From a virus, in the IMG/VR virus record IMGVR_UViG_3300045015_000042: a DNA stretch of 55,001 nt. The stretch is one strand, 5' to 3'. Shown here piece after piece: positions 1-55,001 of this stretch (the first letter of the stretch is position 1; every line of letters begins with the position of its first letter). Both the position numbers and the translations under genes were made by a program. The notes beneath the pieces are model-generated. The model had not been told where the DNA came from. It did not search any database and saw nothing but the letters and a program-made list of their open reading frames with translations.

Positions 1-9637: not shown

Positions 9638-10374
9638 TGTCCACAGAAGACAAATACAAGCAGGTTTCATCCTGCGAGACGATGGGACTCGGCGGCGTCG
9701 GAGTGAAGATCCTCGTCAAGTTGCCGGACGGGGTCGCACTCTCGGACGCAGAAGACGCCAACGCAAAGAACGTCGGGTACGACCTGTACCGCCGGCTACA
9801 GAACTTCGTCATTCAATCCGACCCGAAAGAGATCGAGTTCGCGAAAAAAGAAGGGGAAGAACTCCTCGCTCTTTTCGGCGACGAGAAGATCTTCGCGGAG
9901 CCGACTCACAACGAATACTCCTCGGACTCGCTGCGGCCGTGGTTCATCGTCACGACCAAGATCGGTCGCATCAAGATCGGCTGGCGTAAGCGGGTGATCG
10001 TGATCGACTGGTCGGATTCGACCAATAAGGGCCGCGCCGTCGATCTGTTCGCCACCGACGACGTGACCAAAGACCTGCACATGATCCACGCATGGGGCTA
10101 CGAGAAGGCCAAAGAGTACCTTCAGGTACTGTTGGGCCTGTCCGAACCCCAACGTCCATTACCACAAGAGCCGTTTGCTGATTTGCTGAATCAGTGTTCC
10201 GTGAGGCTTCGGAAAGTGATTGATCGAATCGGAATCAAGAACTGGAATGAACTGCTCGAACGAACACGCGAAGACCTTCTCGCAGAAGTGGGTTTCGCCG
10301 CAGGATGCCTCGCCGAACTTGAGAACCTGCTCGTTAAGTTTAAGCAGGTTCTCAAAACCCGTTCGCGTCGTTAG
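9637..10374 (+). CDS. Hypothetical protein (245 aa). The C-terminal ~60 aa look like a helix-hairpin-helix.
   Basis: Start MSTEDKYKQ chosen inside track ORF 9412..10374 because the upstream part overlaps two other genes out of frame. 1-nt stop/start overlap. Confidence 0.5.
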   Translation: MSTEDKYKQVSSCETMGLGGVGVKILVKLPDGVALSDAEDANAKNVGYDLYRRLQNFVIQSDPKEIEFAKKEGEELLALFGDEKIFAEPTHNEYSSDSLRPWFIVTTKIGRIKIGWRKRVIVIDWSDSTNKGRAVDLFATDDVTKDLHMIHAWGYEKAKEYLQVLLGLSEPQRPLPQEPFADLLNQCSVRLRKVIDRIGIKNWNELLERTREDLLAEVGFAAGCLAELENLLVKFKQVLKTRSRR

Positions 10375-10862
10375 TTCTTGTTGTAGACGCTGTTGGCGTA
10401 ATCGCTGCCCGTGGGCCGTAGGATGATTTTGCCCATGCTGTCCGACTGACGGTCGAACTGCATGTCGCGGAAGTCTTCCTCGGCCTCTTTGCTCTTGCGG
10501 AAGAACCGCTTCAGTTCGTCGGCCACCGCCTCAACGATCCGCTTTGCCGCCTCTTCTTCTTTGATGTCGTCCATCATGAAGTCTTCGTACATCTCTTCCA
10601 GATCGAGCAGGTACGGACGGCCGTAAGGTTCGGTGTTCTCCCGCTTCTGAACTCGGTACGCAATCGTGTCACCAACTTGATACACCCGCACGCCCCCGAA
10701 GTCGCTGTTGTCGTTGGGCGAAAGCAGGTAGATGTACGGAGTGTCTTCATCGAGAAACGGCTTCGCCTTCATCTGCCCACGCTGGAAGACCTGTTCCAGA
10801 ATGTGCAGGTGCCGCTTGCCGTCTCGCTTCCGTTTGTTGACAAATTCGAGGAAGGTTTCCAT
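10371..10862 (-). CDS. Hypothetical protein, 163 aa.
   Basis: Track ORF. Convergent with 9637..10374. Confidence 0.55.
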   Translation of the reverse strand: METFLEFVNKRKRDGKRHLHILEQVFQRGQMKAKPFLDEDTPYIYLLSPNDNSDFGGVRVYQVGDTIAYRVQKRENTEPYGRPYLLDLEEMYEDFMMDDIKEEEAAKRIVEAVADELKRFFRKSKEAEEDFRDMQFDRQSDSMGKIILRPTGSDYANSVYNKN

Positions 10863-11116
10863 TAAACTCCGTGGCGTGCTTTGACACTTTTGTATTTGCC
10901 TACCAACACCTCGTAACTCATCGTTGGTGTTTCGCCAATTTCTACTGCTCTCAGTGAGTTCAGAGCGGAATAAAACAAAGAGTCCAACTCATCTGCCAGA
11001 GCTTTGTAGTTTGTCTCTGGCTTCGCGTGGCGGTTTTTGCTCCACGCGGCCATCGCCGCAGCCTTGTCGGGATCGACGCCTTCGCGAAGTCCGATGTAGT
11101 CGCTAAACTTGTTCAT
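10862..11116 (-). CDS. Hypothetical protein (~84 aa, start MNKFSDY).
   Basis: Internal ATG of the track ORF, forming a TAATG overlap with the stop of 11116..12591. Confidence 0.5.
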   Translation of the reverse strand: MNKFSDYIGLREGVDPDKAAAMAAWSKNRHAKPETNYKALADELDSLFYSALNSLRAVEIGETPTMSYEVLVGKYKSVKARHGV

Positions 11117-12591
11117 TAGCACTTCCTCGTCAAAATCTCGTCCGCAGACGGGATACACCGCGTCAAGGTTTTCAGGTCGCTCGGATTACCCTTGTACGGG
11201 ATTTCCTTCAGTACGATGCCCTGGAAGGAGGACGCGGCTTCCTTCAGGATCTGGTACTGGGCTGTCAGGAACAACATGCCGTCGCGCCGCACCATGAACT
11301 CGTGCTGCTCTTTTTCCGGCTTGCCGTCCTCGTCAAGCCGACCCGTCTCCCGTTCGTACATGATCTTCATTTCCACGAACGGGATGATCGAACCCTCGTC
11401 GTCAATCATCGCTTCCGAGTTCTCTGCCGCCGTCGTCTTGATCACCAGCTTGCCGTCCGTGTACGCAGACCGCAGACTGTTGCTCAAGTCCCAACCGAGC
11501 ATGTAAACCGTTCCGTCCTTGTTAACCACGTTCGCCACGAACGCACGCTTCCTGAAGTAGTCGGCGATGCTCTCCATGACCACGCGGCGGCGTAACACGT
11601 CCTTCTCTTCTGGCGTGCCGTCGTCCAACTTCTTCAGTTCCGGCTCGGACAGGTATCGCTCCGGGTCGTCTTCCTTCAACGCCCAACGGCCGATGTCGAT
11701 CATCCCCCAACGAGCGTTCATTCTCGTTGAAAGGCGGATCGAGTATTCTTTGTCATTGAAAATCACATCTTCGTTGTTGCCACCAGAACCCACCTGCACC
11801 CCGCCGAGCAGAGCGGCGATGTACTTGCGGTGAAGGTCGCCCTTCATCCCGTGAAGCCCTTCGAGCTTGATGAAGATGTTGCCCAAGTCCGGCTGCTGTT
11901 GCAGCGACATGAACAGGTGGTTGACGACCGATACGGACGGGTTGTTCTGGTCCAACTGCTCGCGGATCGACTTGCGGATCTCTTTGGACGCCTTCTCGAC
12001 GTTCGCGTTCTGACGCAGGAATTGCACCTGAAGGTTGTCCTCAACGAACTTCCTCGGATACGAGTCGAGGTCGAGGTCGCGAACGTCGTGAATCATGTCG
12101 ATCAGTTTTTGGGCGTCACCCTTGATCGACTCCTTCAAGAAGTTGTTCTTCCAACGCTCGAAGTCCTCCGGGTCTTTGCTGTCGGGCATGTCCGGGGCTT
12201 GCGGGTCTTTGCTGATGTCGTCCGGTTCGTCGTCTGCCTTCTTGTCGCCCGCGTCCTTCGGCTTGTTGCCGCCGTCAGCGTCGGGCGGTCCACCCGCTCC
12301 CGCGCCCGGAGTACCCGGCGGATTGGAAGCGGCCGGCGGTTGTCCCCCGGCTCCAGCTTGGGCGTCAGGGGCCGTGAAGTTCTCTTCTTCTTTCAACAGC
12401 CAGCGACGGCCGTTGTTCTCGGCGACTTGGAGGCGACGATCCTCGTACCTGAGCCACTCGGTCAGTTCCTTGTGGGTCATTACGCTTTTTTCTGTGGCGG
12501 GGCGGTCGGCTTTGGCAGACGGTTTCTTGGCCGCGTTCGAGCCTACGGCCGGCTTGCCCTTCATCCACTCCCAGATTGCGTGGTTACTCAT
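11116..12591 (-). CDS. Hypothetical protein (491 aa) with an acidic, Gly/Pro-rich low-complexity region.
   Basis: Track ORF. Start overlaps the stop of 12584..13075. Confidence 0.6.
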   Translation of the reverse strand: MSNHAIWEWMKGKPAVGSNAAKKPSAKADRPATEKSVMTHKELTEWLRYEDRRLQVAENNGRRWLLKEEENFTAPDAQAGAGGQPPAASNPPGTPGAGAGGPPDADGGNKPKDAGDKKADDEPDDISKDPQAPDMPDSKDPEDFERWKNNFLKESIKGDAQKLIDMIHDVRDLDLDSYPRKFVEDNLQVQFLRQNANVEKASKEIRKSIREQLDQNNPSVSVVNHLFMSLQQQPDLGNIFIKLEGLHGMKGDLHRKYIAALLGGVQVGSGGNNEDVIFNDKEYSIRLSTRMNARWGMIDIGRWALKEDDPERYLSEPELKKLDDGTPEEKDVLRRRVVMESIADYFRKRAFVANVVNKDGTVYMLGWDLSNSLRSAYTDGKLVIKTTAAENSEAMIDDEGSIIPFVEMKIMYERETGRLDEDGKPEKEQHEFMVRRDGMLFLTAQYQILKEAASSFQGIVLKEIPYKGNPSDLKTLTRCIPSADEILTRKC

Positions 12592-13075
12592 TGGTCTTCT
12601 TCTCCTTGTCTTTCTTGGCCTTCATCCGTTTTTCAAGCTGCTCAAGGAAGGAGCGACGTGTACCGGAGAAGTGGTAGTGGTTTTCCTGACTCGCCGTGAC
12701 CGACTTGGGTCCGGCGGTCGTCGTCATTTCTTTCAACTTGAAGCTCGCCATCAGTTTGACGATGCCCATCATCTTGTCCGACATGCCGGCCTTCGTATTC
12801 ACCAACCCCACTAGGGCTTCTTTGGTTGCCGGCTGGCTGTTACCTTCGTTGAACACCATTTCAACGAAGTTGGCTATTAGCGTGTCGATCTGTTTGCGGT
12901 CGCTCCTCATGTTCGTGAGGATTTCGGCACACAGGCCCAACATCTCGTCGTCCTCGAACATTGGGGTCGAGGCCGAGAGCGGTCGCTGATCTGGGAGCGG
13001 AGCCATGACTTCCGGTGCGGCCGGCAGTATGTCGTTCTCGACGGCTTCCAACATTTGGTCAATATCTTGGTTCAT
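12584..13075 (-). CDS. Hypothetical protein (163 aa). First gene of a 4-gene minus operon.
   Basis: Track ORF. Confidence 0.55.
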   Translation of the reverse strand: MNQDIDQMLEAVENDILPAAPEVMAPLPDQRPLSASTPMFEDDEMLGLCAEILTNMRSDRKQIDTLIANFVEMVFNEGNSQPATKEALVGLVNTKAGMSDKMMGIVKLMASFKLKEMTTTAGPKSVTASQENHYHFSGTRRSFLEQLEKRMKAKKDKEKKTNE

Positions 13076-13077
13076 GA

Positions 13078-13092
13078 GTAGGTATATAGGTC
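13078..13092 (-). promoter_or_regulatory. CCTATATACC -10-like box 7 nt upstream of ATG 13075, predicting a leaderless transcript. Same box as at 5877..5892.
   Basis: GACCTATATACCTACTC-ATG in gene orientation. Confidence 0.35.
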
Positions 13093-13129
13093 ACAGGAAA
13101 GTGAAACGCCGTTGTGAGGGAACCACATT

Positions 13130-13576
13130 ATGCCACCGCCGAATCAAAAATCCGACGCCACACAAGAAACGGTACGTCAATTGTTTGAGATCTCCAGCCG
13201 TATAGACGAAAGGATCAAGTATCTAGTCGAAAAGCAGAACGAGATGTCCGACAAGATCGAGAAACTCGCGATCAACATGACCGAGACGGCGGTGCGTGTC
13301 GCCGTCCTAGAAAAGTCTGGTTGGGATAAATCGAAGGACAACCTTGACGAGATCGACAAAAAAGTGGCCGTTCTGGACAAGCAGTTCAACAACGGCCTGA
13401 AAGCAGACGTACAAGAACTGAAAGAAAAGGTCCGCGTCCTTGAGTTCAGCAACGAACACAACACCAGCTACCGCAACAAGGGCGAGATCCGCCTTCAGTG
13501 GTGGCTCGATGCGGCGTGGAAGGTGATGCAAATTGTCGGAGCCGCCGCACTTGCTTATTACTTGAGCAAAAAGTAA
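13130..13576 (+). CDS. Coiled-coil protein (148 aa) with a C-terminal transmembrane helix.
   Basis: Track ORF. Confidence 0.55.
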   Translation: MPPPNQKSDATQETVRQLFEISSRIDERIKYLVEKQNEMSDKIEKLAINMTETAVRVAVLEKSGWDKSKDNLDEIDKKVAVLDKQFNNGLKADVQELKEKVRVLEFSNEHNTSYRNKGEIRLQWWLDAAWKVMQIVGAAALAYYLSKK

Positions 13577-13597
13577 TGCCCCCAGGAGCTAAATAGA

Positions 13598-15148
13598 ATG
13601 ATGAAAAAGTTCACTTTGTTCCGCGAAGAACGAGACGCCAAGACCCCCATCTCGTCCAAAATCAAACTGCAAAAGCAAGAAGGCTCTGCGGAGTTTTCTC
13701 CTTTCCGCGTCGATAAGGCTACCCGCCCGAACCTCCGCACACTGATCCAAGCCTTCAAGGGCAGCGGTCAGGTCGGCCTCGGCTACACCACCATCGACAA
13801 GTCGAAGGGCGAACACGAACCGCTGATGAAGGCCAAGAACTTGTGGCTCACCGGCGGCGCGGTTCGCGACCACCTCAAGGGCAAAACCCCGAAGGGCTAC
13901 GACCTCGTTACGGACGCCACTCCTTCCGAAGTCCGCATGATTCTCTCCAACTCGGAACAACCGTTTACTGAGGTCAAGCCGAAAGACGGCGAGATGGGTC
14001 AGGACGAGCGGTACGCCGATCTGCCGAGCGGCAACAAGCGTCGGTGCTTCTACGCCAGCCGTTGGGACGGACAGGGCAAAGAGATCGAGATCACCGTCGA
14101 GATAAACGGCGAGAAGTTCGAGCTTGCGTCCCTCGGCAAGCACGGCAAAAGTCGCCGGGTGAACCCGGACAAAGCCGACGTTGCGACCAGCGTCGAAGAA
14201 GACAGCATGGGTCGCGACTTCACGATGAACGCCATGTATATCCCATTGAGTCAAAGTGACGGCGAGAACAGCGAATTGATTGATCCGCATGGTGGCGCAC
14301 ACCACCTGAAGGCGGGCGAGGTCAAGTTTATCAACAGTCCTATGGACAAGATGCGTGACGACCCGATGACGGCATTCCGTTACCTCAATCAAACTGGCAA
14401 GTTCGGAAAGTTTTCGGGAATCGGCGACAAGGAAAAAGCGGCGATTGGGCAGTTCAAAGACATGGCCGACGTTGACCCGTCCGAGATCCGCAAATCGTTC
14501 CTCAGCGGCCTCGAAGATCCCGACATGGACGCCAGAGGGTACATGGGCGCGGCTAAGGGTCTGGGCCTTCTGAACGTCGTGTTCCCTGATCTCGAATTCC
14601 GCGAAGACGACATGCCGCCGGACTTCCGTGGCGACCGCTGGTTGGCACCGGCTTGGGTTCTCAGGGACAACGACCCCGAAAAGGTCAAGAAGGTACTGGG
14701 CGGCGGCGGCTGGAGCAAACAAGAAGCATCGGACATCGCCTATCTGGTCAAGATCGCATCTTGGGCTGAAAAGGATGGGTTCAGTCCCGACAAGCTCAAG
14801 GACGTTAAGGGCCACACCGGGCTGACCAAGAGCAAGATCCGCGAATGGCTCCAAATGATCAACAAGGGTCAGGGCGGCGAAGCGGAAGGTCTGTTCAAGG
14901 ACGGCGAGGACGAAAACGATATGGGCGGCGAGGAAGGTCCGCAGGAGAAAAGAATGGGAGCGGCCAAGTCGCTCACCAGACCGTCTTCTGACGAAGGGGA
15001 TGCAGAGGAGAAACCGGAAAAGAAGGATGACGGCGGCGAGAAAAAGGAGTCGATGTCTTGGGGCCGTATGATGGAACGCATCAAGAACCGCCCGGCCCAA
15101 CAGGAGCGTCCGACCGAGTCGGCTGGTTGGGTTCCACTCATCCGCTGA
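13598..15148 (+). CDS. Pol-beta superfamily nucleotidyltransferase of the class II CCA-adding / poly(A)-polymerase head family (516 aa). No HD domain, and an acidic/basic low-complexity C-terminus.
   Basis: LTGGAVRDHLKGKTPKGYDLVTD (GGxVRD...D..D head motif) and RDFTMNAMY (RRDFTINA motif). AGGAG Shine-Dalgarno. Confidence 0.6.
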   Translation: MMKKFTLFREERDAKTPISSKIKLQKQEGSAEFSPFRVDKATRPNLRTLIQAFKGSGQVGLGYTTIDKSKGEHEPLMKAKNLWLTGGAVRDHLKGKTPKGYDLVTDATPSEVRMILSNSEQPFTEVKPKDGEMGQDERYADLPSGNKRRCFYASRWDGQGKEIEITVEINGEKFELASLGKHGKSRRVNPDKADVATSVEEDSMGRDFTMNAMYIPLSQSDGENSELIDPHGGAHHLKAGEVKFINSPMDKMRDDPMTAFRYLNQTGKFGKFSGIGDKEKAAIGQFKDMADVDPSEIRKSFLSGLEDPDMDARGYMGAAKGLGLLNVVFPDLEFREDDMPPDFRGDRWLAPAWVLRDNDPEKVKKVLGGGGWSKQEASDIAYLVKIASWAEKDGFSPDKLKDVKGHTGLTKSKIREWLQMINKGQGGEAEGLFKDGEDENDMGGEEGPQEKRMGAAKSLTRPSSDEGDAEEKPEKKDDGGEKKESMSWGRMMERIKNRPAQQERPTESAGWVPLIR

Positions 15149-15164
15149 TCGGTTTACAAACAGC

Positions 15165-15199
15165 GAAGCCCTCCCTATAACAAGGGAGGGCTTCTTTTT
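15165..15199 (+). terminator. Rho-independent terminator (11-bp stem GAAGCCCTCCC/GGGAGGGCTTC, loop TATAACA, then TTTTT).
   Basis: Perfect hairpin plus T-run 17 nt after the stop. Confidence 0.75.
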
Positions 15200-15216
15200 G
15201 CGCCGAGGGTAATGTC

Positions 15217-15558
15217 GTGCTGGAATACAGCGTCCAAGCCACGCCGTTCATCATCCGCGATCTGGGGTGGAAGTTCATCAAGGAACTTGCGGCTCAGGCG
15301 TACCCTCTTTTCGAGGACGGGCAGTTCCGCCGTTTGGTCTTCGGGTCGCAAGGCACACAGGTTCTCGACACCGTGGACCCCGATAAAATCAAAGTGATCT
15401 TTGCACAGATCGAAGATCGGGCGGTCATGATCGCGCCGTACCGCGACGAAGAAGGCATCAAGGTGCTTTACTTCAAATGGGTCGAAGAAACTCTCTACGA
15501 TTCATTCTGCGTACCCGATGGGCAGAACCGAGTCTGGGACAACCGAGAGAAGCCGTGA
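15217..15558 (+). CDS. Hypothetical protein (113 aa, GTG start).
   Basis: Track ORF. Confidence 0.5.
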   Translation: MLEYSVQATPFIIRDLGWKFIKELAAQAYPLFEDGQFRRLVFGSQGTQVLDTVDPDKIKVIFAQIEDRAVMIAPYRDEEGIKVLYFKWVEETLYDSFCVPDGQNRVWDNREKP

Positions 15559-15758
15559 CAGACCGCGTCGAAACCTACAAAGTTGAACACGGGTGGAACC
15601 ACCCCTACCCGTGGATGTTCCGCGTCTGGCACAACGGCGTTTGCCATCAGTTCGCGGGCATGCCCAATCAGTGTTCTACACGCAGAGAAGCTGCCGCTCG
15701 CGGGGGCTGGCGGCTCAGATGGCTCAAAACCGGCAAGTTTCAGGAGAAGTACAAGTGA
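15555..15758 (+). CDS. Small hypothetical protein (~67 aa, GTG start in a GTGA overlap with the preceding stop).
   Basis: In-frame GTG inside track ORF 15477..15758. GAGAGAAG Shine-Dalgarno. Confidence 0.4.
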   Translation: MTDRVETYKVEHGWNHPYPWMFRVWHNGVCHQFAGMPNQCSTRREAAARGGWRLRWLKTGKFQEKYK

Positions 15759-16270
15759 ATATCGACGTTTTCGATTTTGACGGGACACTCGTCAAGACGC
15801 CCGGACGCGAGCAAGCCGAGAAAGACTTCCTCGCGGCGACCGGGAACCCGTGGCCGCACATCGGTTTCTACGGCCGACTGGAATCTCTGATCCCTCCTGT
15901 CTTCCCAGAGAAGCCGGGTGACGAGTTCTTGATTCAAGAAGTCGCCGAGATCTGCCGCGCCAAAGAATGCGATCTCCGCGTGCTGATGACGGGGCGACCG
16001 TACAAACTACGCAATCGCGTCCTCGAAATCTGCACCCACTACGGCCTCGCCTTCGGCCTGACCTATTTTCAGGGCCAGAAGGACTGCCCCGGAATCAACA
16101 CTTTCGAGTGCAAAACTTCGGGGCTGCGACAACTCTTAACCCTTAATCCACAACGACTTAGGTTGTGGGAGGACCGGGAAGATCACTTCGTTCTGTTCGA
16201 GGAGTTGTTCAGGACGTTTCGCGCAGAGCGTCCAGAGGTGGAGTTCGTTCTGAACCGGGTGGTGTCGTAA
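15755..16270 (+). CDS. HAD-superfamily phosphatase (171 aa; motif I DVFDFDGTLV), comparable to the polynucleotide kinase 3'-phosphatase domain.
   Basis: DxDGT motif at residues 4-9 after a GTG start in a GTGA overlap. GGAGAA Shine-Dalgarno. Confidence 0.5.
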   Translation: MNIDVFDFDGTLVKTPGREQAEKDFLAATGNPWPHIGFYGRLESLIPPVFPEKPGDEFLIQEVAEICRAKECDLRVLMTGRPYKLRNRVLEICTHYGLAFGLTYFQGQKDCPGINTFECKTSGLRQLLTLNPQRLRLWEDREDHFVLFEELFRTFRAERPEVEFVLNRVVS

Positions 16271-16276
16271 ATAGGC

Positions 16277-16585
16277 TTGATGGCCTACACCCTCTTCTAC
16301 GACTCGATGCGTTTCTTGAAGAAGGTCGTCCGCAGCAACAAGCCGGTCAAAGTTCGACGGATGAAGCTGACGGACGACGTTGAGGGTCTTTGTATCGAGA
16401 AGTCCGATCACTTCTTGATCAAGGTTTCCAATGAATTGACCATGAGCCACGCCATCGACGTGATGATCCACGAATTTGCTCACGTCGAAGCATGGGGTAA
16501 ACAGCGGGACGCACACGGTTCGGTGTGGGGGAAGTGTTACAGCCGACTTTTTCGCGAGTATTACGACGGCTTCCTCGCCAACTGA
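16277..16585 (+). CDS. Small HExxH protein (102 aa; MIHEFAHVEAW...DAHG), a putative minimal zinc metallopeptidase.
   Basis: HEFAH motif plus a downstream His. Confidence 0.4.
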   Translation: MMAYTLFYDSMRFLKKVVRSNKPVKVRRMKLTDDVEGLCIEKSDHFLIKVSNELTMSHAIDVMIHEFAHVEAWGKQRDAHGSVWGKCYSRLFREYYDGFLAN

Positions 16586-16598
16586 CTCTCTTTAGTGC

Positions 16599-17453
16599 AT
16601 GGACTACCTAGTCGTTGCACCCAACACGCCTCACTACCAGTGGCAGATCGCCATTCTCGCGCAGAGCTTCAAACTCCACGGTCTGCAAGAGAATCTGTGC
16701 GTCATTCTCGTCGTAAACGAAGATACGCCGACGATCAACTTGTATCACAAGCACTTCGCCGATCTCCCTCGTCTGCACGCCATCAAATTGGCGACCGATC
16801 CCGACCCGGATGTTGCGAGACTCGATGCGTTGGCGTTGGCGTCTGCCCGCAGTTTGATTTCCCAGACGTTTATCAGTTTGCCGCCGCACTGCGTTTTGTG
16901 GCACCCGCCGAAGAAACTCGACGCCAACATTTCGTTCGCCTGCCGATCTGATTTCACTTTCTCCCACCTTACCAGTTATGGGATTTCGGGAGACGAGATT
17001 GCTCGTAGGTCGGGCGGGAGGAAGCAATGGTTCCCGGTCGGTGAGATCTTCGGGTTCAAAAACGTCCACACCGAGTTCTTCTACAGGGTTGTGGAGCGTG
17101 CCAGACTGATTGGATTCGATTCTTACCGGCAACTGTTGAGGGCGGGGTCAGACAAGAAGGTGAAGGGTCTTTTTAGGGCGGGCATGTCTTTGTCGTTGCT
17201 TGAACACTTCGACCGCTACAGCATCGACACTTCGATGAATCTGGAGTGTCAGATGACGGATACCAACTTCACCGCGAACTTCATCAACTACTGCTACGGT
17301 TCGCCGCCGGATTTCAACAAGATCTACTATCAACTCGACGGCAACAAGTTCGGGTTTTCGGATTCGCCGTTCGCGGCGATCATGCGGGCCGACACTTCGC
17401 CCGCGACCGACTTCATGAAGAAGGTCGTTTCGACTATGCTCCCCCGCCCATAA
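16599..17453 (+). CDS. Hypothetical protein, 284 aa.
   Basis: Track ORF. Confidence 0.55.
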   Translation: MDYLVVAPNTPHYQWQIAILAQSFKLHGLQENLCVILVVNEDTPTINLYHKHFADLPRLHAIKLATDPDPDVARLDALALASARSLISQTFISLPPHCVLWHPPKKLDANISFACRSDFTFSHLTSYGISGDEIARRSGGRKQWFPVGEIFGFKNVHTEFFYRVVERARLIGFDSYRQLLRAGSDKKVKGLFRAGMSLSLLEHFDRYSIDTSMNLECQMTDTNFTANFINYCYGSPPDFNKIYYQLDGNKFGFSDSPFAAIMRADTSPATDFMKKVVSTMLPRP

Positions 17454-17994
17454 CCTGATTCGGCTTGGCTTTACTCGCAGCTACTTCGCTCGGTGTCATC
17501 GGGTGCTTCGGGTCTACTGTCGGCGTCTTAGACGCGACCGGCGGCGTCACCTTGTTCATCTTCAACCACGGCGGGGTCAGCTTGTCGATGTTCGCCGGCA
17601 CCGCGCCCTGTTTCGCGCCCTTTTCCAATACACCGGCGACATCGACTCCTTTGCCCTTACCGATCTGGTTGGGAATTGGCTTGCCGGTCGGTGTCATGAG
17701 GCCGACAACCCTCTCCCAGTCTTTCTTGTTGATGCCCTTCGGAACGGTTTTGCCGTTGAGCATGTTCTGTTGCTTCTGGAACTCTTGGTCTGCGACCATT
17801 TTCGCTTTGTCGGGTTTGGCGTTCGGGTTGGCCTGTACGTTGGCGACGACTTTTTCGAGGTCCGCGCCGGACTGTTGGAGTTGTGCAACGAAGGCGTCTC
17901 TCGTCCCTGGATCGCTCAGGTCAATGCCCAGATCACCGACGATGGCCTCGAAGAGTTGTGGATTACGAAGTCTGACGTAGTTTGCGAACGACAT
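17434..17994 (-). CDS. Hypothetical Lys/Pro-rich protein (~187 aa).
   Basis: Second ATG of the track ORF has an AAGGAA Shine-Dalgarno. Confidence 0.5.
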   Translation of the reverse strand: MSFANYVRLRNPQLFEAIVGDLGIDLSDPGTRDAFVAQLQQSGADLEKVVANVQANPNAKPDKAKMVADQEFQKQQNMLNGKTVPKGINKKDWERVVGLMTPTGKPIPNQIGKGKGVDVAGVLEKGAKQGAVPANIDKLTPPWLKMNKVTPPVASKTPTVDPKHPMTPSEVAASKAKPNQVMGGGA

Positions 17995-18037
17995 TGTTTC
18001 CTTTGCAAATCGGTTCATCCTATCTAGTCCCCAGACC

Positions 18038-18047
18038 GGCTATACTT
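18038..18047 (+). promoter_or_regulatory. GGCTATACTT -10-like motif 18 nt upstream of ATG 18064.
   Basis: Variant of the GTCTATACTG family. Confidence 0.35.
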
Positions 18048-18063
18048 CAAAAAAGGGGATCAC

Positions 18064-18609
18064 ATGCAAGCAGCCATTTTCATTCACGGTCAAGTTCTCT
18101 GTGGACCCACTCGCGAAAGCCTCGCCGCCTGTATGACGGATGCCGACGCCGTGAGCGGTTTCTACCACCACGATCACAAACGGTTCGTATCGGAAGACCG
18201 CCAGTTCTACATGAAGGACATCGTCCTGATCCGTCACGCCGACGCCGAGGGCGACAAACTCACCGGCAAAGGCATCGCCCAGATCCAAAGTAGCCTGCCC
18301 CGACTGAATTCTTTGTACCGCAGTAATTTGGAGATAATCTCTGCCCCGTTCGAGAGATGCGAACACACGGCGTGGGCGCTCGCGACTCATTTTTCGCTTT
18401 CGGCTAAAGCGAACGACTCGATCCGCGAACCAGCTACTGACGAGAACGTGTCGGCGGCTCTGGACGAGTTGCCTGATTATGCTATGTTGATTGTTCCCGC
18501 CGATTTCCTTTGCCTCGCCGTTGGCAAAGCGACCGGGAAGTTCCCGTCCTCGGTTCCCAACATGGCCGTGATCCGCCTGTTGGCGAACGCTGCGGAAGAG
18601 ATCGCTTGA
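18064..18609 (+). CDS. Histidine-phosphatase superfamily protein (SixA-like; LIRHADAEGD...LTGKG), 181 aa.
   Basis: The RH(A/G) motif context resembles SixA and phosphoglycerate mutase branch 1. Confidence 0.4.
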   Translation: MQAAIFIHGQVLCGPTRESLAACMTDADAVSGFYHHDHKRFVSEDRQFYMKDIVLIRHADAEGDKLTGKGIAQIQSSLPRLNSLYRSNLEIISAPFERCEHTAWALATHFSLSAKANDSIREPATDENVSAALDELPDYAMLIVPADFLCLAVGKATGKFPSSVPNMAVIRLLANAAEEIA

Positions 18610-18617
18610 CAAAAACT

Positions 18618-18656
18618 TCCCGAATGCCGACAATCCTGGGAAGTTTGTCTATACTG
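18618..18656 (+). promoter_or_regulatory. Hairpin (AACTTCCC...GGGAAGTT) followed by a GTCTATACTG motif. Precedes gene 18691.
   Basis: 8-bp stem with a 16-nt loop, then the motif at 18647..18656. Confidence 0.4.
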
Positions 18657-18690
18657 ACCCGGCAATGAACGGCCCGTAACGGAGGATTCA

Positions 18691-19797
18691 ATGATCAGAA
18701 AGATGTGCGGGCTGGCGCTGGCCTTTACTTTGCTGTTCGCCAGCAACGCTTATGCCGGCCCGCCCAAGTCCAGCAGTGGCAGTTCGAGTCGCCCCAGTTT
18801 CAGTGGCGGGAGTAGTAAGCCCGCGTTTTCGGGCGGCAGCAGTAGCGCTCCGAAGTTTAGCGGAGGAAGCAGTGCCGCTCCCTCCAGCACCCCGAAGTTC
18901 AGTGGCGGGAGCAACCCTCCCACCAGTACGGCGAAACCGCCGGCAACGAGTCGTCCGAGTTTCAGCGGCGGGTCGAATCCGCCGACAGGTGTCGCAAAGG
19001 GCAGTGCGACAGACAAGCCGGTTTTTGGAGGCGGGTCTACCTCACCTCCAAACAAGACGGTGACGACGACACCGATTCAAGGTCGTCAGCCGACCACCGT
19101 GAGCAAGAAACCGGCGGCTGAAACGTTCGACAAGTTGTCGGGAACCGAAGCCCGAAAGACCGAGAGCCGAAAGTCCTACGAGAAGTCCGAAGCACCTGCG
19201 GCGTCGTACAAAACGCCTGCCGGTAAAGACGTGCCGATTGCCAAAAACGATAAGTCTGCCGACTATCTGCGCGGCCGGCTGGACGAGTCGCGATGGCAGA
19301 ACCGCTCGCAGCGGACGGATACCTTCTACGGGTCGTACTACAGCCGCTACCCGTCAACGGTGATCGTCCACTACAACGACTCCTACCACCCGTACTGGAA
19401 TTACTGGTTGGCGAGTCAAACCATCGACGTGATGTCCCTCTGGGTGTACCACCACCAGATGTCGATGGACCAAGCTCGACTCAACGCCATGTACGCCCAG
19501 AACGCCGACCTTCGCGCAAGGGTAGCCGCCCTCGAACGGCAAGGGATTCCGAGAGACGTGACGTACACCCCGCGAGGGGTTGACGCCGACATGATGTACG
19601 ATGACGGGTACGTCAACGCCTGCTGGAACCCCCGGCCGAAACAGGTTGACTACTACGAGTACGACGATCCGCCGACGCACCATTCGTCGGGCGGCGGAAA
19701 TGTAGGAAAAGCCTTGCTCTGGATTTTCGTCTACATTCCGCTGATCATTATCGGGCTGGTTGGTCTATACTGGCTCGTGTTCCACTACCGCTGGTAA
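18691..19797 (+). CDS. Secreted or anchored repeat protein (368 aa). It has a signal peptide (MIRKMCGLALAFTLLFASNAYAG), about 7 repeats of (K/R)P(S/A)FSGGS(S/N), a disordered middle, and a C-terminal transmembrane helix.
   Basis: Track ORF, read directly. Confidence 0.65.
   Translation: MIRKMCGLALAFTLLFASNAYAGPPKSSSGSSSRPSFSGGSSKPAFSGGSSSAPKFSGGSSAAPSSTPKFSGGSNPPTSTAKPPATSRPSFSGGSNPPTGVAKGSATDKPVFGGGSTSPPNKTVTTTPIQGRQPTTVSKKPAAETFDKLSGTEARKTESRKSYEKSEAPAASYKTPAGKDVPIAKNDKSADYLRGRLDESRWQNRSQRTDTFYGSYYSRYPSTVIVHYNDSYHPYWNYWLASQTIDVMSLWVYHHQMSMDQARLNAMYAQNADLRARVAALERQGIPRDVTYTPRGVDADMMYDDGYVNACWNPRPKQVDYYEYDDPPTHHSSGGGNVGKALLWIFVYIPLIIIGLVGLYWLVFHYRW
19763..19772 (+). promoter_or_regulatory. 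GTCTATACTG motif inside the 3' end of the previous gene, ~75 nt upstream of ATG 19844.
   Basis: Exact family consensus (TTGGTCTATACTGGCTCG, against TTGTCTATACTGGCTTCG at 9026). Confidence 0.4.
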
Positions 19798-19843
19798 CCG
19801 AAACCCCTAACCCTGTGTCGAACCCAAAGACTGGAGCCTGACC

Positions 19844-20155
19844 ATGACCCCGCTTCTCGCTACCGCCGAAACCGTCGCCGAAAACGCGAGCTTCTTTCCG
19901 CCGGACTTCTGGCCGCACGTCGTGATGGCACTGATCGCCGTCGTCTTCGCCGCCGCCCTGTTCTACCCGTTCTGGCGGTGGATCGACAAGCTCACGCCCG
20001 GCGATCTCAACAAGGAACTACTCGGCACCGCCGACGTGCGTGACGCCAACAACAACATCGTCACCCACGGCAAGCAACCCAACGTCGCGCTCGCCATCGT
20101 CGTCGCCGCCCTCGTACTCGGCTTCTTCCAAGTGATCGCGGCGGCGGTACGGTAA
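19844..20155 (+). CDS. Small membrane protein (103 aa, 2 transmembrane helices).
   Basis: Track ORF. GGAG Shine-Dalgarno. Confidence 0.55.
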   Translation: MTPLLATAETVAENASFFPPDFWPHVVMALIAVVFAAALFYPFWRWIDKLTPGDLNKELLGTADVRDANNNIVTHGKQPNVALAIVVAALVLGFFQVIAAAVR

Positions 20156-20166
20156 ACGCAACCCCT

Positions 20167-20195
20167 GTGCCGGGCGAGACTTAACCGCCCGGCAC
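20167..20195 (+). terminator. Hairpin (GTGCCGGGCG/CGCCCGGCAC) after gene 19844..20155. No clear U-run.
   Basis: 10-bp perfect stem. Confidence 0.35.
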
Positions 20196-20248
20196 GAATT
20201 GCCAAAATTCTCAAACGGTGCAGACGAAACACTTTCGGAGGGTCTACA

Positions 20249-20929
20249 ATGGCCGATAAGAAGCGAACACTGGCGGATCGGATCTTGGGTCGGAACCAGT
20301 TCGTTCCGAACGAAGAGAAGGTCCACAACCCGTTCAAGGTGAAGATCGGTGCCAACTTCCATCTGGATACACTGAAGTTCCGAGGCGTGTTCTACAACCT
20401 GAAAGAACTGCACGTTCTGGATCGCGGGACCGGCGTGCTGATGGCCGACTACGTTGTCGAGGCGGGCGTCTCGACGGCTGGCAAGGCGATCCCCGACGAG
20501 AACAAGTCGCTGATCCTTCGGGCTGTGCCGCGTGACGGCGACACCGGCAAGAACAAGATCGACTTCCGCATCGTGGCACTCACCAAGTATTTCGAGTGCG
20601 CGTGGGACGACGAATCGCGTCCGGGGCTGATGGAAGGCGTCAACGATCCGGGCGGCATCTTCGCGATCAATGCCGGGACGGAAGACGAGAAGAAATACTG
20701 GCGTCTTCAGGGTTTGAAGACCGCCGAACACGTCAACGTGACCGTCGTCAAGGATTCCGAAAGCGACGTGGGCCTGAAACGAATCGATCTCTGGGGCTTC
20801 TCGCGGACCACGCAGGATGAAGCCAAACAGGAAGTCAACGAATACCTCTACGTCCAGAAGGACAGCGCCAGCGGCTGGCTTGAGGTGTTCGTCGGGCGGG
20901 AGATTCCGCCCGAAAGGATCAACGTCTGA
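20249..20929 (+). CDS. Hypothetical protein, 226 aa.
   Basis: Track ORF. Confidence 0.6.
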   Translation: MADKKRTLADRILGRNQFVPNEEKVHNPFKVKIGANFHLDTLKFRGVFYNLKELHVLDRGTGVLMADYVVEAGVSTAGKAIPDENKSLILRAVPRDGDTGKNKIDFRIVALTKYFECAWDDESRPGLMEGVNDPGGIFAINAGTEDEKKYWRLQGLKTAEHVNVTVVKDSESDVGLKRIDLWGFSRTTQDEAKQEVNEYLYVQKDSASGWLEVFVGREIPPERINV

Positions 20930-20988
20930 TTCCGCTGCGGTCCCTTAACCCCTAACTGTTTCGCAAAACACAAACAAGGATTCTGACC

Positions 20989-21774
20989 ATGAACACGTTC
21001 CTCATCATCCTCGCGATCCTCGGCGGTGCGGTTCTGCTCGTCTTGGGCGCGAAGAACGTCAAGAAGCTCTGGTTCAACGCCAGATCGTCGGCGTCGGCCG
21101 GCGTCAAGAACATCGACAAGGCCAACGCGGTCAACAACATGAAGCAAGCGGTCGATGACGCGAAGGGCGAGATCTCCGGGTACGTCTCGAAGCTCAACGA
21201 GAGTCAGGGCCAGATCAACAGCCTGACCCGCGAGAGCAACGAGGCGAACAGCGAAGTGAACGTGCTGACCGCGCAGGTGAACGAGCGGGCGCGTGAGGTG
21301 AACGGCAACACCGACGACCCGGTACTGCTCGATCTCGCCGAGCAGTTGAGTACCGCTCAGGCCCGCGCCGCCGACGCGACGAAGGAACTTGGCGAACAAA
21401 CGACCCTGCACAACAGCGTGCTGACGCAGGTCAAGGAAGCGGTCAAGCGTGCGGACGATCTGGAGAAGGAAGCCGACCGCCTCGGCGTGAAGCTGGACCT
21501 TTCGGCGACCCGCGCGGAACTGGCGAGCGTCGGCATCAACTTCCAGAAGTCCTCGGCTCACAGTAGCCTCGCGGCGGCATCGGGGTACGCGGAAGAGATC
21601 CAGAAGCAGATCGACACCAACAACGGTGCGGTCGAAGTGGCGAAGCAACTGAACCAGACCAGTGCGTCGTCGGCCGCGACCGCCGAGTGGAAGGCCAAGC
21701 AGTCGGCGAAGGCCACCCTCGCGAACCTCGGCATCGGCACCACCAAGCCGGCCGACACCGCCCCACAAGGCTGA
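20989..21774 (+). CDS. N-terminally membrane-anchored coiled-coil protein (261 aa). Loose PspA/IM30-like heptad pattern.
   Basis: Transmembrane helix MNTFLIILAILGGAVLLVLGA, then a ~220-aa coiled coil. Confidence 0.45.
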   Translation: MNTFLIILAILGGAVLLVLGAKNVKKLWFNARSSASAGVKNIDKANAVNNMKQAVDDAKGEISGYVSKLNESQGQINSLTRESNEANSEVNVLTAQVNERAREVNGNTDDPVLLDLAEQLSTAQARAADATKELGEQTTLHNSVLTQVKEAVKRADDLEKEADRLGVKLDLSATRAELASVGINFQKSSAHSSLAAASGYAEEIQKQIDTNNGAVEVAKQLNQTSASSAATAEWKAKQSAKATLANLGIGTTKPADTAPQG

Positions 21775-21793
21775 TCCCTCTCCTCAGCCGGAA

Positions 21794-21829
21794 GGCCCAG
21801 GTCGAATTCGACCTGGGCCTTTTTGTTTT
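21794..21829 (+). terminator. Rho-independent terminator (GGCCCAGGTCGAA/TTCGACCTGGGCC then TTTTTGTTTT).
   Basis: 13-bp perfect stem plus T-run. Confidence 0.8.
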
Positions 21830-21836
21830 GCCTTGC

Positions 21837-21865
21837 TTTACAAGTGGCTCTGGCCGATCTATAAC
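21837..21865 (+). promoter_or_regulatory. Promoter TTTACA-N17-TATAAC (its -10 is part of the CTATA motif family) for gene 21898.
   Basis: 17-nt spacer directly after the terminator. Confidence 0.45.
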
Positions 21866-21897
21866 TGTCCCTGACACCAAACACAAAGGTACAACCA

Positions 21898-22176
21898 ATG
21901 ACCGCGTTCCCGTTCAAGCCAGATGCCCCCAACGTTGAAGTGATCGGCATCGGAGTGGCGCAGAAGCTCGAACCCCCGCAACTACTGGAAGAAGCCCTCA
22001 AGGTTTGCAACGAGCTACAGAGCGTCCACAAAGCTCAGAAACCGATCCTCAGACACTTCGTACACCTCGGCCATCACGATCTGGTCGGCACCGTGATCGA
22101 ACGCGCCGGGGTGTTTACCATCTTCATCGGCCTCGGCCTCGAAGTTATCTCGGCCACTCAGGGCATCCACAAGTGA
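21898..22176 (+). CDS. Hypothetical protein, 92 aa.
   Basis: Track ORF. Confidence 0.5.
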   Translation: MTAFPFKPDAPNVEVIGIGVAQKLEPPQLLEEALKVCNELQSVHKAQKPILRHFVHLGHHDLVGTVIERAGVFTIFIGLGLEVISATQGIHK

Positions 22177-22178
22177 GC

Positions 22179-23195
22179 ATGTTCAAGGTGCCGGACGGCA
22201 AGATGTTCATTCTGCCGCCGCTCGCCACACCAGCGAAGCAAGGACCGTTCTTCGTCGCCCGGAAGAACGGCTCCGCGATGTTCAACCCGACCAAGAAGAA
22301 CGTCTGTGGTTGTCCGATCTGTGAATTCGAGAAAGACCAGCGTGCCATGTCCAAGCCCACACTGACGCCTCTGGTGCTTCCTTCCGTCGCTGCCGGCAAA
22401 GGACTCGACCACCTCAACAAGAGGGGCTGCTGCAAGTATTGGCCCAACCTGACGGACGAAGCACTCGTCCGTCACGGCAACGAGTGCTTCTACTGCACCG
22501 CCAACCCCGAAGTCGGCCTCGACATCTGGCACCTCGACTACGCGACCCGTACCGTTGTGCTGAAAGAGGTCGTGGTCGTCTGCAAGTGGTGCTACCGCGC
22601 CGTCAACATCGCCGAGTCCGAAGAGAGCGATTACTTCCAAGAGGTCGTTCACCACATCGGCACCGTTCGCGGCATTAAGAAACAAGAAGTCGGGGAACTG
22701 ATTCGCGCCGCCTACGAAAACTGGGAGGTGGCGACACAAGGCCAGTGGGAACTCAGTTACGGCGACTTCGCCCACTTCATCCACGAGCCGGGGAAGCTTC
22801 CCGATGTTTCCGTCTTCGATAAGCTCCCGAAGCTCAAGGACCACGAAAGAAAGCCGTCCCAGACGAATCACGTCAAGTTTTTGCTCGTGAAACGTGACGC
22901 GAATAAAACATTGGGGAAGGGTCCGTGTCCGGTCTTCATTCTCAGCGGCAACATGCAGGAGGTCGATCAGATCTGGTCATGTGCTGCCCACATGACTAAA
23001 AACGGTCACCTCGCGGCCGAGGCGTTCGCGTCTACAATGAGAGAGTCCGAGGTCAAACCCATCTTGTCCGCAACCGGGTTTGTTGGTATTGTGCTGGACA
23101 AAACGGACTCCAAGTACGAAATCGAGAAGACGCTCCAAGTCCTGTTCGGGAGTGTCGCAAAGTCGATTCAGTTCACCGAAGGTAAAGTGAAATGA
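22179..23195 (+). CDS. Cys-rich protein (~338 aa). It has CxxC pairs and a CFYC...WHLD...CKWC...N segment with HNH-like spacing.
   Basis: ATG in frame within track ORF 22005..23195, 3 nt after the previous stop. Confidence 0.5.
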   Translation: MFKVPDGKMFILPPLATPAKQGPFFVARKNGSAMFNPTKKNVCGCPICEFEKDQRAMSKPTLTPLVLPSVAAGKGLDHLNKRGCCKYWPNLTDEALVRHGNECFYCTANPEVGLDIWHLDYATRTVVLKEVVVVCKWCYRAVNIAESEESDYFQEVVHHIGTVRGIKKQEVGELIRAAYENWEVATQGQWELSYGDFAHFIHEPGKLPDVSVFDKLPKLKDHERKPSQTNHVKFLLVKRDANKTLGKGPCPVFILSGNMQEVDQIWSCAAHMTKNGHLAAEAFASTMRESEVKPILSATGFVGIVLDKTDSKYEIEKTLQVLFGSVAKSIQFTEGKVK

Positions 23196-23722
23196 AGATC
23201 ACGAAGTTCCGCGACATCCCGCAGTTCGTGCGGCACGGCTCTTACGAGGTCGATGTCTCGCCGGAAAGCCTGATCAGCACCATCAACGACTTCGTTGAAC
23301 AAGGTCTGGATTTGGACCCCGACTTCCAGAGGGGACACGTCTGGTCCGACAAGCAGCGGGTCGCGTTCGTTGAGTTCTTCTTGCGCGGCGGCAAGACCGG
23401 CCGCGTCATTTACCTCAACAACCCGAACTGGCACTTCAACAACGAGAAGGGCTACAACGATTTCGTCATCGTTGACGGCAAGCAACGGGTCGAAGCGTTC
23501 CGCAAGTTCATCAACAATGAGATCAAGGCGTTCGGCTCCTACTACCGCGAGTACACCGACAGCATCCGCCTCGTCAACACGATGAAGATCAACGTCAACG
23601 ATCTGCGGACGCGGGCCGACGTTCTCCAGTGGTACATTGACTTCAACGCGGGCGGCGTGGTACACTCGGACAAAGAAATCAGCCGCGTTCGGCGGCTACT
23701 CAAAAAGGAAACGTCAAAATGA
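23192..23722 (+). CDS. ParB/sulfiredoxin-like DUF262-type domain protein (176 aa; DPDFQRGHVW ... VIVDGKQRVEAF, a DGQQR variant).
   Basis: Motif pair characteristic of DUF262/GmrSD N-terminal domains. Confidence 0.5.
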   Translation: MKITKFRDIPQFVRHGSYEVDVSPESLISTINDFVEQGLDLDPDFQRGHVWSDKQRVAFVEFFLRGGKTGRVIYLNNPNWHFNNEKGYNDFVIVDGKQRVEAFRKFINNEIKAFGSYYREYTDSIRLVNTMKINVNDLRTRADVLQWYIDFNAGGVVHSDKEISRVRRLLKKETSK

Positions 23723-24054
23723 TCGTCGTCACCCAGAACTGCGTTAACCCGGACTTCAAACCGCTCGGCATGGTCGTCATCTCGCACGACTTCGAGACAA
23801 CGGCGGCTACCATCCGCGCCGTCAAAGACATGATGGAGCTTCTCAAGAAAGAAGCTCCACAAGGCACAACGCACTTGTTCAACTTCCGGTGCGAATTCCA
23901 GCCCGGATTGAGTTCGTTCGCCCAAGCCGACGCCTATAACGACGGCAAGACCCCGTTCCGGCCCCGTGGTCAGAAGCCCGAAGAACCCAAACCCCAAGAC
24001 GGAGTTTCCAATGTCAATGCCCCCCTTCAAGGTTCCCCACACCACTACGGATGA
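23719..24054 (+). CDS. Hypothetical protein, 111 aa.
   Basis: Track ORF. ATGA overlap. Confidence 0.5.
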   Translation: MIVVTQNCVNPDFKPLGMVVISHDFETTAATIRAVKDMMELLKKEAPQGTTHLFNFRCEFQPGLSSFAQADAYNDGKTPFRPRGQKPEEPKPQDGVSNVNAPLQGSPHHYG

Positions 24055-24607
24055 ACAGGTAACGGAACTAGCCAAGAAGTTCCTACCGATCAGACTCAAG
24101 GGGAACAAAGCGTTCCTGTTGGAACACAAGGCCGACCTGTTCAACCAGTCGTACACATGGGACGCCAAAGAGAAACCGTACAAGGGCGACCTTTACGTTC
24201 TCGACCGACTGTGGACGGTTCACACCTTCGGCTATCAGGGCTTCTTCAAGCCGTCCATCGCTGAAGTCATTCAACAGATTCCACGATGCTACGACAAACT
24301 GAAGGTGCTGTACTTCGAGATCATCGCGCCGGAAGACGCCAGCGACCTCAACCTGTGGATCGAACACATCCACGCGGGCGTCCACGTCGCGAAGACCAAC
24401 CTGTACGTCCCCGAACCGTCGTCGCAGCTTATGGCGGGGTACTGGCACGAGAACCGCGACATGCTCCACATGCACGGCGCGAACGACATGACCCCCGCAC
24501 AGTTCGCCATCGAATGGATCGAACGGCTCCGGGCCGAAGACCGTCTCGAAGTTCTGGACGCGATGACGGTTTACGACCCGAAGACCGGCCAGCCCAAGAA
24601 GGCTTGA
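24011..24607 (+). CDS. Hypothetical protein (~198 aa, start MSMPPFKV).
   Basis: In-frame ATG with a GGAG Shine-Dalgarno inside track ORF 23966..24607. Confidence 0.5.
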   Translation: MSMPPFKVPHTTTDEQVTELAKKFLPIRLKGNKAFLLEHKADLFNQSYTWDAKEKPYKGDLYVLDRLWTVHTFGYQGFFKPSIAEVIQQIPRCYDKLKVLYFEIIAPEDASDLNLWIEHIHAGVHVAKTNLYVPEPSSQLMAGYWHENRDMLHMHGANDMTPAQFAIEWIERLRAEDRLEVLDAMTVYDPKTGQPKKA

Positions 24608-24632
24608 CGCAGATAAAGAAAAGCGGTAGTAT
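24604..24632 (+). promoter_or_regulatory. Promoter TTGACG-N17-TAGTAT for gene 24667.
   Basis: 17-nt spacer. AAGGAAAA Shine-Dalgarno downstream. Confidence 0.45.
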
Positions 24633-24666
24633 CTTGCTGTCGATACACCCCTTTCAAGGAAAAGCC

Positions 24667-25041
24667 ATGAACAAGACGACGTGGGCAGTGGTCGCGATCC
24701 TTCTGTGTTCGGTCGGCTACAACCTGTACCAGCGGCACCAGAACGACCGGCTGCAACAGGCGGTCCTGCTGATCGACCAGAAGGACAAGCTGCAACAGCA
24801 GCAGATGAACGACTTCACCATGACGATGTACCAGCGGCAGACCGAGAACACTCTCGAACTCGCGCGGCAGAACGGCAAGATCGAAGGCATGCTCGCGGTG
24901 ATCACCGGCCAGAAGCCGAACGAGTACGAGGGCAACCAACTCTGGCATGCCGGGTACTACCGTGGGTTGGATCAGGCCAAAGACATGAAGACGGGTTCGC
25001 CGCCGGAAGACACGATCAAGGTGAACAAGAAAGACAAGTGA
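24667..25041 (+). CDS. Small protein with an N-terminal signal/transmembrane segment (124 aa).
   Basis: ATG with an AAGGAAAAGCC Shine-Dalgarno. Confidence 0.55.
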   Translation: MNKTTWAVVAILLCSVGYNLYQRHQNDRLQQAVLLIDQKDKLQQQQMNDFTMTMYQRQTENTLELARQNGKIEGMLAVITGQKPNEYEGNQLWHAGYYRGLDQAKDMKTGSPPEDTIKVNKKDK

Positions 25042-25175
25042 AGCCCCTAGTCCCATTTCGCTGGCGTGGGATGTTGTCCCGAAAAGCGGTTTAACCGACG
25101 AAGTAGGGCATCGTTGGCACTTTGGGGAAGTCAGCGGGCGGCAGGCGGTGCCGTAGCGGGTGCGCACCCGTCCGT

Positions 25176-25217
25176 AATGCCAGCAGGCGACTTCGGTTGG
25201 CCTGCTGGCATTTTCTT
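25176..25217 (+). terminator. Terminator hairpin (AATGCCAGCAGGC...GCCTGCTGGCATT then TTTCTTT).
   Basis: 13-bp stem plus U-rich tail. A small CGGGTGCGCACCCG palindrome lies just upstream. Confidence 0.55.
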
Positions 25218-25232
25218 TAACCGGAGACACAA

Positions 25233-25751
25233 ATGGGAACAGAGTTCGTCCCCGAAGGCTGCGACTTCCAAACGGCCGAAGCCGTCAACATCGAAAGCTG
25301 CACCCTCCTCGGCTTCAACAACTGCTTCTCGGTCAGGCTCGCGGACGGCAGCTACGCCGATGTCGTGAACTTCTACCACGAAGACATCGAAGACCTTCTC
25401 GAAAAGAAGGAAATCACTTGGCCGATCCAAGTCGCGGTCCTCGGCCCGAAGACCGTCGCTTTCAACGATCCGCGACTGCCGCACGGCAAATATCGCAAGG
25501 ATTTCTGTACGGTCTGCTGCCCGGTCGAACTCCTGCCGACTCCGCAACGCCTCCAGATCGCTCGCGAGATTCAGTGCGGGAAGACCAAGTACACCCGGCA
25601 CGAAGGCGGCATGGTAATCATCAGCCACAACCACCGTTGTGAAGGTGCGCCGAAGCTGACGAATTGGAAGGTCGAGATCAACCCGAATCCGACCGTCGTC
25701 TACTGTCTGGACGAAGCCGCCCTCAAAGCCTTTGACGGAGACAAGAAATGA
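25233..25751 (+). CDS. Hypothetical Cys-containing protein, 172 aa.
   Basis: Track ORF. Confidence 0.55.
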   Translation: MGTEFVPEGCDFQTAEAVNIESCTLLGFNNCFSVRLADGSYADVVNFYHEDIEDLLEKKEITWPIQVAVLGPKTVAFNDPRLPHGKYRKDFCTVCCPVELLPTPQRLQIAREIQCGKTKYTRHEGGMVIISHNHRCEGAPKLTNWKVEINPNPTVVYCLDEAALKAFDGDKK

Positions 25752-26935
25752 ACTGGCTCGGCTGGCTCGGTGCAATCCTCGGCGTCCTCGCGAGCGTGTG
25801 GGTGCTGTTCCGCTACGCCGGATCAATAACGATCCGTCTCGACGCCCGCACGTTCAAGACGCTGTACGAGATCTCCAAACGACCGGGCCACCGGAAGTTC
25901 ATCATCAGCGAAGAGTTCATCACCGAAGCTAAGTACCCCGTCGAGTTCCGCGCCCTCTGCTTCTTCGAGGGCTGCCCGTGGTTCTACCTCAACCACGGCG
26001 AACGGTTGCTGACGGCGGGGTGGCACGGCAAGGACAGCGTGACGCATCTGACCTGTTTACGTTGGCGTGCCGCCCGCGTCAAACAGTACCTCGACTTCAA
26101 GATCAAAGAGATCCAGATGAACAGTCTGGGCGTCCCGGCCGAAGTCATCATGCCCAACTACACGGACATGATCGGCCTCATCAAAGGGACGCCCCCGCAG
26201 CCCGCTCTGGACCCGCAACTGTGGGAAGACATCGAGAAGGATGCGGCCGAAGTGTTCTCTGGGAAGAAGCAGAAGAGTGGCGCGTTGATCTACGGCCCGC
26301 CCGGTAACAACAAGACGTTCTTCATCAAGTATCTGGCGACCAAGTACCGGGTGCCGATCAAGATTATCACGTTCACACCGGACTTCAGTAACTTCGATGT
26401 GATGGGGATTTTTAGCCAGATCAGCAGCCGGTGCATCGTACTGTTCGAGGACTTCGACAACTACTTCGACGGCCGGCGGTGCATCCTCGGAACCGAGAAC
26501 CACAGCATCAAGTTCACGTTTGATCAGATTCTCAATGGGCTGGACGGGGTCTACAATACCTACGAGAACTGTTTTTTCGTGATGACCGTTAACGACATAA
26601 CGAAAGTCGATCACGCGCTCAAAAACCGTCCGAGCCGCTTCAAGTTCGTCCGTGAGTTCAAGTGTCCCGATCTGCAAACGCGGATGAAATTGTTGCCGAA
26701 GCAATGGGCCGAGAGCAGTGAGGGGTTGAACCTCGACCAGATCTTCCGGCTCAAAGAGTTCCACGAACAAGGACTGTCTCTGGACGAAGCCAAATCGAAT
26801 CTTGGCCAAGCCGACAGGACCGCAGAAATCGCGAAGATGGCACACCAGCTTTACGAGAAGCGGGTTCGCGAAGGTCTGGCCGGGGATAACGAGGGCGACT
26901 GGTACGAAGCCAAAAGGATACTGGGTGTCACTTAA
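25748..26935 (+). CDS. Membrane-anchored AAA+ ATPase, BCS1-like (395 aa). N-terminal transmembrane helix, Walker A GPPGNNKT, Walker B IVLFEDFD, sensor-2-like ALKNRPSRF.
   Basis: Motifs read directly. ATGA overlap with the previous gene. Confidence 0.65.
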   Translation: MNWLGWLGAILGVLASVWVLFRYAGSITIRLDARTFKTLYEISKRPGHRKFIISEEFITEAKYPVEFRALCFFEGCPWFYLNHGERLLTAGWHGKDSVTHLTCLRWRAARVKQYLDFKIKEIQMNSLGVPAEVIMPNYTDMIGLIKGTPPQPALDPQLWEDIEKDAAEVFSGKKQKSGALIYGPPGNNKTFFIKYLATKYRVPIKIITFTPDFSNFDVMGIFSQISSRCIVLFEDFDNYFDGRRCILGTENHSIKFTFDQILNGLDGVYNTYENCFFVMTVNDITKVDHALKNRPSRFKFVREFKCPDLQTRMKLLPKQWAESSEGLNLDQIFRLKEFHEQGLSLDEAKSNLGQADRTAEIAKMAHQLYEKRVREGLAGDNEGDWYEAKRILGVT

Positions 26936-26964
26936 CCGAGGAGTCAATTTGACCGAGGTGCCAC

Positions 26965-27339
26965 ATGCAGGAGAGATACTGTACCGAAAACGGGAAAGTG
27001 TCTCATACCTCTGAAAACCAAGCACGGCAAGCACTGAGTTCTCTGAAACGCGCTAAGGGGTATAACGGACACGTTTGCGTCTGTGCATTCTGCGGATTCT
27101 TTCACGTCGGACGACTGGGCCGGCGTACCGTTCGCAACAAACTCATGAAGAAGAAGGAGAGGAAGAAACGTGTTAGACTCACTCGATCACGCATTACGAT
27201 CTACATTACCGGCCTTACTGAAGGACCGGAGCAAGTGGGACAGCTTGATTGTCAACCGCCGGAAACCCCACACTTACCGGGTCTTCACGACTCTGGAGAA
27301 TGGGGATCGGATCTGTCTCCACAAGTTCAACCCGTGTGA
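26965..27339 (+). CDS. Small zinc-binding protein, paralog 1 (C..G.xxH.SE..A...L.SL.R....Y.GHV..C..CG..HVGR). Only the first ~65 aa look functional. The ORF lacks a stop and runs 170 nt into the next gene.
   Basis: Aligns residue-by-residue with 27796..27978. GAGGTG Shine-Dalgarno. Confidence 0.4.
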   Translation: MQERYCTENGKVSHTSENQARQALSSLKRAKGYNGHVCVCAFCGFFHVGRLGRRTVRNKLMKKKERKKRVRLTRSRITIYITGLTEGPEQVGQLDCQPPETPHLPGLHDSGEWGSDLSPQVQPV

Positions 27340-27799
27340 CACGCACGAAGCGTTCGCACACCCGCACCCGTGGCCCGGTGCCTTCATCATCCTTCAGGGT
27401 GCCTACCGGATGAAGGTGGGTTTCAGCAAGGATCGCACCGACGAATCGCCCGGACAGGTCGCCGAGTTCATTCTGCGGGAACACTCGGCCTACGAGATCG
27501 TCAACCCGCTGACGTGGCACTCGGTGGTCCCGCTCACCACGACGTACACGGTCATGCTCAACGCCGCCCCGTTCCCGCCCGACGTGGCGCACACGAGCAT
27601 TCGCAGGACCGGCGGTAAAGACCTCGACAAGATGCCAGAAGACGAACTGGTCGATCACCTCCAAGTGTTCGCCAACCTCGTCGGCAAGTTCCAACTGACC
27701 GTGTGTTCGGCGTGCGACGGCAGCGGCGTCGGCTCGCCCGCGCACCCGTGGGGTTCCCCGAAGTGCGGTGAATGCAACGGAACGGGAGAGAGGCTGTGA
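27170..27799 (+). CDS. Cupin-like protein (HKFNPCDTHEAFAHPHPWPGAFIILQG) with a C-terminal DnaJ-type zinc finger (CSACDGSG...CGECNGTG), 209 aa.
   Basis: Two CxxCxGxG repeats. GTG start per the track. Confidence 0.5.
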   Translation: MLDSLDHALRSTLPALLKDRSKWDSLIVNRRKPHTYRVFTTLENGDRICLHKFNPCDTHEAFAHPHPWPGAFIILQGAYRMKVGFSKDRTDESPGQVAEFILREHSAYEIVNPLTWHSVVPLTTTYTVMLNAAPFPPDVAHTSIRRTGGKDLDKMPEDELVDHLQVFANLVGKFQLTVCSACDGSGVGSPAHPWGSPKCGECNGTGERL

Positions 27800-27978
27800 A
27801 ACGGTGTCGTCACACCGGCAAACACTGTCACTCGGAAGGGGCTGCGGAAGCACAACTCCGCAGCCTCCTTCGACTCGATCCTTCTTACAAGGGCCACGTC
27901 TATTTCTGCGGCTGGTGCGGTACTTACCATGTCGGCCGTAACAGCCCCAACAACAAGAACAAGTATCGCCGAGGCTAA
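27796..27978 (+). CDS. Small zinc-binding protein, paralog 2 (60 aa, GTG start in a GTGA overlap).
   Basis: Paralogous to 26965. GGAGAGAGG Shine-Dalgarno. Confidence 0.45.
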   Translation: MKRCRHTGKHCHSEGAAEAQLRSLLRLDPSYKGHVYFCGWCGTYHVGRNSPNNKNKYRRG

Positions 27979-27979
27979 C

Positions 27980-28444
27980 ATGGAAATCTTCGAGGTCCAC
28001 ATCGCCGGGGACGAACGCATTCACAACTTGGGCCTTAAAACCATTACCGTCGAGTTGCTCAAGCCGGACTTCACGCTGCTCCGCATCGAACACATGACTT
28101 CGCAAGTCATTAAGTGTAGCGGCTACCAAGAGTGTCTCGCCAAGACACTCGAACTGGCCGCGACTCTGCCCGGCGTCGTTCGCACAAAAATCGAATGCCC
28201 GACCTACGAACACTACGTCGAGCAAAGCCTCTACATGGAGAGCCACTTCGAGACGAAGACCAACACTTACCCCATCAGCCGCAATCAGAAGAAGACGGAA
28301 CTGATGGGAACCGAACGGGTCTACGACCACGCCCTTTACCTGCCCTTCCGCCAGAAGTGGCTCGGACAAGTGGTCGAACTGTGTCTGTACGATACCAACA
28401 CGGACGAAGACAAAGACTGGTTCTCACTCTGGAAACAACAATGA
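27980..28444 (+). CDS. Hypothetical protein (154 aa, start MEIFEVH).
   Basis: In-frame ATG 2 nt after the previous stop. Confidence 0.55.
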   Translation: MEIFEVHIAGDERIHNLGLKTITVELLKPDFTLLRIEHMTSQVIKCSGYQECLAKTLELAATLPGVVRTKIECPTYEHYVEQSLYMESHFETKTNTYPISRNQKKTELMGTERVYDHALYLPFRQKWLGQVVELCLYDTNTDEDKDWFSLWKQQ

Positions 28445-28617
28445 AACTCAATCTGACGCCCGAACAAATCGAAGAACTCAAAGACCGCATCCTCAACTTC
28501 GGCAATTTTCACTGGTGCGAGTGTTCCGAGTGCAAGTACGACTGTAGCTCGCACGCGGTTGACATCGACAAAAGCCTCCAAAAACTCGCCGAAGAAGTGC
28601 TGAAGGACGAGGAATAG
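28441..28617 (+). CDS. Small Cys/His protein (58 aa; FHWCECSECKYDCSSH).
   Basis: ATGA overlap. Confidence 0.45.
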   Translation: MKLNLTPEQIEELKDRILNFGNFHWCECSECKYDCSSHAVDIDKSLQKLAEEVLKDEE

Positions 28618-28627
28618 GTCTATATTG
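28618..28627 (+). promoter_or_regulatory. GTCTATATTG motif variant. Overlaps the 5' arm of the ATTGGGG...CCCCAAT hairpin that contains ATG 28647.
   Basis: Immediately after the stop at 28617. Confidence 0.35.
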
Positions 28628-28646
28628 GGGGCATGTGGTTTCCCCA

Positions 28647-28964
28647 ATGAGGCGAATCATGTGGACCGATGAACTGGTCGCGCGGCTGAAGAAGTACGTC
28701 GAGGCCAACAGGTTCTTCGTCGTCAAGTACCGTGGCAGCCGCGTCTACAACGTGGACGAGCGAAACAAGGAGTACAACGACACCGGCTGGCCCGCCTACT
28801 ATCTCAGGCCGTGCTACGACGACCCCTGTGACTTGGAGAAGACTCAGCCGTCCGACTTCCAAGTCTTCCTGCTCAAGCCGGTGGAATGGACGTTGGACGA
28901 GCCGGATTGGAGCGAGGCCGACGCCGAATCTTGGAACGAATACGTCAAAGCAACACAAAAGTAA
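28647..28964 (+). CDS. Hypothetical protein, ~105 aa.
   Basis: In-frame ATG. The track start is a GTG at 28635. Confidence 0.5.
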   Translation: MRRIMWTDELVARLKKYVEANRFFVVKYRGSRVYNVDERNKEYNDTGWPAYYLRPCYDDPCDLEKTQPSDFQVFLLKPVEWTLDEPDWSEADAESWNEYVKATQK

Positions 28965-28973
28965 TCTTCACAT

Positions 28974-29013
28974 CCCCCGTAAGTTGGCTTACAATGGAGC
29001 CAACTTACGGGGG
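28974..29013 (+). promoter_or_regulatory. 15-bp perfect GC-rich hairpin (CCCCCGTAAGTTGGC / GCCAACTTACGGGGG, loop TTACAATGGA) ending 7 nt before ATG 29020. The 3' arm contains the GGGGG Shine-Dalgarno, so it is a candidate translational control element.
   Basis: Read directly. No U-run, so not a classical terminator. Confidence 0.5.
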
Positions 29014-29019
29014 ATCGTC

Positions 29020-29520
29020 ATGTCCAAAGCAGGCAAAATGCACGGCGAGATCGTCAGCGAAGAAGAAGTCGCGAAGGGACTCGGCTTCGCAAACGTCGAT
29101 GAGTTCCGCCGCTGGCAAACCGAACTCGGCCACAAGAAAGGGGAACTCGAATTCGCACTTTCCGAAGCCAAGCGGGAGTCGCGCCGCTTCCGATGGGCCG
29201 GAATGCGTATGGAGTTCATGCTCGGCAAGGCCGAAGCCTATCTCCAGACCGAACTCAACGCCGCCAAGCACCACGTCGCCAAACTCGAAAATTCCGGGGT
29301 AATGGCTGAAGGGGCCATGAACGAGAACTCGGAGATGGCGGCAGTCAAAGACACCATCGAGATTCTCGAAAAGCTGCTCCTCGGTATCCGCGTCGTCTGC
29401 AACAGGGACGTTGACTGGAAGCACGTTCTGGAAGACTGGCTCGGTCAGTTCAACAAGTCCGATGAAGAGATCTTTAAGGCCAAACAAGCGGCCGAAGCCC
29501 AACCGGAAAGTGGTTCTTGA
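29020..29520 (+). CDS. Coiled-coil hypothetical protein, 166 aa.
   Basis: In-frame ATG (MSKAGKMHG). Confidence 0.55.
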   Translation: MSKAGKMHGEIVSEEEVAKGLGFANVDEFRRWQTELGHKKGELEFALSEAKRESRRFRWAGMRMEFMLGKAEAYLQTELNAAKHHVAKLENSGVMAEGAMNENSEMAAVKDTIEILEKLLLGIRVVCNRDVDWKHVLEDWLGQFNKSDEEIFKAKQAAEAQPESGS

Positions 29521-29528
29521 ATCCCGAA

Positions 29529-29559
29529 GGGACACCGGCGTCTATACTGCCGGTGTCCC
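29529..29559 (+). promoter_or_regulatory. 11-bp hairpin GGGACACCGGC/GCCGGTGTCCC whose 9-nt loop is exactly GTCTATACT.
   Basis: Sits between stop 29520 and ATG 29577. Confidence 0.5.
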
Positions 29560-29576
29560 TAACTCAAAGGTGCCTC

Positions 29577-29957
29577 ATGAAGACGACACAAAAGCACGTT
29601 CAAGCCGGCGCGAACCTGTTGGACGATCACTGGCCCGGTTGGGCCGGGAAGATCAAGCCGGACGAGATCAAGATGTTCTCGAACCAGAACTGCATCATGG
29701 GCCAACTCGCCCGCACCAAAAAGAAAACCTGTCGCGTCCTCGCGGCCGAGTACGGTATCGGCAACGATTCCCTCGTGCGGTTCGGGTTCGAGGGAGACGG
29801 CAGCGAACACGACGAACAAATCGCCAATTGGTGGCGAGAAGAGATCAAGAAGCGGCTCGTCGGGCCTACAATCAACGAACTGGACGGCTCGCCCAAGAAC
29901 GCGAAGGCGAGGAAGAAGCCGACCAACTCAGTCAAGAAGGTCGCCAAAAAGAGGTAG
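29577..29957 (+). CDS. Hypothetical basic protein, 127 aa.
   Basis: In-frame ATG with an AAAGGTG Shine-Dalgarno. Confidence 0.5.
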   Translation: MKTTQKHVQAGANLLDDHWPGWAGKIKPDEIKMFSNQNCIMGQLARTKKKTCRVLAAEYGIGNDSLVRFGFEGDGSEHDEQIANWWREEIKKRLVGPTINELDGSPKNAKARKKPTNSVKKVAKKR

Positions 29958-29962
29958 CTGTT

Positions 29963-30490
29963 ATGGGCCAGTGGTACTACACCGAGATCTTCTTCACCGG
30001 GCCGATCCCGAACGAAGATCAACTCGTTCGTCTGAACCAAGCGTTCCGGGCGGTCGATCACGACTTCCCGCCGATCACCGTGGCCGGCGTCGAACGCAAC
30101 TGGCGCAATCCTTCGCTGACTCTCGAACAGGCTCTCGGCCTGTTCGAGAGGGCCGGCTTCCCCTGCAAAGGCTGGCAAGTCTACGAGGGGCGAGAGGTTT
30201 ATACCGCCCCGGACTACATCGCCAGCAAGCTCGACATGTGCGCGGATCTGATGGAGTTCGACAGCCAGAACTGGCGAGAAGCTTACGAACGCGGGCTTAC
30301 CCCGGAAGAGATCGCTAAGGCCGAGAACGCCGAACGAACCATGCTGCTCCGCAACTACTTCTTCGAGCAGTCGCTGCGGATGAGGGACATCCTCAAGGTG
30401 GTCGATCCCGAAGATAAAGAGGCCGTGGAAAAAGTCGCGAAACTGTTCAACGAACTCCGCGACAAGTACGGCGAGAAGATGAAAGCGTAA
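29963..30490 (+). CDS. Hypothetical protein, 176 aa.
   Basis: ATG with a GAGG Shine-Dalgarno. Confidence 0.55.
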   Translation: MGQWYYTEIFFTGPIPNEDQLVRLNQAFRAVDHDFPPITVAGVERNWRNPSLTLEQALGLFERAGFPCKGWQVYEGREVYTAPDYIASKLDMCADLMEFDSQNWREAYERGLTPEEIAKAENAERTMLLRNYFFEQSLRMRDILKVVDPEDKEAVEKVAKLFNELRDKYGEKMKA

Positions 30491-30588
30491 TCGACCATTA
30501 CGGTCGAGTCCAAGATGGGGAGATGACACTCGTGGATAGAATCCAGCCGGCCCCCAACAAGATGTAATTGCCCACGCCGGTCGAGAGT

Positions 30589-31047
30589 TTACTTGATCAC
30601 GAACGCACGCAGTTCCGACACTTTTAGCAGCCGCGCCGCATTGACGCGGCTCACCCCGTCCATAACCCGAATGCCGCTGTCGTCGCTGTAAACGATGATT
30701 GGCGGCGTCATCTTCCTGAAATCGGGACCACGCACCGCCAGAGCTTGAGACTGTTCCAGCGTGTCTGGAGCCTCGCGGCCCAACATCTGGGCGAAAGCTC
30801 CCATCATTTCCAGAGTCTTCTTCTTGTCGCCGGCCGGTACGTTCGCCAAGCTCGCCAACGGAAACATTTCCTGATACGTCACTTCTCGGCGTGCTGCGAG
30901 AGCCTTCTGAATAGTGCCGAAATCCATCCCCGCAGTGTCTAGACTGCTCGACCGCGACAACACCTTTGCCTCGGCAATGCTCCTGACGGGGCGGTATTCA
31001 ATCGCTTCGATCCACAACTTGAAGTCTCTCATGTCGGTATTTAGCAT
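30589..31047 (-). CDS. ParB-like nuclease-domain protein (152 aa; IIVYSDDSGIRVMDGVSRVNAARL).
   Basis: ParB N-terminal box-like motif. Lone minus gene between plus genes. Confidence 0.4.
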   Translation of the reverse strand: MLNTDMRDFKLWIEAIEYRPVRSIAEAKVLSRSSSLDTAGMDFGTIQKALAARREVTYQEMFPLASLANVPAGDKKKTLEMMGAFAQMLGREAPDTLEQSQALAVRGPDFRKMTPPIIVYSDDSGIRVMDGVSRVNAARLLKVSELRAFVIK

Positions 31048-31079
31048 CCAAACGCCATGCTCCGAAGCTAAATACCCGC

Positions 31080-31775
31080 ATGTTGAGCTTCAAACACTGG
31101 CTTACCGAAATCAAGAAAACCGGCGGCGACGATCACGGAGTCGATGACGACGACTTCGAGGATGACGATTTTGATCAAGAAATGGGCATGGACGACGGCA
31201 ACCCCGATGTCGTATTCGGCCGGCGCGACGAGAACGCCAAAATCGAGCCGAGTGAGATCCTCAAGGCTCTGGGTTTGCCCGGCGACAAGCTCGAATACCA
31301 CGACAAAGGCACTTTCGCCCTCGTCTACAAGCACCCGACCGACAAGAACCTGCTCATCAAACTGACGGCCGACGCCAAAGACGCGGCCAATCTCGAAAAG
31401 GCCCAGAGCTTGAAAAGCCGCTGCATCGTCAGGGTTCACAAGGTTGCTAAGGTCCGTGAACACGCTTTCGCGTTGATCGTGGATTTCATCAAAGGCCCGC
31501 CGATGGTTTACGGCAGTGATGGTTTGTTGTCGTTGATCAGCGGTGATAGGTGGCAAGATGCGAAAGAAGCCGTCAGGGGCATTCTGAAACCCGACCGCAC
31601 CAGAGTGGAAACTCTCAATCACTTCAAGAAGAACACTCCCCAGGAACTGACCAAGTTGAGCGAGCTTTTTGCTACGCTCGCCAAACTTGAAGGACTGGGG
31701 ATCGAAATTGACGACTTTGGCGACAACATTCACGACGCGGGCGACCACTACGTCATGATCGACTTAGGGCTTTGA
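31080..31775 (+). CDS. Protein-kinase-like fold protein (231 aa). Gly-loop/Lys-like GTFALVYKH...LLIKL and DFG-like IDDFGDNIH...VMIDLG, RIO/Kdo-kinase-like, after an acidic N-terminus.
   Basis: Motif resemblance only. Confidence 0.35.
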   Translation: MLSFKHWLTEIKKTGGDDHGVDDDDFEDDDFDQEMGMDDGNPDVVFGRRDENAKIEPSEILKALGLPGDKLEYHDKGTFALVYKHPTDKNLLIKLTADAKDAANLEKAQSLKSRCIVRVHKVAKVREHAFALIVDFIKGPPMVYGSDGLLSLISGDRWQDAKEAVRGILKPDRTRVETLNHFKKNTPQELTKLSELFATLAKLEGLGIEIDDFGDNIHDAGDHYVMIDLGL

Positions 31776-32214
31776 ACTCGGCCACGTCGAACTCCGAACG
31801 GGATTCGTGTTCCTCGTAGACGAATCCCAAGCCCCTCTCGCCTACCGCATTCTGGATCTGCCGCTTGAGCTTCAACAGCCCGGTCCACGAATGCTGTGTG
31901 ATTTCGCCGTAGTAGATTCTCTTGCCACAGATCCGCGCCCGACGCTGGCAGTACGGCAGGTTCAGGATCTCTTCCAGAGGGATTTTGAGCTTCCGTGCGA
32001 CACGTCGCGCCACCGTATTGTGCCAGAAGGTGACGTGCATCAGGTCTTTCTTGCCGGCCGGGAACACGATTTCCGGTTCGGCGTCACCGAGTTCGAGGAT
32101 GTAAATCGGGTAGCTGGACGGCTTCGTCTCGCGGTCCAGCTTCTCATCGATCCGGTCGATGTCGTCGCTCAGTTCCTTCTTGAGACGACCCCGGATGTCG
32201 GTGTTGCGTGCCAT
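31753..32214 (-). CDS. Hypothetical protein (~153 aa, start MARNTDI).
   Basis: Internal ATG in a TAATG overlap with the stop of 32214..33515. The upstream part of the track ORF is Arg/Gly-rich junk. Confidence 0.5.
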   Translation of the reverse strand: MARNTDIRGRLKKELSDDIDRIDEKLDRETKPSSYPIYILELGDAEPEIVFPAGKKDLMHVTFWHNTVARRVARKLKIPLEEILNLPYCQRRARICGKRIYYGEITQHSWTGLLKLKRQIQNAVGERGLGFVYEEHESRSEFDVAEFKALSRS

Positions 32215-33515
32215 TAGTATTCCCTCTTGTCTTCTTTCTCGGCGATTGCCACCAGTTTCTTCAGGATCTTCTTCTGGATGTCCCAGTTGTCGTCCTGACT
32301 GCCGAGCGACGGCAACGACCGCGACTGGTGACGGTGAGCCATGACGTGTTCCACAATCGCCAGTTCCGCACACGGTTGCAGAACTTGATCGAGCGGGAAC
32401 TCTTTGTCTTCCGCCGCACTCATGATGTGCGAATGAGGCATCGTCTGGTACGGAATCGAGTTCAGTACCTCGCGGAACGACAGGTCGGAAAGGTACGGGA
32501 GATCGTCCAGAATGTCTTCCGGCAGATCCTTCTTCCCGCCCAGACTGTCCTGCATCCGGCGTTCCTTCGTGGTGATCTTCTTCAACTTCTCGTAGAACGC
32601 GCCGACCGTCAGCGGCTCCTTGTCCCGCCACGACTTGATCTTCATCGACGTGTACGCCTTCCACACGTCGTCACGCACCACCACCATCGCGACCGGCAGT
32701 TTCCTGTAGTTGCCGTGCTTTTCGGGGTACTCTTTCACCGCTCGCTTCGCCTCGGCCGCGTCGAAAAGCAGGGACGGGTCTTTCAACGCCCCCTTCGGCG
32801 AGACGATCAGTGCCGGCTCGTACTTGCGGTCGGGGATGTGGTACGCGAGCTTGCAGTCGTAGGTCTGTGACAGCACCTTCTCGGCCGCTCGCAGTTTCTT
32901 CAGTTCGAGCGTGTGGTTGTAACTCACGAACGTCAGGCACACCACGCCCGGCTTGACCGGCTGTGCGTTGAACCCGTCCCGCTGTTCGTCCAACTTCTCC
33001 ATCTTGTCTTCGTCTTCGCTGTCCTCATTCGGCACCGTCGAACGGTCGATCTCCATGTGAATGAGCAGACCGGCTTTCTTCAGCAGGTGATGCACTTTCT
33101 CCCACGTCGGCCAGTGGGCGGGGCCGTCAGAACGCGGCCGTGTGCAGTGGTCTTGTACCTCTAGGCGACCCTCCCACGCCGCCTCGACGTAGTGATCGAA
33201 GGGCTTCCCCAACATCACCGGGACGGCGTGGCACTGGTTGAACCCGTAGGGCTTGACGACCACGTCGTCTTGGAACTTCTTCACCACCAGATCGAGCAGC
33301 GGCGACGGCTTGATCTCGGCCCGGCCGTAGTCGTCGTACTTGCCCGACATCGGCGGCGTCCGCACGAACCATTGGTCGTAGAGGTAGCAGCCCCGTTGAA
33401 AAATCCGTTGATCGGATTGGACGTAAGGGTTTTGCGTCAGGAAGAGGAACTTGACTTTGTCCCCGTAGCCGATGGCGAGGTTGCTCAAGGCACAGTTTTC
33501 GTTGAAACTTCCCAT
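32214..33515 (-). CDS. Hypothetical protein, 433 aa.
   Basis: Track ORF. GGAGAG Shine-Dalgarno. Confidence 0.6.
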   Translation of the reverse strand: MGSFNENCALSNLAIGYGDKVKFLFLTQNPYVQSDQRIFQRGCYLYDQWFVRTPPMSGKYDDYGRAEIKPSPLLDLVVKKFQDDVVVKPYGFNQCHAVPVMLGKPFDHYVEAAWEGRLEVQDHCTRPRSDGPAHWPTWEKVHHLLKKAGLLIHMEIDRSTVPNEDSEDEDKMEKLDEQRDGFNAQPVKPGVVCLTFVSYNHTLELKKLRAAEKVLSQTYDCKLAYHIPDRKYEPALIVSPKGALKDPSLLFDAAEAKRAVKEYPEKHGNYRKLPVAMVVVRDDVWKAYTSMKIKSWRDKEPLTVGAFYEKLKKITTKERRMQDSLGGKKDLPEDILDDLPYLSDLSFREVLNSIPYQTMPHSHIMSAAEDKEFPLDQVLQPCAELAIVEHVMAHRHQSRSLPSLGSQDDNWDIQKKILKKLVAIAEKEDKREY

Positions 33516-33549
33516 TTGACTCTCCGAACTGTGGGGTACTACGGGTGCG

Positions 33550-33621
33550 AATTATCAACCCGCAACTGGCATTATCGACCGCCTCACACACCTTGTAAAC
33601 CACACGCCCGGAAATTATCAA
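33550..33621. promoter_or_regulatory. Three direct repeats of ATTATCRA (TYGATAAT on the minus strand) spaced 21 and 42 nt apart in the divergent promoter region.
   Basis: AATTATCAA at 33550, ATTATCGA at 33571, AATTATCAA at 33613. Confidence 0.4.
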
Positions 33622-33622
33622 G

Positions 33623-33651
33623 TTGACAAAGGTGACGATCATGCCTAAAGT
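33623..33651 (+). promoter_or_regulatory. Promoter TTGACA-N17-TAAAGT for gene 33737.
   Basis: Exact -35 with a 17-nt spacer. Confidence 0.45.
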
Positions 33652-33736
33652 AACCCCGCTGGACCGCCGGACGCGGAGTGGACTTCCCACTACCAGCAAG
33701 GAACTCGACCGGAAGGTCGATCATCAGGAGTTTCCC

Positions 33737-34018
33737 ATGAAGAAGTGCATCACCGCACTCGCCGTCGCCGCAGCCGTCTTCCTGCTCGCACAGGACGCAC
33801 AAGCCTTCGGCAAACGGAAGTGCAACACCTGCCAGACCGTCTCAACCTGTCAACCCGCTCCCACCTCGTGCCAAACCGTCGTGACCGTACACGCGAACCC
33901 GCCGACCGTCGTTTACGCCGCGCCGACAACGGTCCACTTCCAGCCGACAACCGTCTGGCAAACCGTCAACTGGCCGTCAACCTGCCCCAACGGTCGCTGT
34001 CCGACCGTCAACCGCTAA
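33737..34018 (+). CDS. Small secreted Cys-rich protein (93 aa; signal MKKCITALAVAAAVFLLAQDAQA, 7 Cys).
   Basis: ATG with an AGGAG Shine-Dalgarno. Confidence 0.55.
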   Translation: MKKCITALAVAAAVFLLAQDAQAFGKRKCNTCQTVSTCQPAPTSCQTVVTVHANPPTVVYAAPTTVHFQPTTVWQTVNWPSTCPNGRCPTVNR

Positions 34019-34023
34019 CAACG

Positions 34024-34057
34024 AACAAGCCCGGCTTCTGGCCGGGCTTGTTTGATT
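34024..34057. terminator. Bidirectional terminator hairpin (AACAAGCCCGGC/GCCGGGCTTGTT) between convergent genes.
   Basis: 12-bp stem with a U-rich flank. Confidence 0.65.
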
Positions 34058-34704
34058 TAGAACCAGTATTGCAACGTTGACAGCTTTCTGGTGGCAATCA
34101 CGTTGCGGGGCTTCGTCTTCGTCTCCCGCACCTTGCACCTCTCTGGATCGACCTCCTTCATTCTGGTCGCCAGCGGCGTCGGGTAGTCCAGCTTCTCGCT
34201 CATCCGCCACTTCACCCACGACACGCCGTCGCCGGCATACCCCTCCCACGTCTTCACCCACGCCGGCCGCAGATCCGTCTGGAGGAACCCACTCAGGGCG
34301 TGAATGACGTGGTACTCCATCCACAGGAACCACGTCGGACCCTTCTGGAAAGACATGTTGTCCCGGCAGAACACTTCCTGCGCGTCCGACGCCACCCGCA
34401 TCAGATCCTTCATCATGTTCTCGCCCACGCCCAGACTCATGCCGAGCGGCTTGAACCGATCCAACATCGCTTCGATCTCAAGCCGGAAACACTTGCCGTA
34501 CTCCTTCTTCTGGAGCCAGACGTTGCCCAGAAGGTACTTCTTCTGCTGATCCGCTTTCGACAGCGGTTTGGCCTTGTACGGCTCCAAGTCCTTCTCCGAA
34601 ACCGTCACGTTGTAACACCCCGCCATCTGACTCAGATCGTACTCCGTGATGTGGATCGTCGGACTGATGCAGTTGCTCGGCGGGAACCCCTTGAGAATTG
34701 CCAT
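34057..34704 (-). CDS. Hypothetical protein, 215 aa.
   Basis: Track ORF. Confidence 0.6.
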   Translation of the reverse strand: MAILKGFPPSNCISPTIHITEYDLSQMAGCYNVTVSEKDLEPYKAKPLSKADQQKKYLLGNVWLQKKEYGKCFRLEIEAMLDRFKPLGMSLGVGENMMKDLMRVASDAQEVFCRDNMSFQKGPTWFLWMEYHVIHALSGFLQTDLRPAWVKTWEGYAGDGVSWVKWRMSEKLDYPTPLATRMKEVDPERCKVRETKTKPRNVIATRKLSTLQYWF

Positions 34705-34755
34705 TTGAACCCTTTCTTCTCCCGTATGGAGTGAAGCCTGTGAGAATTGCCATTC
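34690..34755. repeat. 13-bp direct repeat TGAGAATTGCCATT x2 (46 bp apart). One copy spans the start codon of 34057..34704. Then a TTATAAT -10 box inside a small hairpin.
   Basis: Read directly. Confidence 0.45.
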
Positions 34756-34811
34756 TTGTTTCTTAACAGAGTCCCGCCCGGTTATAATTCAACTCACAAC
34801 CGGGAGAAACA

Positions 34812-35120
34812 ATGAGCAATCAGTGGTTGGACAAGAAACTAGAAGAGAAGATCGCCACGCTGGAACTGGCACTGGAAAACGTCCGGGCGGCGTTCCTTCA
34901 AAGGACGGACGAGTACAACAAACTCAACTTAAAGCTGGCGAACGTCGAAGCCGACCTGTTCGCCGAGTACGACAAAAAGGTGGCCGACCTGAAGGTGTAC
35001 ATTGTCGGCGAAGTTGACAAGTACCTTGATCACCTGCTCAAGAAAGAGAACAAGATCCCGTCACAGATCCGTGCGACCATGACCGCAGAGGAAATCGTCG
35101 CCAAGTGCCTCGGTCACTGA
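34812..35120 (+). CDS. Coiled-coil protein, 102 aa.
   Basis: Track ORF. GGAGAAACA Shine-Dalgarno. Confidence 0.55.
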   Translation: MSNQWLDKKLEEKIATLELALENVRAAFLQRTDEYNKLNLKLANVEADLFAEYDKKVADLKVYIVGEVDKYLDHLLKKENKIPSQIRATMTAEEIVAKCLGH

Positions 35121-35893
35121 GTCGTCTTCGGAACGTATGCCGGCTGTTGTGTCTGCGGTACGTCTTCGCCCGTATACCCCGGTTGCTGGTGAACGCCTCT
35201 GTTGAGGGGAACGCTGGTCCGGGGTTTTTGACCGGACATCTTCAATTTGACGGCCTCGTACACCCTTCTCAAGAATTTGTTCCTCAACTTCGGGTCGAGC
35301 TTCATGAACCTGTCGAACCTCGGAGCCAGATCCGGGGGCAAACCCTCGCTCCTGCCCCGCGCCGCGTTCTGAAGGAACGCCTTCGCTTCCTCGGCCGTCT
35401 TCATCTTCCGCACGATCCAGTTGGTGATCATTCCGCTGAAGGCGTCGAACTCGTGCCGCAGACTGTAATAGTTCTTGTAGTCGGCATCGTTGTCGAGCTT
35501 CATGTCCGCACTACTGCCCGTCAGTTCGCCGGCCCTCGGATCGGTCGAGTGGATCAATTCGTGAACCAGAATGCTGTAGATCGCGTCGGCCGAACGCCCC
35601 TTCAACTTGAAAGCGTTCGCCACCACCTTGTTGCTACGCTCGTCGTCCCACGCCGCACCGATCCTCTGGTCGTCGTAAACTACCTCGAACGTGCGGAGAA
35701 ATCGCTGCGTCTTGCCCGTCTCGGAGTTCATCCGCTTCGACATCAACTGGCCGAGGGACACCGGCTCTCTGGTCTGGTAAACCTGCGGCACCGCGTCGGC
35801 GATCTTCTGCGCCATGTCTTGCAGCTTCGCGTCCAAGTCGTCGGTCAAAAATCGGCCGACGCTCTCCAACAACCAGCGTGTGAACTGTTTCAT
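35114..35893 (-). CDS. HExxH protein (259 aa; ILVHELIHSTD), a putative zinc metallopeptidase.
   Basis: HELIH motif. Confidence 0.45.
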   Translation of the reverse strand: MKQFTRWLLESVGRFLTDDLDAKLQDMAQKIADAVPQVYQTREPVSLGQLMSKRMNSETGKTQRFLRTFEVVYDDQRIGAAWDDERSNKVVANAFKLKGRSADAIYSILVHELIHSTDPRAGELTGSSADMKLDNDADYKNYYSLRHEFDAFSGMITNWIVRKMKTAEEAKAFLQNAARGRSEGLPPDLAPRFDRFMKLDPKLRNKFLRRVYEAVKLKMSGQKPRTSVPLNRGVHQQPGYTGEDVPQTQQPAYVPKTTQ

Positions 35894-37170
35894 CAGAAAG
35901 GAATCTCCTCGTCGCCGAAGATGTCGCCGGGAACGTATTTCACCGGCTCGCGTTTGTTCTTCTTGTCCTCCAGCGTACCCGACAGGATCTCGTGCAACGC
36001 CTCCTTGTACCTCGTCGCCGCAGTCCCCTCTCTACGCGGAGGACCGGAACGGTACAGGTTCCACAACCAGTCTATCGCCCACGTCGAATACTCGTCGTCG
36101 TCTTGGTAGCCGGCTTCCATCCCCGGCTTGTTCCTAATAGTCTCCAGTCCGAACGTCGGCAACACCTCGGTCGCATACGCTTCCCAGTCGAACTTCCGCT
36201 TGCTCCAGTATTTGGCGACGTGGTCGTCGCCGAAAGCGTCGTGGGTCGAAGGGATGTGCAGCCGCTTGTACAGGTCGGCGTAAATCATCCGCTTCTCGGC
36301 GTACTCTCTGTCGCTGTGTTCGTAGCGCGACTGAACGACGCCGTCCAGTTCGGACTTCGGGATACCGAGCCGATTCGCTTCGCGAACGGCGTCCCCGTAA
36401 GTGTTCACCCGGCTCATGATCGCGTCCACGTCACGCTTCGTCAGCTTCCGGCGGTAAACGCTGTTCTTGTAGCCGTACCCGCCCTCGACCGGCTTCGCCG
36501 CCGGACCCGACTCGATCCCCTCTTCCTTGTCCCGGCGCGGCCACAATATCACCGTCAGTTCACGGGCCAGATCCGCCGCACCCTTCCCGTGCTTCCCGCC
36601 CCACTGCCCCGGATTCGTCTTCGACGCCTTCAACAACTGCCGCAGACCCTTCCGCTCCGGTTCGCTCAACCCGTCGATCAGTTTCTGCTTGACCCGGCCC
36701 TTCAGTGCGTCAACCAGAATTTCAAGCTCCGGTTCGTCTACGAAGTCCACGGTGTTGTGGCGGCGTTCGGCGGCGTATCCCAACATTTCAACGACCTGAC
36801 GCCAGCTTCCGACGATGCGGCTCCGCATGTCGAAGTGCCGGCGTTCCGTGCTGCGCATGTAGTTGGTTTTGGGGACGCGGCGGGGCTTCTCGTCGTTCTC
36901 TCTGGGGTCGAGTTTGTTGCCCAACCACTCCTGGGCCATCTTCTTGGCCGTGTGCGGGCTGTCGGCGATGACGTAGACCACGTCCTCGGCGAAGTCGCCG
37001 GTCTTCCACTTCCGCTGGTTCTTCGGCGCGTGGAACGTCACGCGAAACTTTTTGTAGCCGTCCTCGTAGTTGCCGAGGATCGCGTGTTCGCTAAGACCGC
37101 CGATCTCTTCGACCGTAACGTCCAGCGGCCCAAGCTCAATAAACGAGCGGAATGACATACTGAATTCCAT
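35893..37170 (-). CDS. Hypothetical protein, 425 aa.
   Basis: Track ORF. Confidence 0.6.
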   Translation of the reverse strand: MEFSMSFRSFIELGPLDVTVEEIGGLSEHAILGNYEDGYKKFRVTFHAPKNQRKWKTGDFAEDVVYVIADSPHTAKKMAQEWLGNKLDPRENDEKPRRVPKTNYMRSTERRHFDMRSRIVGSWRQVVEMLGYAAERRHNTVDFVDEPELEILVDALKGRVKQKLIDGLSEPERKGLRQLLKASKTNPGQWGGKHGKGAADLARELTVILWPRRDKEEGIESGPAAKPVEGGYGYKNSVYRRKLTKRDVDAIMSRVNTYGDAVREANRLGIPKSELDGVVQSRYEHSDREYAEKRMIYADLYKRLHIPSTHDAFGDDHVAKYWSKRKFDWEAYATEVLPTFGLETIRNKPGMEAGYQDDDEYSTWAIDWLWNLYRSGPPRREGTAATRYKEALHEILSGTLEDKKNKREPVKYVPGDIFGDEEIPF

Positions 37171-37204
37171 GCCTTATTTAGCCGCTCCCGACAATAACTA
37201 AGGC

Positions 37205-37693
37205 ATGCAAACTTTCCGTCAGTGGATCGAATCGTCCCTTTCTCACCCCGCACAGGTCGCTTTCAACAGCGTCTTCGAGGCCGCTGTCGCCATCCGCAAG
37301 TTCATGAACAACCTCAAGGGCAAACAGCAAGTGCCGCAACAGGACGTGTACGGCATCGCCGACGCCGCCCAGAAGCTCTATTCCGCCATCATCAACATGG
37401 ACAGCACGACACGCGGCGAAATCGAAACCGGGCAACACACCGACGCCCTCTCGAACCGCGTCTACTACGCCATGAAGGACATCGACATGATCGTGTCGGA
37501 CATGAAAGACAACCCGGAGCGGTACGGCGACATGGCGACTTCCGCCGTCTCAAGGCTCGGCGGAAATGGCTACAGTCAAACCGTCCGCACGGCCGGAACA
37601 GCCGGGAACAATCACCTGCAAGACATGTACAAAGAACTGGTCGGCCTGCGGCAGAAGATCCGGTCGGCCTACGACAACATGTTCAAGGACTAA
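37205..37693 (+). CDS. Hypothetical protein, 162 aa.
   Basis: Track ORF. Confidence 0.55.
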   Translation: MQTFRQWIESSLSHPAQVAFNSVFEAAVAIRKFMNNLKGKQQVPQQDVYGIADAAQKLYSAIINMDSTTRGEIETGQHTDALSNRVYYAMKDIDMIVSDMKDNPERYGDMATSAVSRLGGNGYSQTVRTAGTAGNNHLQDMYKELVGLRQKIRSAYDNMFKD

Positions 37694-37929
37694 TCGCCCT
37701 GCCAGCCGGCGATCACGATAACCTTCTCGCCCTCGATCTCTTCGCCCTCTTCGTAGAGGTCTTCCGTGAAACACGAGCCGTCGTCCTGTTGGAACGCTAT
37801 CTCACAACTCGTCGCCACGCCGCTATAACTCAGATCATCGAATCCGCAGGACGCGATGATCTTCAGGTTGTGGTTGGCCTCGTCCTCGTATAGCTTGTCA
37901 ACCAGTTCCTTCAACTCGAACAGTCTCAT
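37690..37929 (-). CDS. Small acidic protein (~79 aa, start MRLFELKEL).
   Basis: Internal ATG with a GAGGAGGA Shine-Dalgarno in an ATGA overlap. Confidence 0.5.
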   Translation of the reverse strand: MRLFELKELVDKLYEDEANHNLKIIASCGFDDLSYSGVATSCEIAFQQDDGSCFTEDLYEEGEEIEGEKVIVIAGWQGD

Positions 37930-38195
37930 TCTTCCTCCTCGTAGCCGCCGAGGTCTACGATGTGGCTGGTGCCTACTGGTGGCGTCGGCGGCGTCACCGG
38001 GGAGTAGTGGCTGAGTTGGCTCACGGGGAACCCCATGTCGCAACCCATGATGTAGTAGTACAGGTTGTTGCCGTTCTCTTCCTCGTCAATGGCGACCACC
38101 ATCGCGAACAGCACGCCGTTGAGCATGTCGTGTACCCAGTACAGACCCTCTTTTTCCGGCGTCCCCTCGATCCAGTTGATCTCGTTCATGGTCAT
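37926..38195 (-). CDS. Small protein (~89 aa, start MTMNEINW).
   Basis: Internal ATG with a GGAGAA Shine-Dalgarno in an ATGA overlap. Confidence 0.5.
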   Translation of the reverse strand: MTMNEINWIEGTPEKEGLYWVHDMLNGVLFAMVVAIDEEENGNNLYYYIMGCDMGFPVSQLSHYSPVTPPTPPVGTSHIVDLGGYEEEE

Positions 38196-38443
38196 TTCTC
38201 CAGTTCTGCGAGTTCCGCGTCGGACATTTCCCACTGCCGACACTTGTTCAGTGCGTCTTCCAACTTGTCGCCCGTCCTCGGAGGCGGCGCGGGCATCTCA
38301 CATTCCGCTTCGATCTCGAAATCCGAACGGTTCAGTCTGGCACCGTCGTCCCGGCGAACCACGAACTTGATCATGTTCGGGAACACACCCGTCACCTTAG
38401 AAATCATCGACCGGATCTCGTCTTCTGTATAGATCGTTTTCAT
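38192..38443 (-). CDS. Small protein (~83 aa, start MKTIYTEDE).
   Basis: Internal ATG in an ATGA overlap. Confidence 0.45.
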   Translation of the reverse strand: MKTIYTEDEIRSMISKVTGVFPNMIKFVVRRDDGARLNRSDFEIEAECEMPAPPPRTGDKLEDALNKCRQWEMSDAELAELEK

Positions 38444-38772
38444 AGCCTGATCTCTGCCCTTTCCAGTGCCGCGAACAGTTGATCCGCCAGCCGCTGCTTG
38501 TGTTCGGCGTCGAACGCACCAGCGAAATCGTGCATCTCCCCTAAGTGCAAACACGACTGGAAGAAATTGTAGTCGAACGAGATCCGGCGAATCACCTGAT
38601 TGGTTTCGGGATCGATCCGGCAGCCCTCATCCTTGACGCCGCTGATGAAGACGTGGTTCGCAAGGTTTTCTTCTTCTTGCTTGAACCGCTCGGCACGGTA
38701 ATCTTCCTCGGTTCTGGTCGAGTTGATGACGGGGATGCCTTTTGCCAGACACTCTGCAACCAAGTCGTGCAT
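38440..38772 (-). CDS. Hypothetical protein, 110 aa.
   Basis: Track ORF. Confidence 0.5.
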   Translation of the reverse strand: MHDLVAECLAKGIPVINSTRTEEDYRAERFKQEEENLANHVFISGVKDEGCRIDPETNQVIRRISFDYNFFQSCLHLGEMHDFAGAFDAEHKQRLADQLFAALERAEIRL

Positions 38773-38773
38773 G

Positions 38774-39019
38774 TCACTCCGGTGGTAAGTAGCGGTCGGT
38801 AACGTTCCGACCGGGTTTCACTTTGATGATGCCGTTCTCTGACGGCGGGCCGTCTTTACCGTACTTGATGTACAAGTAAGTAATGTAATCGGCCGCATGG
38901 GGCATTCCGTAAAGCGGCGGGTGCTGACCCATCAAATTCACAATGTCCGGGTACAAACCCAGTTTGGCACCCGAACGCTTCGTGTCCTCGACTATCGTCA
39001 GCCATTCTTTGAAGTTCAT
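38774..39019 (-). CDS. Hypothetical protein (~81 aa from MNFKEW). The longer track ORF (to 39163) gains its N-terminus from the 26-bp duplication and out-of-frame ARH sequence.
   Basis: See the duplication at 39076..39127. Confidence 0.4.
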   Translation of the reverse strand: MNFKEWLTIVEDTKRSGAKLGLYPDIVNLMGQHPPLYGMPHAADYITYLYIKYGKDGPPSENGIIKVKPGRNVTDRYLPPE

Positions 39020-39027
39020 GACGGTAT

Positions 39028-40158
39028 CTAGCCGCCACGCCGCCTCGTCTTGCAAAAAGAAGCCCCCACAATCCTTACACTTGTACGTCGCCGGGTTCGT
39101 GTACACTTGTACGTCGCCGGGTTCGTGTCGCCATAATAGCTGCCGCCGTTCTCGTGCAGACACACCCGCGTCCCGTCGTCTTCCTTCGGACCAAAATCAA
39201 TGTAGTCCTTCAACTCCCGCGCCGGGGCCGGACAACCCAACGCCTTCAACGCCGACTCGATCATGTCCTTCCGGTCCAAACCGTCCACGAACTTCGCCGG
39301 AATCCCGCCCAACCCCCAATACGCCCCCGCAAACTGCCCACACACCGCACCCGTCGTATCCGCGTCCTCACCCAGATTGACGGCGCGAAGTACCGCCTCA
39401 TCGAAACTGTCCGCGTCGTGGAACGCCCACAGAGCCGCTTCCAGAGACGCCACCACCCAACCCGACCCACGAACCATGTTCGGCGTCTTGTTCCGGTAAC
39501 TCCCCTGAATCACGTTCTCGATCAACGGGTCGAATTGCTCGGACTTCCTGGCAATCTGAACCGGCTCCCACTCCGGGTCCAACACCGTTTCCCTAGACTC
39601 GCCGTTAATAAGGCCAGCCAGCACCAAGTTCATATAACGACACGCCGACCGACACTGGTCGCTCGCGTGCGTCACCTGACTGGAGTCTGAGGCTTTCTCG
39701 GTGAGAGGGCTGACGTGGCCTTCGGCTAGTAGATCGGCGGTGTGAATCGCAACGGGTGCCAATCGCATGATGCTGCCGTTGCCCGAAGATCCGGGTGCCG
39801 GGTCGCCCGACTTCCAGGGATCTCCGTCGCGCTCGAAGTTCATCAAGGCGTCACGGGTCGTACACCCGATGTCGAAACAGAACCCGTTCACGCTGTAGCG
39901 GCCGTTCTGGAACCAGTCCAAGTAACGGCTCATCTGGTCCTTCAAATCCCAACCCTTCTCGCCGATGCTGTGCGCCAACGCCAGAGCCATCGACGTGTCG
40001 TCGGTCCACTGGCCTTTGGCGAGGCTGTGCGGCCCGCCCGAACGGTAGGTGGTCACCAACGCAAACGTTCCGGGGGAACGGAACTCGACCGCAGCCCCCA
40101 GAGCGTCACCGATTGCGAGGCCGTACAGACAGCCCCGTTTCCTATCAAGATTGTTCAT
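39028..40158 (-). CDS. ADP-ribosylglycohydrolase family protein (DraG/ARH-like), 376 aa. The last 24 aa are a frameshifted tail created by the 26-bp duplication.
   Basis: Motifs GLAIGDALGAAVEF, GNGSIMRLAPV and DADTTGAVCGQFAGAYWG. Confidence 0.75.
   Translation of the reverse strand: MNNLDRKRGCLYGLAIGDALGAAVEFRSPGTFALVTTYRSGGPHSLAKGQWTDDTSMALALAHSIGEKGWDLKDQMSRYLDWFQNGRYSVNGFCFDIGCTTRDALMNFERDGDPWKSGDPAPGSSGNGSIMRLAPVAIHTADLLAEGHVSPLTEKASDSSQVTHASDQCRSACRYMNLVLAGLINGESRETVLDPEWEPVQIARKSEQFDPLIENVIQGSYRNKTPNMVRGSGWVVASLEAALWAFHDADSFDEAVLRAVNLGEDADTTGAVCGQFAGAYWGLGGIPAKFVDGLDRKDMIESALKALGCPAPARELKDYIDFGPKEDDGTRVCLHENGGSYYGDTNPATYKCTRTRRRTSVRIVGASFCKTRRRGG
39076..39127. repeat. Perfect 26-bp tandem duplication (TACACTTGTACGTCGCCGGGTTCGTG x2) at the 3' end of the ADP-ribosylglycohydrolase gene. 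Not a multiple of 3, so it is frame-shifting.
   Basis: Read directly. Removing one copy fuses the ARH ORF in-frame to 38774..39019 (…TNPATYKC-KDCGGFFLQDEAAWRLDTVMNFKEW…). Confidence 0.85.
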
Positions 40159-40432
40159 GTGTGATCTTTCCGCTGACGTGATCGAAGTCCCACTTGGGGA
40201 GGGACTTCAAGTAATCTTCGCCGACGACCGTGATTTTCTCAGGGTCCATTTCGAGGTACGGCTGGCCGGGATGTGTTTCGTTGCCGAACTTGAAGTTGAC
40301 CGGGGCCAGATACCACGCACCCTCGAACGAGAGAGCGGTCCATTCCTTCCCCTCGATCACCACGTCCCACAACGGGAGGTCGCCTTCGAGGGTCGCCAGA
40401 TTGAGCCGCTCCACTTGTTCTTCGGTGATCAT
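40145..40432 (-). CDS. Small protein (~95 aa, start MITEEQVERL).
   Basis: Internal ATG with a GAGAGAGAAG Shine-Dalgarno in an ATGA overlap. The upstream part of the track ORF is Arg-rich junk. Confidence 0.5.
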   Translation of the reverse strand: MITEEQVERLNLATLEGDLPLWDVVIEGKEWTALSFEGAWYLAPVNFKFGNETHPGQPYLEMDPEKITVVGEDYLKSLPKWDFDHVSGKITHEQS

Positions 40433-40773
40433 TTCTTCTCTCTCTCGTCGGGACCGGCCTTCGGCTTCGGGAACGACGTGACCTCGATCCGGTCGATGCT
40501 GCCGAGGTAGCCGTCGAAGTAGATCTTCACCTTCGGCTGCTCGTTCTCGGTCAGCCACTTCACGAACTCGGTCGTCGTGATTTTCTTCCCGTCGAGCTTG
40601 ATCTTCGCGCTGCTGATGTTGTAAACGTCTTTGCTCTTTTCGAGCGTGATCTTGACGAACCACGGGCGGTTGCCGGCCGGCATGAACTGGATCGTCTCCA
40701 GAACGCCCTCGACCGGCTTCGCCTCTTCGCCGGCCCCGACCCCCAACGCCACCGACAGGATCATTGCGAACAT
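40429..40773 (-). CDS. Small secreted protein (~114 aa; signal-like MFAMILSVALGVGAG).
   Basis: Internal ATG with an AGAGGA Shine-Dalgarno. Confidence 0.5.
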   Translation of the reverse strand: MFAMILSVALGVGAGEEAKPVEGVLETIQFMPAGNRPWFVKITLEKSKDVYNISSAKIKLDGKKITTTEFVKWLTENEQPKVKIYFDGYLGSIDRIEVTSFPKPKAGPDEREKK

Positions 40774-40955
40774 GGTTTGTCCTCTTCTTCCGCCATCGGG
40801 AGTTGACAGTTGCACGCGGGCCAGCCCCGCATCAACACGACACCCAAACGACAGACGTTGTTGAACGTAGCGAAAACCAAGATCAAGATCAAGAAGAAAA
40901 AGAATCCCTGACCCAACGGACTCCAGTGCGCGATCATGTCGAGAATCTTGTCCAT
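40761..40955 (-). CDS. Small membrane protein (64 aa; FFFFLILILVFATF).
   Basis: Track ORF. Overlaps the next start by 13 nt. Confidence 0.4.
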   Translation of the reverse strand: MDKILDMIAHWSPLGQGFFFFLILILVFATFNNVCRLGVVLMRGWPACNCQLPMAEEEDKPCSQ

Positions 40956-41023
40956 TGCGTTCCCACCCGTGGTAAAAGTTCAACGGCAACTAATTATACC
41001 AGGGCGGCACAGATAGATATTGC

Positions 41024-41734
41024 ATGAACGGTTTCCGAGAATTCTTCAACTACCAAGACCTGATCAGCGACCTGGGGGATGCGGGTGCGGAAGACATCGG
41101 CGGCATTCACGAGTTCCAGATCAACCCCGCCGGCCGCAAGAAAATACTAATCGTCGGCGGCGTTCACGGCGACGAGGAGTCGGGTCCGCGTGGGGTCGTG
41201 GCCTACGCACGGGGCAAGCCCGATCCCAAAAACCACCTGATCTTCATACCCTGCGCGAACGCACACGGGTTCGACAAAGGGGTTCGGACCAACGCCGACC
41301 GACGCGACATTAACCGGCACTTCCACCCCAAAAAGCAAACCAAAGAATCCGAAGCGGTCTGGAAGCGTGTTTTGAAACACGAACCCGATTTCGTCGTCAG
41401 TTTGCACGAGGTCGATTACAAAACCGCCTTCATCTACTGCCAGTCCAGCGGCAAAAAGTGTGACCTCCTGCCGCTGGCGAAAAAACTGGTCGGGGAAATA
41501 CAGAAGGAGTTCCCGGTCCACAAGGGCAAATTGAATGACGGACCCTTCAAGAACCGTTGCAGCGGGAGCAGAAACGGAGTCGTCTCCTGCAAACAGACCT
41601 CTCTCGACACGCTCGAAGATCAACTGCTCAAAGAAGGCATACCGTCGTTGACTACCGAGTTACCTTCGGGAGCAAGCCGCGCCAAGAAAATCGAAGTGAC
41701 CGTCAAAATGCTCGAAGTAATCGGGCAATGGTAA
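41024..41734 (+). CDS. M14-family zinc carboxypeptidase-like protein (236 aa; HGDEESG ... NAHGFDKGVRTNADRRDINRHF ... HEVD). Candidate peptidoglycan peptidase or lysin.
   Basis: HxxE plus NP(A)xG...DLNRNF-type motifs. Confidence 0.5.
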   Translation: MNGFREFFNYQDLISDLGDAGAEDIGGIHEFQINPAGRKKILIVGGVHGDEESGPRGVVAYARGKPDPKNHLIFIPCANAHGFDKGVRTNADRRDINRHFHPKKQTKESEAVWKRVLKHEPDFVVSLHEVDYKTAFIYCQSSGKKCDLLPLAKKLVGEIQKEFPVHKGKLNDGPFKNRCSGSRNGVVSCKQTSLDTLEDQLLKEGIPSLTTELPSGASRAKKIEVTVKMLEVIGQW

Positions 41735-41735
41735 A

Positions 41736-41775
41736 CAATGAAGGCCAGACGTTTCTTCACGTCTGGCCTTCATTG
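41736..41775. terminator. Bidirectional terminator hairpin (16-bp stem CAATGAAGGCCAGACG/CGTCTGGCCTTCATTG) between convergent genes.
   Basis: Perfect 16-bp stem. Confidence 0.7.
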
Positions 41776-41787
41776 TAGCGGTAGCCG

Positions 41788-42162
41788 TTAAGACGAAGAG
41801 GGCGGGAGCAACGACAAGTGTATCGAGTTCGTCCTGATTTCGAGGGAACCGCCAGCAGGCACGAGGATGCCCTGGCCTCCCAAGCTCTGCCACATGACTT
41901 CCGTCATGCCGTCCAGCCAGATGCTGAACCCGTCTATCATGGTCGCCACGGCACAAGGGTGAGAGATCACCTCCTCAAAGGGGTAAACGGCCTTGATGAA
42001 CGCACGCTCGCCGCTACCGCTGTCTACCCAAAAACTAACAGTCAACCGTGACTTCAAGTCCTTGAGTAGTGTTCCAATCGGGAAAACTACGGCGTCGTTG
42101 TGCCAAACGCCTTTGTACGTTTCCGCCTCACGCAACCACTTCTTCTGTAACCACTGGTTCAT
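41788..42162 (-). CDS. Hypothetical protein (~124 aa, start MNQWLQKK).
   Basis: Internal ATG with an AAGGAAG Shine-Dalgarno. Confidence 0.5.
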   Translation of the reverse strand: MNQWLQKKWLREAETYKGVWHNDAVVFPIGTLLKDLKSRLTVSFWVDSGSGERAFIKAVYPFEEVISHPCAVATMIDGFSIWLDGMTEVMWQSLGGQGILVPAGGSLEIRTNSIHLSLLPPSSS

Positions 42163-42568
42163 TTTCTTCCTTCGGATGCTTCCTCGGATTCCCCAACCCC
42201 ACCTCGCGTTCCGGCCCGCACTCATCGAACAACGGCCAGAACTTCGGGTCTTTCGGATACGCCGCACCCTGCGGCCTCATCTTCCTCACCCGGCAGCAGA
42301 ACAGACTCGTCGCGTCACACACACCCACCACGTCGTCAACCTTCTTGCAGTCCTCTACCGCTCGCTCCAGTTCCGCCACGTTCTCAGGGGTAATCTTCTC
42401 CAGATCCGCACTCCCCCAATAGAAGAGGTCGTTGCACATCGCGAACATCGTCACCGGCGCGTACTCGCCGTCCACCCGCCACCACAACTCGCTCCCGTCC
42501 GGGCCGTCGAAACCGTCGTAAACCGCCAACACCCGCCGGACGAACGCCAAGATCTCAGAATCGTTCAT
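42128..42568 (-). CDS. Hypothetical protein (~146 aa, start MNDSEILAF).
   Basis: Internal ATG. Confidence 0.45.
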   Translation of the reverse strand: MNDSEILAFVRRVLAVYDGFDGPDGSELWWRVDGEYAPVTMFAMCNDLFYWGSADLEKITPENVAELERAVEDCKKVDDVVGVCDATSLFCCRVRKMRPQGAAYPKDPKFWPLFDECGPEREVGLGNPRKHPKEENEPVVTEEVVA

Positions 42569-42573
42569 CTTGA

Positions 42574-42705
42574 AGTCCTCAGAAACACATCGCGATTGCG
42601 ACACCCGCACCGATCAAAGTCAAAAGGCCGACAGCAACCATGATCGCACAGTTGCAGCCGCAGCCCTGAAACGGATTGTTGCGTTGAGCAAAGAGTGGGT
42701 TCATG
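42574..42705 (-). CDS. Possible tiny membrane protein (43 aa; MNPLFAQRNNPFQGCGCNCAIMVAVGLLTLIGAGVAIAMCF).
   Basis: Untracked small ORF between genes with an AGGTG upstream. Confidence 0.25.
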
Positions 42706-42741
42706 TGAAAATAATAGCCGCACCTGGGGCGAGGGCCAAAT

Positions 42742-43179
42742 TCATTTCGACAAATTGCTTTTTACTGCGTCGGCGATTTGAAGGTAAGTTTCAAGCCCGT
42801 GATTCGAGATGGCAGTGTTTAACGCATAAAGAATGTAGCGGACGTTTTCTCGCAAGTAGCCTTTGCTGTTGTCTATTCTGTCCAGGCTCGCCACGAAGGG
42901 TGCTGCATCGGAAAAAGGAATCTTCGACAAAGCACAGCAATCATTTTGAATCCGAAGTAGGTTCTCCAGAAATTCAATGCTTAAATCGAAATCGAGATGC
43001 TTTTTCTCGGCGCGTTTTTTGGAGTGGACGTAACTGACGTAAGCCCTCTTGCTAGACAGCTTGTTTAGCCAAGCGACATTTTCTAGCCTTCGGCATTTCT
43101 TGCATCGTCTGCCATTGTGTTTCTTCCCGCGATAGAAGTGTTCGTCGCCTTTGTCTTCTTTGCATTTGGTGCAGATCAT
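42742..43179 (-). CDS. HNH homing endonuclease-like protein (145 aa; N-terminal CxxC...CxxC zinc finger plus ASLDRIDNSKGYLRENV).
   Basis: Motif resemblance. Gene lies in a low-GC island. Confidence 0.55.
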   Translation of the reverse strand: MICTKCKEDKGDEHFYRGKKHNGRRCKKCRRLENVAWLNKLSSKRAYVSYVHSKKRAEKKHLDFDLSIEFLENLLRIQNDCCALSKIPFSDAAPFVASLDRIDNSKGYLRENVRYILYALNTAISNHGLETYLQIADAVKSNLSK

Positions 43180-43461
43180 TTAACGCCCCCAGAGTTCAGA
43201 TATTCTATCGTGAAAACCCTGGAGAATTGCGTTATGCTGGTCGGCGGGATTTTTTCGCGGCTCTTGTTTCCAAAAGGTTCGACCCTGACGCCGGGGGCCG
43301 AAAAACCTGGGCGGGATTTTTTTGTGACACGCTAATAAGAAAACAAGGCCGTAGAGGTATGGGGACCGCCCCCGAACGGGAACCATCGTCAGACTTTTTG
43401 CTTTTGAATTTCGACATTCATTAAAATGTTACAGCGTCCTGTTCATAGCGTTGTACCTTTG

Positions 43462-43495
43462 TATCCACCACACACATAGTAGTGTGTGGTGGATA
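43462..43495. promoter_or_regulatory. Perfect 14-bp inverted repeat TATCCACCACACAC-ATAGTA-GTGTGTGGTGGATA.
   Basis: Read directly. No U-run. Lies between the HNH start and the stop of 43510..43851. Confidence 0.5.
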
Positions 43496-43509
43496 CTATC
43501 CAACTGTTG

Positions 43510-43851
43510 TCATTGCATCAGCAATGCTAACTGGCGCATGTATCGCTCGCTCTGTAGTACGACCTTGAGTGATAGTAGCTGCTGCTTGGTGAGTGGTCGG
43601 CCGCTGTCCTTCTGATCCCTGAGCGAGTGTAGGTAGCGTGTGTCGTGGTCCTCGATGCCGAAAGGACCGGGCAGTTCGGTAGCGAGATCCTCGGCGTTGC
43701 TGTCAGCCAGCACAAGCGTGTCGAACATGCGTTCCACTTCGTCTAGCTGCGAGGCTTTGAGCTTGGGCAGTCGCTGCGCTAGGTCGGCGGTTCGTGCGGC
43801 GAGGTGGGGAAGGTTGGTCTTCCCGTTCGCCTTAGCTTCGTTGATGTCCAT
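43510..43851 (-). CDS. Hypothetical protein (113 aa; N-terminus MDINEAKAN supplied by the 127-bp repeat).
   Basis: Track ORF. AAGGAG Shine-Dalgarno. Confidence 0.55.
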   Translation of the reverse strand: MDINEAKANGKTNLPHLAARTADLAQRLPKLKASQLDEVERMFDTLVLADSNAEDLATELPGPFGIEDHDTRYLHSLRDQKDSGRPLTKQQLLSLKVVLQSERYMRQLALLMQ

Positions 43852-43950
43852 TGCGATCTCCTTGCACAGCCCTAGAAGGGCGTTGAAACGAAAGAAGCCC
43901 GGAAGGGCGATGGGTCGCCGATCCGGGCTTGGAAGCGATCCTATGCGATT
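43824..43950 (-). repeat. 127-bp perfect direct repeat, copy 1: promoter/leader hairpin, AAGGAG Shine-Dalgarno and the first 10 codons MDINEAKAN(G).
   Basis: Identical to 44958..45084. Confidence 0.9.
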
Positions 43951-44469
43951 TCAGACGGTAGCGGGTTGGAACAGGGCGAGGAAGTTCTGGTAGTCGCCGT
44001 TGTCCGGGTCGGTCAGCTTGGTCGTCATGCGGTCGGTGTCGTTGGTCAGGGCGATGGCGTCTTGCCAGAGGTCGTTGTTGTTCTCGCTGGTCACGGTGGC
44101 GATGCGGATGTTCTCGCCGTGCTTCGCGAGGCGAACCCGGTACTTGTAGGTGTTCACCCGGCTGATTTCGATCTCCGGGGCGAGCGCCTTCCGAGCGAGT
44201 TCGGCCGTCAGCATCCCGGTGGCGGCGTAGTAGTTGATGTCCGTCTCACGCCACGGTTCGAGTTCGCAGGTATCGACGTTGCGGCCGTGGATCGGGCAGG
44301 CGTCGTTCTGGCCGTTGCACCGATGGTCCGGGCATTCCATCTTGTCGCCCGTCTTCGGGTCGATGTAGTGGAGTTTGGCGAGCTTGCGCCGGCCGTGTTC
44401 GATGAAGCCGATGACGACCGCGTAGCGGCTGCTGGCCGGGATGCTGACGATGTCGTTGAGGCTGACCAT
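43951..44469 (-). CDS. Hypothetical Cys/His-containing protein (~172 aa, start MVSLNDIV).
   Basis: Internal ATG with a GAAGGTG Shine-Dalgarno. Upstream track-ORF residues are Arg/Gly-rich junk. Confidence 0.5.
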   Translation of the reverse strand: MVSLNDIVSIPASSRYAVVIGFIEHGRRKLAKLHYIDPKTGDKMECPDHRCNGQNDACPIHGRNVDTCELEPWRETDINYYAATGMLTAELARKALAPEIEISRVNTYKYRVRLAKHGENIRIATVTSENNNDLWQDAIALTNDTDRMTTKLTDPDNGDYQNFLALFQPATV

Positions 44470-44479
44470 GATCACCTTC

Positions 44480-44860
44480 GGTTGAGAAGTAGAGGCGGGG
44501 CGGCGGGCGTACCTGCCGTTACCCCGACAGACCCTGCTGCCGGACCCCGCCTCTACACGTCGTTCGTCTTCTTGTCTCCAAAATTGTGCGGTGAATCCGC
44601 CGCACAACGCAAGGTTGGTTCCGTGGTCAGGCACCCCGTTCGGCGTGTCCACGGCTACGCTGAAGCCGCTGCGTCATATGAAGCCGGAAGTGTACATGTT
44701 CTGCTCCGTGCGGGTGGCGAGCCGGTTTAGCGACTGCGGCTCAGGTCGTGCTGGTCACGTCAGCATGGGCCGGGGCTATATGAAGCCTGTCGGGTATTCT
44801 CGCATCGGGGGCTATCTCCTCGCGCGGAAGTAGCTCGCAGCTACTCCTGCGCGGTTGTTG
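44480..44860. other. ~380-bp apparently non-coding region dense in hairpins (12-bp stem GTAGAGGCGGGG...CCCCGCCTCTAC, AGTAGCTCGCAGCTACT palindrome, GGCTTCATAT direct repeats). Candidate structured RNA or regulatory region.
   Basis: No credible ORF on either strand. Confidence 0.35.
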
Positions 44861-44862
44861 TT

Positions 44863-44985
44863 TCACTTGCTGTCGGTGACTTCGGCTTTGACCACTTCGA
44901 CTTTCATCACGCCGCTGCCGAGCGTGTCGTTGATCGCCTCATCGACCGCTTCGCCCGCGTTCGCCTTAGCTTCGTTGATGTCCAT
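44863..44985 (-). CDS. Small protein (40 aa; MDINEAKANAGEAVDEAINDTLGSGVMKVEVVKAEVTDSK) sharing its first 10 codons and leader with 43510..43851.
   Basis: The ATG is at the same offset inside repeat copy 2. Confidence 0.45.
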   Translation of the reverse strand: MDINEAKANAGEAVDEAINDTLGSGVMKVEVVKAEVTDSK

Positions 44986-45084
44986 TGCGATCTCCTTGCA
45001 CAGCCCTAGAAGGGCGTTGAAACGAAAGAAGCCCGGAAGGGCGATGGGTCGCCGATCCGGGCTTGGAAGCGATCCTATGCGATT
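44958..45084 (-). repeat. 127-bp perfect direct repeat, copy 2.
   Basis: Identical to 43824..43950. Confidence 0.9.
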
Positions 45085-45132
45085 GTCGTGATCGGCCACA
45101 GCTTCGTTGCCGGCCTTGACGACCTCGAAGTT

Positions 45133-45315
45133 CTAGATGTTCTCTTCGAGCCACTTGAGGAAGTCCGCGCCGTTGCCCCACTGGGCTTCGATCATCGTGT
45201 AGACACGCACGCCCATGCGGAACGCTCGCGGCGTGTCCAACTCACGCAGCAAGTTCGCCATCAGGCTGTACTCGCCGTCCATCCAAGCCAGCGCGAGCTG
45301 TTCTGCCATCAGCAT
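45133..45315 (-). CDS. Small protein (~61 aa, start MLMAEQ).
   Basis: ATG with a GGAGG Shine-Dalgarno downstream of element copy 1. Confidence 0.5.
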   Translation of the reverse strand: MLMAEQLALAWMDGEYSLMANLLRELDTPRAFRMGVRVYTMIEAQWGNGADFLKWLEENI

Positions 45316-45383
45316 GACAACCTCCAATTCGGGTGGGGGAGACAACCCTAAACGCTCGGTTTAGGGTTGTCTCCGGTTTTGCG
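45316..45383 (-). promoter_or_regulatory. Conserved bipartite intergenic element, copy 1 (hairpin type).
   Basis: Box1 CGCAAAACCGGAGAC plus hairpin GAGACAACCCTAA.../...TTAGGGTTGTCTC, directly after a TGA stop. Confidence 0.6.
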
Positions 45384-45863
45384 TCAGTTTTTGTTGAGGT
45401 CAAAGTTCCGTTCGATGGTGTAGCGGTCGTGACCGAACGGCTCGAACGCGGCCTTCAGGCGAGCTTCGGCAGCCTTGAACCCTTCGATGGCAGCCGCGAG
45501 TTCGTCAATGGAGGCTTGGTTGCTGAGGACGGCGGCGCGGGCGATGTTCCGCTTGACGGCCGCGTCGAGGTGAGCCGGGTTGTACTCCTCGAAGAACTTC
45601 GCGTCAACGACGATGTTCTTGAGGGCGTAGGCGATGATCATGTCCGTTTTCTGGTCGCCGTTCTGGAAGCTGACGTAGGTCATGCTGGCGCGGGCGTGCG
45701 TCGTGACCTCGAAGCCGAGCGTTTCCGACATCTTCTTGAGGTAGGGCGCGGTCAGCCGCTTGCCGTCGTTGGCCTTGAAGTAGTCGAGAACGGCCTGCGG
45801 GCGTTCGGTGTGTTCGGTCGCGTAGAACACCGTGTTGAAGATCGTTTCGGAGGTCGTCGGCAT
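45384..45863 (-). CDS. Hypothetical protein, 159 aa.
   Basis: Track ORF. Confidence 0.55.
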   Translation of the reverse strand: MPTTSETIFNTVFYATEHTERPQAVLDYFKANDGKRLTAPYLKKMSETLGFEVTTHARASMTYVSFQNGDQKTDMIIAYALKNIVVDAKFFEEYNPAHLDAAVKRNIARAAVLSNQASIDELAAAIEGFKAAEARLKAAFEPFGHDRYTIERNFDLNKN

Positions 45864-45933
45864 CGCAAGCTCCAGTTCGGGATGGGCGAGACAACCCTAC
45901 ACACTCGGCGTAGGGTTGTCTCCGGTTTTGCGT
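45864..45933 (-). promoter_or_regulatory. Conserved bipartite intergenic element, copy 2 (hairpin type).
   Basis: TGA-ACGCAAAACCGGAGACAACCCTAC-N9-GTAGGGTTGTCTC, then a GGAG Shine-Dalgarno. Confidence 0.6.
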
Positions 45934-46161
45934 TCAGGAAATTGCGGGTTCGGGTGCGGCAACGGGCGAGGGCGCGGTGACCGAGTCGTACAGGTGCCGC
46001 AGGGCGATGCGGAGAACCTGACTGGCGTTCTTCTCGCCGTAGTGTTGTTTCATGTCCGCGAGCATCGCCTGCTCGTCGGTGGTGAGCCGCAGCCCGCGAG
46101 CTTGCCCATAGATGCCGTCGCCGGGCGTTGCGGCGGGACCGGAGGTGATGACGTTTTCCAT
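45934..46161 (-). CDS. Ribbon-helix-helix (CopG/Arc-like) DNA-binding protein (75 aa; RLTTDEQAMLADMKQHYGEKNASQVLRIALRHL).
   Basis: Beta-strand then helix-helix pattern typical of RHH. Confidence 0.45.
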   Translation of the reverse strand: MENVITSGPAATPGDGIYGQARGLRLTTDEQAMLADMKQHYGEKNASQVLRIALRHLYDSVTAPSPVAAPEPAIS

Positions 46162-46186
46162 AGTCCTGTGGGTTCGAGGTGGGGGT

Positions 46187-46363
46187 TCAGTAACCGAGGC
46201 ACGCGAGCATCGTGTCTTCGTCGTTCAGCGCGGCGTCGAGGTCGGCCGGGTTGCACTTCAGGATGTGGCACATTTCCAGTCGAACGGCCGGGCCGAGGTT
46301 GCCGAAGAGTTGCAGGTTCGCCATCGCGTTCGCGGCGGCGTTAACGATGTCCGTCGTGGTCAT
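46187..46363 (-). CDS. Small protein (58 aa; MTTTDIVNAAANAMANLQLFGNLGPAVRLEMCHILKCNPADLDAALNDEDTMLACLGY). Absent from the track because it is under 60 aa.
   Basis: ATG with a GAGGTG Shine-Dalgarno after element copy 3. Clean stop. Confidence 0.45.
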   Translation of the reverse strand: MTTTDIVNAAANAMANLQLFGNLGPAVRLEMCHILKCNPADLDAALNDEDTMLACLGY

Positions 46364-46432
46364 TCTGCACCTCGAATGGTTGGGGGAGACAACCCTACAA
46401 GGGCGGTGTAGGGTTGTCTCCGGTTTTGCGCA
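46364..46432 (-). promoter_or_regulatory. Conserved bipartite intergenic element, copy 3 (hairpin type).
   Basis: TGA-TGCGCAAAACCGGAGACAACCCTAC...GTAGGGTTGTCTC. Confidence 0.6.
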
Positions 46433-46539
46433 TCACCAACCGCGTTGTTTGCGGAGTTCGTCCGCTTCGGCCTTCCGCCGCTTCAGGTCGGTGACTTGCC
46501 GTGTGAGTACGAGTACGGTAATGCCGATGTTGCACTTGG

Positions 46540-46746
46540 TCACGATTGTTCCTTGTTGAAGGGTTTGCCTTTGATCTTGGTCACGTTGTCGTCGGTGGCG
46601 AGGCCGGGCGTGCCGTGAGCGCCACCCATGTTCAGCACCCACCCACCTTCGCCGCTCGGCATCACGGCCTTGCCCGTCTTCTCTTGGCCGAAGCGGTTCT
46701 TGATGGTGACGCGGTCGCCGGCCTTGATGAGCGTGCGAATCTTCAT
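46540..46746 (-). CDS. Small protein (~68 aa, start MKIRTLIKAGDRVTIKNRFGQ), KOW-like. Paralogous N-terminus with 47059..47265.
   Basis: Internal ATG with a GGAG Shine-Dalgarno. KAGDxVxxKNxxF shared. Confidence 0.45.
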   Translation of the reverse strand: MKIRTLIKAGDRVTIKNRFGQEKTGKAVMPSGEGGWVLNMGGAHGTPGLATDDNVTKIKGKPFNKEQS

Positions 46747-46819
46747 CGCGTTCTCCAGTAGCGGGTGATGGGCTGACAACCCTACAAGGGCGGTGTAGAG
46801 TTGTCTCCGGTTTTGCGCC
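46747..46819 (-). promoter_or_regulatory. Conserved bipartite intergenic element, copy 4 (hairpin type, 1 stem mismatch).
   Basis: TGAGGCGCAAAACCGGAGACAACTCTAC...GTAGGGTTGTCAGCC. Confidence 0.55.
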
Positions 46820-47035
46820 TCAGTTCCCGACCCAAGTTCCGGGTTCCTTCATCGCCCGTTGCAGCATCGCCCACTCTTGCGGCATCAGGTCGGCCGCGAG
46901 ATCCAACACCGCGCCGAGGGTGAGCGGGCGGTGAAACACCTTGCCGTCCTTGTCCTCGAACGCCCAGTACCAGAGTCGGCCGCTGCCGCCCGGCTCACAC
47001 ACGTCTTGCAGGTTGACCAAGCACTTCGTGAACAT
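46820..47035 (-). CDS. Small protein (~71 aa, start MFTKCLVN).
   Basis: Internal ATG with an AAGGTG Shine-Dalgarno. Confidence 0.45.
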   Translation of the reverse strand: MFTKCLVNLQDVCEPGGSGRLWYWAFEDKDGKVFHRPLTLGAVLDLAADLMPQEWAMLQRAMKEPGTWVGN

Positions 47036-47058
47036 CGTGGCACCTTGAGGTTGTTGCG

Positions 47059-47265
47059 TCACACTTCCACGTCATCGAAGCTCAACACCGCCTCGAACCC
47101 ATCGGGGAGCGAAACCGTGACCTCGCGTTCCGCTTGGTTGACCGACAGCACTTGTAGCCGGTGCCACCGGGGGAACTGCGTTTCGATCTCCGCGCCCGTG
47201 TCGGGGTTGGTCGCCTCAACGAAGAACATGATGTTCTTCGTGCGGACAGAGTCGCCGGCCTTCAT
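47059..47265 (-). CDS. Small protein (68 aa, MKAGDSVRTKNIMFF...), paralog of 46540..46746.
   Basis: Track ORF. GAGGA Shine-Dalgarno. Confidence 0.5.
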   Translation of the reverse strand: MKAGDSVRTKNIMFFVEATNPDTGAEIETQFPRWHRLQVLSVNQAEREVTVSLPDGFEAVLSFDDVEV

Positions 47266-47272
47266 GTCGTCC

Positions 47273-47557
47273 TCACTTCTGGATGTAGTAGGTGGGGTAA
47301 TAGCCGCACTCGTAGCTCGCGTTGTAGTGCTTCCAGTTGTTGAACATCAAGTCCCACGCGGTCGCCTCGATGCTCCCCTTCCAGAGCGTTTCGTGCGTGC
47401 GGTACATCTCGGCCTTCTCCAAGTATTCCTTGCCGTAGACGAGGGCCGCGCTGCTGAAGGGGCCGTCCGGGGCGAGCTTGCAGGGGCAGAGGAAGATGGC
47501 TTCGTTCTTGGCGAACCGCTTCTTGGCCTCGGCCTTGCTGATCTTGACGAACGGCAT
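47273..47557 (-). CDS. Hypothetical protein (~94 aa, start MPFVKISKAE).
   Basis: Internal ATG with a GGAGCAACGCG Shine-Dalgarno after element copy 5. Confidence 0.5.
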   Translation of the reverse strand: MPFVKISKAEAKKRFAKNEAIFLCPCKLAPDGPFSSAALVYGKEYLEKAEMYRTHETLWKGSIEATAWDLMFNNWKHYNASYECGYYPTYYIQK

Positions 47558-47628
47558 CGCGTTGCTCCGAGTGCGAAATGGGCGAGACAACCCTACACGC
47601 ACGGCATAGGGTTGTCTTCGGTTTTGCG
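47558..47628 (-). promoter_or_regulatory. Conserved bipartite intergenic element, copy 5 (hairpin type).
   Basis: TGACGCAAAACCGAAGACAACCCTAT...GTGTAGGGTTGTCTC. Confidence 0.6.
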
Positions 47629-47871
47629 TCAGTCTTTCTTTTGGCAACTGGCGACGGTCGCCAAGCCGCGCCGCTCTGCGATGTACTTTGCCGTTTCGCC
47701 GTGGCCCGCGAACTCAAAATGCACGTCTTCGTTGACCACAGACGCCACAACCAAATCGTAACCGCGAGAGGTGAAGAACATCACGATGGCGTCTAGGCTG
47801 TCGTATACGCCGTGAATGACCGTCGATTCGATCTTGTTTTTGTTCCACAACTTGAGAATCCAGACGTACAT
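47629..47871 (-). CDS. Hypothetical protein, 80 aa.
   Basis: Track ORF. Starts 3 nt after the stop of 47875..48162. Confidence 0.45.
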   Translation of the reverse strand: MYVWILKLWNKNKIESTVIHGVYDSLDAIVMFFTSRGYDLVVASVVNEDVHFEFAGHGETAKYIAERRGLATVASCQKKD

Positions 47872-47874
47872 GGG

Positions 47875-48162
47875 TCACATGCTTTCGGTAATGGGTTGCT
47901 CTTTGCCGTCCTTCATCTTCTTGTAGAGGATGATGGGGTTCGCGGTGCCTTCCTTCCAGATGATGCGGCCGAGGCCGTCAACGCCGGTGTCCGGGGGAAC
48001 GAGGTACACGCTGTAGTTCCCGAACTTCTCGCTGCTCGGCGCGTTCTTCTTGGCGTTGGCGATGGCTTGCTTCTCGGTGTCGGCCTTGCCGAAGCAGAAC
48101 GGCCCGATCACCAAGAACTTGTAGTCCACGTTCGCACGCTTTACCATCTTCTTCGCGGGCAT
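47875..48162 (-). CDS. Hypothetical protein, 95 aa.
   Basis: Track ORF. GGAGAG Shine-Dalgarno. Confidence 0.5.
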   Translation of the reverse strand: MPAKKMVKRANVDYKFLVIGPFCFGKADTEKQAIANAKKNAPSSEKFGNYSVYLVPPDTGVDGLGRIIWKEGTANPIILYKKMKDGKEQPITESM

Positions 48163-48216
48163 GTCGCTCTCCGGTTGGGGGACAACCCGGCGCGAACCGG
48201 GTTGTCGGGGTTGGGG
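48163..48216 (-). promoter_or_regulatory. Degenerate element copy 6: short hairpin GACAACCCGG-TTCGCG-CCGGGTTGTC without the full Box1.
   Basis: Shares the GACAACCC core. Confidence 0.4.
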
Positions 48217-48384
48217 TCAAGCTTTCGCGGCGTCGATTCGCTTCGTTACCCGGCTCACTTCGGCGGTCGCGTGCCGAATCTCGTTTTCGAGGTTCAGCTT
48301 CATCCGCTTCTCCAACTCCTCGAAGCTCGGCACGGTGTAGCCGGTCAGTTCGTAGTTGTGGCGGTAGTTGTCGCCCCGGTTCAC
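48217..48384 (-). CDS. Possible small protein (55 aa, GTG start; MNRGDNYRHNYELTGYTVPSFEELEKRMKLNLENEIRHATAEVSRVTKRIDAAKA).
   Basis: Untracked ORF. Weak Shine-Dalgarno. An 8-codon ATG ORF overlaps its start. Confidence 0.3.
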   Translation of the reverse strand: MNRGDNYRHNYELTGYTVPSFEELEKRMKLNLENEIRHATAEVSRVTKRIDAAKA

Positions 48385-48408
48385 CTTGACTTCGTAATGG
48401 GGTCCATG

Positions 48409-48582
48409 TTACTCCTTCGTGGCCGCGTTGAACCGCGCGGCCCGCGTGTTGAGGCGTTTGGTGCGGCGGTCGCCGTGTTTGCCGCCGCCGCTGCGGTGCT
48501 GCGTGTGGCCGGTCGGCACGTTCTTGGGGGTGGAAACCGTGAACTTGATTTCTTTGCTCTTGGGGGCGTGAACGACGTGCAT
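48409..48582 (-). CDS. Small basic protein (57 aa; MHVVHAPKSKEIKFTVSTPKNVPTGHTQHRSGGGKHGDRRTKRLNTRAARFNAATKE).
   Basis: ATG with a GGAG Shine-Dalgarno after element copy 7. Untracked because it is under 60 aa. Confidence 0.4.
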   Translation of the reverse strand: MHVVHAPKSKEIKFTVSTPKNVPTGHTQHRSGGGKHGDRRTKRLNTRAARFNAATKE

Positions 48583-48652
48583 GTTAAGCTCCAGTGGGTT
48601 ACAAGCCTACACGCACGTCGTTCGCGAGTCTCCGAAATTGCGCTCATTTCAG
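48583..48652 (-). promoter_or_regulatory. Conserved bipartite intergenic element, copy 7 (non-hairpin B type).
   Basis: GCGCAATTTCGGAGACTCGCGAACGACGTGCGTGTAGGCTTGTAACCC, then a GGAG Shine-Dalgarno. Confidence 0.55.
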
Positions 48653-48817
48653 CGGGGCTTCCACGATGGTCAGAACGTGGTCCGCGCCGTCGTTGCACTC
48701 CGAGACGAACAGGTTCCTGATCCGCCTTGTTGCGGTGACGGTCGGCCACCGCGATCAGGAGCTTCCCGTAATCGCCTTCTGCGGTCAGCCGGCCGCAGAC
48801 GCTGCAACACGCCGCCT

Positions 48818-49012
48818 TCATCGCCTTCTCCCCGAACGTTGGCCAATCGGCCTGTCGGCGTGGTCGTACCAGCGCCAACAGAACTCGATCTCTTCTTGCT
48901 TGGTCCTCGGAAACCAGTCCCCGCGACTGGCCTCCAACCGCATTTCCCAGTCCTCACGAGCGTCTCGCCGCTCGCCTTCGTCCCAGTCGCGTTTGATCTC
49001 TTCCCACGTCAT
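48818..49012 (-). CDS. Small Trp/Arg-rich protein, 64 aa.
   Basis: Track ORF. GAGGA Shine-Dalgarno 12 nt after the upstream stop. Confidence 0.4.
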   Translation of the reverse strand: MTWEEIKRDWDEGERRDAREDWEMRLEASRGDWFPRTKQEEIEFCWRWYDHADRPIGQRSGRRR

Positions 49013-49021
49013 TCGAGATCC

Positions 49022-49645
49022 TCACAGTGCTGCGAAGAGTTGTGGAACCCGCTTGCCATCGATCTCCTTCGTACCCATGATCAGCAGCCGGCACTGGTGA
49101 ACCGCTTCGCCTTCGTGACCCTCGTCTTTGCGGACGAAGTGTCCCGCCTTGTACGGGTTGTAGGTCACCGGGGTGACTGCGTCGAGGAACTCCAGACTCG
49201 GCTCGAAGCCGGCGATCTCGCCGCATGCGAAAGCGTGAACGTTCTTCCGCTTCTCGGCAATCACCCGCTGCCGCGCCCGCTCGTTGACCTTGAACGTTAC
49301 ACCCTTGAGGAGAACGAAGGTCTTGAGATCCTGCTTGTTCTCCACAAGCCCCGTCTGGGGGTTCTTGATGGACCAGCCGCGTTTGTGCAGGTTGAAGTAG
49401 ATCAGTTTCATTTTCGCTTCGCCTTCCTTCTCATGTTGACGCAGGTCGGGCAACGCACCTTGTTTGTGACCAGCGAGGAAGCTCCAGCCGGCTTCCTCGA
49501 AGTGGGCTTGAGCTTCCGGGCCGAACATGCCCGGCTCTCGCGTGTCCTCGCGGTTGTAGTCGGCACACTCTGTACAGTGGCCGCAGACGACGTGCGCCCG
49601 CAGGGTGATTCTGATGCCGCCGTTTTCGAGCAGTTCGGGTGACAT
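49022..49645 (-). CDS. Hypothetical protein (207 aa) with an N-terminal CGHCTEC zinc-finger-like motif.
   Basis: Track ORF. AGGAG Shine-Dalgarno. Confidence 0.55.
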   Translation of the reverse strand: MSPELLENGGIRITLRAHVVCGHCTECADYNREDTREPGMFGPEAQAHFEEAGWSFLAGHKQGALPDLRQHEKEGEAKMKLIYFNLHKRGWSIKNPQTGLVENKQDLKTFVLLKGVTFKVNERARQRVIAEKRKNVHAFACGEIAGFEPSLEFLDAVTPVTYNPYKAGHFVRKDEGHEGEAVHQCRLLIMGTKEIDGKRVPQLFAAL

Positions 49646-49708
49646 AGGTAGCTCCTAGTGCCACAAGACGCAATCTCGGTTGTCTCCGAGATTGCGTCTT
49701 GTTTTCGA
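49646..49708 (-). promoter_or_regulatory. Element copy 8: 15-bp hairpin AAGACGCAATCTCGG-AGACAA-CCGAGATTGCGTCTT carrying the Box1 variant CGCAATCTCGGAGACAACC.
   Basis: Read directly. Confidence 0.55.
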
Positions 49709-50434
49709 TCAGAAGGGGATGGCCGGGTCGAGGGGAATCCGCTTGCCGGCCGGGATGATACCCTTCGGGGCGGCTTCGACAACCGGCGCGTCTTCCGGTT
49801 CGCCCATCCAGCAGAGCAGCATGGCCCCGTTCATCGTCCGCTTCTTGCCCCAGTAGCAGAAGCACCCGCACGCCTGCGTGATGAACGAGCCGTCCGGCTT
49901 GACCGCGCCCTTGAGGTTCGCGGTGAGGGCGTCGGCCTGAGCCTTGCTCAACCACGTCATCGCGAACTCGTCGTCGTGCTTCTCGAACTGGACGCGGTTC
50001 TGTTCCATCGCCCGGCGGATGAGCGAGGCGGCGAAATCGTCGGCCTTCTGTTGGGCCGTCTCCGCGTCGGCGTGCATGTCCGCGACTTCGTCCCGCGTCA
50101 TCGGGGCGGCTTCTTCGGGTTGCGGGACGAAGCCGCAGAAGGTGAGCAGGTAGTAGGTGCGGCCTTTCGACTCGCTGTAGATGTCCTTGACGAACGCGCC
50201 GAACTTCTGGTCGCCGGTGCCGTGGGTGATGACGCCCGCGTCACCGATCAGGTTGCCGAGGAACTCGGCCTGCTTCTCGGAGATGAAGATTTCGGCGGTG
50301 ACGGCGCGGCCCATGAACCGGCGAACCGCTTCGGCCTTGTCGCCGCGCGGGGCGTACTTCACGCCCTGAATCTTGTCCTTGTTGCGGCCGATGATGTCGA
50401 AGGCCAGCGAAGCGGCGGTGTGTTGGGTGGCCAT
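49709..50434 (-). CDS. Hypothetical protein (~241 aa, start MATQHTAASLAFD). The upstream 77 codons of the track ORF run through the intergenic element and are Arg/Ser-rich junk.
   Basis: Internal ATG preceded by TTCGGAGACACGACG (GGAG Shine-Dalgarno). Confidence 0.55.
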   Translation of the reverse strand: MATQHTAASLAFDIIGRNKDKIQGVKYAPRGDKAEAVRRFMGRAVTAEIFISEKQAEFLGNLIGDAGVITHGTGDQKFGAFVKDIYSESKGRTYYLLTFCGFVPQPEEAAPMTRDEVADMHADAETAQQKADDFAASLIRRAMEQNRVQFEKHDDEFAMTWLSKAQADALTANLKGAVKPDGSFITQACGCFCYWGKKRTMNGAMLLCWMGEPEDAPVVEAAPKGIIPAGKRIPLDPAIPF

Positions 50435-50504
50435 CGTCGTGTCTCCGAAGGGTGATGGGTTGACACCACTACACACCGCCGCGTTCGCAGTCTCCGAAAT
50501 TGCG
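50435..50504 (-). promoter_or_regulatory. Conserved bipartite intergenic element, copy 9 (B type).
   Basis: TAG-CGCAATTTCGGAGACTGCGAACGCGGCGGTGTGTAGTGGTGTCAACCC. Confidence 0.55.
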
Positions 50505-50702
50505 CTAACTTTTCTGGAGCGTGGCAATCCACTGCTCCAGAGCCTTCTTCCCGCTCGTCGCCCGGATGGAGTGGGCTTCGGTCGGGTCGCTCGACTTCGT
50601 GCCTCTGACGACGTACCAGAGGCGATTAAAGCTGTTCTCGAACGCCTTGTAAAGAACACCGTCAATCGTGACGGTGCCTTTGCTGATCTTGCCGATTGTC
50701 AC
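50505..50702 (-). CDS. Small protein, 65 aa.
   Basis: Track ORF in a GTGA overlap with the upstream gene. Confidence 0.45.
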   Translation of the reverse strand: MTIGKISKGTVTIDGVLYKAFENSFNRLWYVVRGTKSSDPTEAHSIRATSGKKALEQWIATLQKS

Positions 50703-51088
50703 TGCCCGTCTCCCTTGAGGGTTTGCTTGTCGAGGGCGAAGTCGGCCGCTTGCGCGGCGGTTGCCAACTGGTCGTTGGTGCGGCGGAACATCTCGGCGGC
50801 GTAGGCGAGCATTGCCGCCTTGATCGCGCTGCCGAAATCCTTGTACTCGTTGCCGTCATCCTCGCCGTTGTGGTCGTACACGAGGTAGACGTAGCCCGGA
50901 ACGAACCGCTTGGAGATCACCTGTTGCGCCGGCCGAAGGTGCTTGCCGATGGACAAGCCGCACCCGTCGATGAGGATGTACGCTTCTTGGGCGGTGTTCT
51001 GCCCTACGTCGAGGATGACGGGCGGCGTGTTCTTGAACGCCGCGAAGTAGGTCGAAACCGTCGTTGCGTCGTCGCTCGTGAACATCAC
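50699..51088 (-). CDS. Hypothetical protein, 129 aa.
   Basis: Track ORF. TGATG overlap upstream. Confidence 0.5.
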   Translation of the reverse strand: MMFTSDDATTVSTYFAAFKNTPPVILDVGQNTAQEAYILIDGCGLSIGKHLRPAQQVISKRFVPGYVYLVYDHNGEDDGNEYKDFGSAIKAAMLAYAAEMFRRTNDQLATAAQAADFALDKQTLKGDGQ

Positions 51089-51348
51089 TTACCCTCGTAC
51101 TGCTTGATGAGGTCGTCGGCCAGCAACACCAGAGACAGCAAGCTGTCCCACTTCAGGAAGATCGTCGCTTCGGTGTGGGTGTGTTCGGGCTTCTGGACGC
51201 CGAACACCCGCCACCCGCGCCGGGGGATGCGGTTCAGGTCCAACCCGGCTTCCTTGTACTTCGCCTTGACCGCGTTCAGCTTTTCTTCGCTGATGCCGGC
51301 CTCGCGGATGTCGAGTTCGATACGCTTGCGCCAGTAAGGTTTCCGCAT
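51085..51348 (-). CDS. Small basic protein, 87 aa.
   Basis: Track ORF. GGAGCAACCC Shine-Dalgarno. Preceded by a ~150-nt structured leader. Confidence 0.5.
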   Translation of the reverse strand: MRKPYWRKRIELDIREAGISEEKLNAVKAKYKEAGLDLNRIPRRGWRVFGVQKPEHTHTEATIFLKWDSLLSLVLLADDLIKQYEGK

Positions 51349-51600
51349 GGGTTGCTCCGGTGTGGCGGGACGAACCGTATTGCTCCAGTCAAGGAGCTTG
51401 TCCGGCTGACGAACCCTTGTGAGGTTCGCTCTTGTTACTATCCGTTTGGACCGGGGACGTTCCTCACGCCCCGGTTCGCCCCGCCACCACTACACGCACC
51501 TCACTTGCGGGTGACGGTCTTCTTCGGCCAGTCCTTCACCGGGCCTTTGGTGTGTTCGTACTCTTCGGTCTTCGCAGTCTCCGAAATTGCGTCCGGCCGG
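51349..51600 (-). promoter_or_regulatory. Long structured leader and element copy 10. Box1 CGCAATTTCGGAGACTG lies inside the 3' coding end of 51501..51848 (encoding AISET). Box2 GCGTGTAGTGGTGGC follows that gene's stop ~75 nt beyond Box1. Then come hairpins (CCGGGG...CCCCGG, GAACC...GGTTC).
   Basis: Read directly. Unusual box spacing. Confidence 0.4.
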
Positions 51601-51848
51601 TCGATCATCGGCGTTAACCTGACTTGCTCACCCGTGTTCAGCCGCACGAAGTTGTAGCGAAGCGTGCGGATGGTGCGTCGGCCGTTCAGGTCTTCGACCG
51701 GCCACAAGTACGGGTTGTTGTCGGTGTACCGGCCTCGCGTCTCGAACTTGGCGTTCGCCGCACGTCGGGCTTCGCGCCGCTCGTCTTCCGTCATCAGCTT
51801 CGGGTCGAAACCGAATGTGGAAACGTCGTCGGCGTTGATGCCCTGCAT
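51501..51848 (-). CDS. Hypothetical protein, 115 aa.
   Basis: Track ORF. Confidence 0.5.
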   Translation of the reverse strand: MQGINADDVSTFGFDPKLMTEDERREARRAANAKFETRGRYTDNNPYLWPVEDLNGRRTIRTLRYNFVRLNTGEQVRLTPMIDRPDAISETAKTEEYEHTKGPVKDWPKKTVTRK

Positions 51849-52138
51849 GTAATGACACCGTGAGTTTTGGTCTTGCCCTTCCCGGTCACCTCGCAGCCGA
51901 CGAACGCGACCAGCTTCGCCGTGTATCCTTCCAGCGTTGCCTTCTCTTGCGACATCTCCCGGCAGAACTCTTCGATCTGAAGCACGTCGGGAACGGCTTC
52001 CGGCACGTCGATCTTGAGCGTAAACCGCATCTTGATCGTCTGCCCGTCCACGATGCAGGTGCCGAAGTGGAGCAGCGTGCGGTACGTCCAGAGCGAGCAG
52101 TTCCGAGTCTCGAATCGCTTCAGTTCGGTCGCGGTCAT
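51794..52138 (-). CDS. Hypothetical protein (~114 aa, start MTATELKRF).
   Basis: Internal ATG with a TAAGGAG Shine-Dalgarno. Overlaps the next gene by ~55 nt. Confidence 0.45.
   Translation of the reverse strand: MTATELKRFETRNCSLWTYRTLLHFGTCIVDGQTIKMRFTLKIDVPEAVPDVLQIEEFCREMSQEKATLEGYTAKLVAFVGCEVTGKGKTKTHGVITCRASTPTTFPHSVSTRS

Positions 52139-55001: not shown

Follow-up and report, generated by a model that had tools for sequence, protein, structure and literature searches.

The genes considered here lie in a 55,001-nt stretch of viral DNA (the window), in which an ORF and profile scan located a class II nucleotidyltransferase (NTase) homologue, a HAD phosphatase and a histidine phosphatase at the positions listed in Table 1. 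Two core genes stand upstream of the NTase in all 58 family loci, and between them and the NTase is a small gene whose product gave only weak coiled-coil and XhlA-like matches in profile searches; 20 of the 58 loci have a tblastn homologue of it at the corresponding place. A strong terminator stands between the NTase and the unit containing the HAD phosphatase. A first-pass annotation of the same DNA had placed a DxDGT HAD phosphatase two genes downstream of the NTase; the motif is there (DFDGT, nt 15773-15787) and the protein matches PF10307 (HAD_SAK_1; 29.5 bits, cut-off 25.6), but the gene comes third behind the NTase, preceded by ORFs of 113 aa and 67 aa that are chained to it through GTGA overlaps. 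Its start is probably GTG 15755 or ATG 15719, not 15593. Profile searches gave no family match for either of these small ORFs, and the 113-aa ORF had no homologue across related loci; the 284-aa protein, also without a family match in profile searches, had tblastn matches in 31 of 58 loci. A Pfam scan of approximately 40 window ORFs turned up neither a ligase nor a polynucleotide kinase, in agreement with the first-pass annotation, and the 55-kb window contains neither tRNA genes nor a second, canonical cca gene. The gene order NTase-HAD-HExxH-histidine phosphatase is seen again in related huge phages, and the block is a conserved genome segment of a huge-phage lineage.

Table 1. Features of the NTase-phosphatase block and its flanks (window positions).
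Feature	Position	Strand	Remarks
Two core genes, 482/491 aa and 163 aa	11116..13075	-	Divergently transcribed, upstream of NTase
Coiled-coil protein, 148 aa, C-terminal hydrophobic helix	13130..13576	+	ORF; 21 nt 5' of NTase, co-directional
Class II tRNA nucleotidyltransferase homologue (derived N-type clade), 516 aa	13598..15148	+	PF01743
Motif A, GGAVRDHLKGKTPK-G100-Y-D102-LVT-D106	13853..13915	+	First catalytic Asp replaced by Gly
Third-carboxylate strand EKFELAS, E175; TFR Arg replaced by G180	14111..14131	+	Alignment to 6ibp GIEVTTFR
Motif B, SMGRDFTMNA (canonical RRDFTINA); first RRD Arg replaced by G205	14204..14233	+	HMMER alignment
Motif D, MRDDPMTAFRY (canonical EDxxR); templating Arg replaced by Thr258 (DDPMT)	14351..14383	+	HMMER alignment
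Intrinsic terminator	15165..15199	+	12-bp stem, 8 G-C pairs, T5 tail; 17 nt past NTase stop
113-aa ORF, opens downstream unit	15217..15558	+	Also called as gene in public assemblies
67-aa ORF	15555..15758	+	GTGA stop/start overlap with each neighbour
HAD phosphatase, SAK_1 family	15755..16270	+	PF10307, four HAD motifs intact
SprT-like HExxH protein, 101 aa	16280..16585	+	HEFAH at nt 16469-16483
284-aa protein	16599..17453	+	Syntenic with HExxH gene
Divergent histidine phosphatase, branch 1	18064..18609	+	IRHADAE; syntenic homologues match His_Phos_1

The first-pass annotation assigned the NTase to the CCA-adding and poly(A) polymerase family from its GGAVRD (aa 86-91, nt 13853-13870) and RDFTMNA (aa 206-212) motifs and saw no HD domain, and both observations hold. 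The head matches the Pfam PolyA_pol profile PF01743 (E 4e-20, 72.8 bits; cut-off 23), the protein matches PHROG 2244 ('tRNA nucleotidyltransferase'), and a profile search detected no HD domain. An AF2 model (pLDDT 80.7) bears out the assignment: its best Foldseek matches are 4x4w, 8cbm, 5hc9 and 3aql, 3h37 was also aligned, and the comparison with the human mitochondrial CCA enzyme reached E 2.5e-13 over about 380-430 aligned columns. The protein is full-length and has the complete head-neck-body-tail fold of class II CCA enzymes and of the bacterial poly(A) polymerase I (1MIV, 4X4W, 5HC9, 3AQL), and in it the GGxVRD, RD-FT-N and ED motifs of those enzymes are recognisable. Unlike other phage CCA enzymes, the window NTase has 85 aa ahead of the GG motif (8-42 aa in the others), an approximately 35-aa insert in the head (73 residues from motif A to the third-carboxylate strand, compared with 34-54) and an acidic C-terminal tail, the last 80 aa, that is predicted to be disordered; the insert and the N-terminal extension account for what had been described as a single insert of ~100 aa. 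Its best score against the NCBIfam CCA and PcnB equivalog models is 70.7 bits, with cut-offs of 290-702. Database searches returned 341 homologues of the NTase on contigs of up to 670 kb, and annotated CCA-enzyme homologues occur in many large phages (PMC7824862, PMC7162821).

The first-pass annotation had named the absence of acidic active-site residues from an alignment as a result that would refute its reading, and these residues are indeed not all in place when the protein is aligned by HMMER to solved poly(A) polymerases and CCA enzymes. Motif A reads PKGYD where E. coli PAP has PKDFD, and because the canonical DxD column aligns with Gly, the 'Dx3D' spacing noted originally (YDLVTD, aa 101-106) reflects a lost Asp and not a new spacing; D106 occurs also in relatives that keep DxD. 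The same column holds Asn in 103, Gly in 13, Asp in 3 and Ser in 2 of 122 aligned family sequences (Asn or Gly in 116/122). Asn is able to ligate Mg2+. The third-carboxylate column, 175, is unconserved (E39 N27 D11 R11); column 205, the first Arg of RRD, is N101 G15 S3 T2; at column 258, where EDxxR has its templating Arg, 109/122 carry Thr; and R180, the Arg of TFR, is Ser or Gly across the clade to which the window protein belongs. We take R180 and R205 to participate in NTP binding. The window NTase still has D102 and E175, and the GG pair, R90, D91, R206, D207 and D255 are invariant in the family alignment. In contrast to class II CCA enzymes, then, the first DxD Asp and the Arg residues of TFR, first RRD and EDxxR are all replaced in the window NTase, and the third carboxylate is unconstrained in its clade. 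Changing DxD to AxA abolishes activity of the E. coli CCA enzyme, and replacements of D or R were never recovered from an in vivo selection on a randomised EDxxR motif (PMC11784652); canonical enzymes conserve R180 and R205 and also the motif-D templating Arg, R258 (PMC8563995).

The substitutions follow the phylogeny of the NTase. Related huge phages carry two sister clades, a C-type that retains all five canonical residues (5/5) and an N-type, including the window protein, that retains 0-2. The two types occupy the same syntenic position and are therefore orthologues, and a neighbour-joining tree computed without those residue columns gave one large N-type clade, sister to the C-type clade. 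Relative to C-type, N-type proteins have lost D100, E175, R180, R205, R258 and K154 and gained E164, R155 and K413; E164 is a conserved Glu (Val in C-type) on the strand adjoining the third-carboxylate strand. The second DxD Asp has also gone repeatedly inside the N-type clade (NYN in L027, L030, L031, L043 and L052; DYN in L032), and more distant relatives have N, H, Q or T at the D102 position. All five residues are kept in only 19 of 54 classified representatives of 50%-identity clusters, the remainder having heterogeneous sets such as NNYGV, NHKSL, NQHGS and KHNGR. No alternative catalytic constellation is conserved among these 54, since the distant relatives carry many differing residue sets instead of a single new arrangement. 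Within N-type proteins conservation is highest in the motif-A segment, where mean column identity is 0.92 compared with 0.65 overall. CCA enzymes and SAK-HAD phosphatases were already known in jumbo phages (PMC7824862), and the eroded N-type clade appears to be undescribed so far.

Because residues needed for CCA addition are lost in the window phage and throughout its clade, the NTase homologue probably does something else. The most likely reading is that it no longer adds CCA; it would then be a pseudoenzyme that binds tRNA ends, or else a re-tooled enzyme. The invariant residues and the conservation of motif A suggest a ligand pocket that is under selection. N-type proteins kept the whole fold and the motif-A segment and gave up the residues for canonical two-metal nucleotidyl transfer and C/A templating: DxD is without its first Asp, the third carboxylate is no longer constrained, and TFR, RRD and EDxxR have each lost an Arg. 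The window NTase probably works as a pseudoenzyme that binds tRNA or RNA 3' ends. A re-tooled enzyme would instead use a rebuilt site (N/G100, D102, D106, E164, R155) with a new nucleotide or substrate specificity, adding non-CCA tails or another group, for example. We regard this as rather unlikely. In its favour are the 0.92 identity of motif A in the N-type clade, the invariance of the NTP-pocket residues, losses and gains that are coordinated and roughly charge-balanced, and the strong conservation of N100 (or Gly) and T258 in the main clade, which looks like selection and not drift. Set against these are the D102 position, which is Asn in a number of N-type proteins and N, H, Q or T among distant relatives, the free variation at position 175, and the joint loss of R180, R205 and R258 with two metal ligands, which fits a loss of Mg-NTP binding. 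Non-CCA tailing, the activity first suggested for this protein, is possible but not favoured. Two points speak against the pseudoenzyme view: a protein that served only as an RNA-binding scaffold could perhaps do without a conserved ligand pocket, and E164 and R155 could rebuild a catalytic site in a protein that still has D102 and E175.

The HAD phosphatase has kept its active site. Motifs I-IV are present in the window protein (DFDGT, MTGR, the K in ECKTSG, and WEDRED), the family alignment (A3) shows no variation at their D, D, T, T, K and D, and 20/20 syntenic family members match PF10307 (best E 1.2e-15). A profile comparison gave a weak match to the Pnkp1 phosphatase domain 4xrp (E 0.02). 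The original comparison of the HAD with the 3'-phosphatase domain of T4 Pnkp holds at the level of family, as the DxDxT signature, four motifs and PF10307 membership are common to T4 Pnkp, bacterial Pnkp1 and standalone SAK-HADs, but it does not extend to the kinase: unlike T4 Pnkp and Pnkp1, the window HAD is not fused to a polynucleotide kinase or RNA ligase and has none beside it, and profile searches of the HAD and of the proteins encoded around it detected no P-loop kinase domain. Standalone SAK-HADs of jumbo phages have been described as 3'-phosphatases and linked to RNA 3'-end healing (PMC7824862). The window enzyme probably still strips 3'-phosphates from nucleic-acid ends.

The HExxH protein next to it scores 22.1 bits against PF10263, under the cut-off of 25.6, and has the HEFAH motif; two longer, fused relatives exceed the cut-off (28.3 and 27.1 bits). 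SprT-family proteases have a role in DNA-protein crosslink repair. The gene occurs in 36/58 loci, almost always adjoining the HAD gene, and the pair would form a transcription unit apart from the NTase. This arrangement raises the question of whether the genes are neighbours only through conserved core-genome order, with the HAD and SprT-like pair acting on the 3' ends of DNA or on DNA-protein adducts and having nothing to do with the NTase. The two unrelated upstream core genes are equally syntenic (58/58), in L002 and L023 the two genes remain a pair although they lie 8-9 kb away from the NTase, other huge phages have HAD homologues in unrelated neighbourhoods, LR745208.1 encodes a fusion of the same HAD family with a type IB topoisomerase core (E 1.9e-26), and the terminator follows the NTase. 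We nonetheless consider it unlikely that the association is one of position alone, given that the HAD gene lies directly 3' of the NTase in most HAD-bearing loci, spanning 31-65% NTase identity, that the histidine phosphatase follows the canonical NTase clade, and that the Pfam family and the literature put the HAD in RNA repair. An independent role for the pair would be compatible with the explanation we prefer for the NTase itself.

The protein encoded at 18064 had been called a histidine phosphatase; it carries the IRHADAE motif, but its own His_Phos_1 score (18.2 bits) is below the cut-off of 21.7. We place it in the family because 13 syntenic homologues all match His_Phos_1 (best E 2.7e-18). 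R57, H58, R98 and E127 are invariant among the 14 aligned members (alignment A4), and the homologue profile matches PGAM, CobC, fructose-2,6-bisphosphatase and SixA structures at E 3e-10 to 2e-5. Like the branch 1 enzymes PGAM, CobC and SixA, the window protein has the RHG-type motif, the second Arg and the Glu; unlike them, it lacks the second catalytic His, reading VPADF where the consensus is THTDF. The 13 homologues all keep this residue, mostly as T/S-H-T/S-D-F, and the only close relative of the window protein (P0242, 60% identity) reads VSADF, with the second His also absent. An uncharacterised N-terminal domain of ~55 aa, additional to PGAM, CobC and SixA, is found in all members. The gene is usually lost from the N-type clade, being present in 8/9 C-type loci and 3/29 N-type loci (Fisher p 3e-5, uncorrected for phylogeny), and the window copy is probably a crippled remnant.

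In C-type phages, such as the 595-kb phage LR756511.1, the NTase, the HAD phosphatase, the small HExxH protein and the histidine phosphatase are nearly always together. The ancestral block, still present in this clade, would be a tRNA 3'-end heal-and-rebuild kit in which a canonical class II CCA enzyme is joined by two phosphatases, one a HAD 3'-phosphatase of SAK type and the other a histidine phosphatase of PGAM/SixA type, and by a small SprT-like HExxH protein. Such a kit would be alike in concept to the E. coli multifunctional CCA protein, which pairs a CCA-adding NTase with tRNA 3'-end-cleaning phosphoesterases in the form of the phosphatase and phosphodiesterase activities of its HD domain. 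Unlike that protein, the window block has no HD domain and has its phosphoesterases as separate HAD and histidine phosphatase genes, and its NTase lacks the catalytic set. The tRNA repair toolkit proposed in the first-pass annotation therefore suits the ancestral and C-type block, to judge from the fold, the HAD family and the recurring gene order, but not the window, with its NTase substitutions, missing His and terminator. That the window itself encodes a working canonical kit, with the HAD and histidine phosphatases clearing the 3'- or 2',3'-cyclic phosphates that host nucleases leave behind and the NTase restoring CCA, seems to us very unlikely. Such a function would accord with the class II fold and family membership, the conserved gene order, the good fit of the C-type sister clade, the connection of SAK-HADs to RNA repair and the known jumbo-phage CCA enzymes (PMC7824862). 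It is difficult to reconcile with an NTase without its first DxD Asp, RRD Arg and templating Arg, when published mutagenesis finds DxD and the D and R of EDxxR indispensable (PMC11784652), and whose NCBIfam CCA/PcnB scores are far under the cut-offs while a C-type orthologue reaches ~120 bits. The histidine phosphatase lacking one catalytic His, the terminator separating the NTase from the HAD, and the absence of ligase, kinase and tRNA genes from the window weigh against it as well.

The explanation we prefer, to which we give about an even chance of being correct as a whole, is that an ancestral repair block has here become a non-CCA-adding 3'-end binder accompanied by an intact HAD phosphatase and the remnant of a histidine phosphatase. 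More tentatively, and with somewhat less confidence, we speculate that huge phages hold a large radiation of catalytically dead class II CCA-enzyme homologues that read or shield the 3' ends of tRNAs. If so, these proteins would have retained the tRNA-gripping architecture and not the polymerase chemistry, and could, for example, protect or sequester tRNAs from host nucleases that attack the acceptor end or from toxins that tag tRNAs. They would descend from a phage tRNA-repair module that was functional at first and in which the phosphatase partners later decayed.

Profile searches with the predicted NTase (the 516-aa class II tRNA nucleotidyltransferase homologue) return the PolyA_pol head domain of Pfam at E 4e-20, along with a PHROG whose annotation is tRNA nucleotidyltransferase. 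This agrees with the class II assignment made in the first-pass annotation, whose gene coordinates and motifs proved correct on ORF and motif inspection. The AlphaFold model of the NTase (37 homologues in the alignment; pLDDT 80.7) can be aligned over roughly 380-430 columns, at E values as low as 2.5e-13, with CCA-adding enzymes (human, Thermotoga and psychrophilic) and with the poly(A) polymerase of E. coli. From these profile matches and structural alignments, the NTase is predicted to have the complete head-neck-body-tail class II fold, with the last 80 residues disordered; no HD domain was detected in it, as the annotation had said. The supposed insert of ~100 aa resolves into an insert of ~35 aa and an N-terminal extension, both conserved across the family: 85 residues precede the GG motif, compared with 8-42 in other phage CCA enzymes, and 73 residues separate the DxD position from that of the third carboxylate, compared with 34-54.

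When HMMER aligns the NTase to solved structures, G100 takes the place of the leading DxD aspartate (PKGYD versus PKDFD in poly(A) polymerase), G180 that of the TFR arginine, G205 that of the leading RRD arginine and T258 that of the EDxxR arginine. In the family alignment of 122 sequences, N occupies position 100 in 103, with G in 13, D in 3 and S in 2; position 205 is N in 101 and G in 15, position 258 is T in 109, and position 175, that of the third carboxylate, is free to vary (E39, N27, D11, R11). The acidic site expected for the class is thus missing its first DxD aspartate, and its third carboxylate is unconstrained in the family. D106 is equally conserved in relatives with a normal DxD, so that the "Dx3D" spacing of the first-pass annotation reflects a canonical DxD that has lost an aspartate and not a new metal-binding arrangement. 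Sequencing error is ruled out because the same residues recur in relatives: GRD at motif B is common to eight relatives at 68-88% identity, seven of which also carry G100 (the eighth has N), and T258 is the family's prevailing residue. The E. coli enzyme is inactivated by changing DxD to AxA, and the D and R of EDxxR were irreplaceable in an in vivo selection (PMC11784652); the base is templated by two Arg/Asp couples (PMC8563995). Taken with this mutagenesis, the substitutions and their family pattern make canonical CCA addition by the window NTase unlikely.

The substitutions mark a clade. Eighty related loci were fetched from IMG/VR. The family set comprises 58 loci (L002-L058 and L001, the separately fetched locus of phage LR756511.1), all with the NTase at the same syntenic position. 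C-type members (including LR756511.1, whose NTase gene lies at 580680-582206, L035, L038-41, L044, L048-51 and L053) keep all five signature residues (D, D, E, R and R), and N-type members, the window among them, keep none to two. In a neighbor-joining tree built without the signature columns, with ordinary phage CCA enzymes (all canonical) as outgroup, the N-type sequences group into a single large clade whose sister is the C-type clade. Eighteen positions, mostly in the catalytic core, separate the two, with changes from C-type to N-type that include D100N, K154S, G155R, V164E, R180S, R205N and R258T; the second Asp of DxD was also lost several times inside the N-type clade (NYN, DYN). A wider search of 1.84 billion cluster representatives yielded 45 relatives with E<=1e-30 and 307 with E<=1e-10, and only 19 of 54 classified representatives carry the full signature set, the remainder having many differing degenerate sets. 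Simple decay does not readily account for the motif-A segment, which is the most conserved part of the N-type proteins (mean column identity 0.92 versus 0.65), or for the conserved Glu (E164) and Arg (R155) that this clade gained. A re-tooled active site therefore stands as a rival reading, though a rather unlikely one.

The HAD (a SAK_1-family phosphatase) retains all four HAD motifs, which are invariant across 20 homologues; gene and motif stand as first annotated, and the start and the count of "two genes downstream" needed small corrections. All 20 homologues match HAD_SAK_1, the "Swiss-army-knife RNA repair" HAD family of Pfam (best E 1.2e-15), and two also touch HAD_PNKP. Searches of the PDB with the single sequence returned only noise, and a weak match to the Pnkp1 phosphatase domain came with the family profile. 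Among the RNA-repair components of jumbo phages, Iyer et al. (2021, PMC7824862) already describe CCA-adding enzymes and standalone SAK-HADs, the latter as 3′-phosphatases. The 485-kb huge phage LR745208.1 encodes a 502-aa protein in which the HAD_SAK_1 domain (E 1e-23) is fused to the catalytic core of a eukaryotic-type topoisomerase IB (E 1.9e-26), a hint that the family may handle 3′-phosphate ends made by tyrosine-linked cleavage. SprT-like similarity in the neighboring HExxH protein is weak, and a second weak metallopeptidase candidate lies elsewhere in the window.

By its profiles, the histidine phosphatase family is genuine: 14 of 14 members match His_Phos_1 and the family profile matches PGAM, CobC and SixA structures, where single-sequence PDB searches gave only noise. 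In the window copy, whose score falls short of the Pfam cut-off, VPADF stands where 13 homologues keep His (T/S-H-T/S-D-F in most); the one relative close to this copy in the databases has VSADF at this site. Judged from these residues, the window enzyme is crippled. Every homologue also has a conserved N-terminal domain of ~55 aa (consensus VVTG-x-NHGDAFSKL ... SGF-I/L-D) with no family match, and the NHGDAF motif is lost from the window copy.

Positions of features in the window and related loci
Feature	Position	Strand	Remarks
Giant gene, 1883 aa	1-5371	-	extends past left edge; from the contig's public gene calls
679-aa protein	6938-8977	+	Major Vault Protein shoulder domain (PF11978, E 6.7e-21)
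148-aa coiled-coil protein	13130-13576	+	hydrophobic helix at C-terminus
NTase homologue	13598-15148	+	
Strong intrinsic terminator	15165-15199	+	12-bp stem, 8 G-C pairs, T5
ORF, 113 aa	15217-15558	+	first of three chained by GTGA stop/start overlaps
GTGA overlaps	15552-15762		
ORF, 67 aa	15555-15758	+	middle of the three
HAD phosphatase	15755-16270	+	last of the three
HExxH protein, 101 aa	16280-16585	+	
284-aa protein	16599-17453	+	function not assigned
Single opposite-strand gene	17434-18018	-	
Histidine phosphatase	18064-18609	+	
N-terminal domain of histidine phosphatase	18064-18230		e.g. L001:11206-11370
HNH endonuclease PHROG match	22005-23195		weak
GmrSD_N (DUF262) protein	23192-23722	+	E 3.4e-12
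AAA ATPase	25748-26935	+	E 8e-12
SprT-like/Peptidase_M90-like candidate	35114-35893	-	E 0.002-0.009
ADP-ribosylglycohydrolase	39028-40158	-	strong (PF03747, E 1.9e-73)
AstE/AspA-type deacylase domain	41024-41734		near ADP-ribosylglycohydrolase gene
HAD_SAK_1-topoisomerase IB fusion	L084:9974-11482		LR745208.1
Legumain/caspase-like peptidase	L001:9427-10119	-	LR756511.1

The arrangement of these genes bears on whether they form one system. The usual order in related loci is NTase, HAD, HExxH, then the histidine phosphatase with a ClpP-like gene. In the window, at each GTGA the stop codon of one gene shares bases with the GTG start codon of its successor, suggesting translational coupling of the two small ORFs and the HAD, and the terminator directly after the NTase lies ahead of this unit. 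In LR756511.1, a C-type locus, an opposite-strand peptidase (Peptidase_C13, E 2.3e-9) sits between NTase and HAD. Counting loci whose downstream sequence extends 5 kb or more, the HAD, HExxH and histidine phosphatase genes occur in 7, 8 and 8 of 9 C-type loci and in 13, 18 and 3 of 29 N-type loci; the histidine phosphatase difference (Fisher p = 3e-5, with no correction for shared ancestry) is what one would expect if an ancestral repair kit decays after its NTase ceases to be a CCA enzyme. Linkage evidence for one system is limited. A pair of unrelated core genes upstream keeps its synteny in all 58 of the 58 loci, so conserved order is a property of the whole region; neither gene has a PHROGs or Pfam match, and the weak PD-(D/E)xK nuclease-fold similarity of the larger one (medium-quality model) is treated as a lead and not as linking it to the NTase. 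The HAD-HExxH pair is displaced together from the NTase in L002 and L023, and HAD homologues of other huge phages lie in unrelated neighborhoods, one being fused to the type IB topoisomerase core. The strong terminator behind the window NTase is a further limit on linkage. That the genes are unrelated neighbors, with the HAD and SprT-like proteins acting at DNA ends, seems to us distinctly unlikely.

The first-pass annotation proposed a tRNA 3′-end repair kit. This proposal is partly supported: the block descends from something resembling a heal-and-rebuild kit for tRNA 3′ ends. A kit still working canonically is improbable, as the NTase lacks residues that canonical catalysis and templating require and the histidine phosphatase is crippled. 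Pfam scanning of some 40 window ORFs found no RNA ligase or polynucleotide kinase, in line with the annotation, and searches of the window found no second, canonical NTase within its 55 kb, no tRNA gene and no Rfam family; 34 related loci contain one tRNA gene, in L032. The best explanation, to which we give about even odds, is that the NTase would have lost CCA addition and would now serve in tRNA or RNA-end binding, with the intact HAD working with the HExxH protein in a separate unit.

The window is a piece of a huge-phage genome. Exact copies of the NTase protein occur in six public metagenome contigs, and those of the histidine phosphatase and a 482-aa upstream protein on contigs up to 254 kb, the 254-kb one being a JGI contig that carries the window; LR756511.1, an uncultured phage of 595 kb, is the best relative within the phage collection, and family contigs reach 670 kb. 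The only DNA-level match in that collection is one of 110 bp, so it contains no close sequenced relative. Elsewhere in the window, the vault shoulder domain, unusual for a phage, belongs to a protein with a further weak Vault_3 repeat match, whose gene is called in the contig's public assemblies.

Our literature search found no pseudoenzyme or re-tooled class II tRNA nucleotidyltransferase, and we know of none. The theme in general, of phage CCA enzymes and SAK-HAD phosphatases, has been published before; what appears to be new is the eroded clade of class II NTase homologues. JGI automatically names family proteins "tRNA nucleotidyltransferase/poly(A) polymerase", and huge-phage surveys tally such genes as CCA-adding enzymes, a sign of translation takeover (PMC7824862, PMC7162821). 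Hundreds of sequences make up the eroded clade, and the contigs that carry them reach 670 kb. If the whole clade is without catalytic and templating residues, survey counts overstate phage CCA-adding capacity and, if this is true, a new function for the CCA-enzyme fold awaits discovery, for which canonical and eroded orthologues at the same genomic position offer a ready natural experiment.

Follow-up and report, generated by a model that had tools for sequence, protein, structure and literature searches.

Gene content of the locus

The window, by which we mean the whole 55,001-nucleotide stretch of viral DNA that was analysed, encodes on its minus strand a 376-aa ADP-ribosylglycohydrolase (ARH; 39028–40158). 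The gene is present in the list of open reading frames, it matches Pfam family PF03747 and proteins in the PDB, and the exact protein occurs on 8 contigs. Its product includes a frameshifted tail, which starts within a 26-bp tandem duplication near the 3' end of the gene, and a gene for an 81-aa protein follows on the same strand. Most of the window consists of ORFans, together with a tRNA-nucleotidyltransferase-like gene, an AAA ATPase, an AstE/AspA-like gene and an HNH-like match; no tRNA genes were found in the window. The gene order g111-g95-ARH-small81-g110-g83-g89...g425-g259 is common to three related loci (L033, L034 and L035), and more distant relatives of the ARH and of the small gene occur on very large phage contigs of 532 kb (IMG/VR), 586 kb (NCBI) and 595 kb (LR756511.1). 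For the group, the evidence for a phage origin is good; for the window itself, hallmark genes do not prove it. A megablast search of 36000–42000 against the INPHARED phages gave no match.

Residues 9–288 of the ARH align with almost the entire PF03747 model (positions 1–286 of 287; E=5.4e-73, 246.6 bits against a cut-off of 26.2). This envelope, together with conserved metal-site residues, marks out a catalytic domain (39295–40134, minus strand) that is untouched by the duplication. The PHROGs match is phrog_6572 (E=5e-64), and the ARH-family assignment made in the sequence-only reading is upheld by both profile collections. Among proteins of known structure, phmmer matched 2cwc, a Thermus ARH (E=2e-60), 6dre, deposited as an ADP-ribosyl-(dinitrogen reductase) hydrolase (E=3e-57), and 2woc, which is DraG (E=3e-27); the match to ARH3 (about 1e-11) aligned only the N-terminal half. 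In alignments of 11 and 26 homologues (A2 and A4), residues E25, T52, D53, D54, D265, D267 and T269 show no variation and T268 almost none, and the motifs WTDDTS and GEDADTT are conserved. E25, T52-D53-D54 and D265-x-D267-T268-T269 correspond to the motifs that form the binuclear metal site in solved structures of DraG and ARH3. We assign the gene to PF03747 on the basis of these comparisons, which also place it nearer to the DraG/Tri1-like enzymes (the Arg-specific subgroup) than to the ARH3-like (Ser/PAR) enzymes.

The enzyme resembles DraG/Tri1-type hydrolases (PF03747; 2cwc, 6dre, 2woc) in its full-length family match and conserved metal-site motifs. Unlike them, it has a knuckle extension of approximately 60 aa, frameshifted in this genotype, and it is encoded in a large uncultured phage, next to neither a toxin nor a nitrogenase regulator. 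Bacterial homologues, of which that of the planctomycete Rubinisphaera margarita is an example, typically have a length of about 307 aa, 62–65% identity and no C-terminal extension. A phage ADP-ribose eraser is known from T4, whose NADAR protein AdfN acts as a counter-defence against DarTG1 (PMC11825919). The window ARH is likewise a phage-borne orphan hydrolase, potentially able to undo ADP-ribosylation carried out by the host. The analogy with AdfN is functional only; the window enzyme differs in fold and family, being an ARH and neither a NADAR protein nor a macrodomain. By analogy with other phage-encoded erasers (PMC11825919), the ARH may reasonably be proposed as a means by which the phage counters host toxins that act by ADP-ribosylation.

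The 26-bp tandem duplication

TRF, run on the 55-kb window, reported a perfect tandem array at 39076–39128 (period 26, 2.0 copies, 100% matches; unit TACACTTGTACGTCGCCGGGTTCGTG). String comparison and a repeat search agree that 39076–39101 is identical to 39102–39127, with one additional matching base (T) at 39128, and the junction between the copies reads GGGTTCGTG followed directly by TACACTTGT. The array is the sole perfect repeat with a period greater than 12 in the 55 kb, and the chance expectation for a perfect 26-bp repeat (about 55000 x 4^-26) is negligible. The perfect duplication described at 39076–39127 is real, and it shifts the reading frame of the ARH 3' end. In the direction of the gene, copy 1 (39102–39127) comes first and encodes DTNPATYKC in the native frame, and copy 2 (39076–39101) is out of frame in the ARH. 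Single-copy versions of the gene were sought in related genomes and are present in L033, L034 and L036. No inverted repeats or hairpins that might have caused slippage were found flanking the unit.

The duplication takes effect after ARH residue 352, that is, 64 residues past the end of the catalytic domain. From there the protein continues, as had been deduced from the sequence, with 24 out-of-frame codons (39031–39102, minus strand) that encode TRTRRRTSVRIVGASFCKTRRRGG and run into a stop. This tail is arginine-rich and has a non-coding-like codon score. Codon-usage log-odds, trained on the window's own genes, turn negative in the ARH frame and positive in another frame exactly here, and a jump of the coding signal at the second copy fits a young frameshift. 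The sequence-only reading had called the event very recent, and it does look evolutionarily young, since the copies are identical and no relative carries the duplication. Removing one copy in silico yields an uninterrupted ORF that ends at 38774 and is 452 aa long (the earlier estimate was ~460), so the single copy does read in frame into the downstream ORF.

A second copy could also have been produced during assembly or scaffolding, for instance through an untrimmed k-1 overlap; 26 equals k-1 for k=27, and such an overlap would leave perfectly identical copies. Exact look-ups recovered the 376-aa product, including the frameshifted tail, and both DNA copies in seven contig loci (L026–L032) from six data sets, namely JGI 3300045004, 3300045005, 3300045010 and 3300045421 and Logan SRR35359074 (whose contig is present in five samples) and SRR35364242. 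An exact-sequence look-up likewise recovered the downstream 81-aa product in JGI and Logan data sets. These loci are 100% identical to the window over 1.6–12 kb and have two copies in 7 of 7 cases. De Bruijn assemblers cannot create a copy–copy junction k-mer that is absent from the reads. Given this requirement, and given that two pipelines applied to six data sets returned the same sequence in contigs of differing lengths and end points, with the repeat deep inside each, we reject an assembly artefact, also raised in the sequence-only reading, as almost certainly wrong. The assemblies with the duplicated allele represent one clonal genotype, probably from one project, so they document fixation for one population only and carry no information on the age of the duplication. 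Exact searches with the junction and the 26-mer gave no match in IMG/VR or JGI metagenome contigs, collections that evidently lack this genotype.

The knuckle, the lost stop codon and the downstream gene

The window protein falls into a 90% cluster with three relatives, of which P0031 (L033) and P0032 (L034) share about 88–91% amino acid identity with it; the fourth relative, P0034 (L036), is 78% identical. The C-terminal sequences of P0031, P0032 and P0034 end in RVCLHENAHYYGDTNPPTYKCNDCGDCFLKGEMV, RVCQHENHYYYGDTNPPTHKCRDCGESFLHGEMVVA and ACDHPHAHYHGDTNPPAYKCDDCGAIFIKG, respectively, each followed by a stop, and the stop in P0030 (L035) comes directly after RVC, the knuckle being entirely missing. 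All three knuckle-bearing relatives have a single copy of the 26-bp sequence and a conserved C-x-H...C-x-x-C, in the context C-x-H...Y-K-C-x-D-C-G-x-x-F, and they stop 3–9 codons past the F of C-x-x-C-G-x-x-F. The comparison of these three proteins indicates that the ancestral ARH 3' end had one copy, a C-x-H...C-x-x-C knuckle and a stop a few codons further on, and that a clade-specific extension of ~60 aa with this CxH...CxxC knuckle defines a phage ARH clade.

When aligned with P0031, P0032 and P0034, the native part of the window extension, which runs to residue 352 (39103–39294, minus strand), comprises a linker and the first three knuckle ligands, C333-x-H335 and C352. The fourth, C355 in the numbering of the collapsed sequence, lies in an out-of-frame remnant of the native 3' end (39038–39075, minus strand; K-D-C-G-G-F-F-L-Q-D-E-A-A) that aligns with CNDCGDCFLKGEMV and its stop in L033 and with CRDCGESFLHGEMVVA and its stop in L034. 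The window ARH thus keeps C333, H335 and C352 and has lost, through the frameshift, the fourth ligand of a putative four-ligand zinc knuckle. Tail identities are 28/42 between the window and L033, 28/42 between the window and L034, and 29/42 between L033 and L034; values this similar give no sign of extra drift and provide no clock.

The knuckle probably binds a metal, zinc; the collapsed sequence has a sub-threshold Pfam match to zf-Mss51 (E=0.026). In an AF2 model of P0034 (mean pLDDT 92 overall), the catalytic domain is confident, and a low-confidence linker connects this core to a moderately confident beta-hairpin mini-domain (residues 329–342, pLDDT 62–80). With at least two losses of the knuckle in the clade, we read it as a probable adaptor module, possibly for targeting, outside catalysis. 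The 280-residue catalytic core is predicted to be still functional without it, since L035 lost the knuckle independently and cellular homologues do not have it. Even with catalysis retained, loss of the knuckle could abolish a phage-specific function.

Inactivation of the enzyme, one outcome proposed in the sequence-only reading, seems unlikely because the catalytic domain and metal-site residues are unchanged. A broader version of this idea, that the duplication is a pseudogenising lesion in an ARH on its way to loss, would explain the destruction of a conserved knuckle, the arginine-rich tail with its non-coding-like score, and the flux of the ARH 3' end and its neighbourhood among relatives. 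We nevertheless consider it quite improbable, as the ARH has no further lesions, the full Pfam domain is intact along with the metal site, and the knuckle-less P0030 and the tail-less bacterial homologues point to an autonomous core.

At the position of the ancestral stop, which is TGA in L033 and L034, the window has TGG (39035–39037, minus strand), as seen in the junction DNA and in a MAFFT alignment. The junction reads GCG TGA CGGCTAGATACCGTC ATG in L034 and GCG TGG CGGCTAGATACCGTC ATG in the window, and L033 has GTG TGA in the same column. This TGG is out of register in the present ARH frame. The conserved spacer CGGCTAGATACCGTC upstream of the small gene (39020–39034, minus strand) is identical in L034 and near-identical in L035, L033 and L024. 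The ARH now ends at a TAG within the spacer (39028–39030), 8 nt before the ATG of the small gene; a stop is available in the shifted frame because this TAG is part of a conserved start-proximal motif. The sole reason that the collapsed copy reads through into the small gene is that the old TGA stop is now TGG.

The downstream gene (38774–39019, minus strand) belongs to a conserved family of small phage proteins (MNFKEWL...KLGLYPD...GQHPPLYGMP.AADYITY...LPPE; family alignment A3). When the 108 residues encoded after the repeat served as a HMMER query against 1.84 billion representatives, 27 proteins matched, nearly all of them stand-alone and 57–123 aa long; most have their residue 1 aligned to query residue 28, which is the Met at 39019 that opens MNFKEWL. 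The gene for the best homologue, P0002 (81 aa, 74% identical), stands by itself, flanked by genes of opposite orientation, in T4-like surroundings (gp13-like, RNA ligase, Thg1, NUDIX) that lack an ARH. Orthologues of the small gene (79–89%) follow the ARH in L033, L034 and L035, and both JGI and Logan gene callers predict the 81-aa gene separately in the window's genotype. From the stand-alone homologues that begin at the same Met and from the separate gene calls, we conclude that the downstream ~100 aa constitute an independent conserved gene and not a split-off ARH domain. The sequence-only reading had proposed a test of whether this segment forms a known domain; Pfam and PHROGs searches with the C-terminal 138 aa returned nothing significant. 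The AlphaFold2 model of the 81-aa family is poor (mean pLDDT 58). A 129-aa ORF with a GTG start (38774–39163) was rejected, its first 20 codons being out-of-frame ARH sequence.

These data bear on the proposal that the ARH and the downstream ~100 aa are an established two-domain protein, only recently split by the duplication. With one copy removed, the frame stays open over 452 codons, and in one natural case, P0001 (L023), a 70-aa core of the small family is fused behind a HAD-like segment; P0001 was also the only match in a homologous-protein search with the C-terminal 171 aa. Fusions of the small module do therefore occur, and none is with an ARH. All four ARH relatives of this phage group stop before the next gene, those with one copy ending at their own TGA where the window has TGG. 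Across 22 IMG/VR and 80 metagenome ARH loci, the match extends to about residue 340 at most and never into the module, whose family consists of stand-alone small proteins starting from the same Met. An ancestral two-domain protein is therefore highly improbable, and the same holds for fission of a C-terminal ARH domain.

We also weighed a slippage-prone switch, in which the 2x26-bp array toggles at a useful frequency between separate proteins and an ARH–small-protein fusion. Slippage can delete a copy from a short perfect tandem repeat, and in this genotype a contraction gives an in-frame fusion. Phase-variable repeats are recognized by copy-number variation among assemblies of the same strain, and all seven loci have exactly two copies (these are contigs, and a minority single-copy subpopulation is possible). 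The exact fused protein was not found among 15 billion proteins, relatives have no repeat at this site, and a 26-mer present in two copies is ill suited to slippage by the standard of known contingency loci. Such a switch is very unlikely on this evidence. A shade less likely still is its most elaborate form, in which the array and the TGG at the former stop would constitute a reversible device, with copy loss fusing an active ARH, via a restored zinc knuckle, to a putatively capsid-targeted small protein. If the switch did exist, a phage subpopulation would make, and possibly package or deliver, the ARH fusion, and the majority would make two separate proteins.

Two further sequence patterns were observed in the window. 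At least eight genes of the window, including the 81-aa gene, and the whole small family start with M-x(1,2)-F-x-x-[WF]-[ILV]...E; several small-family members begin MKTFxEW[LV], and [LI]-x-E is conserved. These N-termini resemble the capsid targeting sequence MKTYQEFIAE of T4 internal proteins, a resemblance of sequence only that bears on the neighbour and not on the ARH. Separately, TA[AGT]ATA-N4-7-ATG occurs at 9 sites in the window, all of them before ORFs of 81–515 aa, against 0.36 in shuffles; GGCTARATACC has 5 matches against 0.4 expected, and the start-proximal motif is conserved at orthologous starts in six related loci. In the spacer, this motif resembles the T4 late-promoter box, TATAAATA. 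A late-promoter-like motif in this position would place transcription starts at or adjoining the ATG.

Order of events and significance

We favour, at a probability of roughly 80%, a joint account in which a phage ARH with an intact core has undergone a knuckle-disrupting 26-bp duplication and a TGA to TGG change at its stop, next to a separate small gene. The ancestor would have been a DraG/Tri1-like metal-dependent ADP-ribosylhydrolase in a large uncultured phage, with a C-terminal knuckle mini-domain of ~60 aa and a TGA stop, and the separate 81-aa gene would have started ~15 nt past that stop. Within the knuckle, 26 bp were duplicated in tandem, with a microhomology of 1 nt, for which replication slippage offers the simplest explanation. 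This +26 shift leaves residues 1–352 as they were, exchanges the final cysteine of the knuckle and the native C-terminus for 24 unrelated residues, and moves ARH termination to the TAG in the spacer motif, 8 nt before the ATG. Separately, the old stop has changed from TGA to TGG. The likely outcome is a fixed duplicated allele that yields a catalytically intact ARH without its knuckle and, expressed apart from it, the small protein.

The order of the two mutations can be read in two ways. One possible order has the duplication first, followed by neutral decay of a stop that was by then out of frame. The other has the stop lost first, producing a 452-aa fusion that buried the N-terminus of the small protein, after which the duplication was selected for restoring termination; the present arrangement would then reflect fission of a short-lived fusion. 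The copies are still identical, which implies that little time has passed since the duplication and makes a neutral TGA to TGG change within that interval a priori unlikely, and this favours loss of the stop first. The new stop, 8 nt before the ATG, also lies where the stop of a 175-aa upstream gene is found in L033, and members of the small family share a free N-terminal motif similar to the T4 capsid-targeting sequence. However, a rescue by reverting one base (TGG to TGA or TAG) would be far more probable than one by duplicating 26 bp, and the small gene, with a start-proximal motif of its own, might be expressed separately even within a fusion. Neither a genome with TGG and a single copy nor, among 15 billion sequences, the fused protein was found. 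We therefore regard this compensatory order as tentative and on the whole unlikely. No closer relative that could order the mutations was found in JGI metagenome contigs, the best match being 60% identical.

Under the joint account, the duplication is a lesion of an ordinary kind, specific to one lineage, that affects the accessory tail of an enzyme from a known family. Its wider biological importance is small; what it records is a frameshifting micro-duplication, real and fixed, at the accessory end of a phage ARH. The tempting reading of a split two-domain protein is an accident of a mutated stop codon, and it cautions that in-frame read-through after a lesion has been "repaired" is no proof of ancestry. 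The T4 capsid-targeting-like N-termini and the late-promoter-like motif observed alongside may outrank the duplication itself in interest.

The small gene beside the ADP-ribosylglycohydrolase

The separate 81-aa gene (38774-39019, minus strand) just downstream of the ADP-ribosylglycohydrolase (ARH) gene belongs to a conserved phage family whose members are stand-alone proteins of ~60-120 aa. Other members occur at the related loci L024 (8001-8246), L033 (7649-7894), L035 (2684-2932) and L037 (5001-5201), and the family consensus is MxFKxWLxLxE...RTGAKLGLYP..ALGQYPPLYG.P.AAD.ITY..I.Y. Neither Pfam nor PHROG returned a match to this family, the sole match in annotated phage records is in a 595-kb uncultured phage, and the AlphaFold2 model is of low confidence. 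Among relatives, the 3' junction of ARH is a hot spot for indels. In L033 (7113-7640) ARH and the small gene are separated by an additional 175-aa gene, whose end, ...KYRGRG-TAA, coincides in position with the TAG in the window. The ARH of L035 is truncated after RVC (2660-2684), and in L036 (3855-4109) the small gene is missing, together with two of its neighbours.

Other features of the window

Annotatable neighbours are few: a tRNA nucleotidyltransferase / poly(A) polymerase head domain protein (13598-15148, plus strand), an AAA ATPase (25748-26935, plus strand) and an AstE/AspA-like (succinylglutamate desuccinylase/aspartoacylase) protein (41024-41734, plus strand). Most other large ORFs in the window had no match in Pfam or PHROG. 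A tandem repeat with a 252-bp unit at 1157-2035 (3.5 copies, 78% matches, TRF score 964) probably corresponds to protein-coding sequence with internal repeats.

A recurrent N-terminal peptide

The motif M-x(1,2)-F-x-x-[WF]-[ILVF]..E recurs on otherwise unrelated proteins of the window and is enriched at gene starts far above chance. It is found at 10862, 31032, 35893, 37170/37158 and 39019 on the minus strand, and at 31080, 37205 and 41024 on the plus strand. The motif is similar to MKTYQEFIAE, the capsid targeting sequence of T4, and the proteins that carry it may be packaged in the head, with cleavage after [LI]-x-E. In P0001, a natural fusion at L023 (943-1557), an N-terminus like this targeting sequence (MQFRQWVENS) and a HAD-like segment (FDYDGVLHTD) are joined to the 70-aa core of the small-protein family.

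A DNA motif close to start codons

Several genes in the window carry the motif (C)TA[AGT]ATA(CC) 4-7 nt upstream of the ATG. There are nine such sites, compared with 0.36 expected from shuffles, and all nine precede a long ORF (ATGs at 5876, 13075, 31032, 37170 and 39019 on the minus strand; 13601, 16280, 31080 and 41024 on the plus strand). The divergent genes starting at 31032 and 31080 have in common an intergenic region of 47 nt, in which two copies of the motif lie in mirror image. Orthologous sites are present in L023, L024, L033, L035, L036 and L037, and in P0001 the start-proximal motif, gcCTATATACaatATG, points to Met19 of the protein as called as the true start. The motif has the look of a late promoter box of the T4 type; if it is one, its proximity to the start codon would make the mRNAs leaderless or nearly so.
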